Assembly (NCBI GenBank): GCA_965197525.1
Contig: OZ240211.1
Span: forward strand, 2,112,001-2,176,000
From: Nitrosopumilus sp.
Lineage (GTDB): Archaea > Thermoproteota > Nitrososphaeria > Nitrososphaerales > Nitrosopumilaceae
DNA: 64,000 bases
Direction of reading: 5' to 3'
How positions within the stretch are numbered: the first letter of the stretch is position 1; each line of letters opens with the position of its first letter. A program made the translations under genes and the position numbers. Of the stretch, positions 1 to 64,000 are shown in pieces. The notes under the pieces were generated by a model that made no database searches, was not told where the DNA came from, and saw only the letters and a program-made list of their open reading frames with translations.

Positions 1-389
1 TTGTCTGTTGATACCTTCTTACCGTCTCCAGGACAGGGTGCAATTGCGATAGTTGCAAGAGCAGACGCCACGCAAACCATTGAAATGCTCAAAAAAATTG
101 AGGATGTTGATTCTCGTTTGGAGATTCAGGCAGAGCGCTCCCTCTCAAAGTATGTTGATTCTGGATGCAGGTTTCCATTGGGTGCGTATGCCAAGTCTGA
201 TGGTGCAGACATGACGCTGTCAGTATCGGCATTCTCAGTTGATGGAAAAGAGTCTTTACACGTTAAAATGACTGGGAACAAAGATGACTCCATGTCAATT
301 GGCAGACGTGCAGGAGAGGAATTACACTCAAAAGGAGTGAATAAACTTGCATTAAATTGGAGAGCCAAGGTAGAAGAGTGGAACAAGAC

Positions 390-393
<4 letters not shown>
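1..393 (+). CDS. hemC: Hydroxymethylbilane synthase (porphobilinogen deaminase), C-terminal part, 5'-truncated by window edge
   Basis: 'FLPSPGQGAIAI', 'AERSLSKYVDSGCRFPLGAYA' match HemC C-domain; stop TGA 391-393 overlaps cobA ATG. Confidence 0.9.
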
Positions 394-1318
<925 letters not shown>

Positions 1319-1319
<1 letters not shown>

Positions 1320-2140
1320 TGCTTGCCGGAAAGACTATTGCCATTACCCGTTCACTTGAAGATTCAAAAGAGTTTATCTCACTTGTAAAACAGAACAATG
1401 CAACACCTATAGCATTACCTACCATTGAACTAGTAAGTAAAGGCGAACAAATTGTAGATGAGTTTCTAGAATCTATTGCATCGTACAATCCTGACTATTC
1501 CGTATTTATGAGCTCAAAAGCAGTAAAACTTTTGTTTGATACTGCCAAAAAAGTCAAAAAGATAGACAATCTCAAACTAGCAGTAGCAAACACAATTGTT
1601 GTATCGGTAGGGCCCAAAACATCCATTGCCCTAGAGTCAGAAGGAATAAAAGTAAATCATCAGCCCACAACTTTTTCTTCAGTTGGCATCGGTGAAGTTT
1701 TTACTAGAATTAACGCAGTTGGAAAAAAAGCAATCATTCCAAGAAGCGGTGCCTCCACCCCATTTCTCAAAGAACTGTTATCCAAAATCGGTATTGACGT
1801 CTTGGAGATTCATCTGTATAATGTATGTGCATTTAGGGATACTACTCAATGGAATGGCTTCCGAGAACTATTCTCTCAAAACAAGGTTGATGGCATCATA
1901 TTTACAAGTGCATCATCAGTTAGGGGATTCTTTGAGATACTCTCAAATGACTATGATATTGACGGCTCTGACAATAATAATAATAGAGACACACTATTAC
2001 AAAAGCTTGAAAAATCACTCATAGTCTCTATTGGACCCTTTACATCTGACGAACTAAAAAAATTCAAAGTCAAAAATATCGTTGCCCAAGTTCATACTGT
2101 ATCAGGCGCATTTGATGCAGTTAATAAATCACTTTTTTAG
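1319..2140 (+). CDS. hemD: Uroporphyrinogen-III synthase
   Basis: 'KTIAITRS', 'VSVGPKT', 'IIFTSASSVRGF', 'SIGPFTSDEL'; ATG 1319 overlaps cobA TAA; carries a DNNNNR insertion. Confidence 0.88.
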
Positions 2141-2307
2141 TTTTGAAGATCGTACTGCACACATCAAAACCAAGTCTCTGATGATGGTTTTGTCAATAAG
2201 TCTAAGGCGATAATGGTATGTCTCTAGTTGCACATTAGTTGTAAATGTCTCGGGTTTGAAACAGTGTAAATTTTAAAAAAAATAATATGTATATATTTAT
2301 AAAAATT

Positions 2308-2481
2308 TTACTGCATTTCATTTAATTTTACAAGTTCTTTTTCTAAACGTTCTAATTCATCTCTTATCTTGTTGGCAAGCGAATACATTTCATGTTGTTC
2401 AAACGCAATAATTGCCGTCTTTGTATAATTTATTTTGTCATTTAGTTTTTTCTTTTCATCCATGTAAGAATCGTATGCCAT
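2308..2481 (-). CDS. 57-aa helical small protein (below ORF-track cutoff)
   Basis: Manual translation MAYDSYMDEKKKLNDKINYTKTAIIAFEQHEMYSLANKIRDELERLEKELVKLNEMQ; similar to neighbour 2583-2726. Confidence 0.55.
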   Translation of the reverse strand: MAYDSYMDEKKKLNDKINYTKTAIIAFEQHEMYSLANKIRDELERLEKELVKLNEMQ

Positions 2482-2582
2482 ATATATACAAGCAATATTA
2501 TCTATTTAAAATATTAATTGTTATTTGTATTACATATGTTTAATTAAACAACATATATTCACATTTTAGAATTTTATCATGT

Positions 2583-2726
2583 TTACGTTACTTGCTCTTG
2601 AGCTAGTTTTTCTTTTAAATTTTTAATTTCTTCATTTCCGGCATTCACCATATTTGATAAACCGTGTTCCTCAAATCCCTTGATGTATTTTTCAATACAT
2701 TTTATTTTGTCTTCCGTTGTAACCAT
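2583..2726 (-). CDS. 47-aa helical small protein, paralog of 2308-2481
   Basis: MVTTEDKIKCIEKYIKGFEEHGLSNMVNAGNEEIKNLKEKLAQEQVT; 11/36 ungapped identities with neighbour. Confidence 0.55.
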   Translation of the reverse strand: MVTTEDKIKCIEKYIKGFEEHGLSNMVNAGNEEIKNLKEKLAQEQVT

Positions 2727-3276
2727 AACAGTATTTGTGTTACAATATTTATAAATATTTTGAAATATGGTTCTGCTTGTATTGTCCAGAAAGTAGTTCA
2801 CCCCTCACATCAGACTCATAGTCTAGGCAGGCGTGTTCCATGATAGATTTTTTCAGCGGCATAGCATCCCATGTAAAATCTATGAAAGACACAGTCGGCT
2901 TTTCCATTACTAGAAACCGTGGCATGTGGATACATAGGTGGAGACGCTCTATTGTGTGGCGTTATATGGGAAGATTGAGAGGTACGCGTTGGAATTCATT
3001 TACTGTAATTTAGGCGAATGTGATCATGGCGATCCTGACAACAAGAAGAATAATATGGAAAAAACGTATGAATTGACAAAGATGACGTATATAGAATGCC
3101 ATACAAACGTCAATTCTATTTAAAGATAAAAAACCTCAAATTCAGTTGTTAAAAAAGCCTTTTTATAGATTCAAGATATACTGTATGAACTAATTGTGAT
3201 AGATTTACAATGTTAATTTACGTAAATCTTCAGAATTTGACGGATTTGTTTAGCTCTGCCTATTTTTCACGATCTA

Positions 3277-3284
3277 TTTATAAT
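3277..3284 (+). promoter_or_regulatory. Putative TATA box of suf operon (leaderless spacing)
   Basis: TTTATAAT 21-28 nt upstream of sufB ATG. Confidence 0.4.
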
Positions 3285-3304
3285 ATAACGGGGTTATCTT
3301 CAAT

Positions 3305-4705
3305 ATGACAACTGAAAATCTAGATATGGATTATTCACAATATGATTTTAAGGACTCTACAGAGATGTACGTCCACCTTAGCAAGAAAGGCCTGTCTAAG
3401 GAAACTGTAATTAGTATCAGTAAGATGAAAGATGAGCCACAATGGATGCTTGATTTTAGATTGCGCTCCTTTGAAATTTTTATGGAAAAACCAATGCCTA
3501 CTTGGGGTGGCGATCTTAGTGTTATTGACTTTCAAAATATCTACTACTATGCCAAGGCGTCTGAGAAGGTGGAGAAGAGCTGGGATGACGTGCCTGAGAA
3601 TGTTAAAAACACGTTTGACAAACTAGGCATTCCAGAGGCCGAAAAGAAGTTTTTGGCAGGTGTTGGCGCACAGTACGAATCTGAAGTCGTATATCACAGT
3701 TTAAGGGAGGATTTGGCAAAACAAGGTGTTCTCTTTTTGGATACTGATGCTGCACTAAAAGAACATCCTGAGATGTTCAAAAAATACTTTGGTAAGATTA
3801 TTCCTCCAGAGGATAACAAATTTGCCGCATTAAACAGCGCAGTATGGAGTGGCGGCTCATTTATCTATGTACCACCAGGTGTCTCAGTGGACATGCCATT
3901 ACAAGCATACTTTAGAATTAACGCTGAGAACATTGGTCAGTTTGAGAGAACTCTGATAATTGTTGATGAAGGTGCAGAAGTACACTACATAGAGGGATGT
4001 ACTGCTCCTGTATACTCTTCTGAATCCCTGCACTCTGCTGTAGTCGAACTAATAGCTCACAAAGATGCAAAACTGCGATACACCACAATCCAAAACTGGA
4101 GTAACGATGTTTACAATCTTGTGACTAAACGTGCCTATGCATATGAGGGAGCAACAGTAGAATGGATTGACGGAAACATTGGCAGTAAACTAACTATGAA
4201 GTATCCGGGTGTATATCTTTTAGGTGAGCGGGCATACGGTGAGACACTGTCTATTGCATTTGCAGGTAAAGGACAGCATCAAGATACGGGTGCCAAGATG
4301 GTTCATCTTGCACCACATACTACGTCCAAAGTCACATCAAAATCAGTTAGCAGATTAGATGGACGTTCTACGTACCGTGGAATGCTCAAAGTTGCAAAAG
4401 GTGCTACAAATGTAAAGTCTACTGTGCGATGCGACGCACTACTCTTAGACGATACATCAAAAACTGATACATATCCATACATGGAGATTGATCAGGAAGA
4501 CGCAACTATCACCCACGAGGCAACAGTTGGAAAGATTGGTGATGATCAAATCTTTTATCTTATGAGTAGGGGATTCAACGAAGAAGAAGCTCTGTCATTG
4601 ATCGTCAACGGCTTTATGGAGCCATTTACAAAAGAACTCCCAATGGAATATGCAGTAGAACTGAACAGACTCATCAAACTAGAGATGGATGACTCTGTAG
4701 GGTGA
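3305..4705 (+). CDS. sufB: Fe-S cluster assembly protein SufB
   Basis: 'GQFERTLII', 'HYIEGCTAP', 'LHSAVVE', 'HEATVGKI', 'YLMSRG'. Confidence 0.96.
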
Positions 4706-4724
4706 CCACTGGTTTTGATTAGAT

Positions 4725-6125
4725 ATGTCCCAAGAACTACTCTCAAGCATTAGCGCGTCTCACATCGATGAGATCTCATCATCTATGAATGAACCTGACT
4801 GGCTCAAAGATTACAGAAAGGCATCATTGTCTGTATACAACAACCTGCCAATTGAGATCTCCCCACTTTACAATAAATACACTGATGTCAAAAAGATGGA
4901 TATTACAAAGGTGTCTCTCTCAATTACCACTGCACAAACAGTTCCTAGTTTCCTCAAAAAACGACTCGGCGAACTAGAAGACGAGATATGCATCATTCAG
5001 ATTGGAACAAACATTCACAGAATCAACCTGCCTGACTCTCTAAAATCCCAAGGATTGATAATATCTTCAATATCAGATGCAATAAAACACACACCAGAAC
5101 TGGTAAAAAAAGCACTAGAGGCCTCAAACTCTAACGCAGACAAGTTTACTGCATTAAACAATGCAGCATTTAACTCTGGCGTGTTCATACATATACCACG
5201 CAATGTTACTGTGGACCGACCAATCCATATGTTGCTGTGTCTCTCAGAAGACGGCCATTCTGCCATATCTCGCAATATCATATTTGCAGATCAAAGCAGC
5301 AAGGCTACCATAGTACAAGAGCTGTACTCGCCTAACATACAGACACAGCAGGCATATCTAGAGTTGCTAAACACCACAGTTGCAGGCAACGCAAACCTAG
5401 ATGTCACCACTCTTCAGATGATGGACCAACACGCAGTCACCTTTTCGACTAGACGAACCGATCTAGCACAAGATGCTAGTGTAAACTGGTACTCTGGTCT
5501 GTTCGGTTCTATGCTGTCTAGATACAATATAGAATATTTCTTAAATGGAACAGGCGCATCATCTAATGACTCTGAAGTGGTCTTTGGGAACAATGATCAA
5601 TCTTTTGATATTCATACTGCAGTGAACCATGAGGAACGTTCCACTGAGGGACGCGTAGTTGAAAAATCCATCCTTCGAAACAAGTCAAAATCTCTGTTCA
5701 AAGGAATGATTAGAATAAAAGAGAATGCTACAAAATCAAACTCATTTCTGTCTGGTCGCTCCATTCTGTTAGATGAGGATGCCAAATCAGATGCAATCCC
5801 TGGCCTTGAGATCTTTACCAACGATGTAAAGGCCACCCACTCTGCATCAGTTGCACAGATTGATGAAGAACAAATATTTTATCTAAAGACCAGATGTCTT
5901 AGCCACGAAGAGGCTGAGAGAACTATAGTTGAGGGGTTCTTAGAACCGCTATCACGAAAGATGTCATTTCAGGTCAGAGCTTGGATAGCCTATCTCATTG
6001 AATCAAAGTGGGAGAATAAGGATCTAACTATTAATACTGATGAAGAGCTAGCCAAGTTTGTTGAAATTGAAGAGACACGCTACAATGAGGATGCTGAAAT
6101 CGAGCAGCATTACAAGTATAGGTGA
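4725..6125 (+). CDS. sufD: Fe-S cluster assembly protein SufD
   Basis: 'ALNNAAFNSGVFI', 'SDAIPGLEIFTNDVKATHSASV', 'FYLKTR'; follows sufB. Confidence 0.92.
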   Translation: MSQELLSSISASHIDEISSSMNEPDWLKDYRKASLSVYNNLPIEISPLYNKYTDVKKMDITKVSLSITTAQTVPSFLKKRLGELEDEICIIQIGTNIHRINLPDSLKSQGLIISSISDAIKHTPELVKKALEASNSNADKFTALNNAAFNSGVFIHIPRNVTVDRPIHMLLCLSEDGHSAISRNIIFADQSSKATIVQELYSPNIQTQQAYLELLNTTVAGNANLDVTTLQMMDQHAVTFSTRRTDLAQDASVNWYSGLFGSMLSRYNIEYFLNGTGASSNDSEVVFGNNDQSFDIHTAVNHEERSTEGRVVEKSILRNKSKSLFKGMIRIKENATKSNSFLSGRSILLDEDAKSDAIPGLEIFTNDVKATHSASVAQIDEEQIFYLKTRCLSHEEAERTIVEGFLEPLSRKMSFQVRAWIAYLIESKWENKDLTINTDEELAKFVEIEETRYNEDAEIEQHYKYR

Positions 6126-6439
6126 TTCTTCTGCCTGAATGGATTAAAGCCTGTACGTTACAGCAGGTAAAAGAAGGTCAACTATTTGGTTTTGTACACA
6201 ACGATACCAAAATCTTGATTGCAAATCTAAAGGGAAAGATACACGCAACTGATCTAATCTGTACACATGCAAATGCAGATCTGTCTACTGGATTTCTAAG
6301 TGATGAGGGTGTCCGATGTCCTTTGCATTTGTCTGTGTTTAATCTGGCAAATGGAGAACCTCAAAACCTTCCTGCCGAAGTGCCTCTTAAGATATACAAT
6401 GTCAAAGTCCAGTCTGATGAGATTTATGTGGAGGTATGA
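6122..6439 (+). CDS. Rieske-type [2Fe-2S] ferredoxin
   Basis: CTH ... CPLH Rieske ligands; inside suf operon. Confidence 0.9.
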   Translation: MILLPEWIKACTLQQVKEGQLFGFVHNDTKILIANLKGKIHATDLICTHANADLSTGFLSDEGVRCPLHLSVFNLANGEPQNLPAEVPLKIYNVKVQSDEIYVEV

Positions 6440-6446
6440 TGGTATA

Positions 6447-7733
6447 ATGCAAAGTACAGAATCACTATTTGAAAATTTGAAAAACGATTTTCCAATTCTT
6501 AAAAGGACCGTCCGTGATAACAAACCCTTGGTGTACCTAGATAATGCATCAACAACCCAAAAACCAAATCAGGTAATAGATGCAATCACTTACTATTACC
6601 AAAATCATAATGCAAATATTCACAGAGCAGTTTATGCACTAGCTGAAGAAGCCACTCATGCATATGAGGAGACAAGAGACAAGATTGCAAACTTTGTAAA
6701 CATCAAGGATCGTCAGGAGATAATTTTTGTTAGGGGAACTACTGAGGCAATAAACTTGGTTGCATATGCTTGGGGCAGATCTCACATTCAAAAAGACGAT
6801 ATTATCGTCACTACCGAATATGAACATCACAGCAACATTGTACCGTGGCAGCTATTAACGCAAGAGACAGGCGCCAAACTAAAATACATTCGTATGGACG
6901 ATGACGGTGAGCTAATCTTAGACGACCTCAAAGAATATCTTGACACAGGCAAGGTCAAACTAGTAGCGTTTAGTCTAATGTCAAATGTGCTTGGCACTAT
7001 CACTGATGCAAAAAAGATAGTTCAGATGTGCAAGGCTGCTACAATAGCAACAACAACAACAACGCCTGAAGGAGGCAATAACCATATCCTTACACTAATT
7101 GACGGCGCCCAAGCAGTCCCCCACATGAAGGTTGACATTGCAGATTTGGGATGCGACTTTTTTGCCTTCTCTGGGCACAAGATGTTGGGTCCTACCGGCA
7201 TTGGTGTGCTGTGGGTTAAAAAAAAGGTTCTTGAGACTATGGTGCCATTTCATGGAGGCGGTGATATGATAAGAGAGGTTCACAAGTACGAGACTACTTG
7301 GAATGACCTGCCATACAAATTTGAGGCAGGTACTCCCAATATTGCAGATGTTGTAGGACTTGGAGCAGCCATTGACTATATCAATAAAATTGGAATCAAT
7401 AACATTCGAGAGCATGAAGTAGAGTTGACAAAATATGCCATAGAGAAACTGTCTGCTGTAAAGGGTCTCCACATATACGGACCAAAGGATATATCAAAGC
7501 GCGGCGGCGTCATATCTTTTAATTTTGCAGACGTGCATCCCCATGATGTTGCACAAATTGTTGATGCGGAGGGTATTGCAGTACGTTCTGGCCATCACTG
7601 TGCCCAAGTATTGATGGAAAGACTCAACATTGCTGCAACATCAAGGGCTAGTTTTTACATATACAATACCAAACACGACATTGATGTTCTTGTAAATTCC
7701 TTAAATATTGTAGCAAAGGTGTTCAAGCTATGA
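6447..7733 (+). CDS. sufS: SufS-type cysteine desulfurase
   Basis: 'YLDNASTTQKP', 'FSGHKMLGPTGIG', 'RSGHHCAQ'; ATG 6447 is the likely start; in-frame ATIATTTTTPEGGNNH insertion. Confidence 0.95.
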   Translation: MQSTESLFENLKNDFPILKRTVRDNKPLVYLDNASTTQKPNQVIDAITYYYQNHNANIHRAVYALAEEATHAYEETRDKIANFVNIKDRQEIIFVRGTTEAINLVAYAWGRSHIQKDDIIVTTEYEHHSNIVPWQLLTQETGAKLKYIRMDDDGELILDDLKEYLDTGKVKLVAFSLMSNVLGTITDAKKIVQMCKAATIATTTTTPEGGNNHILTLIDGAQAVPHMKVDIADLGCDFFAFSGHKMLGPTGIGVLWVKKKVLETMVPFHGGGDMIREVHKYETTWNDLPYKFEAGTPNIADVVGLGAAIDYINKIGINNIREHEVELTKYAIEKLSAVKGLHIYGPKDISKRGGVISFNFADVHPHDVAQIVDAEGIAVRSGHHCAQVLMERLNIAATSRASFYIYNTKHDIDVLVNSLNIVAKVFKL

Positions 7734-8203
7734 CTGCTGCCTCTACTGGAAGCGCAGACATATATCATGAGATGATAGTTGATTATTCTCGCAATCCTGT
7801 AAATTATGGACAAATCGAGAACCCTGATGTAACTTTTCATGACTCTAATCCGTTGTGTGGTGATAGTATAGACATCGATATGAAGATAGACGATAACCGA
7901 GTCACCGACATAAAATTTCATGGCAAGGGGTGTGCCATATGTATGGCGTGTTCCTCTGTATTGACTGAGATTACAAAGGGGAAGACTCTTGATGAGACAA
8001 GGGATATTGACAAAAATGATGTATTAAGTGAGTTGGGTCTTGAACACCTACAAGCTGTTAGAATAAAATGTGCTTTACTTTCACTAAAAGTACTCAAGTC
8101 CGCTCTTTATACATACATTGGAGAACATCTGAGTGATAATGATGGTGATGATGGTGCTCAAAATGCAGACCGACTAAAAGAAGAGGCAAAAAATCTCTAT
8201 TGA
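7730..8203 (+). CDS. sufU: SufU/IscU Fe-S scaffold
   Basis: 'NPLCGD', 'GCAICMACSS', 'RIKCALL'. Confidence 0.9.
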   Translation: MTAASTGSADIYHEMIVDYSRNPVNYGQIENPDVTFHDSNPLCGDSIDIDMKIDDNRVTDIKFHGKGCAICMACSSVLTEITKGKTLDETRDIDKNDVLSELGLEHLQAVRIKCALLSLKVLKSALYTYIGEHLSDNDGDDGAQNADRLKEEAKNLY

Positions 8204-8227
8204 TGATGATGATGATGATGGTTCTAC

Positions 8228-8575
8228 ATGAATGATTTTACTCCCAAAATTCCAATAATTCTTCAGATACGTAAAATAATCTTTGAAAAATTCAACGATG
8301 TAAACATCAACTTTACAAACGATGAGATCTTTGAGATAATCAAAAAAGACGCTGATATCCACCCATCATGGATTATTGATGATACAGAGTCATTTTTTAA
8401 TGATATTTGTCGTGCTGGTCTTGTTCGCAATATTGCACAAAATTTTACCACAATCTGGCTGAAACTCTTTGATCCTGTAGAAAAACTTCACTGTAACACC
8501 TGTGATTATGATGTCTGTCTTGGTATGTCAGAAGACAGAATATGCCCAAACCCTTCGTGCAAATCCTCTATCTAG
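8228..8575 (+). CDS. Hypothetical protein with C-terminal zinc ribbon
   Basis: 115 aa; CxxC...CPNPSC. Confidence 0.7.
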   Translation: MNDFTPKIPIILQIRKIIFEKFNDVNINFTNDEIFEIIKKDADIHPSWIIDDTESFFNDICRAGLVRNIAQNFTTIWLKLFDPVEKLHCNTCDYDVCLGMSEDRICPNPSCKSSI

Positions 8576-9776
8576 ATCTGTACCTTGATGCTGCATCTTC
8601 CAACGCTTTAATCATTGGCAGTTTCTCGCCTGTAAGATATCGTACTAGTGCACCGCCTGCCGTACTAATGTGGTTAATCTTTGAATCTAATCCCTGTTGT
8701 TTTAGCGCTGTAGTGAGATGACCTCCACTTACAATTGTTGTAGCCATAGAGTTTGCAACTGCTTTGAGTAACGCGTTTGTTCCATAGCTGAATTGCTCAT
8801 TCTCAAAGAATCCCGCAGGTCCGCTGATGAACACAGTTCCTGCACCGGCGATTAGTTTTGAATAATGGTTTACAGTTTTAGGTCCCAAGTCAAAAATTCT
8901 GTCCCCTCTTAGCATCTCTCGTACATCCATCTCAATCCTCTCTCCATCCTTGTCAATTGCAATATCCACAGGCGTTGCAAATACATCCGGATATTCTCCT
9001 ATCAACGAGTGCGCTCGTGCGACAACCTCTTCTTCTCTTTTAAATCCCAACAGTGATTTGATTCTGGCTTGCGCGCGCATAAACACATTTCCAATGAGCC
9101 CCGTTAGCAACACGTGATCTGCTCTGCCATTTTGAATCAGCAGTTTTATGGCCTCTAACCTGTCTTGAATCTTTGAACCGCCTAGCACTATCACATGTGG
9201 TGCTTTGGCAACTGTCATTATCTCATCCAAGTTTCTTACCTCTCTTTCTGCAATTCTTCCCGCACAAGCTGGTAACACTTGCGCAAATCCTACTATTGAT
9301 GGGTGTGACCTATGTGCACTGGGAAATGAGTCTAACACGCACAGGTCAAACAAACCTGCTAATCTTGACACCATTATCGTCTTTGCTGCATTCTCTGGGG
9401 TAAACTCGTAGTTCTCCTCAGCACACAGTCTGAGATTATCCAATAGCAATATCTCGCCATCTTTTAAATTCTTGATTGCATCTTGTGCGGCAGCACCGAT
9501 CGTATCCTCTACATATTTTATCTTTCTACTAGTCAACCTCTCAAGTACTTTGGCATGTTTGTCCATTCCTGTATACTCGTTGTTTCCAACCCTGCCCTGA
9601 TGTGATCCAACTACCACTTTGGCCTCTTTTAACGCCTGTATGCTCTCAATGGCCTCCTCAATTCGATACGTGCCTAAAATCTCATGCGTCTCAGGATCCA
9701 TCGGGCAGTTCATATCTACTCTTAAAAAGACCGTTTTGCCTTTCAGATCAAAATCATCTAATGTGAGTACCTTCAC
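8568..9776 (-). CDS. pgk: Phosphoglycerate kinase
   Basis: 'VFLRVDMNCP', 'SHQGR', 'LLDNLR', 'LGGSK', 'GGHL', 'STAGGA'. Confidence 0.95.
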   Translation of the reverse strand: MKVLTLDDFDLKGKTVFLRVDMNCPMDPETHEILGTYRIEEAIESIQALKEAKVVVGSHQGRVGNNEYTGMDKHAKVLERLTSRKIKYVEDTIGAAAQDAIKNLKDGEILLLDNLRLCAEENYEFTPENAAKTIMVSRLAGLFDLCVLDSFPSAHRSHPSIVGFAQVLPACAGRIAEREVRNLDEIMTVAKAPHVIVLGGSKIQDRLEAIKLLIQNGRADHVLLTGLIGNVFMRAQARIKSLLGFKREEEVVARAHSLIGEYPDVFATPVDIAIDKDGERIEMDVREMLRGDRIFDLGPKTVNHYSKLIAGAGTVFISGPAGFFENEQFSYGTNALLKAVANSMATTIVSGGHLTTALKQQGLDSKINHISTAGGALVRYLTGEKLPMIKALEDAASRYRSR

Positions 9777-9906
9777 AGTTTGTCTATTGTCTACTTGGTT
9801 AAATTCTTTAAGACGGCTACAATCTTGTTTGTTGTCTTTTTTCTGCCTTCCTTGATGTTATACCTAGTACCAAAAATTAAAAGACGTCTATTTGGAATCA
9901 TAGTAA

Positions 9907-10578
9907 TTGCAAAACTGGTTATTTGATCTAAGGTCGCGTACCTTTGTCATACTCGTAGTGGTCTTTTTATTAATCACTGCTATTGTATACTCTGGAATCA
10001 CTGAAAGTTTTGATCAAGGTGTGGTCTTGTTCTTCTCTGAAGAGGTTGTAGGTGATCCTGTACTGGATACTACCATGCAGATCATCACAGAGGCAGGTGA
10101 CGGTGTTACCATGCTGGCAATTGGAATATTTGTTCTACTGATTCCTAAAACCCGTAGAATAGGCATCACATTGATGATTCTGATTGTACTCTCTACGCTG
10201 TTAACCGGTTACATCAAGTGCGGCATTGACCGTGACAGACCTGATTTTGAGTATGAGGGCATACCATTTCCGGTATCGGTAAGCCAGGATACATTTGCAT
10301 TGTTTTGTGATGGTGGATTTAATGCCTCATATCCATCCGGTCATGCGGCACGTTCTATGCTGTTTGCAGTAATCTTTGGTTATGCCATCTCTGAGAGATT
10401 CCCACGCGGTGCGTATCTTGTGTTGCTATACCCTGCATTAGTATCTGTGAGCAGGTTGTATGTATTGCAGCACTATCCAATGGATGTGATTGGCGGGACC
10501 GTAATTGGGGTGTTGCTTGCAGGCGTGATAGCTAAAAGGACCAAACTCTACAAAATTTTTGACAAATCAAAAACCTAA
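9907..10578 (+). CDS. PAP2-superfamily membrane phosphatase
   Basis: K...RDRP, 'SYPSGHA', 'SRLYVLQHYPMDV'. Confidence 0.9.
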   Translation: MQNWLFDLRSRTFVILVVVFLLITAIVYSGITESFDQGVVLFFSEEVVGDPVLDTTMQIITEAGDGVTMLAIGIFVLLIPKTRRIGITLMILIVLSTLLTGYIKCGIDRDRPDFEYEGIPFPVSVSQDTFALFCDGGFNASYPSGHAARSMLFAVIFGYAISERFPRGAYLVLLYPALVSVSRLYVLQHYPMDVIGGTVIGVLLAGVIAKRTKLYKIFDKSKT

Positions 10579-10878
10579 CTCACGTAACGTACTATTATCT
10601 ATCAACACTATTGCATAATGCTTGTCGTCATGATGATATGTCCAATATTTGATATCTCTGCTCTTTTTCTGCTCCCTGAGCCTGTATGTAACTCCGGTTG
10701 TTATGGTGTATCCAATTCTTTTTGCAGTCCTGGTTTCTTTTGGCATCAAAACTTTGAATCCTGCTTTCTCTGTCTTAAATCCCAACTCTGCCATCCTTTC
10801 TACTGCTGCCTGCGCCTCTTTTTCGTTCTCTATCTCAAACGTCTCTAGTATTGGCAGGTTCTTTGGATGAAACTCCAT
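10567..10878 (-). CDS. Hypothetical protein (likely start MEFHPK at 10878; ORF open to 11034)
   Basis: Non-overlapping ORF with protein-like composition. Confidence 0.65.
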   Translation of the reverse strand: MEFHPKNLPILETFEIENEKEAQAAVERMAELGFKTEKAGFKVLMPKETRTAKRIGYTITTGVTYRLREQKKSRDIKYWTYHHDDKHYAIVLIDNSTLRELGF

Positions 10879-11233
10879 ACTGTATCCATGATTGATATTT
10901 TTTAAATAGGTTATTGCCGCTGTTTTAATTAGAATCAACCGATCCATCGTCGTTAAATCAACCACAATCAGAATTTTACCGCCTGTGTTATTTTTTTTGT
11001 GACTGTTTGTGTCGTACTTTAATCCACGTATCATTACGATCTCCGTCTAACTGATCACAATAAAAGCAATTGATCCGTCATTACTAGAGTTGATTTGTTG
11101 AATGAACAGTGAGAGAATACCAAGATCAGAACAAAAACTGTGGCTCTGGTAGCAAACTAGAAACACTATACGCCGTACATACACACCATTATTAACACTA
11201 GTCTAAAAAATAATTAAAACGGTAATGCAGTTA

Positions 11234-11545
11234 TTATGGATTTATTTCCATGGTACCAAATTTACCTTTGGTCAGTGCTACTTCCCCTCTAAACTCATTT
11301 GTATATCCGTTTGTAATGACAACTTCATCATTAGTATTCACTTTTTCAATGTCGTCGCCCCACAACGTGAGTTTCATTTCGTTGTCTTCACCTTCTCCAT
11401 CAGATATGACTGCGTCACAAACCTGAATCGTTCCTCCGCTCTTGAGATTTACGGTCCTAGGATCACTTTTGCTTTTTACTCTTGCTTTGACATTAACTCC
11501 ACTTCGCATTGTTTTTGCCTGTGAAATTGGCATTGATTCTGTCAT
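11234..11545 (-). CDS. OB-fold single-stranded DNA-binding protein (SSB/RPA-like)
   Basis: 'GVNVKARV', 'DAVISD', 'KLTLWGD', 'NGYTNEFRG', 'KFG'. Confidence 0.85.
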   Translation of the reverse strand: MTESMPISQAKTMRSGVNVKARVKSKSDPRTVNLKSGGTIQVCDAVISDGEGEDNEMKLTLWGDDIEKVNTNDEVVITNGYTNEFRGEVALTKGKFGTMEINP

Positions 11546-11639
11546 ATTGTTTTGAAACAATATAGCACGATTATAAGCTTTTGTGAAAACGATTTTTCTA
11601 TTATATAACAATTAAATCGATTTCGGTAGATGGAATTGT

Positions 11640-11950
11640 ACCTAAAATTTAGTCGATTATGTTCTTAAATTAGGACAATTTGATGATGATGTAAAATAGT
11701 ACTGCACCAACACCATGGTATGGCGGCTGCAAAAGTTACGGCATCAATAGGGACGGGCTTGTGTGTTCCAAGAAGACAAACCGTATGAAGAATTTCAGTA
11801 TTATCATCTTGTATGTTATAGCAACGTGCACAAGTTTCTGTACATGATATTTTAGGCTGCTTTTCAAACATAAGACTGGTTTTTTTGAATAAAATGGTTC
11901 AAATCCTCTATCTCATGATCTAAAAAATACATGCCGTGAAAATGCAACTA
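11640..11950. mobile_element. Degenerate ISH3-like end fragment
   Basis: ~11728-11820 matches ~14083-14175 (3' end of ISH3-like pseudogene); ~11641-11715 resembles ~13731-13800. Confidence 0.6.
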
Positions 11951-11975
11951 CGTGACTTGCAAATGGTATAGATCA

Positions 11976-12905
11976 TCAAGCATTAAATTTCTTAACGAGT
12001 TCTTGTAGATATTCGGTAAATCTGTCTATGAATCCATTGAATTCTTTTTTATCAATCTCTGCAATCAACAACTCTTCTTCTGCTCCCCATTCGAATACAT
12101 TGCCTTTCTTTACAAGTTTCTTTTTTTCTGCAAAATTATTTCGAAATCTTTCATAGTGCTCCAATGCAAAGTTAATTTTTTTGATTACGCACTCTTCCAT
12201 GGCTTCAGGATTTACTCCAAAATTCTTGGAAATTAGATACACATCCAGAAAATCCCTTGCCTTGATTCCTCTCCTAGTTAACAGTGCTCTGATCTTTTCG
12301 CTCAGGATTTCCTTTACATCATATAACCCAAAATGTATCTCTGAGGAATATTCATCATACTCGTCAAACACACCTTTTAGATCTCTGTGCTTTCCTCCAA
12401 TCAAGCTTTGCAGGCTCTTATTTTGTTGTTCCATGCATAATTCATCCATAAAATTTACCTGCACCTTCAAATCTACATCCTTTTTAAGAACTATTCCGTT
12501 ATAGTGAATATGAAACGTGGTTATTCTGCCACGGTTGGTTAACTCTACATATCTTCTATCACTTTTATCCCATTTAAAATCAAGATCTCGTTTGGCGGCT
12601 ATTCTTTCTAATATTCTTCCAGTCTGTTTCAGCACCTCTTCTAAATACCTGATAGTCTGACCTGATGTTTTTCCAACGAACTCTCCCTGTCTTTTCCAAG
12701 TAAAGTCAAGATCCTCGGAGAATCTATAGTATCCAAGATAACCTTTTATCAGACAGGTTCCACCCTTGAACAGAAAATTGTCCACAAAGTTTTTTTCACG
12801 GGATAGGTCGGCAAGTATTTGATGTAAGACGATGTCTTTCTCAATCTGTTCTTTTCTTGGAATTTTTTCTAATGCTGAGATTTGATCGATGAAATTCGAG
12901 TTCAT
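11976..12905 (-). CDS. AbiEii-type nucleotidyltransferase toxin (type IV TA)
   Basis: 'LFKGGTCLIKGYLGYYRFSEDLDF', 'EKIRALLTR..KARDFLD'. Confidence 0.9.
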   Translation of the reverse strand: MNSNFIDQISALEKIPRKEQIEKDIVLHQILADLSREKNFVDNFLFKGGTCLIKGYLGYYRFSEDLDFTWKRQGEFVGKTSGQTIRYLEEVLKQTGRILERIAAKRDLDFKWDKSDRRYVELTNRGRITTFHIHYNGIVLKKDVDLKVQVNFMDELCMEQQNKSLQSLIGGKHRDLKGVFDEYDEYSSEIHFGLYDVKEILSEKIRALLTRRGIKARDFLDVYLISKNFGVNPEAMEECVIKKINFALEHYERFRNNFAEKKKLVKKGNVFEWGAEEELLIAEIDKKEFNGFIDRFTEYLQELVKKFNA

Positions 12906-13537
12906 TTAATCAACGCATCCACTATCTTTGTAACTGATTTTGGATAGTGTTCAAGATATCCAAATATCTTTTTCTGAGAAATATTTTCAGCCCATTCAGA
13001 CACATCCATCACAATTCTTTCATCATCTTTTCCTTCTTGCTTCCACAAATAAACAAAGTCCAAAATTGTTTTCTCTGGATCAGAGTAACATAGAAGGCCT
13101 TCTTTCTTTATTCCAAAACCAAATAACTGTGGGGCAAGTTTGATAAATTTGAATTTGCGTTCTGCAATCTTGATTGATTTTTGCCGGAAGATAGAATCGC
13201 TGATTACTTTATCGATTACAAAATATTCATGCGTCATACTGTTCAACTTCAATGCGGATTGAAGGCTAAAATACCAGTTTTTTACGCCCTTCATCTCAAG
13301 ACCTTTTGCAACTAGTTCTAGATGGTTGTACTTTCCACTTCCAAGCACCAATCCTTCGGGTGACCTAACATAAAATATTCCTTTGAAGATCCTAGTTAGG
13401 TGGCCTCGATGAACAAAGTTTGTGACGGTTATGTCATAATTCAGATGCAATCTTTTGCAGTAATCTTTGAGAATCTCAGAGGTGACAAACTCCTTCTTCT
13501 CTATCCATAACTTGTTGAGTAACTTGCTTACTTTCAA
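12902..13537 (-). CDS. AbiEi-like antitoxin / transcriptional regulator
   Basis: N-terminal wHTH with 'RIFKGIFYV'; C-terminal 'SDPEKTILD'; 4-nt overlap with toxin. Confidence 0.82.
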   Translation of the reverse strand: MKVSKLLNKLWIEKKEFVTSEILKDYCKRLHLNYDITVTNFVHRGHLTRIFKGIFYVRSPEGLVLGSGKYNHLELVAKGLEMKGVKNWYFSLQSALKLNSMTHEYFVIDKVISDSIFRQKSIKIAERKFKFIKLAPQLFGFGIKKEGLLCYSDPEKTILDFVYLWKQEGKDDERIVMDVSEWAENISQKKIFGYLEHYPKSVTKIVDALIK

Positions 13538-13539
13538 TT

Positions 13540-13672
13540 ATATCACAATCTTTCACTATGTGATAGTTTATGATATATATAATAATCTTTCACTATGTGA
13601 TAGTTTATGATATATATCACAATCTTTCACTATATGATAGTTTATGATATATATCACAATCTTTCACTATGT
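13540..13672. repeat. 37-bp tandem repeat (~3.6 units) in abiE promoter
   Basis: AATCTTTCACTA recurs at 13547, 13584, 13621, 13658. Confidence 0.95.
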
Positions 13673-13998
13673 AAAATGTTATAATAGTCATGAAAAAAGT
13701 TTTTCGCTATCACAGTAGGTGAGATGTATCTAAAATCTAGTCGATTACGTTCCCAAATTAGGTCAACCTGATGATATAAAGTAATGACTGTACCAACAAC
13801 AACATCATGATGTTGCAAACGCATGTTAGTCTTGGCCGTGCAGACGTGTGTGACGGTCATGGAAAGGATACGTATGTCTTGTAACATGAGCGCATTATTT
13901 TAGGCAATATTTCAAAATGGCAACGGCAAGTCATGCATAGTATTCGGACTAAAGATCCGGACAAATTTTCTAAAAAATCATTACTGGTAGTTGAAAAA

Positions 13999-15250
13999 AC
14001 TGTCCGGATCTTTAATCAGATTACTATGCACATGTGGCGTGCCGTTCACATCAGCGTCTGTCACTGGGATAGGGTACGGCTACTGCAAAAGTTATGGCAT
14101 CAGTAGAGACGGGTTTGCGTGTTCCAAGAAGGCAAACCGTATGAAGAATTTCAGTATTATCGTCTTGCATGTTATCTTTGTCTTGAGATTGTCAGGACAT
14201 ACTCGCTGCTGTAGATATGGTGCCAACATCTGCGCGTTGAACAAAAGGATGATGTCATGAATAATAACGACACGTGTATGGACTCTTGCTTGCTAGTTGT
14301 TCTATGTTTCCTGGATTCTATACACCTGTACCATGTATCTATTATTGATCATCTGGACCGATACGCCTCTACAACGCTTCGGCCCGTTCATCTCACCGTG
14401 TTTGAATTTGCATGCTGTATCAATCGGAACGTTGATGGCAAACATGTGGATTACTTTTTCCTCTCTCTCGTAATCTTCTTCTAAAATGTTCAGTGTGATC
14501 TTTTCCTCTCTCGTGTCTCCGCCATCTGAGATCATGATATGCTGTGAGACTGTACCTCTTTTACCTGCCTTGGATTTGTTTATGGTCTTCTTGACGCCCT
14601 TTGTATGCGTTGCAGGTATCAGAAACTGCACATTTTTGGATCAGAGTATGTCTATCACATCAGCAGAAGAACATTTCCTGTCCAGTCGATGTTCTAATCC
14701 TGATATCCTTGTTTGTACACCCATCAACGAATTTTGAGATTATGTTCTGAATCTTGTCTCTCATTCTGACCGGTGTTGTTTCCTCCAGAAATGCTCTAGA
14801 ACCGCCGTCTACTGTACAGTTGATGGCAGTCAAGCAGTCGAAGACGTGATATGTTCCGTTCTTGAACTTTGAGATGATGGTGTTGAACATGCTGTACGTC
14901 TTGCCATATATTAGAAATGGTGTATTTGTCAATTACCACATCCACACGAGTTATGAACATGCCGTGTATTCTCGTCTCCGTCCTCATTACTGTGCAGTCT
15001 ACCATCTTGTGGTAGCGCGTCAGCAGCAGTCATGCCTGACTTGTTTTATCACGTCGGGCATCCATTTGTCGCACAATATGCGCTTGGCTTTTTTCGTTGT
15101 GTCCTATACAAACCAAGCGTTGTATGCACAGTATCTGCATACTGGCCGTACTTGCCCATGTCAAAGAATCGGGCCAAAAAGTTGCCATAACCGTACCAAG
15201 ACATTGCGTTTGTAAGAGCATTGAATCTTTGAGTTTGACAAAAACAATAC
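13999..15250 (-). pseudogene. Frameshifted ISH3-like (IS4 superfamily) transposase with terminal repeat TGTCCGGATCTTTA
   Basis: Fragments 'QFLIPATHTKGVKK', 'HMFAINVP', 'KNGTYHVF' in different frames; end motif also at 13949 (inverted) and 51785. Confidence 0.7.
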
Positions 15251-15599
15251 ACTCATAATTTTAAATGTCTTTTATGTGTAGACTTGTTGGAGTTTGTGGT
15301 TTTATGTCATGTGATTATGAACACTCATACTCTCCACTTTAACCTCCAATATATACAAAGATGTTGTTTTTGATGCGTTTTTATTCATAAATTATGAGGA
15401 TTTAGAAAAAAAATACAATTCCATCTACTGAATCTACAAACAAACATGACGTCACAAGAGGCTGATTATATCTTGCCTTGTAATTAAAGATACTTGCAAA
15501 TAGATCACTTGGAAAAGCCAAAATGCTCGAAATATCTGTAACCTCTTTTACTCTACTCAAATAGCAATTGAGAAATATCGGTTATTCTGCACATTAATT

Positions 15600-15700
15600 G
15601 CAGAGGTATCGAAGCCCGGTCAACCGAGAGGGACTCAAGATCTTTAATATAAGAAATCCCTTCTTTTAGGAGTTCGTGGGTTCAAATCCCACCCTCTGCA
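15600..15700 (+). tRNA. tRNA-Leu(CAA) with 16-nt intron (15640-15655)
   Basis: Acceptor GCAGAGG/CCTCTGC, anticodon arm AGGGA-CTCAAG^A-TCCCT, GGTTCAAATCC, long variable arm. Confidence 0.93.
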
Positions 15701-16030
15701 CTAATTTCATCTTGAATCTTCTAAAACTACATTGCTACTGTCTTTACCTTACTTACAGAATGGTGTAGAATCTGTTTATGCATCTGAGCTACCTGCTCAT
15801 CCTTAAATGACAGATTGCACCTAAAACATTTCCATACCATCTCAGACACACTTTAAACTCATACAAATTGCTTATAAAGATATTGAACAATTGATCTTAT
15901 TCGTTATAATACCTGATCATTGTTTTATAAAACTTGTAACTTTTACATGTTTTTCGATTATAATTGAATTATTTCGTTGTTTAATTCTGACACAAGGGTT
16001 TAGAAACAAAACACGTTATACTATAACACG

Positions 16031-16651
16031 ATGACTGATTTTTTTGATACATTTGCAGAGTTTTCATATCTGGGAATATTCTTTGTTTTGGTACTAATCA
16101 ATGCAGCCCCTATCTTGATGCCTCCTAGCTGGATTGTTCTTGCATCTTTTTATCTCATTGACCCTACTCTGGATATCATAATTCTTGCTATGGTTGGTGC
16201 AACAGGGGCTACCTTGGGAAGATTTACACTTAAACGAATAAGTGGGTTGTTTAGAAGATTTGTTGGAGAAGAACAAAAATCCAATCTTGACATAATTGGC
16301 AGTTACCTAAATAAGAAGAGATACGGCTATCTTGCAGCTTCTTTCTTGTTTGGCGCAACCCCGCTCCCAAGCAACATACTTTTTATCACCTATGGATTAA
16401 TGCGTGCAAAAAGTCTTGGAATCTATGTGGGGTTCTGGCTTGGTAGAACCATCTCGTATGCTATAATGATCTATATTGGAAACATCGTACTGAGTCCAAT
16501 CTTGGCTATCTTTGAGGATCGCCTCGTTGGGATTTTGCTAATTGACGGTGCAGGCATAGGTCTGATTATCTTGTTTGCATCCATTAACTGGACTGTACTT
16601 ATCACTGAACGCAAGATCAAGTTTGTCAGACCAAAGATATGGAGGCTCTGA
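16031..16651 (+). CDS. DedA/VTT-like membrane protein
   Basis: Multiple TM segments; 'GATLGR', 'FGATPLPS'. Confidence 0.65.
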   Translation: MTDFFDTFAEFSYLGIFFVLVLINAAPILMPPSWIVLASFYLIDPTLDIIILAMVGATGATLGRFTLKRISGLFRRFVGEEQKSNLDIIGSYLNKKRYGYLAASFLFGATPLPSNILFITYGLMRAKSLGIYVGFWLGRTISYAIMIYIGNIVLSPILAIFEDRLVGILLIDGAGIGLIILFASINWTVLITERKIKFVRPKIWRL

Positions 16652-17292
16652 TGGAATCAGTCACGTCTCTTAAAATTCAAGTAAAAGATACCATGTCAAG
16701 TAATCGTTATGATGCAGCTCATGACTTTGCTCATATCATGCGTGTGTACACAAATGCTCAGAGCATATGTAAAGAAGAAAAACAAGCCAACGAAAAACTT
16801 GTTCTCTATGCAGCACTGTTACACGATATAGTGTCATATCCAAAATCTGACAGACGATCCAAACTTGCATCATCTCACAGTGCCCGGCAAGCAAAGCAAA
16901 TTCTAGCAGATTATGATACTGATTTAAACCAAGAAGACGTCAATATCATTTGTGATGCCATCTATGATCACAGTTTCTCACAAAACAGGGTTCCAAGAAC
17001 TATCGAGGGCAAAATCCTTCAGGATTCTGACAGGTTGGATGCACTAGGATCCATAGGCATTGCAAGGGTATTTGCTACAGGCGGCTTGCTTCAAAGACCG
17101 TTTTATAATACAGATGATCCATTCTGTAAGATACGCACACCTGACGATACCGTTTGGACAGTCGATCATTTCTTTGCAAAGTTATTCAAGCTTGAAGGGT
17201 TGATGAATACGAAATCAGGAAAAGCAGAGGCTGAGAGGAGAACTAGAATCCTAAAAGAGTTTCTGAATAATCTAAAACAAGAGATCATCTAG
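16651..17292 (+). CDS. HD-domain phosphohydrolase
   Basis: 'AHDFAHIMRV', 'ALLHD', 'LQDSDRLDALG'. Confidence 0.9.
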   Translation: MESVTSLKIQVKDTMSSNRYDAAHDFAHIMRVYTNAQSICKEEKQANEKLVLYAALLHDIVSYPKSDRRSKLASSHSARQAKQILADYDTDLNQEDVNIICDAIYDHSFSQNRVPRTIEGKILQDSDRLDALGSIGIARVFATGGLLQRPFYNTDDPFCKIRTPDDTVWTVDHFFAKLFKLEGLMNTKSGKAEAERRTRILKEFLNNLKQEII

Positions 17293-17295
17293 AAT

Positions 17296-17610
17296 TTAGC
17301 CATAATCAACGTATCTGTCGTATCGCTTCTCTATCTCGTCGTTTGTCCCATTCTTTATCTTTGCATACTCGTCGTTTTTTCTCCATTCTATATACTTGCA
17401 AATATCTGCAAATGCCTCATCATCTTTTGGATATGACTCAAACACTGGTTCTACTAGTCGCAGATACTCTACTACCTTTTCTCGAAATTCTTCTCTTGTG
17501 GGTTTTTTGATTCCGTTCATTCTAAACCATACTACACTCCAGCTTGCACCTACAACATGTGGCAGTAAATCAAATGCTCTCTGAATCTCAAAGCGTTCGT
17601 CGTTTCTCAT
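17296..17610 (-). CDS. Hypothetical protein
   Basis: 104-aa ORF coupled to hemB stop. Confidence 0.7.
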   Translation of the reverse strand: MRNDERFEIQRAFDLLPHVVGASWSVVWFRMNGIKKPTREEFREKVVEYLRLVEPVFESYPKDDEAFADICKYIEWRKNDEYAKIKNGTNDEIEKRYDRYVDYG

Positions 17611-18587
17611 GATCCCTGAAGAAACCTTGCAGCTGATTTTGCAAAATACGTTACTATCATGTCAGCCCCTGCCCTCTTAATAGAGTACAGAATCTCTTCT
17701 GTAATCTCTTTTTCATCCAAGTAACCTAACTGAGATGCTGCCTTGACTAGCGCGTATTCTCCTGAAACGCTATACGCTGAAACTGGAATGTTAAATCTTC
17801 TTCTTGTTTCTGCAATTAAATCTAAATATGATAACGCAGGTTTTATCATTACAATGTCTGCCCCTTCATTAATATCTGATTCCACTTCTAGCATAGCTTC
17901 TCTTGTATTTGTATACGGCATCTGGTATGTCTTCCTGTCTCCGAATTTTGGAGCACCGTCAGCGGCATCTCTGAATGGTGCATAAAAATTAGAACGATGT
18001 TTGGCAGAATGTGACATTATGGAGACATCTGTGAATCCTTGATCATCTAGCGCTCTTCTTATTGTAGATACCTGGCCATCCATCATTGCAGATGGCGATA
18101 CTGTGTCCACTCCTGCTTTTGCTTGACTGACTGCAATCTTTCCTAGTATGTCTATGGTACTATCATTGTCAATCTTATTTTCTTGCAAAACTCCGCAATG
18201 TCCGGAAGATGTAAATTGACACAGACACACATCTGCCATGATTACTATATTTTTACCAAAATTTTCTCTAATATTTGATATTGCTTTTTGCACAATTCCA
18301 TCATCATCCCACGCTGATCTGCCTAATTCGTCTTTTGCAGTCGGAATTCCAAAAAGCATAACTGCCGGAACTCCTAAATCCGTGATTGTAGCAATCTCTT
18401 TATTTACATCATTTAATGGCAGTCTCTCAATATCTGGCATCGGTTCTATTTTGATCCTATTTTTTATGTCCTCTTGGACAAATATTGGAGCAATGAAATC
18501 TTTTGGAGACAAATTTGACTGTTGAACTAGATTTCTCATATTTTCTGTAGTTCTCATTCTACGCAGCCGTCTTCTCGGAAATGACAT
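17607..18587 (-). CDS. hemB: Porphobilinogen synthase (ALA dehydratase)
   Basis: 'DVCLCQFTSSGHCG', 'PSAMMDG', 'YQM', 'VMIKPAL', 'AYSVSGEY'. Confidence 0.96.
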   Translation of the reverse strand: MSFPRRRLRRMRTTENMRNLVQQSNLSPKDFIAPIFVQEDIKNRIKIEPMPDIERLPLNDVNKEIATITDLGVPAVMLFGIPTAKDELGRSAWDDDGIVQKAISNIRENFGKNIVIMADVCLCQFTSSGHCGVLQENKIDNDSTIDILGKIAVSQAKAGVDTVSPSAMMDGQVSTIRRALDDQGFTDVSIMSHSAKHRSNFYAPFRDAADGAPKFGDRKTYQMPYTNTREAMLEVESDINEGADIVMIKPALSYLDLIAETRRRFNIPVSAYSVSGEYALVKAASQLGYLDEKEITEEILYSIKRAGADMIVTYFAKSAARFLQGS

Positions 18588-18627
18588 CTGGTAATAACTC
18601 TGCTCAATATTATAATAATTCTTGCTA

Positions 18628-19890
18628 CTACTTGTCTTGTGTTTTGTAGTCAAATAATTCAGTTGCCATCTCCACTATCTCCTCTTTACCTTGTTCTGAT
18701 GCTCGTCTGATGTTATTCATTGGAGTTGAAACTATGCTCTCTACAATTGCTTTTGTCAACTCGTCGATTATCTTGATCTTTTTATCGTCTGTCTCATCGA
18801 GCATCTGCAGAGCTTTTGTCAGCTCTTTTGTTCGTAAATTCTCAATATTCTTAAACACGCTCTTTACCATTGGTTCTGCATCTAATCTTTTCATTGAAGC
18901 CTCTAATACTGACACCTCTTCGTTAATTATATTTTCAACTATTCGCACCTTGTTTAGCCGCGCATTCATGTTTTTTTCAACCATCTCTGCAATTTGGTCC
19001 AGATTCATAAGCTTGACTCCTCTGATCTCTGCAACTTTCTCATCAACTGTTCTTGGATTTGACAGATCAAGTATCATCATTCCGTTGTTCTTGTTCTTCA
19101 TTGCCTCTACTATTCTCTGATTTGTGACTAGAAAATACGGCGCAGTAGTTGCAACAAACAGTATGTCATAGTTTTTAAACTCTGATAGCACGTCTTCGAA
19201 TTTTATTGGGGTTCCACCGCCCATCGTTTCACAAAACGTCTCTGATCGTCTTATGGTTCTGCTAGTGACATCAAAGTTATATCCTCGTCTCTGCAGCGAC
19301 TTTGCAACAAGCGTTGATACTTCGCCTGTTCCCATTAGTAACACTCTCTTTGTCTTCAAATCCTCAATGTTCTCCTCTGCGATCTTTACTGCCATGGAGC
19401 CTACCGATATTCCACCTGCTCCTATTCCACTAGAGCTTCTGATACGAGTTCCAATCTTGATTGCCTTGTCAAACAGCGTGTTCAGATACTGCCCTGATGC
19501 TTTTTCTTCTCTTGCACCTGTAATGGAGTTTTTTATCTGGCCTAAAATTTGCTCTTCTCCTAGTACCATGGAGTCAAGTCCTGATGTCAATTTTAGTATA
19601 TGGTGGAATACTTTTTGATTCTCCACAAACTCTATATTTTCATCACATATATCTCTGTCAAGTCCTGCAATTGACGCCCATGTTTTTTTGATCTCCTCTG
19701 AATTATGCGTATTTGCCCTTCCAAATATCTCTATCCTGTTACATGTCTGAATGATTACGCACTCGTCTAACTTTGTATGACCTTTGAACTGTTTGTATGC
19801 ATCTCTGATATCTTTGATGGTAAACTGCTCAAGAATGTGAATTGGAGAGTTACGAAAAGTGACACGTGCATTAATAATATTTTGATTCAT
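18628..19890 (-). CDS. hemA: Glutamyl-tRNA reductase
   Basis: 'QTCNRIE', 'GLDSMVLGEEQILGQ', 'DLSNPR'. Confidence 0.95.
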   Translation of the reverse strand: MNQNIINARVTFRNSPIHILEQFTIKDIRDAYKQFKGHTKLDECVIIQTCNRIEIFGRANTHNSEEIKKTWASIAGLDRDICDENIEFVENQKVFHHILKLTSGLDSMVLGEEQILGQIKNSITGAREEKASGQYLNTLFDKAIKIGTRIRSSSGIGAGGISVGSMAVKIAEENIEDLKTKRVLLMGTGEVSTLVAKSLQRRGYNFDVTSRTIRRSETFCETMGGGTPIKFEDVLSEFKNYDILFVATTAPYFLVTNQRIVEAMKNKNNGMMILDLSNPRTVDEKVAEIRGVKLMNLDQIAEMVEKNMNARLNKVRIVENIINEEVSVLEASMKRLDAEPMVKSVFKNIENLRTKELTKALQMLDETDDKKIKIIDELTKAIVESIVSTPMNNIRRASEQGKEEIVEMATELFDYKTQDK

Positions 19891-20543
19891 CTCCAATTCT
19901 CCAATATTACCCTGGCTTCTTTTTCAGCTTTTTTTATCTGGCCGTCTTTTATTAACTGTTCAATCTTCTCGTTATTACTGATATGGCATAGATACTCTCT
20001 CCTGTTTTTCTGAATCGGTATATTTTTTTTTGCCATCTCTCGTGCCATCTCTTGAATTCTTATGTGCGCTACGTCCTCTTTGGTGATTACGTCTTTGAGC
20101 GCCTTCTCTATTCTTTCTTTAATCTTTTTTGAGATTATGGGGCTCTTGCCGCCTGTATGAATTGCTACCTTGACTGCTCCCTTAAAATCAATTACTGCGA
20201 GATTTGAGAAATCACTATTATCTGGATCGTCTGAACTGTACGCCATTACCATCTCTTTTTTGGCACCTTTGAGTATCTTTTGATTTGTCTCTTTGCTATT
20301 GGTAGTTGTGATGACGATGTCGGGCTTGAGTTTTAGAATTGGTTTTGCGTCTGCGACCTTTTTTTGTTTTACCAGTCTTATTTTTTTACTGTCTACCCAT
20401 CTCTTAATTGGTGCGTTTACTGCATCAGAGACTACCACTATCTTGCAGCCCTGATTCAACATACCCTTGATTCGTCTCTGTGCCTGTTCTCCTCCTCCGA
20501 CCACCACTATCTTCTTATCTTGAAGGTTTAGATTGACTATCAT
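19887..20543 (-). CDS. sirC: Precorrin-2 dehydrogenase / siroheme synthase N-terminal-like
   Basis: 'VVVGGG', 'VAIHTGGKSP'; ATG 20543 is the likely start. Confidence 0.85.
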   Translation of the reverse strand: MIVNLNLQDKKIVVVGGGEQAQRRIKGMLNQGCKIVVVSDAVNAPIKRWVDSKKIRLVKQKKVADAKPILKLKPDIVITTTNSKETNQKILKGAKKEMVMAYSSDDPDNSDFSNLAVIDFKGAVKVAIHTGGKSPIISKKIKERIEKALKDVITKEDVAHIRIQEMAREMAKKNIPIQKNRREYLCHISNNEKIEQLIKDGQIKKAEKEARVILENWR

Positions 20544-20698
20544 TTGATGTTCTGTTCTTTTTTTTCTATTTATGTGTGCAACATTGTTGACATTTGTAGG
20601 TAGTTTGGTAGTAGCCATCAGAAACACTTTGTTCTGTATTACATCGCTCTCTAAATAGGGAACGCAGGTTCTGTGAATATTTCTAATTAACAGAAATA

Positions 20699-21847
20699 TC
20701 ACATTTGATCTATCTCAAGCTGCTTATCATAAAGAAACGCCTGTTCTGGTAATAGTTTTTTTATAATTTTACCTGTATCGCTTGACCTGCCATATTTTGC
20801 TACAATTTCTTTAAACTTGTAAGTCTGATCTTTGTTTTCTAGTTGAGTCAGTTCGTAGAGTCCTTCAAAGACTTCTTTTGTCTTTTCGATAATCACTTCC
20901 ATATCTGCTCCATTGAATTTTTTTATCATCAAACTGATTAATGATTTAATCAATAAAATATCAGTTACATGCTGATATCTTTGATATCTATTATTTCCTA
21001 ATAACTCTGTTGTAAATTTTTCAAATCTTCCTTGGTATGATGAGTCTAATTTGATTTGGTTATCGATCCTTAGAATATCATTTGAAAAGGTGTTGAGATC
21101 ATCTAAAATTTCTTGAAATGTTGGGGCATGGTTTGTAAAATAAGATATCTCATCGCGTGATATCTGTCTAAACGTATCAAAGATTAATTCTAGAGGAAGC
21201 TCTCTTGAAATATTTTTTAGTAAAGTGGCAATGTCATAGATCTGTTTTGGCACGTCTGATTCCCTATTGGAATCTATCCCAATCGTCTTAAATGGAAGAG
21301 TGGTTAATTTATCTCCAATCAAAGAACCATGATCATAAATAGACAGTGGAAAATCTATCGGCAATCCAATAATTTCATCTTCACTGTGAATTAGTTTTGA
21401 CTGTATTTGCATATTGTTATTGTGGAAAATTTCAATTTTTAATTCAGGATTATCCTCAATAGATGATTGATAATTACAGAAATAGGTCAGCAGCGGTAAT
21501 TTTTTGTTTGGGTCTCTTCTAGGATTATGCGGATCCGATATTTTGATCACATCCGCAAGTTTTGCTGAAACTTGTTTCATGGCTTCAATTACTTCGCTTC
21601 TGGTTCGTTTTGTTACAATATCAATATCCACACTCAGTCTTCGCAGTTTTTTGTCAGATAAGTGAAAAGGCACTGCCATTCCTCCCTTTACAACACAATC
21701 CGGAAGTACCTTTTGAATATGTGTTAACATTTCAAAATCCATGATGAATTTTTCTAGCGGCAACAAATCTCTGAATCCGTGTTCTTTTCTTATCGCATCA
21801 ATATTTTTTTTATTTAAAAAATCTTGGAAATGTAATTCAACCATCAT
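20699..21847 (-). CDS. AbiEii-type nucleotidyltransferase (382 aa)
   Basis: 'VKGGMAV...RRLSVDIDIV', 'GDKLTTL', 'KQIYDI'. Confidence 0.85.
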   Translation of the reverse strand: MMVELHFQDFLNKKNIDAIRKEHGFRDLLPLEKFIMDFEMLTHIQKVLPDCVVKGGMAVPFHLSDKKLRRLSVDIDIVTKRTRSEVIEAMKQVSAKLADVIKISDPHNPRRDPNKKLPLLTYFCNYQSSIEDNPELKIEIFHNNNMQIQSKLIHSEDEIIGLPIDFPLSIYDHGSLIGDKLTTLPFKTIGIDSNRESDVPKQIYDIATLLKNISRELPLELIFDTFRQISRDEISYFTNHAPTFQEILDDLNTFSNDILRIDNQIKLDSSYQGRFEKFTTELLGNNRYQRYQHVTDILLIKSLISLMIKKFNGADMEVIIEKTKEVFEGLYELTQLENKDQTYKFKEIVAKYGRSSDTGKIIKKLLPEQAFLYDKQLEIDQM

Positions 21848-23753
21848 TTGTTTCCTCTAGCAGTCGTTCTATATGAGCTGATTTTTTAACAAAGTTACCA
21901 TATCTTCTTAACTCATCAAGATCTATCAGATCATATCTTCTCATTGTTTGAAATATTCTCTTTAATTCTGTTTTATCTAGTGGAATATCATGAGTATAAG
22001 TCTCCACAATTAAATCCACAAATGCTTTTTCAGGTGTTGCAATTGTAGAACCTTTGATCACACTGTACTCTCGTACAGCAATTATTCTATCAATATTTGG
22101 CATTTTCAATAACACACTCAATGAACTGTTATCAAGTTTGTTTACTATGGCAAACCGTTCATTAAACTCTCTGGATAGTAATTCAACAACGTGCTCACCT
22201 CTAGCAGGCAATGTGTGGATGGTATAGACTAGTTTTCCTCGAAAATTATGTAGATAAGATGCCAAGGTAGACAAAGCTGTAAATTGAAATTTGGAACCAC
22301 CATTTTCTTGAAGATATTCATGAAGATCTACTAATTCGTCAGTTAGCTTGTAGTGCTGTATGTGGGGGATTTCTATTTCTCGTTCTCGCACGCCTGATTT
22401 TTTTGGTTTTTCAGACCATTCATCTAGGAACTTGTTGACATCGCTGTTTCTTTGGCTAATCACTTCTTCAAAATTAGGATGTTCTGCAAGTATCTTTATC
22501 TCTGAGGCAATCATTCCAATTAGAAACAATGGGTTTTTTACAAATCTAAAAGATTCATTATCTTTGTTTATGATTACATTTATGTCAGAATTTTGTTTTT
22601 TAACTATGTATAATGGGGAATCTTCAATAGATTGAATGGATATTTTTATCAAGTTTTCTCCTATTTTAGTTTCAAAAGGTTCAGTACTGTTTAACAGTTC
22701 CTTTGAAATATTTGAACGTACACTACGATCAAGGTGTTTGGGAAGTGTATTTTCGTTAAAATAGCCAAAAATCGATTCTACAGATGCAGTACTCTCACTC
22801 TTAGATTTTGATGCACGATAAATTTCTCTGAATTCTTCTGATACCTTGAAAGCATTTTCAACTTCTTCATATTCGGGATCTGCAATGAACTTACTTTTGT
22901 TAAAGTTTACAGGAACGTGATCTAAATTTAACTCTCCGACAATCTTTGCATTTTCAGGGTGTGCCGCAAATCCAAATTTTTCGAATGCTTTTATCAACCT
23001 TCCATTACGAAATAAATTAATTCCGTAATGTCCTTTAATGGAACGTTTTTTTAACAATGCAACATACCCTGTTATTTCTCTTCCTGATTGTAATCTAATC
23101 TGTATTCTTGTTCTACTTCCCTCCGCAACATCTGGTTTTACTGAGTTACAATACACCGTGTTGATTTGAATTGAAACTTGACTTGTTTCCAAATAAGGAG
23201 AATATCTTATTCCAAAACTTTTTTTAAAATTTGAAACCTGATTTGGATATAATGGTATTTGTAATTCAGAGATAGATATTATTGTTCCATGCCAATTATC
23301 CTTTTCAGACAGTGTTTTTTCTGTTATAGTAAAATTTTTCCAGTTCTTGGATTCATCGTTTAGCCAAGTTTTTTCATCATATTTTGCACAATATTCTTTA
23401 TCCGAGCCAATCTTTGAAGTTACTATTACAAACTCTTTTCCCAAAGCTGAACATGCGCTTTTCATTCCAATTCCAAACTGTCCCAACTTTCCGCTTGTTT
23501 TAACTCCCCTTGCAATGGTCATAGCGTTTGTCAGATCGTCCTTGTCCATTCCATGACCATTGTCTTTAATTGTAATCTTTTTTTCTTTGAAATCTACATG
23601 GACGTCAATTTTTTCTCTAGTATCCAAAATTCTTGCATCAATAGAGTTATCTAGTAATTCTGCTATCGCTTGTTCCGTTTTATATCCAACGAGACCTAAT
23701 TTTTGAACTAACGACTTGTCGGGGGTAATGTCTACAGTGATGCCGTCGGTCAT
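21837..23753 (-). CDS. GHKL (MORC/Hsp90-like) ATPase + S5-like domain fused to C-terminal AbiEi-like domain
   Basis: 'AELLDNSIDA', 'DNGHGM', 'GQFGIGMKSA', 'HGT', 'LFRNGRLI'; C-terminal 'ATPEKAFVDL'. Confidence 0.8.
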   Translation of the reverse strand: MTDGITVDITPDKSLVQKLGLVGYKTEQAIAELLDNSIDARILDTREKIDVHVDFKEKKITIKDNGHGMDKDDLTNAMTIARGVKTSGKLGQFGIGMKSACSALGKEFVIVTSKIGSDKEYCAKYDEKTWLNDESKNWKNFTITEKTLSEKDNWHGTIISISELQIPLYPNQVSNFKKSFGIRYSPYLETSQVSIQINTVYCNSVKPDVAEGSRTRIQIRLQSGREITGYVALLKKRSIKGHYGINLFRNGRLIKAFEKFGFAAHPENAKIVGELNLDHVPVNFNKSKFIADPEYEEVENAFKVSEEFREIYRASKSKSESTASVESIFGYFNENTLPKHLDRSVRSNISKELLNSTEPFETKIGENLIKISIQSIEDSPLYIVKKQNSDINVIINKDNESFRFVKNPLFLIGMIASEIKILAEHPNFEEVISQRNSDVNKFLDEWSEKPKKSGVREREIEIPHIQHYKLTDELVDLHEYLQENGGSKFQFTALSTLASYLHNFRGKLVYTIHTLPARGEHVVELLSREFNERFAIVNKLDNSSLSVLLKMPNIDRIIAVREYSVIKGSTIATPEKAFVDLIVETYTHDIPLDKTELKRIFQTMRRYDLIDLDELRRYGNFVKKSAHIERLLEETNDG

Positions 23754-24247
23754 ATCAAAAGAATTTATATAAAGAATTTAAGCCTTTTTCTTTTTTTATA
23801 TTCATAATGAGCCTACATGTTTTAGATATAAAGTTTGTATATATTGTATAAAATCTAGAAAAATCAATTTTTTATAGATTTATATTCTTACCTTTGATGG
23901 AATTTAATTAGCGTCTCAGTCATGAATCTTATATTATGAATTTCATATGTCTTATTATTTAGATGATTTCAATTAAGGTGTTGATTAACTAAACGTTTGA
24001 TGTACCTAAATACGTGATAATTATCTTTATCCTTTATGGCATTGCAGGCGCTTCTTGCAGTTTTGATCTCTGATTCTTATGACATCTCCATGTGTTTTAG
24101 AGTATCTCGTTCTCGACGTGAATTTACTCTCATAGTCGCTACTAGTAACTCGTTAATATTTTTCCACATTTAGTGTGTACTAAAATCAACATTCTTTTAT
24201 TCGGGCATGCTCGTTACATTTTTAATTGAATCTACAAGTAATAATTT

Positions 24248-25267
24248 GTGGACGAGCCAGACAAAGAACTCTTAAATGAAATTCAGTGGACTTTTCCTTT
24301 GGTTTCACGGCCTTTTGATGCTATTGCTAAAAAATTCAATACGACTCCAGAGAATATCAAAGAACGATTAAATCAACTCAAAGAGATAGGGGTTTTACGA
24401 CAACTCAGCGCTATATTTGATACAAGGCGGTTGGGTTATACCAGTTCACTTGTTGCAATGGAGATAGAACATGATAAACTAGATTATGTCGCCAATCAGA
24501 TTAACCGTCATCCCGGCGTCAGTCATAACTATGAAAGAGACCATCAGTTTAATCTCTGGTTTACACTAGCTGTTCCGCCTGGCTCTGATCTAAAATCTGA
24601 GCTTGAAAAATTCAATGTACTGGAGGGAATCAAAAAAGTAAGAATGCTTCCAACTTTGCAACTATTCAAAATTGGCGTCAAACTAGATATGGTTGATGAT
24701 AAAAAACACGATGTCGCACCTACTGAGACCAAAAAAGAGGTTAGAAATATCGAATTTAATCCTACAGAAGACGACAAGGAATTTATCCGTCAACTACAAA
24801 AAGATTTGCCGATAATCGATGAGCCGTTTACAGAACCTGCAAAAAGCCTAGGATTGACCACAGATGAGCTATTTGAAAAAATGCGATACTATGAAGAGAT
24901 AGGTGTCATGCGAAGATTTGCTGCCATACTGCGACACAGACAGGTTGGATTTACTGCAAATGGCATGATTGTTTGGAAGGTGCCTCCGGATAGAATATCC
25001 CAAGTTGGACAGACGCTAGGAGCATTTCCTCAAGTCAGTCACTGTTATGAGCGACCAACATATGCTGATTGGCCTTTTAATGTATTTTCTATGATTCATT
25101 GTAAAACACATGATGAAGCAAATCAGATGGCAAAGACAATACAAGATCAAATACATGTTGACGAGTATAAGATCCTCTTTAGTTCACGTGAATTCAAAAA
25201 AACACGCGTGGAATATTTTGTAGAGCACTCATTTACACTTGATACCAACTTGGCATCTGTCGTTTAG
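24248..25267 (+). CDS. ahbAB: Fused siroheme decarboxylase AhbA/AhbB (Lrp/AsnC-like)
   Basis: Two Lrp-like halves: 'FPLVSRPF', 'VSHNYER..FNLWFTL', 'VSHCYERP...WPFNVFSMIH'. Confidence 0.88.
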   Translation: MDEPDKELLNEIQWTFPLVSRPFDAIAKKFNTTPENIKERLNQLKEIGVLRQLSAIFDTRRLGYTSSLVAMEIEHDKLDYVANQINRHPGVSHNYERDHQFNLWFTLAVPPGSDLKSELEKFNVLEGIKKVRMLPTLQLFKIGVKLDMVDDKKHDVAPTETKKEVRNIEFNPTEDDKEFIRQLQKDLPIIDEPFTEPAKSLGLTTDELFEKMRYYEEIGVMRRFAAILRHRQVGFTANGMIVWKVPPDRISQVGQTLGAFPQVSHCYERPTYADWPFNVFSMIHCKTHDEANQMAKTIQDQIHVDEYKILFSSREFKKTRVEYFVEHSFTLDTNLASVV

Positions 25268-25611
25268 AACTCGTTCTTGTCATGTCCTACTAGGTGTACT
25301 GTACAAAAATACTGGTCATTCATATTGCAATAGTACGACGAGTCTTCTCCACACAAATCACATGGGTATTTTTCATCATGCTCTGATAGTTTGACATGAT
25401 ATGCTTTGTTTTTGTGGGCAGTTACATTATTTTTACCATGACTCGCTGCATCCGGATGATGCATTACGTCTTTATTGCTTGTACTATCTCTACTCTTGGC
25501 TTTTTTAACTACTGCCTTCCATTTTCTATATCTGCCTGTTTTTGCTAGCTCTATCTGCTCTGTCGTATCTGGTGTTTTGTTTGAGTTAGATGATCTGTTC
25601 ATTTTATCCAA
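25264..25611 (-). CDS. Hypothetical protein with C-terminal Cys/His zinc finger
   Basis: 'CDLCGEDSSYYCNMNDQYFCTVH'. Confidence 0.65.
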   Translation of the reverse strand: MDKMNRSSNSNKTPDTTEQIELAKTGRYRKWKAVVKKAKSRDSTSNKDVMHHPDAASHGKNNVTAHKNKAYHVKLSEHDEKYPCDLCGEDSSYYCNMNDQYFCTVHLVGHDKNEF

Positions 25612-25612
25612 A

Positions 25613-26614
25613 TTAGCTGGTTTGAGGTGTTGCCTTTAATTCGTATGAAGGCCATGTGTTGTACAACTCTTCAATCTCTTTCATATCTGATGCAGACACA
25701 TACTCTCCTTTGTTGGTCATCTGGACATAATTGATAATATCTTCCTCGCTTGTTACTGTGGGGAATACTGATGCAAACCCTTTTTTTGTCATGATGAATT
25801 TCATGGCCAGTTCAGTTATCGTCAGTCCAGCTCTGTCTGCAATTGGTCTTAACTGTTCTACTTTTTTCAATGATGCCTTTACCCACTCCCCTTTTCTCAC
25901 TGATCTGTGATCTTTCTCATCAATCTTTGTGTCTGCATTTACCTTGCCAGTTAGAATTCCTGATGCTTCGGGCACCCGTATCAGTATTCCGACATTGGCA
26001 TCTTGTGCCTTTCTCATCAACTCATTGCCTGGGGTTTGCTCTAAAATATTGTAAACTGTCTGAACTGCACTGATGTTTGTTCTGTCCATCGCCTCCATTC
26101 CTTCTTGAGTCCATCCTATTGCAGGACCCAAAGCCACCTGATACGTGGTGACGGTTCCCTGTTTGATAAAACCATCAAGGACGTCAAATATTGAATCATC
26201 CCTAATATGCCTTAATTTTGGGTTGTGTAATCCATACATGTCTAGATGATCAGTCTGCAGTCTTTGCAGGCTGTCTCTTAACGCCTTTTTTGTAAAATCT
26301 TCATCAAATCTTTGTGGCAGTTCACTATGCCCTATCTGTTTGACTCCTGCAAAATCATATCCGTATTTTGTTGATATGACAACCTCATCTCGCATATCTT
26401 TGAATACCTGACCTATCAGTTTTTCACTCTTTCCCATTCCATACATGTCGCCTGTCTCAAAAAAATTAATTCCAAGATCATATGCTTTTTTTAGCATTCT
26501 TTTTGCTTCATCTTCTTCAATTTTTTTACCCCACCAGTCAAGCGCAATGGACCATGCGCCGAATCCTAATTCTGACACTTTGATATCGGTCTTTCCTAGT
26601 TTATTGTATCTCAA
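25613..26614 (-). CDS. Aldo/keto reductase
   Basis: 'VSELGFGAW', 'FETGDMYG', 'ISTKYG', 'SLQRLQTDHLDMYGLHNP'. Confidence 0.93.
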   Translation of the reverse strand: MRYNKLGKTDIKVSELGFGAWSIALDWWGKKIEEDEAKRMLKKAYDLGINFFETGDMYGMGKSEKLIGQVFKDMRDEVVISTKYGYDFAGVKQIGHSELPQRFDEDFTKKALRDSLQRLQTDHLDMYGLHNPKLRHIRDDSIFDVLDGFIKQGTVTTYQVALGPAIGWTQEGMEAMDRTNISAVQTVYNILEQTPGNELMRKAQDANVGILIRVPEASGILTGKVNADTKIDEKDHRSVRKGEWVKASLKKVEQLRPIADRAGLTITELAMKFIMTKKGFASVFPTVTSEEDIINYVQMTNKGEYVSASDMKEIEELYNTWPSYELKATPQTS

Positions 26615-26669
26615 TTTGTTTCTCTCTTTAGTCTGAGATATTTTTTGGGTATTTAAAAACTATCTTTTG

Positions 26670-26810
26670 GTAGCTGTATAGTTTTTTGAAGTTCATGACT
26701 ACAATAAGGAAATTTACGCTCAAACTTACATCTCTCATAAAACAGATAGTGATGATTGGTTGATATGATGTGCGTAGATCCTAGTTTACTTCAAAAAATT
26801 ACACAATTAC
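26670..26810. mobile_element. IS66-type MITE, copy 1 (141 bp)
   Basis: ~23-bp imperfect TIRs GTRRYTGTRTARTTTTTTGAAGT; near-identical copy at 44081-44220. Confidence 0.85.
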
Positions 26811-27059
26811 TCAAATATCAATTATTTTTTCAATGTCTTGAATTTTTTGTGGATTCAAAGAATATTGCTTTCCATAACTTGTAGGATGATTCAAAATAAG
26901 ATTCAGTCTGACTAGTTTTTTTATTGCTTTTTCAACATTTCCTTTTTCATTTGATGAAAAACTTCTTTTTAGGGAATCAAGTGATGTATGTTTTGCGCCA
27001 ATGTATCTGTGATAAAACATTTTTCTGAGTATTGCCTTACCAGGCTTGTCAAGAGCCAT
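26811..27059 (-). CDS. Small basic wHTH-like hypothetical protein
   Basis: 82 aa; 'VEKAIKKLVRLNLI..HPTSYGKQYSLNP'. Confidence 0.65.
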   Translation of the reverse strand: MALDKPGKAILRKMFYHRYIGAKHTSLDSLKRSFSSNEKGNVEKAIKKLVRLNLILNHPTSYGKQYSLNPQKIQDIEKIIDI

Positions 27060-27155
27060 TATGTAATGAAATACATAACACTGTATTTAATTATTATGTA
27101 ATGAATTACTCTGTAATAGATAAAATATTATATATTAAAAACATTATACAAAAGT

Positions 27156-27494
27156 ATGAAAGAAGATAAAGAGATAGGAGCACTTCAGAGTGTCTTTCCA
27201 TGCTCTGAATCAAAGATATTAGATCATATGATACCAATGAAAGATTTTGACTATTCCATTACTGAGATTTCTAAAATATCTGGCATTGGGTTTAAGACAA
27301 CTTTGGAGATAATTCACAAAATGGAATCTCAAGAGGTGTTCAAGCATATTCGAGATGTAGGGCGCTCAAAGATGTATCAGTTTGATGACAAGTCTCAACA
27401 AGGAAAATCGATTGAAAAAATGGCATTTGAGATTGCAAAAAGGAGAATTTACAAAACCATTGGTCAACAAAAGGAGGAGAAAATAAAAAAATAA
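27156..27494 (+). CDS. Winged-helix regulator
   Basis: 'YSITEISKISGIGFKTTLEII', 'VGRSKMYQF'. Confidence 0.75.
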   Translation: MKEDKEIGALQSVFPCSESKILDHMIPMKDFDYSITEISKISGIGFKTTLEIIHKMESQEVFKHIRDVGRSKMYQFDDKSQQGKSIEKMAFEIAKRRIYKTIGQQKEEKIKK

Positions 27495-27687
27495 TTTTAC
27501 TGTAAATTATGTCAAAATTAATAATAGAGATTATGGGCAATCTAGATTATGCATAATTTATTCAAACCTAACAATTGATCAATTTTAATCTTTTGTATTA
27601 CCATCACACATGTTTTTTGTCTATGATGATATGCTGTTTATGTATATTCTATCATCAAAATTTGCTATTTTTTTATTGTTTTTGGGC

Positions 27688-28359
27688 TTACCCCAAACTA
27701 GAAATTAATGGCACAACATCTTTTTTGATGCACACGATCATAGGTATGTCATTTTTAACATATGTGGATACTTGCGTCTCTCTTAACTCCATGATGAGAT
27801 CCTGGAAATCTCTGATGTCATCTACTTCAAATGCCAACATAAAGTCTTCATCATGTATGCCAAACGAGTATGTTGTATTGAGAACAATTTGTGGATATTT
27901 CTTGCTTACAGCTATATGCTCGTCCATTATCTCTTGGCGTTTCTCTTTTGGTAATAGGTACCACTCCCTTGTCTTTGTAAATGGGTATACGATAACATGT
28001 TTTTTTGGCTCATTCTGTGCAAGAAATCCTGCCGGTTTTTGTTCTTGTATGTATAGTGACGGTCTAGTACATGACAGATATGTTCTTGATGGAATAATGT
28101 ATTTTCCAAATACTGTTGTGTATATTTTCTCAATCGCTCTTTGGATCTCTTCTACTGTCTTTGCTGCAAACCAAAACATAAAATCTGCATCATCTCTCAA
28201 TCCTAGATTCGAATATGATCTGAACATTATCTTAGAGTTCTTCAGTACGGTCTCAACTTCTTTGGCTGATTCTTCTTTTGCCAAATCTGCCATCCACCTC
28301 CATTTGGGGTCTATTTTGAAAAATGAGAAGTTAAAATAGTATTGTTCATCTTCTGACAT
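27688..28359 (-). CDS. Chlorite dismutase-family heme protein (ChdC/HemQ-like)
   Basis: 'YSNLGLRDDADFMFW', 'YPFTKTREWYLL', 'MDEHI', 'FGIHDEDFMLAFE'. Confidence 0.9.
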   Translation of the reverse strand: MSEDEQYYFNFSFFKIDPKWRWMADLAKEESAKEVETVLKNSKIMFRSYSNLGLRDDADFMFWFAAKTVEEIQRAIEKIYTTVFGKYIIPSRTYLSCTRPSLYIQEQKPAGFLAQNEPKKHVIVYPFTKTREWYLLPKEKRQEIMDEHIAVSKKYPQIVLNTTYSFGIHDEDFMLAFEVDDIRDFQDLIMELRETQVSTYVKNDIPMIVCIKKDVVPLISSLG

Positions 28360-28424
28360 ATTTGTTTAATCTTATTAACCCTAATTTAAACAACAAAACA
28401 AATGTAGGTGTGAGTTAAACCATG
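28344..28424. repeat. 81-bp direct repeat, copy 1 (first codons and upstream region of chlorite-dismutase-family gene)
   Basis: 76/81 identical to 30610-30690. Confidence 0.95.
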
Positions 28425-28719
28425 CCTAGCCGGCCACATCTGCACTAGAAATATAGTCTCTCATGTGTAATGGCAGATCTGTTTGGAGAAAATGAGCAAT
28501 CAAATTTGGATAATCTTTATGATGATGTAAAGTCAAAAATGACAAGTAGTAAATAACAAGTTGCGAGAAGAGTGCACTGAAATCCAAGGTAGATATAATC
28601 ATGATAGGATATCCGTACTTTTTTATAACTAACACTAAATCTTTCTCTATACTACCAATAGTTGATGAATCGTTTACACAAATATCAATAAAAAATATCT
28701 TTATCGCACAAAAATTAAT

Positions 28720-29685
28720 CTAAAATCTCAGTTTTCTATTTTTATCTTGAAATTTTTTAAATTTCTCTTTTAATAAACCCCTGAATTTTTCTAAATCAAA
28801 CGTAATAGTACCATGAATTGCAGTCTCTCCATCTTCTATATTTGCATATATCTTTAAAATAAACAGATCTGGTATTGTTAGTCCTATCTTAGAATACGCC
28901 ATCTCATAAAGTCTAAGTGACGGAGTAATCGTATCTACCTTACAATTTGCTGACGGATCAATGATTATCAATCTTTGAAGTTCAAGCAAAAATTTTGGAT
29001 CTTGTATTTCTAGAAGTGTCCTCTGAAATTCTAGTAAAAATTTTCGGGCATTTTCTTTTTCTAATGCCATTTTATCGGACTTTGCTATTTTGTTTCGAAG
29101 TGCTTCTGTCATTAAAGAGTTAATTTCATCTTGCGGTAAGATATGATTAATTCTAAATTCTATGTTTCTAACTGCAAATGACGTAAAATCTGAATACCAC
29201 ATCCTTGCATAGTCTAAAACTAACTCAAAATCTACAATTATTTTCCCATCTTTTATTGAATTTACGCTACTTACCTGTCTGTGAACTAGTTTATCAATAA
29301 GATCTGATGAAAACCTAGTCCTAAAAATTATAATCACTAAATTAGATTTTACATCTGAAAAAATTCTTGGAAAATCTATAGTTAATTTATTATCGTTCCA
29401 TCTCATTAATCCCATATCTATTAGGTTTTCATTACTCATACCTGTACCTGTCGCCTCTAACGCTTCAAGAGTAATTTTTTTCAATGTTTTTGATCTGAGA
29501 AAATTTTTAAAAGTGGTAACTCTGGATTTTTGATCACCCATATTCAAATCAATTCTGTATTCTACCTCTTTTCTTGCTTGATAAATTACAATACCTTCAT
29601 GCGAAATAATTTTTTCCGATTTTAGCTTCTGAACAATATTTGTAGCGCTACCTAACAAACCATTTACAAGTGCTATGTCTAACAA
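28720..29685 (-). CDS. Hypothetical protein (321 aa) in direct-repeat-bounded insert
   Basis: Long AT-rich ORF, no motif recognised. Confidence 0.75.
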   Translation of the reverse strand: MLDIALVNGLLGSATNIVQKLKSEKIISHEGIVIYQARKEVEYRIDLNMGDQKSRVTTFKNFLRSKTLKKITLEALEATGTGMSNENLIDMGLMRWNDNKLTIDFPRIFSDVKSNLVIIIFRTRFSSDLIDKLVHRQVSSVNSIKDGKIIVDFELVLDYARMWYSDFTSFAVRNIEFRINHILPQDEINSLMTEALRNKIAKSDKMALEKENARKFLLEFQRTLLEIQDPKFLLELQRLIIIDPSANCKVDTITPSLRLYEMAYSKIGLTIPDLFILKIYANIEDGETAIHGTITFDLEKFRGLLKEKFKKFQDKNRKLRF

Positions 29686-29692
29686 TTTATTT

Positions 29693-30472
29693 TCAATTCG
29701 GAATCATAAGAAGACGAGTTTTTTGTTTTTCAATCTGTTCAGAGATAGGAATTGTTTGGTCACTCTCACATTCAATTATTATTGGGATTTCTTTAAGAAC
29801 ATCTTCGTATTTTGTATTATTGACATCATAGTATGTTGCTCCCATTCTTATCATGCCATTTCCTTTACCTTTAATTGATATATTCTGAACAGGTGGCTGT
29901 TCTGATTTTAATGCAATCTCTTTTAATTCGGGATTATTTCTTGTAATTTCAACTGTTAGATTATCTGTTGTTGTGAGATCGATAAAGTAAGACAAGTCAT
30001 ACAGTGCAGCCGTCCCAACATACTTGATCTTCATTGAGAATTGTTCAGGCTGAGGACTATATCTTGATATTTGTATGCTGTCTGGTGTTGCTTTAAGAAC
30101 TTTGAGCATTGGTCTAGTTACAACGTTTTCACAATGAATTGTTTGGACCTTTTTTCCATAAACAATATCTATCTCATAAGATATCTTTCTTTCACTAGAT
30201 GGAATTGTTGTATAACGTGAGGTAAATCCAAAAAACCCATCAATCTGAATCATGTTTTTAGGAATAGTGATTTTTCCATCCCATGTATCGTCATTTTTAC
30301 ATATTTCTTCATTAATATTGAACAAACGAAACACCTCAATATCTGCCTCATAACGAAGAATAATTTTATCAAAAACTACACCTTTTTTCCATTTTATCCA
30401 ACAGGATGAATGTTCTCTAGGTAAAACTTTAGGACTAATGTATTTGTCAGTAATTGATATTATATTTTCCAA
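29693..30472 (-). CDS. Hypothetical beta-rich protein (259 aa) in direct-repeat-bounded insert
   Basis: Long ORF ending 7 nt before partner starts. Confidence 0.75.
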   Translation of the reverse strand: MENIISITDKYISPKVLPREHSSCWIKWKKGVVFDKIILRYEADIEVFRLFNINEEICKNDDTWDGKITIPKNMIQIDGFFGFTSRYTTIPSSERKISYEIDIVYGKKVQTIHCENVVTRPMLKVLKATPDSIQISRYSPQPEQFSMKIKYVGTAALYDLSYFIDLTTTDNLTVEITRNNPELKEIALKSEQPPVQNISIKGKGNGMIRMGATYYDVNNTKYEDVLKEIPIIIECESDQTIPISEQIEKQKTRLLMIPN

Positions 30473-30609
30473 TTAATATAAAATGAATATTGTACTTAAT
30501 TAAAGGTTGTGTGGTATCTAGTTTATTGCATAACTCCGAATCTCGGGCACGAAATGCCTGTTCTTCAATAACTGTCTAGGCACGTTTGAGTGGGTTGTGC
30601 AACTAACTA

Positions 30610-30690
30610 GTTCATCTTCTGACATATTTGTTTAATCTTATTAACCCTAGTTTAAACAACAAAACAAATCTAAGTATGAGTTAAACCGTG
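30610..30690. repeat. 81-bp direct repeat, copy 2
   Basis: Offset 2266 bp from copy 1. Confidence 0.95.
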
Positions 30691-30696
30691 ATGTAA

Positions 30697-31470
30697 TCAC
30701 ACCGTCTGCTGCTCTAAAGCCCACTCGTATCCTTCTTTCTCTAGTTTGTCAGCCAATGATGCATCCCCAGTCTTTAGCACCTTGCCTTGGGCAAACACAT
30801 GTACATAATCCAACCTGTCTAAAAATTTCAAAATCCTGGCATAATGCGTGATGATGATTACTATTGCATCCTTGTTTGAAACTTTGCTGATTGCTTGGGC
30901 AACTGCCTGAACTGCATCAATATCCAATCCTGAATCAGGTTCATCTAGTATGGAGATTTTGGGTTTTAACACTGCCATCTGTAACACTTCGGCACGTTTC
31001 TTCTCACCGCCTGAGAACCCCTCATTGAGATATCTTGACAAGAATTCCTCTTTTAATCCCACTTTCTCTAAATTTTCTTTGAGATACTTTTGAAACTCTC
31101 TTACTGTAATGAATACCTCCCTGTCATCTCCTTCTAGTGCCTTACTAAGAGAGTTATACGCTGTTCTCAGAAAATGAGAGAATCCTACTCCTGCAACCTC
31201 AGTAGGGTACTGAAACCCTAAAAATAATCCTTTTTTTGCCCTCTCATCTGCTGTTAACTCTAAAATGCTCTCTCCATCAAGTAAAATGTCTCCTTTGGTG
31301 ACTTGATATTTTGGATGTGCAAGCAAAGTATACGCTAATGTGCTCTTTCCTGAGCCATTTGGGCCCATAATTGCATGTACCTGTCCTGGTTCTGTCTTCA
31401 AATTGACTCCTTTGAGTATCTCCTTACCATCCCTTGTCACATAAAGGTCTCTGATCTCTAATACTGCCAT
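30697..31470 (-). CDS. sufC: Fe-S assembly ATPase SufC
   Basis: 'GPNGSGKST', 'FQYPTEVAGV', 'NEGFSGGEKKR', 'ILDEPDSGLD', 'ITHY'. Confidence 0.96.
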   Translation of the reverse strand: MAVLEIRDLYVTRDGKEILKGVNLKTEPGQVHAIMGPNGSGKSTLAYTLLAHPKYQVTKGDILLDGESILELTADERAKKGLFLGFQYPTEVAGVGFSHFLRTAYNSLSKALEGDDREVFITVREFQKYLKENLEKVGLKEEFLSRYLNEGFSGGEKKRAEVLQMAVLKPKISILDEPDSGLDIDAVQAVAQAISKVSNKDAIVIIITHYARILKFLDRLDYVHVFAQGKVLKTGDASLADKLEKEGYEWALEQQTV

Positions 31471-31573
31471 ATGCTGATCTTGATATGATTCTCTATATAA
31501 TACAGACGAAATTTAGCTGATCCTAACCGCATCTAATATAATTAAAAAAAGAAAGGGATTTTTAGAAATTCCT

Positions 31574-32533
31574 TTATAATTGATTGGTCAGAGATGGTCT
31601 TAATGTGATCTTTAGCTTGTAACATTGCAGTATCTCTTTGCATCTGTTCCTGATTGTAACTTCTGTAACCTTTGCAGTGCTTGAAATATCTCTCTGCATC
31701 ACGCTCTGTCCGAGTAGGACAGATGACATATACAGATATGCAGCAGCTAATCCGTTTGGTGCTTTTCCATCAGATACTCCACCTTCCTTTGTCTTGTCTG
31801 CAATCTCTAATGCAAGTCTCTCGATTCTTACATCAGTATCTGTCATGTTTGCTATCTTTGAGATGTATCTGTTCATGGTTACAACCGGAGCATGTAATAC
31901 CCCCATCTCCATAACCATGGTTCTGTAGTATCTTGCTGCAAGTTTTGTTTTTGTCTTGACATCTTTTGCAGGGCAAATCTCTTTGCAAATCTCTTCTAAT
32001 GTTCTTACTACCTCACATTGTTTGCATGCCATGTAAATTGTGGCAGCAGTAATGGCAACTATGGATTTTCCTTTTACCTCGATATGATCTTCCAAGTTTC
32101 TATAGATCATAGATGACGTCTCCAATACATTTTTTGAGAGGTTAATGTTATCGCACGCTTCTGTTATCTTTGTTAAAACGTTTGCTAACCTTCTCTCTCT
32201 TGGTGATGAGACACGTACTCTTTGCTGCCACTTTCTTAGATTATGCATTTGGCTTGCAACCTCGTGATTTATTCTCTTTCCACTAAAGTCCTTTGGACTT
32301 ATTGAAATTTCTGTCGATATTCCAAGATCGTGTTTGGAATACGTTGTTTGTCCTGTAGCTCTTGCAAGCTTCATCTTGTCCTCCAAATTTGGACTTGTCG
32401 TTTCAGGACCAAAATCTGCAATTTGATCGTCGACTACAACGCCGCAACCAGAGCAGATTATTTCGCCATTTTGTATATCATCTACAAGTGTAGATCTACA
32501 CTCAGGACAATTTTGCTTTTCTAATAGATTCAT
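31574..32533 (-). CDS. tfb: Transcription initiation factor IIB
   Basis: Zn ribbon CPEC...CSGCG, 'LRKWQ', two cyclin repeats, 'GKAPNGLAAA', 'VTEVTIRNR'. Confidence 0.95.
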   Translation of the reverse strand: MNLLEKQNCPECRSTLVDDIQNGEIICSGCGVVVDDQIADFGPETTSPNLEDKMKLARATGQTTYSKHDLGISTEISISPKDFSGKRINHEVASQMHNLRKWQQRVRVSSPRERRLANVLTKITEACDNINLSKNVLETSSMIYRNLEDHIEVKGKSIVAITAATIYMACKQCEVVRTLEEICKEICPAKDVKTKTKLAARYYRTMVMEMGVLHAPVVTMNRYISKIANMTDTDVRIERLALEIADKTKEGGVSDGKAPNGLAAAYLYMSSVLLGQSVMQRDISSTAKVTEVTIRNRCKEILQCYKLKITLRPSLTNQL

Positions 32534-32832
32534 GATTTTTTTCTCCTATTGTTTTTCATTTTGTTTGCAGTGGCAACCTCTAGCATGAAGACGTTTTGCC
32601 CAACATATTTTTTTATATTATTTGTCAGTGGTATAGCTGATGCAAACGGTCTTTTGACCGGACCTATCATCTCATTCACTTTTGCAACCTTGGCTCCTTT
32701 TTGATCGCAGAGTACAGATCCTTCTTCAACTAGTTCAGTTGACAGTTCTATGATTACTCTGCCACTTCCGGCCATGTGCAATATTTCGCCTACCTTCTGC
32801 AATAGTACATGATAACAATAGGTTGTTATCAT
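32530..32832 (-). CDS. gar1: H/ACA RNP Gar1/Naf1-like protein
   Basis: 'KVAKVNEMIGPVKRPF'; upstream of tfb as is typical in archaea. Confidence 0.8.
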   Translation of the reverse strand: MITTYCYHVLLQKVGEILHMAGSGRVIIELSTELVEEGSVLCDQKGAKVAKVNEMIGPVKRPFASAIPLTNNIKKYVGQNVFMLEVATANKMKNNRRKKS

Positions 32833-32880
32833 ATTCTTCTGTCAACTTTCCTTTATCAAAGAGCTCTACTTTGTCAAAGA

Positions 32881-33189
32881 TCACTTTTTGGTCTTGGATT
32901 TCTTGTTTCTTTTTGCTACTAATCTCTCTGAGACCTTTTCGAGGATCTTAGTCTTTGGCAAATTCTTTGGCACCATCACATATCCCGACCTGACAAACGC
33001 TCTTCTGGGAAATCTTACCTTGTCATTTGATGCAGTTATCTCAAGCCCTCCATCTTGTGCTGCATCCATTACCTCCTTTAATGTGGGGTCAAAAACACAC
33101 TTTTGTAATCCCAATCTTCTTCCATGAGATTTTTTTAAATTCTTGTTAAAATAATCCACCCAGATTACGACCTGTTCGTAATCTTTCAT
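32881..33189 (-). CDS. srp19: Signal recognition particle 19 kDa protein
   Basis: 'VIWVDYFN', 'GRR', 'RFPR', 'GYVMV'. Confidence 0.88.
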   Translation of the reverse strand: MKDYEQVVIWVDYFNKNLKKSHGRRLGLQKCVFDPTLKEVMDAAQDGGLEITASNDKVRFPRRAFVRSGYVMVPKNLPKTKILEKVSERLVAKRNKKSKTKK

Positions 33190-33190
33190 T

Positions 33191-33577
33191 TTATTTCTCT
33201 ACTAGTAGTATTGCGTTAACGATTCCGTTCTGACCTGGTTTTGAAACTACTCTGCACTTACCTTGCTCCGTCTCTAAAACTGCGCCCTTGGTGATTATTC
33301 CTCGTCTCTTGTAGTCGTTGTTTGTAGCATTGTCTAGCACCTTGATAATTTTCATTTTTTTTACTTTGGCATCTCCTGTTGCCAGATTTACAAAATCAAC
33401 TGATTTCAAAGCTGTTTTTCTGTTGTTTCCACGAACATGTCTTGTAATTGTTACTTGTGCGCCATTGATTGGTTCATTGGGGTATCTGTCTATCTCGTAC
33501 TTTCTTCTAATTCGAAGCGGAGTTCTTCTACCTCCAGTTATCTTACTAGTTGCTAAATTCTCTACTGATTTTCTCAC
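33191..33577 (-). CDS. rps8e: 30S ribosomal protein S8e
   Basis: 'KITGGRR', 'VRGNN.K', 'ITKGAVLET', 'SKPGQNGIVNA'. Confidence 0.95.
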   Translation of the reverse strand: MRKSVENLATSKITGGRRTPLRIRRKYEIDRYPNEPINGAQVTITRHVRGNNRKTALKSVDFVNLATGDAKVKKMKIIKVLDNATNNDYKRRGIITKGAVLETEQGKCRVVSKPGQNGIVNAILLVEK

Positions 33578-33681
33578 AGATTCATTTTGTAATTACTCTA
33601 ATTTATAGACAACTATGATGATTAGTCGTAATTTTACATATTTTGCTTTTGCAATGCCGTCTGTTATGTTTTAAACCACTC

Positions 33682-34242
33682 TTAATAGTCAGTAACCTTT
33701 GTTGTGACCATCTTGTTTGTTTTATCCTGTGTCTCTTTTGCAGGTTTTCTTAGCTTGTCAAACAGCCTGCTTTTTAGATCTTCTAGATCCCCTTGTATGC
33801 CAAAATATTTCTGGAATTTCTGGGTTGTAGTATAAATTTTTAACCGCCCCACATTTTCATGACTGATATAGTCTAACTGTCGTAATTCCTTTAGATGTGC
33901 GTATACACCGGAGCCTCTTGTTTCAACTAGCTGTTTTGAGGATATAGGCTGCATATATGCAATGTATGATAACGTCTTCAATGTCGCATTTGGAAGAATG
34001 GGTTTTGAGGCATATCTCTTTACTGTGGAACTGTACTCTGGTTTTAGCTGCATTACATATGATCCGTCAGGAAGAATCACTATCTCTAATGCTTTAAACG
34101 CCGATTTTGTCTTCTTCATTATGCCCTCAAGTATATCTAGTGTCTTTACTCTTGATTCGGTACCTGACGCCCGTATGATGTCTTCGATTCTGAGAGGTCT
34201 GCCTGCAGAGTATAACGCAGCTTCAATTCGTGCTGTGACCAA
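33682..34242 (-). CDS. scpB: SMC-associated ScpB
   Basis: 'IEAALYSAGRP', 'LKTLSYIAYMQPIS', 'TRG', 'YTTTQKFQKYFG'. Confidence 0.92.
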   Translation of the reverse strand: MVTARIEAALYSAGRPLRIEDIIRASGTESRVKTLDILEGIMKKTKSAFKALEIVILPDGSYVMQLKPEYSSTVKRYASKPILPNATLKTLSYIAYMQPISSKQLVETRGSGVYAHLKELRQLDYISHENVGRLKIYTTTQKFQKYFGIQGDLEDLKSRLFDKLRKPAKETQDKTNKMVTTKVTDY

Positions 34243-34310
34243 TGTATCTTTCCTTTGTATCTTCTATATTACTTACTTTGACCAATGTATCTTTCCTTTG
34301 TATCTTCTAT
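34236..34310. repeat. Perfect 32-bp direct repeat, period 43, over scpB start
   Basis: TGACCAATGTATCTTTCCTTTGTATCTTCTAT at 34236 and 34279. Confidence 0.95.
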
Positions 34311-34314
34311 CTTT

Positions 34315-34989
34315 TTAATTTCTTGCATGTTTTATGGCAATAATCTTTATGTCGTCATTAATCTGCTGTAGATCTACTTTTTCATCTCTTGCCAAAAATA
34401 GTGCTGCAAAGAAGCATCTGATGGAGTCGATCTGATCCAAATCTGCAATTATATCCTGTAACAGTGCCGATCCTGCCGATTCAACCTTTTTCATTACCAT
34501 ATCTTCGTATTTAGCAATAATGTTCTCAAGTGATGTAAAGTATTCTTGAAAATCTGGTACCTCTACTGCTCCTATCTCTAGTCGTTTGTTCCGTCTTGAC
34601 TGTGGGTTTGCTATCGAATCAATTAAATTCTCTAGTAGTCCTAGTAGATCATCTAGTGATACCGGATATGTGGATTCATGTCTGTATGGGATATCAATTA
34701 GCTCAATATCCACATCTGTTCTTTGTAACATAGGCTTCTTCTCCATTGCAGCTTTTTGTAATGCAAATATACTCTCTACTTTCATTCTGTAAATTAGCGA
34801 TGATGATAGTGCTGCCATCCCTGCTATCTTGAGATCGCTTTTTCCTGTTTTTTCGAGTATTTTTTTTAACAAGTCTAAAATCTGGATAAGATCAATCTCC
34901 CAAACATCTTTTTTAATAATTGATGATCTGCTAAACAGCACGTTAATCGGTTCTTGTGATATGCTGTCTGGAATATGTGTTTCACCCAC
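34315..34989 (-). CDS. scpA: ScpA-like kleisin
   Basis: 'WEIDLIQIL', 'SSLIYRMKVE', C-terminal 'FFAALFLA'; upstream of scpB. Confidence 0.78.
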   Translation of the reverse strand: MGETHIPDSISQEPINVLFSRSSIIKKDVWEIDLIQILDLLKKILEKTGKSDLKIAGMAALSSSLIYRMKVESIFALQKAAMEKKPMLQRTDVDIELIDIPYRHESTYPVSLDDLLGLLENLIDSIANPQSRRNKRLEIGAVEVPDFQEYFTSLENIIAKYEDMVMKKVESAGSALLQDIIADLDQIDSIRCFFAALFLARDEKVDLQQINDDIKIIAIKHARN

Positions 34990-35084
34990 ACCGACACTAT
35001 CTATCTACTTTAATAATATCTAAGGGCTTTATTTTTTTTCGGTTTTCAGTCAACTCTTATATTGTCAATATTGTAAGATCGATT

Positions 35085-36137
35085 GTGAAATCTGCAAGAA
35101 TTACTGGTCCTAACCTGCCACTGGTAATATCTGAGTCTGAGACGCCAAAACCTTCGGTCAATCAAGTTTTGGTTAGAGTTACATCTGTAGGCGTCTGTCA
35201 TAGCGACCTACACCTCTGGGAAGGCGGCTACGATCTTGGCGATGGGCAGTTCATGAAGGTAACTGATAGAGGCGTCAAATATCCTGTCATTCCGGGACAC
35301 GAGATAGTAGGTACAGTAGAAGAGGTAGGCTCAAACGTCTCTCTTGTCTCAAAAGGCGACAAAGTATTGGTGTTTCCCTGGATTGGCTGCGGTGCATGTC
35401 CTGCATGCAAGGTAGGCGATGAGAATCTGTGCGATGCTCCACGTTCTATGGGCGTATTCCAAGATGGTGGCTACTCTGATTACGTTCTAATTTCAAACTC
35501 TAAATATCTGGCTAAACTAGACGGCGTTGATCCTGACTCTGCTACATCTCTTGCTTGTTCTGGACTTACTGCATACACTGCAATTAAAAAATCAAACCAA
35601 AACTCTCCAGAGTTCCTGGTAATTGTAGGTGCAGGTGGTCTGGGATTGATGGGCGTACAAATTGCAAAGGCAATCACTGATGCCAAGATCATATGTGTTG
35701 ATCTTGATGATAAAAAACTAGAGATTGCAAGCAAGATGGGTGCTGATTATACCGTTAACTCTAAAGATCCTTTGACATCCCAAAAAATTCTGTCCATATG
35801 TAATGACAAGGGTGCTGATAGCGTTGTCGATTTTGTAAATGCCCCTCCTACTGCAAAACTTGATCTTGCCATTCTCAGAAAGAGAGGTAATTTAGTACTA
35901 GTTGGACTGTTTGGGGGTTCCATTGAACTCTCTCTTGTTACGATTCCTCTGAAATCTTTAACTGTTCAAGGCGCATACACTGGAAACTATGCTGATATGA
36001 TTGAGCTACTCGATCTTGCAAGAAGAAAGATTATCGATCCAATAATATCTAAGAGATACTCTCTTGACGATGCAAATACTGCTCTTGAGGATCTAAAAGC
36101 AAGAAAGATAATTGGTCGTGCAGTGATAAATCCTTAG
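35085..36137 (+). CDS. Zn-dependent alcohol dehydrogenase (MDR family)
   Basis: 'GVCHSDLH', 'GHE', CxxCxxCx7C, 'GAGGLG'; GTG 35085 is the likely start. Confidence 0.93.
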   Translation: MKSARITGPNLPLVISESETPKPSVNQVLVRVTSVGVCHSDLHLWEGGYDLGDGQFMKVTDRGVKYPVIPGHEIVGTVEEVGSNVSLVSKGDKVLVFPWIGCGACPACKVGDENLCDAPRSMGVFQDGGYSDYVLISNSKYLAKLDGVDPDSATSLACSGLTAYTAIKKSNQNSPEFLVIVGAGGLGLMGVQIAKAITDAKIICVDLDDKKLEIASKMGADYTVNSKDPLTSQKILSICNDKGADSVVDFVNAPPTAKLDLAILRKRGNLVLVGLFGGSIELSLVTIPLKSLTVQGAYTGNYADMIELLDLARRKIIDPIISKRYSLDDANTALEDLKARKIIGRAVINP

Positions 36138-36739
36138 GTGTTGTCTGTCTCTTTTATCCATCCAAATTGTACTATTCCCTGATCTTTTATATCGCCTACA
36201 CCCGTAGCAAATCTCCAGATAATTGGTTTGTCATCTAGTGCCGCTCCTGTTGTCATCTTCTCTTTGATCTTTAAGAGTGCCTCAGTCTCTTCATTTAGAT
36301 TCCTGTCTGCTGTCTTGTACTCTTTGCAAAACTTACATTTCTGATCAAGTGTAATTGGTTCTGACTCTATTAACGGATATGCAGTACATGCAAGCGGTCT
36401 GTCTTTGTAAATCTTGCATGTGAATCCTCCATGTGGTGATCTCTTTTCACTCTCAGTATCCAAAAATGGGCATACATCTCCGTCATCTTTGATTCCCATT
36501 AACTGATATGCCAGAATCTTTGTTGGAGAGCAGTCATCATTGCTGCCACTGTCACTGCTTTTAGATATGCCAACTCTTGGCAAGATTTTGACTTGTAGTC
36601 TATTCTTTGTTGCCAAATCTTTGATTCTATCTACTTCATTTGGAAGTATCAATACTCCAATCTTACCGTATTTTTTACTTGGATAATACTCTCTTTTAAT
36701 ACAGCACTCAGAACAATCTTGTACGCATCTAAACTCCAC
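36134..36739 (-). CDS. YkgJ/UPF0153 cysteine-cluster protein
   Basis: CxxxCxxCC ... CPFL ... C.IY..RP..C..YP. Confidence 0.85.
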   Translation of the reverse strand: MEFRCVQDCSECCIKREYYPSKKYGKIGVLILPNEVDRIKDLATKNRLQVKILPRVGISKSSDSGSNDDCSPTKILAYQLMGIKDDGDVCPFLDTESEKRSPHGGFTCKIYKDRPLACTAYPLIESEPITLDQKCKFCKEYKTADRNLNEETEALLKIKEKMTTGAALDDKPIIWRFATGVGDIKDQGIVQFGWIKETDNT

Positions 36740-36837
36740 GTCTTTTCCTCTGTCATAGTAGATAAAATCTGTTATGCGTCATCATAACATGTTCTTTTTC
36801 CCCAAACATATCAGTTATATGATGATCATGATAGTGT

Positions 36838-37155
36838 ATGTTAATGGGAAAACGTCAAGTCAAAAATGAGAGTGCATTAAAAGAGATTCGGCTACCTGAA
36901 GAAGGCGAACTATTTGGGCGTGTATTAAAGATGCTTGGTGGCGAAAACATTATGATTAAATGCGATGACAATATCACTCGATTAGGACGAATTCGAGGCA
37001 AGCTAAAGCGGAGAGTCTGGATTCGGGACAATGACATCGTCATCATCGCTCCTTGGGATTTCAAAGCCACTGAACGCGGTGACATTATTTGGCGATTTAC
37101 TCTTCCTCAGGTACAATGGTTAAAAGAGAACGATCATATACCAAAAGACTTTTAA
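36838..37155 (+). CDS. eif1a: Translation initiation factor aIF-1A
   Basis: 'LGG...I.C.D...R..RIRGKLKRRVWIR..DIVII.PW'. Confidence 0.95.
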   Translation: MLMGKRQVKNESALKEIRLPEEGELFGRVLKMLGGENIMIKCDDNITRLGRIRGKLKRRVWIRDNDIVIIAPWDFKATERGDIIWRFTLPQVQWLKENDHIPKDF

Positions 37156-37210
37156 TCTTTTTTGTGGCGATGCTTTAATTAATATAGTGAGTTAATTGCT
37201 TGAAATTAAC

Positions 37211-37402
37211 ATGGAACAAGGCACCGTAAAGTGGTTTAACCGTACTAAAGGCTTTGGCTTTATTGAGCGAGAATCTGGTGATGATCTGTTTGTTCACAAA
37301 ACAGACGTTGACGGATTTATCAACGAAGGCGATAAAGTAGAGTTTGAAGTCGGCGAAGGTAAAAAAGGACCTGCAGCACAAAAAGTCAAAAAATCAGAAT
37401 AG
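37211..37402 (+). CDS. csp: Cold-shock domain protein
   Basis: 'GTVKWFN..KGFGFI', 'DLFVH', 'GKKGPAA'. Confidence 0.95.
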
Positions 37403-37495
37403 GCAACAAGTTTTTTAATTTAAGATTTAATTTTTATTTTCTTAAATTCGTCTATCTTTTTATTATTTTTAGGATTATATTCGTAGAAAGGGTTG

Positions 37496-37622
37496 TGGTC
37501 CCAAGCGAAGGAATTGAACCTTCGACAACCCGGTTTCTGTATGCCTGATATGCTGCTTTACAGTCAGCCATCTAAAGCCGACAACTACAGCCGGAAGCTC
37601 TACCAGGCTGAGCTAGCTTGGG
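37496..37622 (-). tRNA. tRNA-Tyr(GTA) with 50-nt intron (37535-37584) and encoded CCA
   Basis: CCCAAGC/GCTTGGG acceptor, anticodon at 37588-37586, GGTTCAATTCC. Confidence 0.92.
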
Positions 37623-37801
37623 ACAAAAACATGAGGATATATACTATTAAAAAACTATCGTACAGCCATCTGTATCTCAAACTATGATTCTTCTCTCAAC
37701 CTTGTACCTAACTTGGTATGAAAATGTCCGTTATCGAAGATATTTGTATGGTATTTCCACCTTGTATAAGCATAAATAGTTAGATTCCACATTTACCAAT
37801 A

Positions 37802-38413
37802 ATGTCCGAGTTAGTATTGGCATCATCCGGATATGTGTGTGCACCATATCTACACACACACGAATCAATTGAATTAAAAGAATCTTGGCTTCATTCTGAC
37901 AATATCGAAAAACTATTCTTTGTTACCGGAACATTCTCTCATGAAAGCAAACCATACTTTTCTGATTCTACAAATCACTATCTTTTAGCAAAATTCAAGA
38001 ACAATCAAGAGATTGAGCAGGATTTCACAGAGCATAATCAAGACAAAACATCTTTTGTTTTTAATATCTCACATGATCTATTTGAGAGGGAAGTTGAGGG
38101 TGATACAAATTTTGTTTCTGTATATTATTTAGAGTACGGCGATGACGGTGATGACTTGCAAGAGGTCGCAAATCTTTTACTAAAACGAGATAAGATTGAG
38201 ATAGCTGGTCTGGGCAATATGGCTACTTTTTGTCTCAATCCTTCAAAATTCACATTTCCATATTATGAAAATATTGTAGTTTTAGAAGTTGCAAGTGAAA
38301 AAAGTCATCAAAGTATGAAGAAATACTGTGAACAGACAAGACGTGATGTTAATCGTAAGGGGCTGACTATGACAAATCTGATGAGCCTCTCAATTCTTGA
38401 TCAGCTAAAGTAA
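37802..38413 (+). CDS. Hypothetical protein
   Basis: 203-aa non-overlapping ORF. Confidence 0.75.
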   Translation: MSELVLASSGYVCAPYLHTHESIELKESWLHSDNIEKLFFVTGTFSHESKPYFSDSTNHYLLAKFKNNQEIEQDFTEHNQDKTSFVFNISHDLFEREVEGDTNFVSVYYLEYGDDGDDLQEVANLLLKRDKIEIAGLGNMATFCLNPSKFTFPYYENIVVLEVASEKSHQSMKKYCEQTRRDVNRKGLTMTNLMSLSILDQLK

Positions 38414-38898
38414 TTTCATCATCTGTTGTTACTATTCTTGTAATGATTTAGTTATTCTTTTTACCATTAATCGTATTATTCTGTCTTCATAATCTTTATC
38501 TCATCTGTACTGACTGCAATTCAAAATACGTCTCTTGTGTCGAATCAATCATTACCCGTTTACCGATTGTTGTAATCTTGTATGTTATCTCTCCTCTAGT
38601 TTTAAATCATCATTTCTAATATTGATAATTTTCTACGATAATAATCTCTACACTATAATATTTATACATTTACCTCTAATCATAATTCTGTGGGATCCCG
38701 AAAGTAGTTCGCCCCTCTTCAAAACTTGGAGATGTTTGCATGTATGATGTTCTAGAGTGATGTATAACTGTCTTGTGCTAAATCCTACTGTACAATTCAT
38801 GAATTTTATTCATTTCCACTCCACGCATGGCAACTATTCAAAAAATTATGCATAGTATCCACTACTAAGGACAAAACATCTGTTTTAATGTCATAATG

Positions 38899-39800
38899 CT
38901 ATTCTGCACTGTACTCTTGACCTGTTTGACTATCTGTCACCGTCTTGCCAGCAGGCGGCATCTTTCTCTTAAATGCCTGTACCGGAGTCTCTAGATTGTC
39001 CCAGTCAAGTGACATATGCGGTCTGTTGTAGTTGTACCATTCCATGAACCGTTCCACGGGATCCTTTGCAGATGCGGTGTAAAACGGTCCTCCTACACTA
39101 GAGTTCTCTGTTGTACCACGTCGAGTCTTGCCAGCTGAGGCATCTTCAAAGTGGCGTAGTTTGCGCTGTATCTCTCCGTGCAGACGTTCTAGTTTACCAT
39201 TTGTCTGTGGATGTCGTACACGTGCCAATATGTGTTTGATGTAGTTCCACCAGTCTTGTTCAAATTTGGAGGCACCCTTCTTCTTGGCCTCAGACTCTGT
39301 GGCATAGAACTGGGTACCGCGATCTGTTTTGCAGGCTTGCCGTGATTTTTTATGGCCTCATCAAGTATTAGGGCGTTTTCTGTAGTTGCCTCTGCAAATA
39401 CCCCAAAACCAGTCACAAAATGAAATCCTGGTAACATATGAGCCATCTGCCATCGTCAAGCTGTTTGAAATCAGTATGCCATAGGGAATTGGAGTAAGTT
39501 GTTCCCACCTAACCCACTTGCGCCTCTTGCTCTTGTTTGGACTGGCATCTCATAAATCTTTCAATACTTTGTGTATAAAGTTGTGCGCAATATACATTCC
39601 TACAGATGATCTTATCGCTCCAAGGTTGCATCGAATCTCGTTTGCTATGCTGAGAGAATCACCGAGTGTTCTAGTCGTTGCACTCTTTTTGGGTCTTCCC
39701 ATTGGGGCAGGTTGTCTGCATCTTTGTATCTCTTTGCTTTTGAACCCATGTTCATCTTTTATCTCTCTGTTACTGGCAGTATTCTTGCGTTTCTAAATCA
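38899..39800 (-). pseudogene. Degraded IS481-like (integrase core) transposase
   Basis: 'SNSLWHTDFKQ', 'ARVRHPQTNGKLER', 'WYNYNRPHMSL' in broken frames. Confidence 0.8.
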
Positions 39801-40334
39801 TTCATTTCTAATATTGATAACGCCACACATTTCCATCTACGATAATAGTTGACTGTGTCTTTCTCATGGGATACTGAAAAAATCGGTCATATAATATGAT
39901 TATACATTTACCTCTAATCATAATTCAATATTCCCTAATTCACTATATGTAAACCCTAATTCATAAAGAAGCACCTATTCAATTAAATTATTTTTTAATA
40001 TACATACATATGGAACTATTTGAACTTTTCATCTCAGTTCAGTCTTTACGTGTAAAGTATGGAATCGATTCCTATGAAGATACAACAAACCCTATATAAT
40101 CAATCGTGGTATTAACTATGTGTTTGCTCTAACATTATCTCTATTTGATACGTCCTTGTCTTGTATTTCTGCTATGATTCGTAACTATACCACTTGTTAT
40201 CCTGCTGCTAGTAACAATCAAATGATTATTCACAACAAAAATACTGTTGTTGTTGCTGCTGTTATTACTGCACTAGTTCTACGCATGCATCCCAATACTA
40301 TATTACCTACATCAAAGTTTTCATTGTTGTAATA

Positions 40335-40856
40335 ATGAACATAAACGTCCCTGCAAACAAGGTCAAACCCCTGCCATTTAGGGTAGAAAAGTTTGATTAC
40401 AACCGGTACTATATTGATCATCCCGTAATCAAAGGCGTCTTAAATGTAGGGAATCTTCTAAACAATGTTGGTATGATACCTGTTGATATGATTCCGCCTA
40501 ACAAAATGCCGCCTGAAGGCATTGTAGTAGGACTGAGTTTTCAATCCGTTGTATCGTTTACCAACTATGGAGAACGACATGTTGGTTCAAAGAAACTACC
40601 CTTGCCTCAAGAGATGGCAAAGATGAAAAAACAAGAGCTGACAAACTACCTGGTCCAAGAAGAAAATCACGAACCTTGGAATCACTATGTGCTATCTAAT
40701 GCACCTCAAAAACTCTTGAAGACTAGAACGATGCTGCTTAAAGTGGAATGGTTAGTTGACTATTATAACAATCTTGGAGATCCCTATCTTTTAGTCAATC
40801 ATAATACCAGTCACAGTATATCTAATATTGATTCACCTGACCTAGATATGCGTTAA
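40335..40856 (+). CDS. Hypothetical protein (173 aa)
   Basis: ORF with 'EPWNHYVL...LKTR..L.KV...N.LGDPY' motif. Confidence 0.75.
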   Translation: MNINVPANKVKPLPFRVEKFDYNRYYIDHPVIKGVLNVGNLLNNVGMIPVDMIPPNKMPPEGIVVGLSFQSVVSFTNYGERHVGSKKLPLPQEMAKMKKQELTNYLVQEENHEPWNHYVLSNAPQKLLKTRTMLLKVEWLVDYYNNLGDPYLLVNHNTSHSISNIDSPDLDMR

Positions 40857-41102
40857 CTTTTCTTTGAAATTGTGCCTTGGTCATTATACGTGCAGGTTTG
40901 CATCATTATGATCCCTCTCTTTATTTTCCAACCATGTCCTAATCCAGTGCGTTTTAGTTCTCATACTCTACCATTTTTTGTTTAATTGCCTATCTTGCGC
41001 ATTCTCAAAAAGGATCACACAAGTGATAATATATGTGACTATTATTTCACATTCAATAATGTCCTACCACAACAAGATCACATTACAAGGAATGCGATAC
41101 CG

Positions 41103-42770
41103 ATGACGTTTTTAGATAACTTTCCTCTAAAATATTCTCCTAGATTGATTCAAAAAGACGTCATAAACCAAGTTGAATCTGCAGTAAAATCAGGGTTTAA
41201 AAACATCTTGTTATGCGTTCCTACCGGCGTTGGAAAATCTCATATCGCAGTCGCTGTCGCAAAATCATTAGGAACATCATTTATCGTTACAGCCCAAAAA
41301 ATATTACAAGATCAATACACAAATGATTTTAGTTTCATTTATCCGATGAAGGGTAAATCGAACTTTCCATGTATTGCAAACTATGATACAAACGACATAT
41401 CATACGAACTTGCAAAAAATGATCCCAATCTCTCATGCACTCTTGGAACGTGCTCGTGGGAGGAATCCACAGAATACGGCAGCAAAAAAACTCAATATTG
41501 CAAATTCAAACCAAAGATAGGCTCTTTTCCTGTATCTGATGTGGGAACAGAGGATGAACGGATTGGTGAGCCTGATGACCAGATGTGTTACTATTACAAT
41601 CAAAAGTATCAGGCATTACACGCAACGCATGCCTTGTTTAACTATTCTTCTTACTTTCGGACCAGGCTATTTAGCCAAGGGATTGATGAGCTGCTGCAAC
41701 GAGATTGCTTGATAGCTGATGAAGCACACGAGATCGAAGATCAGATAATCGGATACATTGGATTTGATATCAGGCCGCGATTTTTAGAGGACGTTGGGAT
41801 GAAACTAGACGATTTTGTTATAGATGAGATTGACGGCATGCTGGAGTTATTGGATGGTCTGGGTACAGCATACACCAAAAAAGTCAACCGACTTGTAAGT
41901 GATGATGACAAACGTGCCCAAGCATTCAGAAGACGAAGAGACAAGATTGATACATTATTCTACGAGATCAAAGATAACCCTGAAAACTTTGTGATTCAAG
42001 AGTCAAAAGGATTCTCAGAGAATACAAAGATGGTATCAGTAAAACCAATTGAGATAGGCAAGTATGTAGGTGCATTCTTTGATCGCCCTCATCAGATCTT
42101 TATGAGTGCTACAATAAACCGTCAGATGTTTTGTAGAACCATGAACATTCCTGAAGACGATTGTGCATTTATAGAGGTGACAAAATCACCATTCCCAGTC
42201 AACAACCGCCAGATACAGTTTCACAATATCCGTAAGCTGAATTACCGATCAACTGATCAGGATTATGGTGCAATGTTTGCTAAAATCAAAGAGATTCTAG
42301 AGTTACACCCTGATGAAAAAGGATTGATTCTCACCACTACAAAGAAACAATGTGAGGATATCTCAAACTATCTGGGTGATAGGATTGTAGTTGCGCATGA
42401 GGGCGTTGATGGAAAGAGAGAGAAGATTCTAGAACATCATAGACAGACTAGGAATCCTGACGTACTTGCCTCTCCGTCATTTTGGTATGGTGTTGATCTT
42501 AAAGACGATATATCTCGTTTCCAAATCGTATTGAAGACCCCCTATCCATCTATGGGTGACAAGCGAACCAAAATCAAATCCGATCGCGATCCGTTATGGT
42601 ATCAAAACAAGACTGTGGAAAAACTATTGCAGGGTTTTGGTCGTTCTATCAGAAATGACAAGGATTATGCCGTAACCTATGTGTTAGATGGGTCGGTAAT
42701 ACAGTTACTGGAACGAATGAGAAAATTTGTTCCAAAAGCGTATTATGATTCGTTGGGGTGGGAGCGCTAA
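41103..42770 (+). CDS. DinG/XPD (Rad3-like) SF2 helicase
   Basis: 'PTGVGKS', 'KGKSNFPC', 'ADEAHEIE', 'MSATI', 'WYGVDL', 'QGFGRSIR'. Confidence 0.9.
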   Translation: MTFLDNFPLKYSPRLIQKDVINQVESAVKSGFKNILLCVPTGVGKSHIAVAVAKSLGTSFIVTAQKILQDQYTNDFSFIYPMKGKSNFPCIANYDTNDISYELAKNDPNLSCTLGTCSWEESTEYGSKKTQYCKFKPKIGSFPVSDVGTEDERIGEPDDQMCYYYNQKYQALHATHALFNYSSYFRTRLFSQGIDELLQRDCLIADEAHEIEDQIIGYIGFDIRPRFLEDVGMKLDDFVIDEIDGMLELLDGLGTAYTKKVNRLVSDDDKRAQAFRRRRDKIDTLFYEIKDNPENFVIQESKGFSENTKMVSVKPIEIGKYVGAFFDRPHQIFMSATINRQMFCRTMNIPEDDCAFIEVTKSPFPVNNRQIQFHNIRKLNYRSTDQDYGAMFAKIKEILELHPDEKGLILTTTKKQCEDISNYLGDRIVVAHEGVDGKREKILEHHRQTRNPDVLASPSFWYGVDLKDDISRFQIVLKTPYPSMGDKRTKIKSDRDPLWYQNKTVEKLLQGFGRSIRNDKDYAVTYVLDGSVIQLLERMRKFVPKAYYDSLGWER

Positions 42771-42922
42771 TCTGATCTTGATTAAAAGTCAACAGTGTGC
42801 CTAACTTGAAATGATCAAATATGTAAATATTGGCACGCCATCTTGAGATTGTTTCAAGTCCAGTTTTAATAACTCTGTGACACATTTTAAAGATACTAAC
42901 TATCTTATATGATAAACGCCTA

Positions 42923-43633
42923 ATGCGAATGTCTGATATGGTAGTTAGCTATGAGAATCTTGTACCCGAGCCTAAGAGCCGATTTGTAAACATTCTGTGC
43001 AGTTCATGTGATTCACCTAGTGTCATTTTTACCATGACAAAGAGTGTCATAAATTGTAAATTCTGTGGAAACGTCATAACAGAACCCACTGGTGGTCAGG
43101 CAAAGATTTTTGGGCGACTGCAAGACGTAGTCGATGATCTACCTCACATCCATATCAAAACCATTACACAAGATTCAAAGAAGATACTCAAAAAACTATT
43201 ACTTGATTCTATGATAATACACAAGATGACCAACAACTCATCTGGACAGATATTTGTTAATGATGTCTCCAATTACAACCTTTGTTTGATTGTCTTAGAT
43301 AGAATACTGATTGAAACCATTCACATGGAGAAACAGGAGTATGATGTCTCCCTGACTAAATCTGACATTATTGAAAAGTTAGAGAGAATAGGGCCTGTTG
43401 AAACTATTAAAGTAGATCATGCATCACTAGATATGATTGCAGCACGTGAGTTATGTGACTCTAGAAAGTATGTCAACAGCAATGACGTTGGTCTTTCAGC
43501 CACTGATTGCATGTTACTTCAAATGCATCTGAAAGGGGCAGGTGATCTGGTTACCCATGATAAGACTCTTATCAATGCTGCTGAGAGCGAAGGACGTCCA
43601 TTAACATATGATTGTGTTGTATTCCCAAATTAA
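42923..43633 (+). CDS. eS27-like zinc ribbon fused to PIN-domain nuclease
   Basis: N-term 'LVPEPKSRF...CSSC...CKFCGNVITEPTGGQAKIFG'; PIN acidic motifs 'LLLDS', 'LIET', 'LSATD', 'VTHDKTL'. Confidence 0.78.
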   Translation: MRMSDMVVSYENLVPEPKSRFVNILCSSCDSPSVIFTMTKSVINCKFCGNVITEPTGGQAKIFGRLQDVVDDLPHIHIKTITQDSKKILKKLLLDSMIIHKMTNNSSGQIFVNDVSNYNLCLIVLDRILIETIHMEKQEYDVSLTKSDIIEKLERIGPVETIKVDHASLDMIAARELCDSRKYVNSNDVGLSATDCMLLQMHLKGAGDLVTHDKTLINAAESEGRPLTYDCVVFPN

Positions 43634-43705
43634 TTATAGTATACATATATTATAATTTATATTCTGGCAATTTATGTCCGTGTCTATTTGTATTTTTCTA
43701 TAGTG

Positions 43706-44065
43706 GGTTCTGTCTAATAAATGGGAATATAGCGTAAAAATTATTTTATATAAAATCACTTTTTTAGTTTTGAAAAGAAGACAAATCATATTAGACACAT
43801 TCACATTGCAGGAAAAAGAGACGGAGATAACAACAACAAGATGGGGCGTCTAAACGGTGAGATAAGAGATTGTGAAAAAGTGTTTAGAGGTCTAAAAAAG
43901 TTTGATACGCCTCTTATTGATGGCATGAAAACATATTACAATTTCACAAAGAAACACGGGTCTTTGAAAGGAAAGACACCAGCAGAAGAAGCTATTGATT
44001 CAGAATGCGAGTTTGCACAAGCAAAATTCAGAATCAAATTTAGGTCTCTATAATCCGACAGAACC
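43706..44065 (+). mobile_element. Internally deleted IS6-like element (360 bp) with transposase C-terminal remnant
   Basis: Ends GGTTCTGTC.../...GACAGAACC; 'NNNKMGRLNGEIRD', 'YYNF.KKHGSLKGKTPAE'. Confidence 0.7.
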
Positions 44066-44080
44066 AAATTTAAAAATATT

Positions 44081-44220
44081 GTAATTGTATAGTTTTTTGA
44101 AGTTCATGACTACAATAAGAAAATTTACGCTCAAATTGCATATCTCATAAAACAGATAGTGATGATTGGTTGATATCCTGTGCGTATATTCTAGTTTACT
44201 TCAAAAAACTACACAGTCAC
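44081..44220. mobile_element. IS66-type MITE, copy 2 (140 bp), with 8-bp TSD AAAATATT
   Basis: TSD at 44073-44080 and 44221-44228. Confidence 0.88.
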
Positions 44221-44299
44221 AAAATATTTATAAACTATGCATATATTTTAGCAATATAATGATCTTTTCTAGCCTCGATTTGCACATTATGTTTCTTAA

Positions 44300-47192
44300 T
44301 TGTACTCAAAGTGCGCAAGTATCATGACTAAACGTAGCATCTCTTTTACTCTTGGCAGCCTGTTCATGCTGTCTGCGGCAATAATCTTTCTTAACTTGGG
44401 GTTGTTTGCATCAGGCACGGATTTGATAGAAGATGGCCAACATACCCACACCTTAAATTTTGTAAATATTGCACATGCCCAATCAGACGAACGTATGGAA
44501 TCTGAAACCTATCCATCACCTGCAAAGCAGCTGAAAGACGGTGTCAACATACATGACATCCAATGTAACGACTCGCGAGAACTTTACATTCGACAATCAC
44601 AAATGCCTGTCTGTCTTTATGATGAGACATTTAATTCTATGCAAGGCAGAGGTATAGAACTTACACCTGCAACTCCATCATCACTGTCATCAATTGATAT
44701 ATTTACGCCCGAAGAGACACAATGGCTGGCAGACAATCCTGTCATACGCGTCTCCTTTGATCCCGGATGGACGCCAATAGAGTACGCTGACGAATCCGGC
44801 AACCTTCAGGGCATTACTTTGGACTACATTGCAGAGTTTGAGGAAATCTCAGGTGCAGACCTGGCACCAGTCCCTGCAGCAGATACGTGGGCTGATGCAT
44901 TAATGGCAATCGAGGAGAGAAACGCAGACATCATGTACATGGTAGCCTCCACGCCTGAAAGGCTGGAATACATGAGCTTTACATCGCCACACTCGCCACA
45001 CTACGGTCAAGACTTCTATGGTGTCCCTGAGTAACACCCCTCTGAATATTGACGATGAGGGACTTAGACTTGCCACAATTAACGGCTACGCAATAGAATC
45101 GTGGCTTGATGAGAATTATCCTGATACAGAGTACGTCTCAGTAAACAATTTTGCCGAGGCCTTTGATCTTCTTGCAGTAGGCGGTGCTGATGCGTTTGCC
45201 AGCACGTGGCAGGTAGCTGTCCACCATGCAAAGATGTCCGGGGTCGGCAATGTGTACAATGCAGGCACTACAGGACACCAGTACGATCTTACCGTGGGGT
45301 ACAGAAACGACATGCCTGTTCTGGGATCCATAATGCAAAAGGTCTTGGATCAGATTCCACAGGAAAAGATTGACAGTTGGTATGATGTGTCCACATCCAC
45401 CGACGACATATACACATCCGAAGAGGTGCAATGGCTGGCAGACAATCCTGTCATACGCGTCTCCTTTGATCCCGGATGGACGCCAATAGAGTACGCTGAC
45501 GAATCCGGCAACCTTCAGGGCATTACTTTGGACTACATTGCAGAGTTTGAGGAAATCTCAGGTGCAGACCTGGCACCAGTCCCTGCAGCAGATACGTGGG
45601 CTGATGCATTAATGGCAATCGAGGAGAGAAACGCAGACATCATGTACATGGTAGCCTCCACGCCTGAAAGGCTGGAATACATGAGCTTTACATCGCCACA
45701 CTATACGGTCAAGACTTCTATGGTGTCCCTGAGTAACACCCCTCTGAATATTGACGATGAGGGACTTAGACTTGCCACAATTAACGGCTACGCAATAGAA
45801 TCGTGGCTTGATGAGAATTATCCTGATACAGAGTACGTCTCAGTAAACAATTTTGCCGAGGCCTTTGATCTTCTTGCAGCAGGCGGTGCTGATGCGTTTG
45901 CCAGCACGTGGCAGGTAGCTGTCCACCATGCAAAGATGTCCGGGGTCGGCAATGTGTACAATGCAGGCACTACAGGACACCAGTACGATCTTACCGTGGG
46001 GTACAGAAACGACATGCCTGTTCTGGGATCCATAATGCAAAAGGTCTTGGATCAGATTCCACAGGAAAAGATTGACAGTTGGTATGATGTGTCCACATCC
46101 ACCGACGACATATACACATCCGAAGAGGTGCAATGGCTGGCAGACAATCCTGTCATACGCGTCTCCTTTGATCCCGGATGGACGCCAATAGAGTACGCTG
46201 ACGAATCCGGCAACCTTCAGGGCATTACTTTGGACTACATTGCAGAGTTTGAGGAAATCTCAGGTGCAGACCTGGCACCAGTCCCTGCAGCAGATACGTG
46301 GGCTGATGCATTAATGGCAATCGAGGAGAGAAACGCAGACATCATGTACATGGTAGCCTCCACGCCTGAAAGGCTGGAATACATGAGCTTTACATCGCCA
46401 CACTATACGGTCAAAACCACCTTGGTGTCGCTAAATGACACCCCTTTGAGCATGGATGAGGAACTTAGACTTGCCACAATTAACGGCTACGCAATAGAAT
46501 CGTGGCTTGATGAGAATTATCCTGATACAGAGTACGTCTCAGTAAACAATTTTGCCGAGGCCTTTGATCTTCTTGCAGCAGGCGGTGCTGATGCGTTTGC
46601 CAGCACGTGGCAGGTAGCTGTCCACCATGCAAAGATGTCCGGGGTCGGCAATGTGTACAATGCAGGCACTACAGGACACCAGTACGATCTTACCGTGGGG
46701 TACAGAAACGACATGCCTGTTCTGGGATCCATAATGCAAAATACACTGGATCATATCCCTCAGGAAAGGATTGATTACTGGTATGATGCAGTAGCACAGA
46801 CAACAGACGACACGGCCGAACTGGAATCAACTGTAATGGGGGTCGTTGACGATACCATCGCACTGTACAACTCCGATCCCTCAAGCGCCTTTGAGAAGAT
46901 TACCTCTATGGAGTTGACCAATCCGCATTATCCATTTGTTCTTGATCCTCTTACCGCCACAGTTGTGGCACACGGCTCATTTCCTGAACGTGTAGGCGAA
47001 ACTTCCATAGCCCTTACCGAGTCAACCACACCGCTTGAGGAGATTCTCTCTAGTCTGCAGAAAGACGGCGATAGCATATGGGCAGAATACCTGTTTACAA
47101 ATCCCTCGACTGGAACAGAACAGCTAAAGCGGTCGCTGTATGTGTTGCATGACGGTTACATAATCGGATCCGGATACTATACATCGTCTTAA
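44300..47192 (+). pseudogene. Secreted/anchored protein with thaumarchaeal SPxKQ domain, three family-3 solute-binding domains and C-terminal Cache domain; frameshifted at ~44993
   Basis: ORFs 44300-45034 and 45018-47192 are one gene split by a net +7-nt change relative to the other repeat units. Confidence 0.85.
44720..46740 (+). repeat. Near-identical 702-bp tandem repeat x3
   Basis: CAATGGCTGG unit starts at 44720, 45429, 46131. Confidence 0.97.
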
Positions 47193-47345
47193 TCTCTGAT
47201 ACAAACATCTTATCAAACAGTGCTGTATTCACTCAGTTGGAAAATGTCTGGATCAATTCGATATAGAGCACAACTTGTATCCGCGTTGAGGCAGTAATAA
47301 TAATAATAATAGTAATAGTAATAGTGGCAGCAGTAACAACATAAT

Positions 47346-47567
47346 GTGATTACACTTGGCAAATTTTTTCTAGAGCGTACAATACCTGACGTTAAAAATG
47401 AGTCGGTCTTTGAACTGTTCTCAAATCTTGAAAACTATCAGAAACTATTTCCACAGCATTTTCCCTCCATCCGCATACGTTCCATCCGCATACGTTCCAT
47501 CCGCGGCAACACTCCCATATTCGAATCTTTTATATGCCTACTAGAAGGTTTTTTTGATAATGGTTAA
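47346..47567 (+). pseudogene. Truncated SRPBCC/polyketide-cyclase-like gene with 15-bp tandem repeat
   Basis: 'SVFELFSNLENYQKLFPQHFPSIRIRSIRIRSIRGN'; repeat at 47466-47504. Confidence 0.55.
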
Positions 47568-48270
47568 TCCAAGAGCATATCTTGCTGAGGCAATTTCAAC
47601 TTATGGTCTTGTATTCTTTGGGCCTCTTTCAGTAATTCTGGCAATTGCCTCCTTTGGTGAAGGCCTGACTACTCAATCAGTGTTGTTTATCTCTCTTGCG
47701 CACGGTGGTGCCATCGCTTTGATGATTTATGCATTTGGTCACATATCTGGTGCTCACATTAATCCTGCAGTCACCATACCTATGATGATCTTAAGGAAGA
47801 TTAGTATTGCAGATGGAATTGGCTATATAATTTCACAACTAGTTGGTGCAATAGCAGCAGCTGCAACACTTTGGGTAATACTGCCTGATCTTGGTGCCAA
47901 AGTCAACTTTGGAACTCAGGGAGGTCCATCTGAACTACTAAACAATAGTGTGGCATCAGGTTTTGCAGTCGAGGCAATTCTGACATTCTTCTTGGTACTG
48001 GTAATCTTTATGACTGCAGTTCATAAAAAAGCATCACCTGGATGGCATGGATTTACAATAGGCGGTATGGTATTTCTCATTCACCTGATTGCAGTGCCTC
48101 TAACTGGTGCATCAGTAAATCCTGCAAGAACATTTGGTCCTGCATTAATATCCGGATTCTGGGAGTTCCATTGGTTGTATTGGGCAGCACCTATCTTGGG
48201 TGGTATTATTGCAGGAGTATTGATGAATTATATCTATGTTAAACCTGCAGAGAAAGAGTCCTCCTCTTAA
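47560..48270 (+). CDS. Aquaporin (MIP family)
   Basis: Two NPA motifs: 'SGAHINPAVT', 'GASVNPARTFGP'. Confidence 0.96.
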   Translation: MVNPRAYLAEAISTYGLVFFGPLSVILAIASFGEGLTTQSVLFISLAHGGAIALMIYAFGHISGAHINPAVTIPMMILRKISIADGIGYIISQLVGAIAAAATLWVILPDLGAKVNFGTQGGPSELLNNSVASGFAVEAILTFFLVLVIFMTAVHKKASPGWHGFTIGGMVFLIHLIAVPLTGASVNPARTFGPALISGFWEFHWLYWAAPILGGIIAGVLMNYIYVKPAEKESSS

Positions 48271-48308
48271 TACCAACACTTTTAAAAATTTAAAATTATT
48301 TTCTTCAT

Positions 48309-48737
48309 GTGGACGACTATCTTGAACTGTTCGATATTGAATCTAAAAAACTAGACGATCAAATTAGTCATATTGCCACCATCTCTGAACCATCTACCCA
48401 AAAGATAGTAGAGCTCTACTACCAAGTTATCAATATTACATCCATGATTACTGTATTAAAACAACAGATCACTCCAGATGATAACAAGACGCAATTTGAT
48501 AAAATTACTCAAGTTGAAAATATGATATCCACAAAATTTAATCATGACATTCATCCCCAACTAGTAACAAAACTGACAAACTCTATTGAAGATACAACAA
48601 AGCGTCTACAACACTTATCTTCTGATAAACAATCTCTTGATGATATTCAACGAGATGCCAAACTCTATGAAGATTTAAGAGAAAAGATGAGTACTAGAGA
48701 ATTCGTTGTACAGCAGTATCAAAGGTCAATCTCATGA
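48309..48737 (+). CDS. Hypothetical helical protein
   Basis: 142-aa ORF. Confidence 0.7.
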   Translation: MDDYLELFDIESKKLDDQISHIATISEPSTQKIVELYYQVINITSMITVLKQQITPDDNKTQFDKITQVENMISTKFNHDIHPQLVTKLTNSIEDTTKRLQHLSSDKQSLDDIQRDAKLYEDLREKMSTREFVVQQYQRSIS

Positions 48738-49564
48738 TGGCAGTAACAACAATCGCTTCCAATCTTGTAAATCTAAAGAAGGAATTTGTATCTGTTTATC
48801 GCGGCTCAAGCCAGACTCAAGAGGTTATTCCAGTCTCAAAATCCGAATCATTCCCAATAGAATCACGTGATTTGGAATTGCTGCATCAATTTGCAACAAA
48901 GAATTCTATCTATTACAATTCGTATGAGCAGACCATTAACGGTACTCCTTGTATTGTTTATGAGGGTGATATCAACCGATACTGGCTAAACAGCATTCAG
49001 CATGATTCAAGTCATGCGCCATTCTCTCCCACTTGGATTCTCTCTGCCTATCTTTGTACCACACTTGCTCGAGAACTTGGTTATACAGAGTTAGTTGATG
49101 TTGGTTCCGGTGATGGCCGTACTGCGTTTTGTGCCAGTATACTTGGTATGACATCTCATAGTATTGAGATTGATGACACTCTAGTTAACCTTCAAAGACA
49201 CTTGTGTAGTATTGTTGATTTTAATCCGCACTGTTCTGATTCTGGTTGTTTTGATTATTTGCAGCTGAATCTATTACGCCCTGTATTTTTTATCGGCGGC
49301 CTTGCCCAAATGGGCGGTACATCTCTAGCATCTACTGTGTTGAAGCAGGTTAATTCTGTACCTGATCTGAAAAAAAATTCAGGATGGGTATTTGCAGGTA
49401 CTACATCCCAAAAATACGCAACAGACCCAAAAGGTGAATTCGGATGGGGTACGCTGATTGTAGAGAATGATTTGAAATCCATTCAGACTGTTGTGTTGCC
49501 CACTGCATGGACGTTTGGCGAACCGGACGATACGTCATATGTCTTTGCGCAGTCATACTACTGA
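48734..49564 (+). CDS. Hypothetical protein with SAM-binding-like motif
   Basis: 'LVDVGSGDGR', 'SIEID'. Confidence 0.65.
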   Translation: MMAVTTIASNLVNLKKEFVSVYRGSSQTQEVIPVSKSESFPIESRDLELLHQFATKNSIYYNSYEQTINGTPCIVYEGDINRYWLNSIQHDSSHAPFSPTWILSAYLCTTLARELGYTELVDVGSGDGRTAFCASILGMTSHSIEIDDTLVNLQRHLCSIVDFNPHCSDSGCFDYLQLNLLRPVFFIGGLAQMGGTSLASTVLKQVNSVPDLKKNSGWVFAGTTSQKYATDPKGEFGWGTLIVENDLKSIQTVVLPTAWTFGEPDDTSYVFAQSYY

Positions 49565-49604
49565 TATAGTAACCAAAATAAAGCCAAGACAGATTAAATT
49601 TTTT

Positions 49605-49679
49605 GGACTCGTTGCATAGCTTGGATAGTGCGATTGCTTGCGGAGCAATAGGTCGCCGGTTCGAATCCGGTCGGGTCCG
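49605..49679 (+). tRNA. tRNA-Arg(GCG)
   Basis: GGACTCG/CGGGTCC acceptor; ATTGC-TTGCGGA-GCAAT arm; GGTTCGAATCC; followed by a T-tract. Confidence 0.95.
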
Positions 49680-50023
49680 CTTTTTCTTTTTCTTTGTAAC
49701 TGTGATCCTATAGTATTCCAAGAATCTATGTATTGCGTATAACTATCCTGCCATGATGTTATTTGCGTGGTTTACTTTTGTTTCAAACTATCTGCAGTCG
49801 AATTTTAACTTGAACGGGATGTTTGATTCCGGGTAAAAGTCTTGGTCATCCTTTCTTATGTACTAGTACCTACGTTTTACATCTGGCCAATTCAAAGGCG
49901 AGTACTCGTCCATCCCTCATGTATCGTATTACGCTAGTGGTTTTCTTTGTTCAAAATATTTGAGCACTGTTTTTGTAGGACTTTGATATTTAGTCTGTCC
50001 AATACGTCAATAAGTGCATGGGC

Positions 50024-50410
50024 TTACGGATCCAGTCTCTTTTTGACTCTGCTAACGATTCTTTCTGCCCACTTTACAGAGTCTTGGGCATCCTTTGGTT
50101 CCATGAGATCTGGCTGGTACTCTGCTGCATTCTTTTTGTCTATTAATGAGGTAAACTGTCTCTTGATCTCACGGTACTCCTGCGGGGAAAATATCCCCTT
50201 GACAAGTGACAGCGCCTGGGTGTGGTCATCTGAGGCGCGCCTTCCCTTGTACGATGTGGTCAGCGCATCCAGTGCACTGATGGCACTGTGCACGGCACCA
50301 GTCACTGCGCTGTTGTACTTTGCATTCTGTGCTGCAAGCTTGGCCACCTCCAAAAACTCCTCTGATTTTGTGAGATAGTTTGTCGCCTCACTGGGATCAA
50401 CGTCTCTCAT
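50024..50410 (-). CDS. HEPN-domain protein (putative toxin)
   Basis: 'AVHSAISALDAL', R-X4-H 'RASDDH', 'AEYQ'. Confidence 0.85.
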   Translation of the reverse strand: MRDVDPSEATNYLTKSEEFLEVAKLAAQNAKYNSAVTGAVHSAISALDALTTSYKGRRASDDHTQALSLVKGIFSPQEYREIKRQFTSLIDKKNAAEYQPDLMEPKDAQDSVKWAERIVSRVKKRLDP

Positions 50411-51054
50411 TTCAATAGATCCTCCAGATTCCTCCCATGTACCATAGTATGGTTGCCCAGTATGGAACGTACAAGACCGCTTCTCTTTTTTAACCTTAAT
50501 TCGGACTCTGAGAAGACAATTGGGGAGATCCTGCCGTGGAATTTCGCAAATATCTCCTCACCGGCATCTGATGCTGCGGCGATGGCGCCGTCAAAATCAT
50601 CTGATATGACAAGGACGTCAATGTCGCTACCTTCCTTCTCCTGACCTTTTGGAACACTTCCAAAGATTGCAGCCGAGGTGTTTTTTCCCGCACCCAAGTA
50701 TCTTTTGAGAACCAAGATCATCTGGTCAAGTGTCCGCTCTTCGGCCTCAAACATCGGCACTATGATCCTTTTGAGGATATGGCTTTTTTCATTCAGTGAG
50801 ACTTGATGGGATCTGCCTATTGGCTGAATATGCACAACTCCAAGCTTCTCCAACTCCTTGACGGTCTTGGACACTCTGGGATGTGAGACGTGTGCATCGT
50901 GTGCCAGTCTCCTTATGGTAAATATCTTGCCCCTGTGTCTTACTAGGGTGCGAAGCACGCTGATTGAGGCCTTGCTGCCGAGTAATTGTTCCAGATATCT
51001 GTGCAGTTTCATGTATGGTAAATAATATTTCCATATGGTATTAATGTTTTCCAT
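50407..51054 (-). CDS. wHTH + minimal nucleotidyltransferase (MNT)
   Basis: HTH 'TIRRLAHDAHVSHPRVSKTV'; 'FGSVPKGQEKEGSDIDVLV'. Confidence 0.88.
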   Translation of the reverse strand: MENINTIWKYYLPYMKLHRYLEQLLGSKASISVLRTLVRHRGKIFTIRRLAHDAHVSHPRVSKTVKELEKLGVVHIQPIGRSHQVSLNEKSHILKRIIVPMFEAEERTLDQMILVLKRYLGAGKNTSAAIFGSVPKGQEKEGSDIDVLVISDDFDGAIAAASDAGEEIFAKFHGRISPIVFSESELRLKKRSGLVRSILGNHTMVHGRNLEDLLK

Positions 51055-51111
51055 ATTGATGTTTTAAACTATCTCAAAAACAAGACAATCAACTAAGATA
51101 TGGAAGTGTCT

Positions 51112-51447
51112 TATTATAGGCATGTTCCAGATAATGAACAATCTGTGATATTATTATGGTTTTACTGATATTTGTTGGAGTGGATCCTCTTTTGCAGCCC
51201 ATAAAATGAGAACGTTTTTTGCATGATCATCCATACAGTCTCCCTCATTTATTCTTCATCTCCCACTGCGATGCAAATTCTACAGGCGTCATGTATCCTA
51301 TGGCAGAGTGAATTCTTTCTTGGTTGCAGTCTGCAAAAGCGTCTACCAGGATCTTTTCGGCCTCCTGATAACTAGCAAATTCATGCGCAGCCACAAGTAT
51401 TCTTTTTTGAGAGTCTTGTGGAACGATTCCACATGACCGTTCTGTTC
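51112..51447 (-). repeat. Duplicated IS3 right end plus flank
   Basis: Near-identical to 51820-52141 with a 13-bp insertion in the IR and a small indel. Confidence 0.92.
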
Positions 51448-51940
51448 CACTATACATGCAGCAGGGACATCGTACTATGCAAGATATTTCTGCGTCTCAT
51501 ACCGGTCCGACCCTTCTGCCATACCGCGCGTAGTTAGTTGGGATTAACTTGCAGTGAAGAAAAAATTTACATACGTTCTTAAGCGTTGTTCCTGTGAGTG
51601 TTTGTTGTGTGCGTCCCTTCATTTGTGGATATCTGAAGGGATTTCACACTGTATGTTATTAAGAGACGGTATCAATTACGTTTGAATTACAGCTAAACTG
51701 ATCGTAAGGCACGCACATGCAGGATTGATCAGATCGTGTTGATTACCCATTCACGCATCTGTTGTAGGAACTTTTTCTAGAAAGTGTCCGGATCTTTAAT
51801 CAGAATAGTATGCATGTGGTATTATAGGCATGTTCCAGATAATGAACAATCTGTGATATTATTATGGTTTTACTGATATTTGTTGGAGTGGACCCCATAA
51901 AATGAGAACGTTTTTTGCATGATCATCCATACAGTCTCCC

Positions 51941-52783
51941 TCATTTATTCTTCATCTCCCACTGCGATGCAAATTCTACAGGCGTCATGTATCCTATGGC
52001 AGAGTGAATTCTTTCTTGGTTGCAGTCTGCAAAAGCGTCTACCAGGATCTTTTCGGCCTCCTGATAACTAGCAAATTCATGCGGCCACAAGTATTCTTTT
52101 TTGAGAGTCTTGTGGAACGATTCCACATGACCGTTCTGTTCGGGTGTGTGCTTCCAGATGAACTCGTGTTTTATGCCAAATACCGATACTTCTTTTCTAA
52201 AATCATTACTGGTGTACTGCGTGCCGTTGTCGGTTCTAAGTCTAAGTCTGGAGCAGTCAGGATTCTCTACATACACGGCATTTGTTATGGAGTCAATTGC
52301 CACTTGTTTTGTGGCATCTACGTCAAACGCATACGATATCCATCTACGCGTAAAGCAGTCCACCACGTTAAAGCAATAGCACCATCCGTCCATCCCACAC
52401 CAGACGTACGTCATGTCCGTCTCCCATAGCCGGTTCGGTGCATCCGGTTCGAAGAGCTTGCGATTGGTGTGAATGATGTCGTTTTTTGTCTTTTGAGGCT
52501 CAATCCCGCCCAGTTTTCGGAATATTCTTTGTATCTTCTTGCGATTTGTGGCAGTGTGTGTCTCGCAGCACACTTGGGCTGCCATGCGGCGTGTGCCATA
52601 GGTGGGTCTTCTGCTGCCTATCCTCTGCACTGCCTGTACGGCTGCCGGATCCAATCTCATCTCCCTTGCCTTGGGTTTGTGATACCACATACGTCTTGAC
52701 ACTCCGGCATAGCGTAGTGATTTACGCAGGCTCATCTTTTCATACAGTTCTCTGACGGCACTCAATCTCTGGCTTCCTCCCAA
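51941..52783 (-). CDS. IS3 OrfB DDE transposase
   Basis: 'PTYGTRRM', 'WETDMTY', 'TDNGTQY', 'PEQNGHVESFH', 'RIHSAIGYMTP'. Confidence 0.92.
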   Translation of the reverse strand: MGGSQRLSAVRELYEKMSLRKSLRYAGVSRRMWYHKPKAREMRLDPAAVQAVQRIGSRRPTYGTRRMAAQVCCETHTATNRKKIQRIFRKLGGIEPQKTKNDIIHTNRKLFEPDAPNRLWETDMTYVWCGMDGWCYCFNVVDCFTRRWISYAFDVDATKQVAIDSITNAVYVENPDCSRLRLRTDNGTQYTSNDFRKEVSVFGIKHEFIWKHTPEQNGHVESFHKTLKKEYLWPHEFASYQEAEKILVDAFADCNQERIHSAIGYMTPVEFASQWEMKNK

Positions 52784-53052
52784 GTTTTTTTTAAAACGTC
52801 GTTGGCAATGGTCAGCTCGCCTATCAGTCTCTTGTAATCATCCTCTCTCTTTTTCATTGTCTTGATTGGATCTTTCTTTCCTGACTGGCTCAGACCTGCC
52901 TTGCCGGACTCCATGAATCTCTGTTTCCAGTTATGAAACGTCTGTGGGCTAACATTGTGCTTGCGGCATAGTTCTGCCGTACTTGTACTGGTTTTGATTG
53001 ATTCCAGTACAATCTGGATCTTTTGCTCTGGTGTAAATTTGCTTTTTACCAT
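52762..53052 (-). CDS. IS3 OrfA (HTH)
   Basis: 'FTPEQKIQIV', 'AELCRKHNVSPQTFHNWK'. Confidence 0.9.
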   Translation of the reverse strand: MVKSKFTPEQKIQIVLESIKTSTSTAELCRKHNVSPQTFHNWKQRFMESGKAGLSQSGKKDPIKTMKKREDDYKRLIGELTIANDVLKKTWEEARD

Positions 53053-53325
53053 GATATTTGTCCTCCGATGCTGTACCTAATGTATATGGATGCAAGTGTT
53101 CTCCTTCTAGAGGGGTCCCCACCAAAACGTATCACAGTTCAGGCATTTTACACGTATTGTACGCAACTGTTTTGACCTGTATATCTTTACGGTGTCCTAG
53201 TCCATGCGCACGGGTTTTTCCTCTGTCCAGCATGAGTGACACAGCAGATCCCATGTTTGAAAACATTATCATTTTCTCATACAACTGACTAAAGATTGAG
53301 TGGTTCTAGAGGGATTCGGGTAGTA

Positions 53326-53685
53326 TCAGCTGGTTATTTTGGACCGGTAATAGGGTAGATAAGGATGACCTTTTCTTGTTATTTTAAAAATGACTTCTCC
53401 CTGATTATCTGGCAATGTTGCACTTGGAAATTTTCCATCCAGCATTACATTTCTTGTATTTCTCAAAAATTCATAACCCTTTTCCATATGTACTTTGTAT
53501 TCTTCACCATGTTTCTCACGAAAACGTGTAAAAATTGAATCGCTTAGTAATGTTGCAATAACTGTTTTTCCGCTATTTGGAGGACCTAAGAATGCCGTAA
53601 TATTTTGATCGTCTAGATCCTCTTTCATTTTTGTCAAAAGAGGGTTTTCTTGATTCACATTTCCTATATCGCTTTCATCACTCAT
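53326..53685 (-). pseudogene. Truncated P-loop NTPase/GTPase-like gene
   Basis: 'FLGPPNSGKT'; only 119 aa, no Walker B, ends near IS3. Confidence 0.6.
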
Positions 53686-55808
53686 TTTCTCACCATTTTA
53701 ATTGAATGCTCAGGAATAAACTTACCTCTTGCCATATTGTTATACTTTTCAAATTCACTTAGAAAATACTTTGACGAACGTTTCTTGCCAAGATCCGGAT
53801 AGTTTAATCCAATACAAATTCTTGCCGCACCAACTGCATCAAAGTGACGTTTTGAAAACTGCTCATTTTCATATTGTTTTAATATTTCGGTAGAATTTCT
53901 GATTATTTCATCAATTTCTCCAATCGTTTGAAATCCTAGATCTTGCAGTTCTTCTACAAATTCTTGAATATTTTGATTTGATTGGTTTTGTCTGATAAAG
54001 AAACGCCAATCAAGATAGATCTTAAAACGATGAATATTGATCTCCAGTTCCTTTTCAAAATATTCATTGTTTTTTAACAATTTGATATATGTTGTTCTTC
54101 CAACAGAATATTTTTGAATTGTTCCATTTTTTTCTAATGCATCAGTTCTATTTCGAATCATTGGTTCGGTAATATCCCCTCCATTCAACAGTTCAACTAT
54201 TTCTTTTATTGGCATACTTCCGCCACGTACCAATCTTTTGATCAATATGTCTATAACACGTCTCCTTAGTTTTTTTAGAAATGGAGCAATAATGCCTGTT
54301 TGCTCTGCAAGATACGATATCTGATCAAAAATAACTGTTGTAAAGTCTTTTGTGGGGCTAATGCGCTCTTGTATTAGAATTTCTTCCCAAACCCATTCCC
54401 AATCAAAAGAACCATGTTGTAATTCTTGAGGTGTATTTGGACTACCCGTGACCAGTGCGGCCATATCCTGTATGTCCCCTTCTCTATTTGCTATTGCTTT
54501 GAGTAAAAATATATCTTCATTTCTTAGCAATCCTACTTTTAATTTTCCATAGTCTTTAATGTCTGCTCTTTCTTTCATAGTTGAAGATAACGACAGATCT
54601 TGCATTATTGTAGATGTGAATAGATCAATCCTACTTTTTTCATCATGTTCAAAAATATCATCTGGTTTTATTCTTCTATCTTCATCAGAATAACTTGTTT
54701 CCACTATTCTTTTGTATCTAATCTTAGTAAGAATTTGAGCCAAATGTTCAAAATCATCTTTATTCTCTACTACTATGTCACAATCTTTTGTACTGTCTTT
54801 TAATGATTTTATTCTCATATTTTCTCCACCAAACAGGTATATTGTTTTTGATTCTTTTAATTCGTCACTAATTTCTCTAAACAATAAATTACTTGGTTTT
54901 GACAATGTATATTTTTCAATTGGTATATCATATAATTTTGCTTTAGATAGAAATTCATTCCATGGTAAAAACAAGTATGTATTTTTCAATTGTTTTCTAC
55001 GCATGTAAGCTTCAATATCTAACCAAATCTCCAATATTCCTAACTCTGTTGCCTTTTTTCGTAATTGTAAAATATCCATCTTATCCTTGTGTTTTGCATA
55101 AAAAACAATTGCAATCAGTAATTCCATTTTATTTTTTGAATAGTTTGCAGAATAAACTGCATGCAGTAACACATCTTGTATGTCTAAATCATCTTTTTGT
55201 TCACAAAAATATTCACGTGTGGTTTGATATTCCATATCATAATCTGAAAATAACGTAAATCCTGTCGTTGCACCTTTTGCAATTTTTCCACTTGGTGTTT
55301 TTCGTAATATCGTTGAATTATTATTATAAATAATTTCAGTGCTTCCGTCTTCATATTTTTTTTCTCTTTCAGTTTTTAATAATTTTGTAAATAAAACCAA
55401 TTGTTCTTTTGATTCATCAATGTTTATTACATCTTCATCTTTTAGAATGGATCCAATGGATTGTAAATCTGAAATAGATCTATAGGTTGTTGCCTTTGAT
55501 AATCCTGATTTTTTTATTAATTGATCTACTGTAATATTTTTATCTATATTGGAAAGTATTATTTCATTTGAATTGCAAAGTAATTTCTCAACATCTACAA
55601 CCTGTGTAATATCTCTAAACAGTGTAGCCTTTGGTGTTTCTTTTAATTTGATTACTGTATTTTCTTTTTCTATGTAATCTTCTTCCACAAGATTTTTTGT
55701 CATGTATGCTAATTGTCTTTTCTTTATTCCTAACAGATTTAGTAACTCGTTTGTTTCTTTTTGTCCTTCAACTAGTGATTTGAGAAGCTTTATTGAAATT
55801 GCATTCAT
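53682..55808 (-). CDS. 708-aa multidomain protein: tandem wHTH + antitoxin-like + nucleotidyltransferase + wHTH + C-terminal tail
   Basis: 'SGLSKATTYRSISDL'; 'IYLFGGENM...TKDCDIVV'; 'IFLLKAIANREGDIQD'. Confidence 0.75.
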   Translation of the reverse strand: MNAISIKLLKSLVEGQKETNELLNLLGIKKRQLAYMTKNLVEEDYIEKENTVIKLKETPKATLFRDITQVVDVEKLLCNSNEIILSNIDKNITVDQLIKKSGLSKATTYRSISDLQSIGSILKDEDVINIDESKEQLVLFTKLLKTEREKKYEDGSTEIIYNNNSTILRKTPSGKIAKGATTGFTLFSDYDMEYQTTREYFCEQKDDLDIQDVLLHAVYSANYSKNKMELLIAIVFYAKHKDKMDILQLRKKATELGILEIWLDIEAYMRRKQLKNTYLFLPWNEFLSKAKLYDIPIEKYTLSKPSNLLFREISDELKESKTIYLFGGENMRIKSLKDSTKDCDIVVENKDDFEHLAQILTKIRYKRIVETSYSDEDRRIKPDDIFEHDEKSRIDLFTSTIMQDLSLSSTMKERADIKDYGKLKVGLLRNEDIFLLKAIANREGDIQDMAALVTGSPNTPQELQHGSFDWEWVWEEILIQERISPTKDFTTVIFDQISYLAEQTGIIAPFLKKLRRRVIDILIKRLVRGGSMPIKEIVELLNGGDITEPMIRNRTDALEKNGTIQKYSVGRTTYIKLLKNNEYFEKELEINIHRFKIYLDWRFFIRQNQSNQNIQEFVEELQDLGFQTIGEIDEIIRNSTEILKQYENEQFSKRHFDAVGAARICIGLNYPDLGKKRSSKYFLSEFEKYNNMARGKFIPEHSIKMVRK

Positions 55809-56509
55809 TTAGTATTATTATACTGCTTTGATTAATATAGTTTTGCACTAATTTGAGACTAAATATTAGATAATTTGAACAAAATATGAAATTCATCTAC
55901 ATGAATTACGGCTGATTTCCTACAGAAATTCTGCAGTATATGAAAAATAATTCCATCACGATTCGGCGATCTGTGCGCTGGTCATATTGCCTTCCCTCTT
56001 CTTTCTGACTACTCAGTTTATTTTGGATTCGTCCAGCTTTTCATGACGCGGATACGGTGTTGTTTTATATGCCTCTACTGTTCTGCACGACACAACCATC
56101 CGCGTATCTTCATTCCAGCTCTGCACCACAAGTCAGTCATGGCACGTTCCTTCTACGGTATATGATGGGTGTATGCTATTTTTCGAACTATAGAGCCAAC
56201 TGTAATCTACGCAAAGATAACACACCATCCATTTTCATACATACCTAAGCATGAAATTCCATTCAACATCCAAGCCTGCATTGATCATCAAACAAATAAA
56301 ATGCCATGAAAAACAGTATACAATCTATTATGGCCTTGTTTTTTTAAGTGTCTTACACATGGAGCGTCTGGCACCGTGTCCGCAAGCTGCGTAGACGTCC
56401 TGTCAGTCCTACAAGCAGTTGACGTCATTCTGTCCTGTTGACACCGCCATCGTTGGCGTAATGGAACCTAAAAAGGAACTATACTGATGCGAGTCCGGTC
56501 GGGTGCAAG

Positions 56510-57070
56510 CTAGGCAATATTCCCATTCACGCTTCGTGTGATTCCCCCACTAGGTTGTTGATAGCATGTTAACCCCCGTCCATCCGCCAAGCGCGGCAGA
56601 TTGGTCCCTGGCCAAACATGATCGAAAAAACCTTTAGAATGATTGGGACTATCCGAGCTGCCGTGTGACTGAGTTTGATGGATCTTGCATCTTCCAGCCC
56701 CTGCAGGCACCTGTACAGCAGCAGCCCGTCATCGATTTTACCACCATCAGGGACGCAAACAGCGACTCGGCGTACTGGAACGGCGCACCCGCCTTGTTCC
56801 TGTTTGCGGCCTCCTCCTCGCGCTTTTGAGGATCGCCTCCGATGATCAATGCCTGGCAGCTCTTGGCGTATTTTTCGTTGTCAGTCATCTACAATCTGTG
56901 TCTGATTTACTGATCCTTAGCTTTTTCGGTCTCGAGGAAGGCAGAATATTCATGGTAGTGCTAAGATGAATAATGCAACAAACTAGGACTGCCGGTGGCA
57001 GCTGCCTTGAAACGAATGCAGGCAGTTCGGGAAAATTCCAAATCCGAAGGGGCGTCAAATTATTTAAATG
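56510..57070 (-). pseudogene. Degraded IS5-family transposase
   Basis: 'NRNKAGAPFQYAESLF..L.VVKSMTG' plus frameshifted downstream fragments. Confidence 0.6.
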
Positions 57071-57091
57071 TATGAATGCCGCTAAAAAATA

Positions 57092-57778
57092 GTGCAAAAG
57101 GATAGGCTGTCTGAATGGTTTGTGCCCAAGTTCGGCTCTAGGAATTTTCGGCTATCAATAGGAATCCTGTTTCTGCCCTACACCGGAATGGTGGTATCCT
57201 TTACCGTGTGGGGCTCCCTCTCGGTGGACTTCAGTCTTGACAGGCTGGCGTCAGCCTGCCTGCTCTATTTCCTTGCAATTGGGATATCCGCACACTGTCT
57301 TGACGCACTAGGAAGCAAAAAAAAGCCTTGGGGACGCATATCGCCATCAAAGCTCTGGCTAGTATCGACAGTTTCCCTGACTGCCTCCCTTTCCATCGGG
57401 CTGTACTATGCATTTTTGGATTCCTGGCTGCTGTTCCCGATAGGTGCCATCGAGGTGTTCTTTCTTTTGGCGTATAACTTGGAGCTGTTTCGCGGCAAAT
57501 TCCACAACAACGCGTCGTTCGTCATATCCTGGGGGGTCCTGCCAGTTTTTGCCGGCGCCTCAATCCAGTCAAACGCCGTATCAGTCGAGACCGTAGTGCT
57601 TTCTGCGATTGCGGGACTTGCAAGCTATGTCCACATAACCACGTCCAGAAAATACAAGGAGCTGAAGCGTCAGAACGTAGGCCGCGGGTCGTACTACAGA
57701 AAGGAGGCAGTTCTCAAGGTGACAAGCCTGGCGGTGATATCTGGCACGGCCTGCTTTTTCATCTTACGATATCTTTAA
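57092..57778 (+). CDS. UbiA-like prenyltransferase-fold membrane protein
   Basis: Multi-TM; 'SAHCLDAL', 'AYNLEL', 'FHNN..F..SWG.LP'. Confidence 0.55.
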   Translation: MQKDRLSEWFVPKFGSRNFRLSIGILFLPYTGMVVSFTVWGSLSVDFSLDRLASACLLYFLAIGISAHCLDALGSKKKPWGRISPSKLWLVSTVSLTASLSIGLYYAFLDSWLLFPIGAIEVFFLLAYNLELFRGKFHNNASFVISWGVLPVFAGASIQSNAVSVETVVLSAIAGLASYVHITTSRKYKELKRQNVGRGSYYRKEAVLKVTSLAVISGTACFFILRYL

Positions 57779-57787
57779 TTCGTGTAA

Positions 57788-58240
57788 ATGGGATACCATT
57801 GTATGAAGTCAGGTTCCGATATGCTTCTGGCCAGGATACTGGACGCCCCCGTGGGCCAGGTGGTCACCGTCCTAGGGGAGGTCCTTGACTGTGCTGTCCA
57901 GCTGCAGGTGGTGGAGCAGAACGCCGTTGCGCCCAATCAGTTCGTAAGGAAGGTCGTGATTACCGCGCGGGGGCTGCCTGTCATAAAGGCAAGCGTGAAG
58001 TTTGACTCCGCCGTGCTGCCTGAGTCCGTCATGGGCGAGCTTCTGAGGAAGAAGCGCGGCATCGGAACCATTCTCAACGTCAATGACATCGTCGCAACCA
58101 GAAGGATCATGTCCCTGGACCTGCATCCGGACCAAGGCATAACCTTGAGGGAGTACGAACTCGTTCACGGTGGGGCCGTGTGGTTTACCATATTTGAGGA
58201 GATAAACCTAGACAGTCTTGGTTCCGACAAGCACGGCTGA
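57788..58240 (+). CDS. Chorismate lyase-like (UbiC/DUF98) protein
   Basis: 'VRKVVI', 'VIKASV', 'GIGTIL', 'REYEL', 'TIFEEI'. Confidence 0.65.
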   Translation: MGYHCMKSGSDMLLARILDAPVGQVVTVLGEVLDCAVQLQVVEQNAVAPNQFVRKVVITARGLPVIKASVKFDSAVLPESVMGELLRKKRGIGTILNVNDIVATRRIMSLDLHPDQGITLREYELVHGGAVWFTIFEEINLDSLGSDKHG

Positions 58241-58891
58241 AGAGCCCCACGTCAGATCCTGCCTGCGGGTTTCCAGTCCGTGATCTTCCATGGCCTCCTC
58301 GTACTCCTGCACCCAGTTTGAGGCCCTTATCAGGCGGGGCAGGTCGGCGAAGACCTGTCTCCAACCTGGGGTGAAAAGGCCCGCGAGATTCAGCAGCCTG
58401 AAATAAAAATCCCACATTCTGCGCACCGGGCCGGCCTTTGGATATGTAAAGTCATGCAGAATTATCTTCCCGCCGGCATCGAGGTGGTCAAGGCAGCTCC
58501 TGATCAGGGTATCTGGCGTGCAGTATTTTGGCAGGTATGACGCAGTGATGCAGGAGAACTTTTCCCCTAGGCTGAGCTTTTCGGCATCCTGATTTACAAA
58601 GGAGATGTTCCGGTGCGGGGCCGACTTCTCCATGGCCTTCTCAAGGTACCCTTGGGTAACGTCGACGCCCACTATCTCCGCGTCCGGCAGCGTTTTTGCA
58701 ATCTGTCTCGTAAGGATGCCCGTACCGCAGGCAAGATCCAACACGTTTTTTTCATCAGACATGTGCTCCAGAATCTTACGTTTCCAAAGGCCGTCCTTGC
58801 CAAAGGTGGTCCAGCTGACTATCCTGTCATACGAGCTGGCGTTGCTGTTAAAAAATTTCGGGACCATGCACTTCGGACTCTCTTCGGCCAT
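58208..58891 (-). CDS. UbiE/MenG-like class I SAM methyltransferase
   Basis: 'YDRIV.WTTFG.DGLWKR', 'VLDLACGTG', 'QDAEKL'. Confidence 0.82.
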   Translation of the reverse strand: MAEESPKCMVPKFFNSNASSYDRIVSWTTFGKDGLWKRKILEHMSDEKNVLDLACGTGILTRQIAKTLPDAEIVGVDVTQGYLEKAMEKSAPHRNISFVNQDAEKLSLGEKFSCITASYLPKYCTPDTLIRSCLDHLDAGGKIILHDFTYPKAGPVRRMWDFYFRLLNLAGLFTPGWRQVFADLPRLIRASNWVQEYEEAMEDHGLETRRQDLTWGSSAVLVGTKTV

Positions 58892-58933
58892 GCTTACTGC
58901 TGGTTTTTTTGTCTAAAATAGTTTGTGAGTAGG

Positions 58934-60221
58934 GGTTCTGTGAAGTTATCGAGGGTTAACCCCTATAACTTGACTTTGACATATCGACTATTCGGATTAC
59001 CAATGGTGTGCCGGGTTCCGTCATCGCTGGCTCAAAAGTGCCAGACTGCGCTTCATCTATGTCATCTCTACTACCCCTAAACCTAGGGGGCAGCTTGCGT
59101 GATATGTTCATGGCAGCGATAATATCCCTGTCCATAAACAAACCGCAATTATTACACGACATTTTACGATGTTGTTGCATGTCCTCTTGGAGTCTCTTTC
59201 CGCATTTCGGACACTGCGTGCTCGTGTTTCTTGGGTCTACTGTCTCGACTGGAGGCAACCCGACCCATTGGGCTTTGTATTCTATTTGGCGTTGTAACTC
59301 GTAGAATTGCCACCCGTTCAATCTACGCCTGTACTTGTTACCTTGACTGTTTCCTTTTCGGTACAATTTTCTTATTCCTTTCAGGTTTTCCATGACGATT
59401 GCAGTCTTGTTTTTGACTGCGTTGTCTACTATATCCTTTGAGATTCTGTGGATGTACTGCTTTGTTCTATTGCTCATTCGTCTCTGTCTTTGTTTCCAGA
59501 ATTGACCTTTCTTTCTGCGATCATTTCTGTGGAATCCTGCCCTAGCGTGTATTGTGTTCTCCTTTATGGATAACAGTTTGTTTGTCTTGTAGACTGTCAC
59601 CTCTTTCTCGTTCCCACACGTCACATTTCTTAGGTTTCTGTCTATTCCCACTTGATTGGTGCACTCTATCTCTTGTACTGTTTTTGAAACACAAAGACTG
59701 ATGTTGAGAGCAGTCAATGAAAACGAGCGCACCGTCAAGGCGGGATCAGATAGGATTTTTTGGGTGTGAACGTTGAGTAAAATGTTGATTGGGTTATGTT
59801 TCTTGTATGGGATTGTGAGTAGTGCACCGCTGTGTTGTATACCGTAACAGTTTGTCATAAAGGGATTTTTGACTATTGGGTCTCTTATTCTGACACCTCG
59901 TTTGATTGATTGTCTTCTGTTTGATAACATGCCTGCAGCTCGTGATATTGCATTTAGTTTGTATGAAGACAGGATGTCATAATTACGTAATTCATGATAA
60001 CATAATATGGACAACCTCTTCATATTGTGAGTGTCTTCTTTCAATCCTGTCTTGATGCAATGATTGACCATCTTTGTGAATATAGCCATCATATCCATTA
60101 GATCAGAGTTCGGCGTATATTTCTGTGATATTGACTTTATCGCTTTCAACGAATATCTTACGGTTTAGAGGTTTATACAATTTAGGGATTAACAGATAAC
60201 CCTCGATAACTTCACAGAACC
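58934..60221 (-). mobile_element. 1288-bp TIR-bounded non-autonomous element carrying only tnpB
   Basis: Perfect 25-bp TIR GGTTCTGTGAAGTTATCGAGGGTTA at 58934-58958 and (reverse complement) 60197-60221; TSD TGAGTAGG at 58926-58933 and 60222-60229. Confidence 0.92.
58956..60149 (-). CDS. tnpB: TnpB RNA-guided endonuclease
   Basis: RuvC-I 'GIDRN', RuvC-II 'MENL', 'TSTQCPKCG...CNNCG', RuvC-III 'DRDIIAAMNI'. Confidence 0.95.
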   Translation of the reverse strand: MKAIKSISQKYTPNSDLMDMMAIFTKMVNHCIKTGLKEDTHNMKRLSILCYHELRNYDILSSYKLNAISRAAGMLSNRRQSIKRGVRIRDPIVKNPFMTNCYGIQHSGALLTIPYKKHNPINILLNVHTQKILSDPALTVRSFSLTALNISLCVSKTVQEIECTNQVGIDRNLRNVTCGNEKEVTVYKTNKLLSIKENTIHARAGFHRNDRRKKGQFWKQRQRRMSNRTKQYIHRISKDIVDNAVKNKTAIVMENLKGIRKLYRKGNSQGNKYRRRLNGWQFYELQRQIEYKAQWVGLPPVETVDPRNTSTQCPKCGKRLQEDMQQHRKMSCNNCGLFMDRDIIAAMNISRKLPPRFRGSRDDIDEAQSGTFEPAMTEPGTPLVIRIVDMSKSSYRG

Positions 60222-60973
60222 TGAGTAGGCAACTTGGCAAACGGCAAGACCGTGCTGGAGAAAAACACAGACTGATAAAGTGGGCGGATCCTGAGATCCC
60301 TGGAAACAGAGGCAGGATCACACCCCATAGTGAAAGCGGGTCTAAAGGAATTCGAACCCATTATGCGGCATTTTTAGGTTCCGCCACGCCGATGATGGCG
60401 ATGCCGACAGGGCAGAATAGCGCCGACTACCTGAAGGGCTCTGACAGACCGCATGCCGACCGTAGACAAACATCTGATCCCATTCACAGGTGCAGACAGG
60501 TACAATTACATCTTTATAATTAGTGGCAAGCGCAAGTGCGGAACATACCACATCTGACCAGATTATGCGGCATTTTCAGGTTCCGCAATGCCAACGATGG
60601 CGTGCCAACTTGTACCTTGTGTGCTTTTGACGGTATGTCGCTCTTCTTTTTCTCTCCTCCTACCCCTCCCCATCTTTTTTTCTTTGCACTGTACATCTTT
60701 GATCCCTTTTGCCGGGATGGCTAAACATTGCAGTTGTTATGCCGGCACCGCCCGTGTTTTAGATCAGCGACCAATCGATTTAATTCCTCAATCATCTACA
60801 CTACCCCTGCCATCTTTTCACATCGTCCTTCGTCTGATCAGCCACGTTTGTATTTGCCGCGAACACCATCAAATCAATAACAAGGAATAGCCTTCTTGTC
60901 ATGTCCGCTCCGGCCAACACACCACACATATTTATAGTTAAAAACTATAATATTATAGTAGATTACAATAATA

Positions 60974-62056
60974 GTGGATACAATGGACGAGGCAACATAC
61001 AGAATACTGGACATACTGTCACGAAGACTGGGCGCCCCCATGTCCATCAATGAGATTACAAAAAACATTGATGAAATACATGGCGGAACCTATTATGCCA
61101 ACACGCATAAAAAGATCAAGGAACTTGACAGGGAAGAAATACTGACACTGACAAAGACTGGCAGGTCATCTCTTGTGTCGCTCAACTTTGATAACTATAT
61201 GGTAATTGGCATGCTTGCAGAAATGGAGCTCAAACGCAAACATGATTTTCTGAAAGGAAAGCAAGAGATACAGATGTTCATGTTGGAAACTGATACGTAT
61301 CTTCGTAGCATTCCTCTAATATCCCATATACTGCTGATGTATCCGGAAAAAAATACAAAGCTGAACAAAGCAGAGATGCTGATTCATCTGAAAGAATCCG
61401 ACGACAAAAAAGCACTTGAAGGGACAAAGATCCAAATTCATGCAATGGCAGAAACCTTGCAGCAAACCTGCAACATAAGGATTGATTATCTTGCACTGGA
61501 GAACGGGACATTTATTGATCTGCTCAAATCAAATGAGCGCAATACGGTCAGAGAGATGCTGCACGACAAGATTGCAATACTGCACCCTCAGGATTTTTGG
61601 TTGGATATGAAAAACGTAACAGGAAAAGGAATCAAAATATCTGCCATTTCACATGAGACAAGCCCTGCCAAAATATCTGAGGAAGATATTGTGTTTAATC
61701 TTGCACGGTTCGGATATGTGGAGATTGGATCCAAAGTCAAACAAGGAAAGCCGTTCTGCATAGAGTACGTAATATCATCAATAATGTTTCATGATGATGC
61801 AAGAAGGATTGATGCCGTCCCGGTAATCATCGCAAAGAACCCAAAAATAAGCTATGATCTGTTGTTGTTTCTTGCACGAAAGTATGGGTTTGGTGGCAAG
61901 ATGCTTGGCATACTGCGCACATTAAGAAACCTGGTTGCACATGGAATGAATACAGTAGATGAGCCAATAGCACTGCTGGAAGCCATGAGGATAGAAGAGG
62001 TAAAGGCAGACGCCAAGAGCATCGAAGAAAAATTGAGGCTGTACAATGTCACTTGA
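60974..62056 (+). CDS. wHTH-containing antitoxin-like protein
   Basis: N-terminal HTH ('MSINEITK..YYANTHKKIKEL'); C-terminal 'IDAVPVIIAKN..ISYDLL'; overlaps the NTase gene. Confidence 0.7.
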   Translation: MDTMDEATYRILDILSRRLGAPMSINEITKNIDEIHGGTYYANTHKKIKELDREEILTLTKTGRSSLVSLNFDNYMVIGMLAEMELKRKHDFLKGKQEIQMFMLETDTYLRSIPLISHILLMYPEKNTKLNKAEMLIHLKESDDKKALEGTKIQIHAMAETLQQTCNIRIDYLALENGTFIDLLKSNERNTVREMLHDKIAILHPQDFWLDMKNVTGKGIKISAISHETSPAKISEEDIVFNLARFGYVEIGSKVKQGKPFCIEYVISSIMFHDDARRIDAVPVIIAKNPKISYDLLLFLARKYGFGGKMLGILRTLRNLVAHGMNTVDEPIALLEAMRIEEVKADAKSIEEKLRLYNVT

Positions 62057-62561
62057 TAACACAAAACTGCTTGATTTTCTCGAAGAGATAGACAGGGAAC
62101 TTTCTTGCAAAATTGTCATAGTTGCAGTGGGAGGTACTGCAATGACACTTGTGAATGCAAAGCCGTCCACCATAGACATTGATTTTACCATTCCAGGCGG
62201 GGATTATGACGAGCTTGAGCGCGCAAGGAAGATTGTACAGCCAGGCTTTCGGGTGAATGTTTTTCGCGATGGTGCAGTGTTTGTAACCGTTCTGCCTGAT
62301 GACTATCTGGAAAAAAGCATGTCGATTGCAACAAACCTCAAAAACATTGATCTTAGGGTTTTGGACCCGGTGGATATCATAATTACAAAGATTGAAAGGC
62401 TTGACGGACGAGACGTACAGGACATAGAGTCGTGCATAACCAATTTTCAGATAACTCAAAAACAGATTGAACAGCGGGCAAAAGACATGAATTATGCAGG
62501 AAACAGCGAGGTCTTTGTGAGCAATCTCAAAACGGTGCTGGGAAGATTCTTCAAAGAATAA
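62046..62561 (+). CDS. Small nucleotidyltransferase (DUF6036/AbiEii-like)
   Basis: 'VAVGGTAMTL...STIDIDF', 'TKIERL..RD.QD'. Confidence 0.8.
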   Translation: MSLDNTKLLDFLEEIDRELSCKIVIVAVGGTAMTLVNAKPSTIDIDFTIPGGDYDELERARKIVQPGFRVNVFRDGAVFVTVLPDDYLEKSMSIATNLKNIDLRVLDPVDIIITKIERLDGRDVQDIESCITNFQITQKQIEQRAKDMNYAGNSEVFVSNLKTVLGRFFKE

Positions 62562-62706
62562 CATGCTTTTTTTATTTGATTAAATTAATTGTAACAGACA
62601 CCTGAATCCATATCGGAGTTAGATTGTAAACATTCGGCATACACAACATCCAACTGTTTTGGTCTAATAACATGAATAGAATCTTTATTTATTTTGTAAT
62701 ATTTTT

Positions 62707-63800
62707 GTAACTAGATAGTTTTTTGACACGTTTTAATCAGATGTGCATACATTATATCAAGAAAATTATCCTTCTTTGCCTTGCATGTTTGTTTTACACT
62801 CATCAGCACGGCTATGGCCGCTGCACCTTCCTCGGATCTGCTTCCGTAGCTGTTGTTGCGCAGTATGACACACGGTCTGATGCCTCTCTCTGCAGAGTTG
62901 TTATGCCATTCCACCCCTTTAACTTCAAGGAATGTAAACAGATGGTCTTTCACCCTTTTGAGCCTCTTGAACATCTTTTTACAATGCTTGTCCGTCTCTC
63001 TGCTGAGTCTGTTGAGAAGATCATAAATGCGTCTGTCCAGCTTTTTCTTGGCCGCAAGCGCCTTTTTTCCTCCCGGTGCCGCAGTGATGTGTGAATCCTC
63101 AAGTATGCGTCTGAACGTCTGTGCATGTTTTTTATAATCGGCACTTGGGGAGTGATATAGATTTGTCTCTTTGATGTTGCGGATGTAATGCACGTGGCAT
63201 TTTTGATGTTCTCCTCCAACGTGATTCCGCGCACCCCACGAGTCAGATCCAACAACCCCTTCATATTCTGGGCCAAGCATCTTTTTCGGCACGGCAGCTT
63301 TTCTGGTTTTGTCCACATGGTATAGGGCAGCATATTTTGTTACAACCACCCACAACCAGTGATTTGCACCGTCAACGCGCCAGGAGCTCTCATCCCCGTT
63401 ACATGTCGGGGACTGGCGTACCTCTTCTCTGATCTGCTCGTACAGCGGTCCGAGCTTGCGTGCCATTCTGAGTATCATGCGATTTATGGCGGATTCTGTT
63501 ATGGATATGGCGTAAATCATTGCAAGGATTTCGCGTATTCTCAGGTTGGACATTCCGTGCAGCTTTAGCACCGTTACCATCATCATGAGGTTTATTCCAA
63601 ATCTGGAATTGGGGAGTGCCAGAGTCGTCCTCCCGGAGACTATTTTTTTGCAGTTGGTGCATCGTCTTCTTTTGACGGTTATCCTTGTAATTTTGGTCTT
63701 TATCTGTTCAATTTCAGTTATGACTCTTTCGTACTCGTCGAGTACTTTTGAGAGATGGCAGGAGTTGACGCGATTTACCGTTTGCTACATGCCAGAACAC
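62707..63800 (-). mobile_element. IS66-family transposase (TnpC), N-terminally broken, with intact right end
   Basis: 'NGDESSWRVDG..HWLW', 'VGSD', 'QKCHVHYIRN', 'HNNSAERGIRP..ILR..S.GSRS..GA'; TIR GTAACTAGATAGTTTTTTGA at 62707. Confidence 0.88.
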
Positions 63801-63846
63801 ATGTAAAAGCAGTAATCTTTTTAACGTTATTGAGGCTAATAATGCC

Positions 63847-64000
63847 ATGAGCACTACCATACAAAAAAAGACGTACTCGGTCATAATAACCAAAGATGAT
63901 GACGGGATCTTCGTTGGAAGGTGCGATGAGCTGCATGCGAACTCACAAGGTAAGACGTTTGGGGAGATTGTAGAGAACATGCGAGAAGCAGTAGAGCTTG
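63847..64000 (+). CDS. HicB-like antitoxin, truncated by window edge
   Basis: Manual translation MSTTIQKKTYSVIITKDDDGIFVGRCDELHANSQGKTFGEIVENMREAVEL. Confidence 0.75.
   Translation, partial: MSTTIQKKTYSVIITKDDDGIFVGRCDELHANSQGKTFGEIVENMREAVEL

Follow-up and report, generated by a model that had tools for sequence, protein, structure and literature searches.

What would a relative of ribosomal protein eS27 be doing at the N-terminus of a predicted ribonuclease? The question is raised by an open reading frame on the forward strand of a 64,000-nt stretch of DNA (hereafter the window) from Nitrosopumilus, a marine ammonia-oxidising archaeon whose group is among the most abundant archaea of the ocean. 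The frame (positions 42923 to 43633) is an uninterrupted gene of 236 codons plus stop, in a host genome that is complete in one contig of 2.21 Mb. The 150-bp gap upstream contains only a promoter-like element, a candidate archaeal TATA-like TTTTAAAG (42885 to 42892, forward strand) read from the sequence by its resemblance to the consensus and lying about 30 to 35 nt from the first ATG. The nearest relatives start at a Met that corresponds to M6 (position 42938), so that the true start could be either 42923 or 42938. Besides the open frame and the starts of homologs, the coding assignment draws on dN/dS ratios, which lie between 0.03 and 0.11 in the eS27 part and likewise in the PIN part (Nei-Gojobori estimates, from pairs with dS of 0.7 to 1.2). 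Purifying selection acts on both modules.

The predicted protein is made up of an eS27-like C4 zinc-ribbon module (aa 8-70; 42944 to 43132), a linker (aa 71-88; 43133 to 43186) and a PIN domain of the VapC/PF01850 type (aa 89-236; 43187 to 43630), all on the forward strand. The linker, of about 18 residues, is predicted to be disordered: residues 73-83 have pLDDT values below 50 in the AF2 model, and both its length and its sequence differ between relatives. The full-length model has a moderate pTM of 0.58, without a confident fixed arrangement of the domains.

The relationship of the N-terminal module to eS27 is supported by several comparisons. Pfam family PF01667 (Ribosomal_S27e) matches aa 17-64 with an E-value of 1.7e-13 (50.5 bits, against a cut-off of 24.5); the second-ranked zinc ribbon, A2L_zn_ribbon, reaches only 0.036, so that eS27 scores better than any other ribbon family by 11 orders of magnitude. 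A sequence-only reading of this DNA had traced the eS27 pattern over residues ~8-65 and had allowed that the N-terminus might score no better with eS27 than with generic zinc ribbons; the pattern holds and the reservation can be dropped. All four cysteines are kept, C26 (42998-43000), C29 (43007-43009), C45 (43055-43057) and C48 (43064-43066), as in a C4 zinc-knuckle beta-ribbon fold. When the N-terminal part of the AF2 model was searched with Foldseek, the best 25 matches were eS27 chains, archaeal and eukaryotic (7zhg_W with an E-value of 8e-7; also 6skf, 9e71 and 1qxf), and a VIA search aligned the module to 9o17_AX with a Z score of 7.4 and an rmsd of 1.8 A over 55 residues. Alignment with canonical eS27 requires no gap across the whole 65-aa canonical protein. 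The two have in common the P-x-P-x-S-x-F motif, the four Cys, CGN and PTG (PTGG in the fusion).

The module has nonetheless drifted far from canonical eS27. It scores 60.6 bits with the NCBIfam S27e equivalog NF001629, below the cut-off of 70; it lacks the canonical MKKxH start; and it has a conserved signature of its own, FTMxKS..NC.FCGN, where canonical eS27 has SHAST...C.SCGN. Identity to the eS27 of the host itself is 35%, and to canonical eS27 proteins from the whole phylum it ranges from 30 to 46%. Since eS27 proteins from the same genus or family are no more similar to the module (34-46%) than are those of remote families in the phylum (up to 45%), the module is an old or fast-evolving paralog. 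Tracing the donor lineage by means of a tree was abandoned, as 55-65 aa are too few for the purpose and identity is about equal to all canonical eS27 proteins of the phylum. Net charge is about that of canonical eS27, but several basic positions that are invariant in the canonical protein (the N-terminal KK, column 18) are gone and two new ones have been gained; on account of these losses and gains the RNA-contact surface has probably changed. A separate canonical rps27e, whose existence the sequence-only reading had left to be checked, is found elsewhere in the host genome: it encodes 65 aa and lies directly downstream of rpl44e. The gene in the window is therefore a paralog. It is outside the rpl44e-rps27e operon and differs from the canonical gene, too, in the 166-aa C-terminal extension of its product.

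No direct Pfam match was obtained for that extension's PIN half, whose identity as a PIN fold had been proposed as a point on which the reading of the locus could fail. The AF2 model of aa 89-236 has pLDDT values of 80-90 and is confident over aa 89-232. In a VIA-align search covering 48,161 chains, the top 25 or so rows were PIN proteins; scores against VapC structures ranged from Z 10.8 to 8, with VapC 5x3t_B at 10.8, VapC20 (5wz4_A) at 10.7, 4xgq at 10.4, 2fe1 and PAE0151 at 9.9 and AF1683 at 9.6. The VapC structures scored higher than Utp24 (5yz4, Z 7.8) and Nob1 (2lcq, Z 7.5). Foldseek matched the same half to 2fe1, 1w8i and 1v8p. Among relatives, 18 of 28 family members match PF01850 (best E-value 4.3e-07), and hhalign aligns the family profile with a standalone Nitrosopumilus PIN of PF01850 at a probability of 87% (E-value 3.7e-06). 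Profile matches to solved PINs have E-values of 0.24-0.45 only. By an Atlas feature search the PIN half falls among PF01850 clusters of Nitrososphaerota. As modelled, then, the C-terminal half is a divergent alpha/beta/alpha PIN fold of the VapC/PF01850 type, and the proposal survives.

Conservation within the family singles out the putative active site. D95 (43205-43207), E131 (43313-43315), S192 and D195 (43505-43507) are invariant over 28 diverse family members; D126, T211 and D213 (43559-43561) are nearly so. In HMM alignments D95, S-x-x-D and T-x-D fall on the matching PIN motifs of 1o4w and 7by2. The four acidic positions picked out from the letters alone (LLLD, LIET, LSATD and THD) correspond to D95, E131, D195 and D213, and all are thus invariant or nearly invariant. 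With its acidic metal-binding set complete, the domain most likely works as an endoribonuclease dependent on Mg2+/Mn2+. The closest known systems are VapC toxins (PF01850), including VapC20 and VapC26 of Mycobacterium tuberculosis and the archaeal PAE0151 and AF1683, which have the same fold (Z 10.8-9.6) and, judging by the alignments, the same four acidic active-site positions. The fusion protein differs from them in having an N-terminal module, in having no adjacent VapB gene and in being too divergent for a direct match to a Pfam PIN family.

Could the joining of two such modules be an artefact? An assembly chimera, which had been named as a way in which the reading might fail, a mis-joined frame or a decaying pseudogene would each produce an apparent fusion. 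Contigs from two other studies (X4 and X5; lengths 4.9 kb and 2.8 kb) each cover the whole gene at about 94% identity, and further contigs (X1 and X3) bridge the junction between the modules. The eS27-PIN architecture recurs in at least 12 distinct relatives, with 43-94% identity, from independent genomes and metagenomes. The low dN/dS in both halves speaks against decay. Three relatives are annotated with a start in mid-ribbon, but in at least one of them (P0011) the full ribbon is encoded in frame upstream, so its short form reflects a start-codon call. The only weak point that an artefact could exploit is the uncertainty between 42923 and 42938 as the start codon. The artefact reading is effectively refuted, and we regard it as hardly credible.

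With the PIN half alone as query, only 25 proteins matched among 1.84 billion representatives. The named relatives are all from Nitrosopumilus or Nitrosopumilaceae, and no names for the relatives are recorded in public annotation. The family has no Pfam family of its own and is uncharacterised. Its PIN core is constant and its nucleic-acid-binding appendage varies, taking one of three alternative forms: the eS27 ribbon, a Lys/Arg-rich N-terminal tail, or a C-terminal CxxC...CxxC ribbon. In a maximum-likelihood tree of the PIN domain (midpoint rooting, for drawing only), the forms with a Lys/Arg-rich tail are basal, and this tail is apparently the ancestral state. The C-terminal-ribbon forms make up a single clade (support 100/99); the main eS27 forms make up another (90/80), sister to a Lys/Arg-tail clade. 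A divergent eS27 form, P0021, branches apart from the main eS27 clade, yet its ribbon has the derived residues F36, N44 and F47, as in that clade. These shared residues favour a single acquisition of the eS27 module followed by its replacement; that it was gained twice is a possible alternative. Since basic and zinc modules replace one another on a single catalytic core, the appendage presumably serves in nucleic-acid binding or targeting.

The family is restricted to Nitrosopumilaceae, where it is patchy and accessory. Matches were present in 28 of 401 sampled Nitrosopumilaceae genomes (strong ones in 11) and in 22 of 246 high-quality genomes. A second eS27 match occurs in only seven of 301 genomes; the four sampled genomes in which the fusion was confirmed (G000, G177, G287 and G014) have two eS27 matches each, and genomes bearing the fusion retain the canonical eS27 gene. 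In genus g13 and in genome G052, canonical eS27 lies within long open frames; these were considered as further fusions and dismissed as chance frames in high-GC genomes. A viral origin of the gene was likewise set aside, a search of viral contigs having found no relative.

Only among close relatives, in a clade with at least 75% identity, is gene order around the fusion preserved: there a DinG-like helicase, the fusion gene and a MIP channel follow one another. Given this stable synteny, the gene shows no obvious mobility over short times. A functional link to the helicase was rejected: the two genes stay together in the close clade alone, and in one relative (L056) the helicase is split into two ORFs with the fusion gene intact. 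Mobility as a cassette, suggested by the unlike flanks of X4 and X5 (homology ends near 42855 and 43650), was rejected as well, since the letters of the loose contig end before 42856 are visibly similar to those of the window, the threshold for likeness was set at 85% and close relatives keep the synteny. Distant members sit at unrelated places. They adjoin IS transposases and a standalone PIN (L014), a HicAB-like pair and a DDE transposase (L007/L017), two Holliday-resolvase-like endonucleases (L018), or SRA-McrA and CARF genes with a run of small ORFs (L008/L019); one (L051) lies among ordinary chromosomal genes. In the window, tRNA genes flank the fusion gene at 37499-37622 and 49605-49680. 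The region near it also contains integrase remnants, a MITE-like inverted repeat, a HEPN-MNT pair and a full rve integrase. Across nine loci no recurrent small partner gene was found, neither a co-oriented VapB-like antitoxin gene (AbrB, RHH, PhD or MerR type) nor any other, in agreement with the earlier remark that no VapB partner is evident. Searched against the defence models of PADLOC-DB, the fusion protein gave no match and the adjoining helicase matched generic DinG models only.

What these findings suggest is an accessory ribonuclease of two modules, kept intact by selection. Its C-terminal PIN domain would cut RNA in a metal-dependent manner, and the eS27-derived ribbon, joined to it by the flexible linker, would bind RNA and so aim the nuclease. 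The probable target would be the rRNA of the small subunit, or RNA associated with the ribosome, close to where eS27 sits on the platform; a ribosomal target seems the most probable because the module retains eS27-specific features beyond those of a generic ribbon. Such an enzyme may act in conflict or stress, as a solo toxin-like protein or as an effector that shuts off translation, a role that fits better than housekeeping in view of the patchy distribution, the lack of a conserved partner and the many IS, toxin-antitoxin and defence genes in the surroundings. If no antitoxin accompanies it, a PIN toxin acting alone would have to be controlled in some other way, which counts against the toxin-like version. 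We infer, in short, RNase activity, a targeting role for the module, a ribosomal target and a role in conflict or stress; taken together as a targeted accessory RNase with an eS27-derived module and a ribosomal target, this account is in our judgement about evenly balanced between right and wrong.

A more specific version has the module occupying, or competing for, the eS27 site on the platform and thereby tethering the PIN domain, through its linker of about 18 residues, near h22/h26 and the mRNA exit or 16S 3' end, from where cleavage of rRNA or mRNA would shut off translation from within during stress or infection. The protein would then be a nuclease docked on the ribosome or built into it. 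In eukaryotic 43S/48S structures the eS27 zinc knuckle is solvent-exposed on the platform beside h22/h26 and uS15, and eIF3c/d bind the platform near it (PMC7780240, PMC7166083). By analogy, a C-terminal appendage projecting from the eS27 site is sterically conceivable, and docking of the fusion protein on the ribosome through its eS27 module would be plausible. Strict docking has points against it: in mature subunits the canonical site is presumably already filled, the re-patterned basic positions of the module suggest altered contacts, and the exchange of tails and ribbons within the family argues for RNA binding or targeting in general and not for the eS27 site specifically. We hold this detailed scheme to be rather doubtful.

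The same evidence leaves room for a ribbon whose eS27 ancestry is incidental and which, like the Lys/Arg tails of sister proteins, provides non-specific affinity for RNA or affinity for some other RNA (tRNA, mRNA or viral RNA), on a nuclease that is not directed at ribosomes. Many characterised VapC-type PINs cleave tRNA or mRNA; the module is interchangeable with Lys/Arg-rich tails and C-terminal zinc ribbons on the same PIN family; and its identity of about 35% to canonical eS27, its rearranged basic positions and its score below the equivalog cut-off all count in favour of this view. It is harder to see why such a ribbon would stay colinear over 65 aa without a gap, retain P-x-P-x-S-x-F, CGN and PTG, match eS27 so far above every other ribbon family and be under strong purifying selection. 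We consider this explanation possible, if tentative. Masking of the PIN active site by the N-terminal module until proteolysis or a signal releases it, that is a fused toxin-antitoxin, would account for the missing VapB. Antitoxins of known VapBC complexes can reach with basic residues into the acidic active site of the PIN toxin, and the sister forms bear Lys/Arg-rich tails; the lack of a conserved antitoxin-like neighbour would also be in keeping with the idea. But prediction gives a disordered linker, the model places the domains in no confident fixed arrangement, no antitoxin role is known for the eS27 fold, and family members with a C-terminal zinc ribbon do not fit a scheme with an N-terminal antitoxin. 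We judge it very improbable.

The remaining explanation concerns ribosome assembly. Nob1 is the endonuclease of the 16S 3' end, near-universal in archaea, and it resembles the fusion protein in combining a PIN nuclease with a zinc ribbon, in a possible link to the small-subunit platform and in structure (2lcq, Z 7.5). A biogenesis or quality-control factor like Nob1 or Utp24, acting on immature or damaged 30S subunits without eS27 and processing or degrading their rRNA, could use the eS27-like module to recognise the vacant site. Both Nob1 and Utp24 are among the structural matches, and some distant family members have the PIN domain followed by a zinc ribbon, the order of Nob1. In the fusion protein the order is reversed, as had been noted from the sequence, and its ribbon is of a different family from that of Nob1 (PIN_6 with a C-terminal Zn_ribbon_NOB1). 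The host keeps its own Nob1 intact (173 aa, PIN then zinc ribbon), with which the family profile gives no alignment in hhalign (probability 0.1%); VapC structures outscore both Nob1 and Utp24; the PIN family is patchy, in merely 28 of 401 Nitrosopumilaceae genomes; and the genes lie in variable islands, not in translation operons. A housekeeping role in rRNA processing, one of the functions first entertained for this gene, is thus unlikely, and we consider the biogenesis or quality-control reading as a whole improbable.

Homologs of ribosomal proteins are known beyond the core translation apparatus, as in the viral bS21 and bL12 homologs and the eukaryotic eS27/eS27L pair. Each of these, like the fusion gene, is an extra and diverged small ribosomal protein beside the canonical gene; they stand alone, whereas the eS27 paralog described here is covalently joined to a nuclease. 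An S27 fusion is not among the entries of the PIN-superfamily classification (PMC5499597), and a search of the literature for S27e or eS27 together with PIN found no description of such an architecture. As a presumed targeting device of a PIN nuclease, an eS27-derived module would thus be new to the literature searched.

Although PIN nucleases abound, little is known of how most of them are directed to their substrates. In the present case the aiming module would be one of recognisable ribosomal-protein ancestry, which selection keeps in addition to the canonical copy. If it docks on the small subunit, a paralog of a ribosomal protein would have been turned into a means of bringing an enzyme to the ribosome, and archaea would have a new route to the shut-off of translation. 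Even without docking, a PIN core with swappable appendages would provide a system in which to study how RNA-binding modules confer specificity on nucleases.

The variable segment that carries the fusion gene is bracketed by a 124-nt Rfam tRNA match at 37499-37622 on the minus strand and by a tRNA-Arg gene at 49605-49680. No tRNA was called by ARAGORN at 37499-37622, which is probably an archaeal tRNA with an intron. The aIF1A gene (36838-37155, plus strand; eIF-1a domain, E = 2e-20) marks the conserved edge of a syntenic block common to the window and to the related loci L013 and L055.

Upstream of the fusion gene, on the same strand and separated from it by 150 bp, lies an XPD/DinG-type helicase gene (40986-42770, plus strand) with Helicase_C_2 and ResIII domains; among the PADLOC models it matches type IV-A DinG best (E = 1e-59). 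The position of this helicase beside the fusion gene is kept in the close clade only, and in the relative L056 the helicase is broken into two ORFs of 333 and 222 aa. Two overlapping plus-strand ORFs of 244 and 724 aa, spanning 44300-47192, encode SBP_bac_3 solute-binding repeats, arranged as three tandem units of about 700 bp with 85-99% identity (44696-46697). Since L055 has a single 1315-aa gene at this position, the copy in the window may be frameshifted or differ in repeat number.

Integrase-core remnants are found at two sites, 38662-39926 and 43841-44053. The former contains an rve_3 fragment (38899-39228, minus strand) with an identical copy of a 27-nt direct repeat on each side (38662 and 39900); the latter is a 70-aa ORF that resembles the C-terminal end of a transposase and is without a Pfam match. 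A MITE-like inverted repeat occupies 44071-44230, its paired 33-nt arms being 85% complementary and 94 nt apart. A full rve-family integrase/transposase gene (HTH_21 plus rve) is present at 51941-52783 on the minus strand; its 5' region occurs twice in tandem, about 700 bp apart, as repeats 96-99% identical (51107-51447 and 51815-52141), the whole segment covering 51107-52783 (minus strand). Just downstream of the tRNA-Arg gene, a HEPN gene (50024-50410) and an HTH-MNT nucleotidyltransferase gene (50407-51054), both on the minus strand and overlapping by 4 nt, look like a HEPN-MNT toxin-antitoxin-like pair.

Two PF01667 (Ribosomal_S27e) matches each were detected in G055 and G074, genomes of about 0.8 Mb from genus g5, and in G046 (genus g21). 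No match to the PIN family turned up in either genus, and these double PF01667 matches may represent a different kind of eS27 duplicate, or contamination. Standalone relatives of the PIN family, 140-148 aa long, occur in several genomes (E = 1e-7 to 1e-9). The eS27-PIN gene of one Nitrosopumilus genome is followed, about 300 bp downstream, by a standalone 139-aa PF01850 PIN gene (L014 3092-3511, plus strand; the same as G287:C1:2188044-2188409). Such standalone genes may represent the ancestral stock.

Follow-up and report, generated by a model that had tools for sequence, protein, structure and literature searches.

A tnpB gene of Nitrosopumilus sp. is very probably carried by a non-autonomous archaeal IS6-like transposon with terminal inverted repeats (TIRs), which also bears an omega-RNA scaffold and is moved in trans by DDE transposases of a SWIM/zinc-finger type. 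DDE-linked TnpBs with inverted ends, solo copies included, have already been published (Altae-Tran 2023, PMC10691335). What is added here is a covariation-supported RNA that reaches into the right TIR, a one-sided TTR motif beside the TnpB copies, and a TAT motif in its place in a distant TnpB clade. Together, a TIR transposon and a TnpB that takes its guide and TAM from the flanks form the overall explanation that we favour, with moderate confidence.

Structure of the Element

In the window, i.e., the whole 64,000-nucleotide stretch of DNA that was analysed, the element occupies positions 58934-60221 and is 1288 bp long. The first-pass annotation had described a tnpB enclosed by perfect 25-bp TIRs and an exact 8-bp duplication, and this anatomy is borne out: the two 25-nt arms (58934-58958 and 60197-60221; GGTTCTGTGAAGTTATCGAGGGTTA) are 100% complementary, and TGAGTAGG stands on both sides, at 58926-58933 beside the right end (the 3′ side of tnpB) and at 60222-60229 beside the left end (the 5′ side). 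The sole long ORF between the TIRs is tnpB (58956-60149, minus strand, 397 aa, TTG start), and its stop codon (58956-58958) lies within the right-end TIR. The left end and the TTG start are 72 nt apart, as had been claimed, and this interval contains a TATA-like box, TATAAA (60172-60177, minus strand), 23 nt upstream of the start, which is assigned from the sequence only. No tRNA was found adjoining the insertion site.

GGTTCTGT, the terminal sequence, occurs nine times in the window, where 1.7 occurrences would be expected. It forms the ends of a 360-bp, internally deleted remnant of an IS6-like autonomous element (43706-44065), the right end of which agrees with the TIR of the element at 17/25 nt, just as first reported, and which retains a C-terminal fragment of the DDE transposase. 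The other occurrences of GGTTCTGT in the window have no inverted partner. Given the excess of GGTTCTGT and 16 recurrences of the 1288-bp unit, the observation in the window is not a chance one.

By sequence, the encoded protein is a member of the TnpB family with an intact RuvC D-E-D triad and a C4 zinc finger. It matches the TNB/OrfB zinc-ribbon domain of Pfam (Cas12f1-like_TNB, PF07282; E = 4.9e-21, 75.1 bits, cut-off 26.3) and NCBIfam NF040570 guided_TnpB (127.6 bits, cut-off 100). The earlier description of the nuclease as catalytically complete holds at the level of motifs: VMENL (RuvC-II E), MDRD (RuvC-III D) and CPKC...CNNC are covered by HMMER alignments to solved Cas12f/TnpB chains, and the RuvC-I D is assigned to GIDRN from reading the protein sequence.

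Copies and Mobility in the Genome

The genome to which the window belongs is a single-contig Nitrosopumilus genome of 2.21 Mb and 99% completeness, and it contains 34 TIR-bounded TnpB elements (window copy included), 31 of which keep an ORF of at least 385 aa. Sixteen copies of the 1288-bp unit fall within 94-100% identity, and about 18 further copies are found at 76-86%. The suggested search for other copies with different 8-bp duplications was thus answered: of the close copies, 12/16 are flanked by perfect duplications that all differ, and a duplication also accompanies the majority of the diverged ones. The TIRs co-diverge with tnpB, that is to say, each tnpB subfamily has its own TIR. In addition, there are at least nine miniatures of 208-497 bp, which are devoid of tnpB and exactly keep both ends and the scaffold region. 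In DNA contigs of other samples, the alignment stops precisely at 58933/58934 and at 60221, and the flanks vary. Simple insertions are the predominant form in this Nitrosopumilus TnpB family; a single reciprocal swap of duplications, seen in another genome, is evidence of no more than recombination between copies.

The expected empty site with a single TGAGTAGG was not recovered from same-genus genomes, the own genome or metagenome contigs. In two same-genus genomes the left flank is 98% identical and is followed by a single TGAGTAGG and then by unrelated DNA, the right flank of the window being missing there. For three other copies, the flanks gave only 68-70% identity or no match in those two genomes. 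The own genome contained no paralogous empty site, an exact search of metagenome contigs for the predicted empty site gave no match, and a second element-rich genome has no flanks in common with this one.

Transposase and Autonomous Relatives

Neither a Y1 TnpA (PF01797) nor a serine recombinase (PF00239) was found in the 99%-complete, single-contig genome. The same genome does contain autonomous elements that share the GGTTCTGT ends, are flanked by 8-bp duplications and encode a DDE transposase of the SWIM/zinc-finger type, for which IS6 is the best match. The intact one (746475-748444 in genome coordinates; 1970 bp; duplication CTATTGTG) encodes a 378-aa protein of this type, and its TIR agrees at 18/18 positions with that of one TnpB subfamily and at 14/18 with that of the window copy; no autonomous element with the exact TIR of the window subfamily was found in the own genome. 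NCBIfam IS6 is the best match of the 378-aa transposase (199/202 profile positions) at 102.8 bits, which is below the cut-off of 125, and Pfam DDE_Tnp_IS240 scores 42.1 bits, above its cut-off of 27; the N-terminus has an additional SWIM/zinc extension of about 130 aa. Across Nitrosopumilaceae, too, there are autonomous elements that combine GGTTCTGT TIRs and 8-bp duplications with a DDE_Tnp_IS240 protein. The full-length transposase with matching ends that had been sought is present, with the qualifications that it is IS6-like only and that the window TIR corresponds to that of its element at 14/18.

In every subfamily the GGTTCTGT termini start with GG and have G at position 7, which is also the consensus of IS6 TIRs (PMC6807381). 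It has been argued that archaeal "IS6" elements are not true members of IS6/IS26 and form a separate family, the archaeal members being without experimental data (Harmer & Hall 2019, PMC6807381).

TnpB and transposase never occur in one element among 18 TIR-bounded relatives and three own-genome elements. Because Y1 and serine enzymes are lacking and autonomous elements have the same ends, the interpretation as a trans-mobilised element holds, and the proposal of a non-autonomous TnpB element moved by an IS6-like DDE transposase gains support from the copies and the cognate element as well. The anatomy, the copy number, the duplications and the matching autonomous elements can be read directly from the genomes, and from them we infer mobilisation in trans; the 8-bp duplications would be made by the SWIM/zinc-finger DDE transposases of the autonomous relatives that share the GGTTCTGT termini.

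The Omega-RNA-like Region

Conservation and a consensus fold show that a structured, omega-RNA-like region overlaps the 3′ end of tnpB. The last ~215 nt of the element (58934-59148, minus strand) have a covariation-supported fold that extends into the right TIR. Positions of the 3′ tail are more than 90% conserved across subfamilies, and the fraction of identical codons at conserved residues rises from 0-0.3 (0.5 in one alignment window) and reaches 0.5-0.88 over the final ~120 codons of the alignment. The consensus fold consists of 55 pairs, 13 of them with two-sided compensatory changes, and 98.1% of the cells are paired; none of 500 permutations reaches its level, and slid partners give 0-4. 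The conserved scaffold, with a putative pseudoknot arm GTCAAAGTC, stops 38-100 nt short of the element end; beyond GTCAAAGTC, nucleotide conservation ceases and the subfamilies diverge. A terminal helix of six pairs, to which the covariation between TIR and arm is limited, ties the scaffold end GTCAAAGTC to the TIR and leaves AGAACC before the flank. The right end also contains an additional TIR-like subterminal copy. Neither the duplex energy between TIR and subterminal arm (-10.9 kcal/mol for cognate and -9.2 kcal/mol for non-cognate combinations) nor pairing in a fixed register clearly separated cognate from non-cognate combinations. Rfam gave no match for the element, the flank or the loci of relatives. 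In two sponge metatranscriptome runs, contigs span the element including its 3′ region and also cross the right end into other flanks; these contigs carry no information on strand, ends or level.

A One-Sided Motif in the Left Flank

Directly 5′ of the left-side duplication, in the orientation of tnpB, T-T-R is found in 24 of the 34 own-genome copies (p = 5e-25), and WTR stands at the same position in 31/34. At -11 to -9 from the left end the counts are T27, T31 and R32 of 34, and the opposite side shows nothing. In the window copy the motif is TTG (60230-60232, minus strand; CAA on the plus strand), a candidate TAM by flank comparison across copies. TTR also accompanies 8/10 copies in two other genomes and 6/9 miniatures. 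By contrast, only 1 of 22 flanks of transposase-carrying relatives with duplications has TTR (Fisher p = 6e-8), this control set being small (11 elements, mostly from other genomes). In a TnpB clade of 31-33% identity, with the same termini and the same duplication length, TAT is found in 5/9 and TTR in 0/9. The flank motif is thus one-sided and specific to the TnpB clade. Elements of 0.8 kb with GGTTCTGT ends were considered as extra controls for target preference and were unusable, since they were single-copy or unrelated.

Proposed Geometry of Guide and TAM

The position of TTR fits an arrangement in which TTR would be the TAM and the right-side duplication with its flank would be the guide. 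We consider it somewhat probable that the omega-RNA runs through the TIR hairpin into the flank, that the guide consists of the right-side duplication and host DNA, and that the TAM is 5′-(T>A)TR. The predictions that follow concern the 3′ end of the omega-RNA, the identity of the TAM, cleavage and homing. The RNA would run through the terminal hairpin with the right TIR, past ...ACAGAACC, and into the flank; the guide would begin with the right-side duplication (58926-58933, predicted guide nt 1-8 on the minus strand) and continue into adjacent host DNA, so that its template, as judged from the motif position, would be 58914-58933 on the minus strand (the duplication plus ~12 nt of flank), which needs read-out of the omega-RNA through the TIR. 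The TAM would sit directly 5′ of the left-side duplication. At an unoccupied or precisely reverted site (TTG + CCTACTCA + flank), TAM and target would be contiguous and would be cut; the occupied site would be spared, with the target preceded by ...AGAACC and the TAM followed by 8 matching nt only. Insertions that land by chance beside a TAM would be kept, or driven by repair from the occupied copy, and surviving copies would therefore carry the motif. If transposition is replicative and IS26-like, a restorative role of TnpB needs another source of empty sites. Against a flank guide, the analogy with ISDra2 would place the guide start after GTCAAAGTC, inside the element. To our knowledge, no prokaryotic system characterised so far places a hairpin between the pseudoknot and the guide.

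One reading that we regard as unlikely is that the scaffold ends at GTCAAAGTC and the next 16-20 nt, which lie within the element and overlap the TIR hairpin, are a fixed internal guide; the guide of the nuclease would then never change, and homing to insertion sites would not take place. It agrees with the end of conservation at GTCAAAGTC and the divergence of the subfamilies after it, and with characterised prokaryotic omega-RNAs, in which the 3′ pseudoknot directly precedes the guide (PMC13565253, section 6.2). However, for none of the 23 sequence variants does the internal 16-mer match elsewhere in the genome, except for scattered chance matches with 2 mismatches and no common upstream motif, the 16-mers pair with the adjacent TIR in almost all subfamilies, and an oriented, clade-specific flank motif is left unexplained.

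It is more doubtful still that TTR reflects a target preference inherent in the DDE transposase, coupled to orientation and unrelated to TnpB. Target preferences are known for some DDE transposons, the subterminal TIR-like copy at the right end could make the transpososome asymmetric, and the window subfamily's own transposase is identified without certainty; but the transposase-carrying relatives described above all but lack TTR, TIRs that are perfect inverted repeats would not be expected to give a motif on one side only, in step with the orientation of the cargo, and the distant TnpB clade has TAT in place of TTR with unchanged termini and duplication length.

An improbable variant is that TnpB bound at the transposon end reads the TAM and steers the DDE transposase to integrate beside it in a fixed orientation; this would explain (T/A)TR at one exact position in ~90% of copies with no heavy loss of insertions, and would amount to a primitive version, independent of the guide, of the way in which nuclease and transposase are coupled in CRISPR-associated transposons.

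Finally, the idea that an ordinary IS200/IS605 IS1341-type tnpB, moving by its own ends, was inserted into a dead IS6-derived MITE that supplied the TIRs and the duplication has a negligible probability and is excluded by copy structure: the IS1341 type is usual for tnpB-only elements and MITEs with these TIRs exist, but tnpB and TIRs travel as one unit with its own duplication in 34/34 copies and diverge together, Y1 and serine transposases are missing, the MITEs arose by deletion and retain the 3′ end of tnpB rather than being empty shells, and TnpBs of 31-33% identity in other Nitrosopumilaceae still lie within GGTTCTGT ends and 8-bp duplications.

Significance

The accepted role of TnpB is to cut again at the empty site that Y1 or serine transposases leave behind without a scar. 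This role is considered a poor fit for duplication-making DDE transposons, which is given as one reason for the rarity of prokaryotic associations (2026 review, PMC13565253). The strongly amplified Nitrosopumilus family is a natural test case, with 34 copies in 2.2 Mb, several co-diverged subfamilies and a second TnpB clade with another motif, and a falsifiable geometry in which TAM, 8-bp duplication and element follow one another and the duplication is the start of the guide. If this geometry is true, it shows the refitting of an RNA-guided nuclease to a duplication-making transposon, it provides a source of compact TnpBs from archaea whose TAMs, TTR and TAT, are short, and the TIR hairpin directly 5′ of the guide bears on the origin of repeat-like elements beside guides. 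If it is false, the element is still a clear case of a TnpB in Thaumarchaeota that hitch-hikes by means of an IS6-like transposase.

Comparison with Known Systems

No paper pairing TnpB with Nitrosopumilus was found in the literature search. The TnpB studied here lies within inverted repeats common to an element with a DDE transposase, which is the mark of a DDE-associated TnpB. The published branches DDE-1 to DDE-6 (PMC10691335) likewise have symmetrical inverted terminal repeats around TnpB, the 3′ end of tnpB is no more than 250 bp from the transposon end, and solo copies have the ends of transposase-carrying elements. The partners named for them are IS630, ISL2 and IS1031 (PMC10691335, PMC13565253), whereas the partner in Nitrosopumilus is IS6-like, and the main text of PMC10691335 does not describe a TAM that lies beyond a duplication of 8 random bp. 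The first-pass annotation had called this an unusual route of spread; the carriage by an IS6-like element stands, but with six DDE-associated TnpB branches already described (PMC10691335) the route is less unprecedented than was assumed.

With the IS6/IS26 family (IS26, IS257/IS431) the element shares ends that start with GG and have G7 (GGTTCTGT...), the 8-bp duplication and a DDE_Tnp_IS240-type domain; the Nitrosopumilus transposase differs in its 378-aa length, its ~130-aa SWIM/zinc N-terminus and its score below the NCBIfam IS6 cut-off. The IS1341 group of IS200/IS605 (ISDra2, IS608) has the same nuclease family and an RNA scaffold overlapping the 3′ end of the gene, and the homing logic of left-flank TAM and right-flank guide would also be common to both. 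However, IS200/IS605 elements have no TIRs, no duplication, hairpin ends and a Y1 transposase, whereas the Nitrosopumilus element combines TIRs with an 8-bp duplication and a DDE partner, and 8 nt separate its candidate TAM from the left end. With its 25-bp TIRs and 8-bp duplications, and PF01797 and PF00239 both missing, it belongs neither to IS200/IS605 (IS1341 group) nor to IS607. The miniatures resemble PATE-like omega-RNA miniatures, in which tnpB is lost and the scaffold region and both ends are kept, but they have IS6-like TIRs and 8-bp duplications, not IS605 ends.

Fanzor in TIR/DDE transposons is also a nuclease carried as a passenger of duplication-making TIR transposons, and its TIR forms part of the guide-RNA scaffold (PMC3627910; PMC10530073; PMC13565253). 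According to the review (PMC13565253), the fixed duplication (TA, TTAA) of Fanzor1 itself contributes to the TAM, and its 3′ copy belongs to the scaffold; in the Nitrosopumilus element, by contrast, the duplication is random in sequence, the candidate TAM is located outside it, and its 3′ copy would serve as guide.

Structure of the TnpB Element and Its Neighbourhood

The window covers positions 2112001-2176000 of a single-contig genome of Nitrosopumilus, an ammonia-oxidising thaumarchaeon (2.21 Mb, 39.6% G+C, 99% complete). The TIR-bounded unit at 58934-60221 is 1288 bp long, has perfect 25-bp inverted ends, GGTTCTGTGAAGTTATCGAGGGTTA, and is bordered on each side by an identical, directly repeated copy of TGAGTAGG. 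Its one long ORF, tnpB (58956-60149, minus strand, 397 aa), encodes a TnpB, matching Pfam Cas12f1-like_TNB (4.9e-21) and NCBIfam guided_TnpB (127.6 bits, cut-off 100). The RuvC motifs VMENL and MDRD and the CPKC...CNNC zinc finger align with their catalytic counterparts in Cas12f/TnpB chains of known structure; the RuvC-I motif GIDRN comes from sequence reading alone. The first-pass annotation was right that the tnpB stop codon lies inside the TIR, that a 72-nt leader separates the element end from the tnpB start and that a TATAAA box precedes the gene, and its 17/25 match between the TIR and the remnant at 43706-44065 was reproduced.

On one side of the element, a 1.95-kb segment (56985-58933) contains a membrane protein, a small ORF and a SAM-methyltransferase-like gene. 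Two same-genus genomes share it at 98% identity; elsewhere, their identity with the window and with other loci, if there is a match, is only about 64-89%. On the right, the segment ends together with the TGAGTAGG duplication, and past this point the three genomes show no relationship. The counterparts of 56725-56988 and 60932-62576 adjoin each other in one relative; therefore, about 3.9 kb (the segment, the TnpB element and 0.7 kb) looks inserted in the window genome. The G+C-rich, non-coding stretch to the right of the element (60230-60931) contains a 41-nt direct repeat (60360-60400 and 60562-60602, 88%). It contains no tRNA, matches nothing in Rfam and lacks a homologue at the loci of close relatives.

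Copies and Subfamilies

In the same genome, 16 copies are 94-100% identical, and about 18 further full-length ones reach 76-86%; tnpB-bearing units with recognisable TIR pairs number 34, and in 31 the ORF reaches at least 385 aa. Other copies carry different 8-bp duplications, which the first-pass annotation had proposed to look for: perfect flanking repeats, all different, were found for 12 of the 16 close copies and for most diverged ones. The latter form subfamilies, each with its own internal TIR sequence behind the common GGTTCTGT start, that is to say, ends and cargo have co-diverged. Moreover, there are at least nine miniatures (208-497 bp), which keep both ends and the last ~350 nt on the tnpB side. 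In DNA contigs of other samples, the alignment breaks exactly at 58933/58934 and 60221 and continues into varied flanks. The TnpB element thus belongs to a mobile family and is not a one-off.

Where matching repeats are missing, recombination among copies is the expected cause. In a second genome (OZ245003.1), two TnpB elements, at loci L070 and L073, have reciprocally swapped 8-bp repeats, TAGAAACT/TTATGTTA, which mark a chromosomal rearrangement by homologous recombination between the two. An empty allele, with both flanks joined by a single TGAGTAGG, had been proposed earlier as a check; none was found in the window's own genome, in same-genus genomes or in the metagenome contigs searched. 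The relatives that share these elements are represented by Nitrosopumilus MAGs of 2.2-2.5 Mb; the isolate label of one thaumarchaeal MAG is sponge-like, and small parts of the window are present in sponge metatranscriptomes. An unrelated repeat family of ~835 bp (genome 163169-164007, L002:589-1427) has a member 74 nt away from one TnpB element; several copies exist in the window's genome, and two other Nitrosopumilus genomes hold the repeat at 80-82% identity.

The Candidate Transposase

Searches that were positive in control genomes found neither of the canonical TnpB partners, the Y1 transposase family (PF01797) and the resolvase/serine recombinase family (PF00239), in the 99%-complete single contig. 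The same genome holds autonomous elements that have GGTTCTGT TIRs and are flanked by 8-bp repeats. The intact one (genome 746475-748444, 1970 bp, repeat CTATTGTG) encodes a 378-aa transposase that combines a SWIM/zinc region at the N-terminus with a DDE_Tnp_IS240 domain; the protein's top NCBIfam match is IS6 over 199 of 202 profile positions, at 102.8 bits, below the cut-off of 125. The first-pass annotation had asked for a full-length IS6 transposase with the same TIR; the TIR of this intact element is 18/18 identical with that of one TnpB subfamily and 14/18 with this copy's, and no exact cognate element for this copy's subfamily occurs in the genome. Homologous transposase elements are common in Nitrosopumilaceae at large, and tnpB is absent from all those examined (18 TIR-bounded relatives and three in this genome). 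With matching autonomous elements present and no Y1 or serine partner, we therefore infer trans-mobilisation by this transposase family, the only candidate visible. 'IS6-like' is the right term for it, because archaeal and long zinc-finger 'IS6' elements have been argued to be only distant kin of IS26, their movement being experimentally uncharacterised (Harmer and Hall, PMC6807381).

Of two further GGTTCTGT elements in the genome, both outside the window, one has a frameshifted transposase and extra DNA (1956395-1960520, 4126 bp), and the other a 43%-identical transposase without matching duplication (699962-703151, 3190 bp); four other DDE_Tnp_IS240-positive ORFs (378-480 aa) lack GGTTCTGT-type TIRs. 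The IS6-like transposon family readily picks up passengers. Many autonomous elements of Nitrosopumilaceae are 3.0-3.9 kb long (loci L085:355-3686, L088:328-3682, L130:358-4212, L106, L107 and L122 in relatives' genomes) and carry, beside the SWIM-DDE transposase, an N6/N4 DNA methylase, which in L085 and L130 is fused or adjacent to an HNH endonuclease, a restriction-modification-like cargo; the L102 element carries a NurA-domain gene.

The Conserved 3′ Region

Most positions in the final ~200 nt ahead of the right end show >90% conservation across subfamilies differing by 14-24% overall. Among codons of conserved residues, the identical fraction is about 0-0.3 over most of tnpB (0.5 in one window) and climbs to 0.5-0.88 in the final ~120 alignment codons. 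Ten diverse copies, drawn from four genomes, yield a consensus fold with 55 pairs, 13 of them with two-sided compensatory changes, and 98.1% of cells are paired; none of 500 partner permutations matched either figure, and slid partners gave only 0-4 compensatory pairs. In the last helix, GT.AAGT, directly after the conserved GTCAAAGTC, pairs with ACTT.AC of the right TIR, leaving AGAACC and then the flank; tests for subfamily specificity of this pairing gave no clear separation of cognate from non-cognate partners. Rfam holds no model for this structured RNA, which by conservation and fold looks like a TnpB omega-RNA.

The One-Sided Flank Motif

When the 34 elements of the genome are oriented by tnpB, the three positions that adjoin the left-side repeat on its 5′ side (-11 to -9 relative to the element) are T in 27, T in 31 and A/G in 32, and no position stands out on the right side. 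TTR occurs in 24/34 (4.6% expected, p=5e-25) and (T/A)TR in 31/34; TTR is also found in 8/10 independent insertions of two other genomes and in 6/9 miniatures oriented by the RNA region. In contrast, in the small set of 11 transposase-carrying relatives with good repeats, it occurs in 1 of 22 flanks (Fisher p=6e-8). A second TnpB clade of other Nitrosopumilaceae, only 31-33% identical but sharing the GGTTCTGT ends and the 8-bp repeat length, has TAT at this position in 5 of 9 independent loci (p=2e-6) and TTR in none (difference between clades, p<2e-4). That is to say, the motif follows cargo orientation, is missing in cargo-less relatives and varies with the nuclease clade at constant ends and repeat length, which is what a TAM would do.

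Proposed Mechanism and Alternatives

In the scheme we infer from these sequences, the omega-RNA would read out of the right end, with the right-side repeat and flank as guide; for this copy the predicted guide, in RNA sense, is CCUACUCA followed by CAAACUAUUUUA... At an element-free site, TTG would stand directly ahead of the guide-matching sequence, so that TAM and target are contiguous; at the occupied site, AGAACC would precede the target and the TAM would have only 8 matching nt after it. On this scheme, alleles that lack the element or have reverted precisely would be cleaved by the nuclease, and repair templated by an occupied copy would put the element back or spread it. The benefit would be confined to insertions next to a TAM, and the motif would become enriched among surviving copies.

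The main alternative, a fixed guide inside the element that starts directly after the pseudoknot-like GTCAAAGTC, would agree with the architecture of characterised omega-RNAs, but seems unlikely, since no target for such guides was found in the same genome and the flank motif is left unexplained. Less probable still is an intrinsic preference of the transposase, which would be unexpected with perfect inverted repeats and is opposed by the cargo-less relatives and the clade difference. An IS1341 element inserted in a dead MITE is highly improbable.

Comparison with Known Systems

Altae-Tran et al. (2023, PMC10691335) described six DDE-transposase-associated TnpB branches, all with inverted terminal repeats and with the tnpB 3′ end <250 bp from the transposon end, as well as solo TnpBs whose ends are nearly identical to those of transposase-carrying elements; therefore, the kind of element is already known. 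A 2026 review (PMC13565253) names IS630, ISL2 and IS1031 as the partners and gives reasons why duplication-making DDE transposons fit poorly with the restorative-homing model. No paper connecting TnpB with Nitrosopumilus was found in the literature searched. The new features are an IS6-like partner, strict non-autonomy, the extent of amplification and the TAM/guide geometry put forward here. In Fanzor1, the 5′ duplication lies within the TAM and the 3′ duplication within the scaffold (PMC13565253), whereas in the geometry proposed here the TAM would lie outside a random duplication, and the duplication itself would be the seed of the guide.
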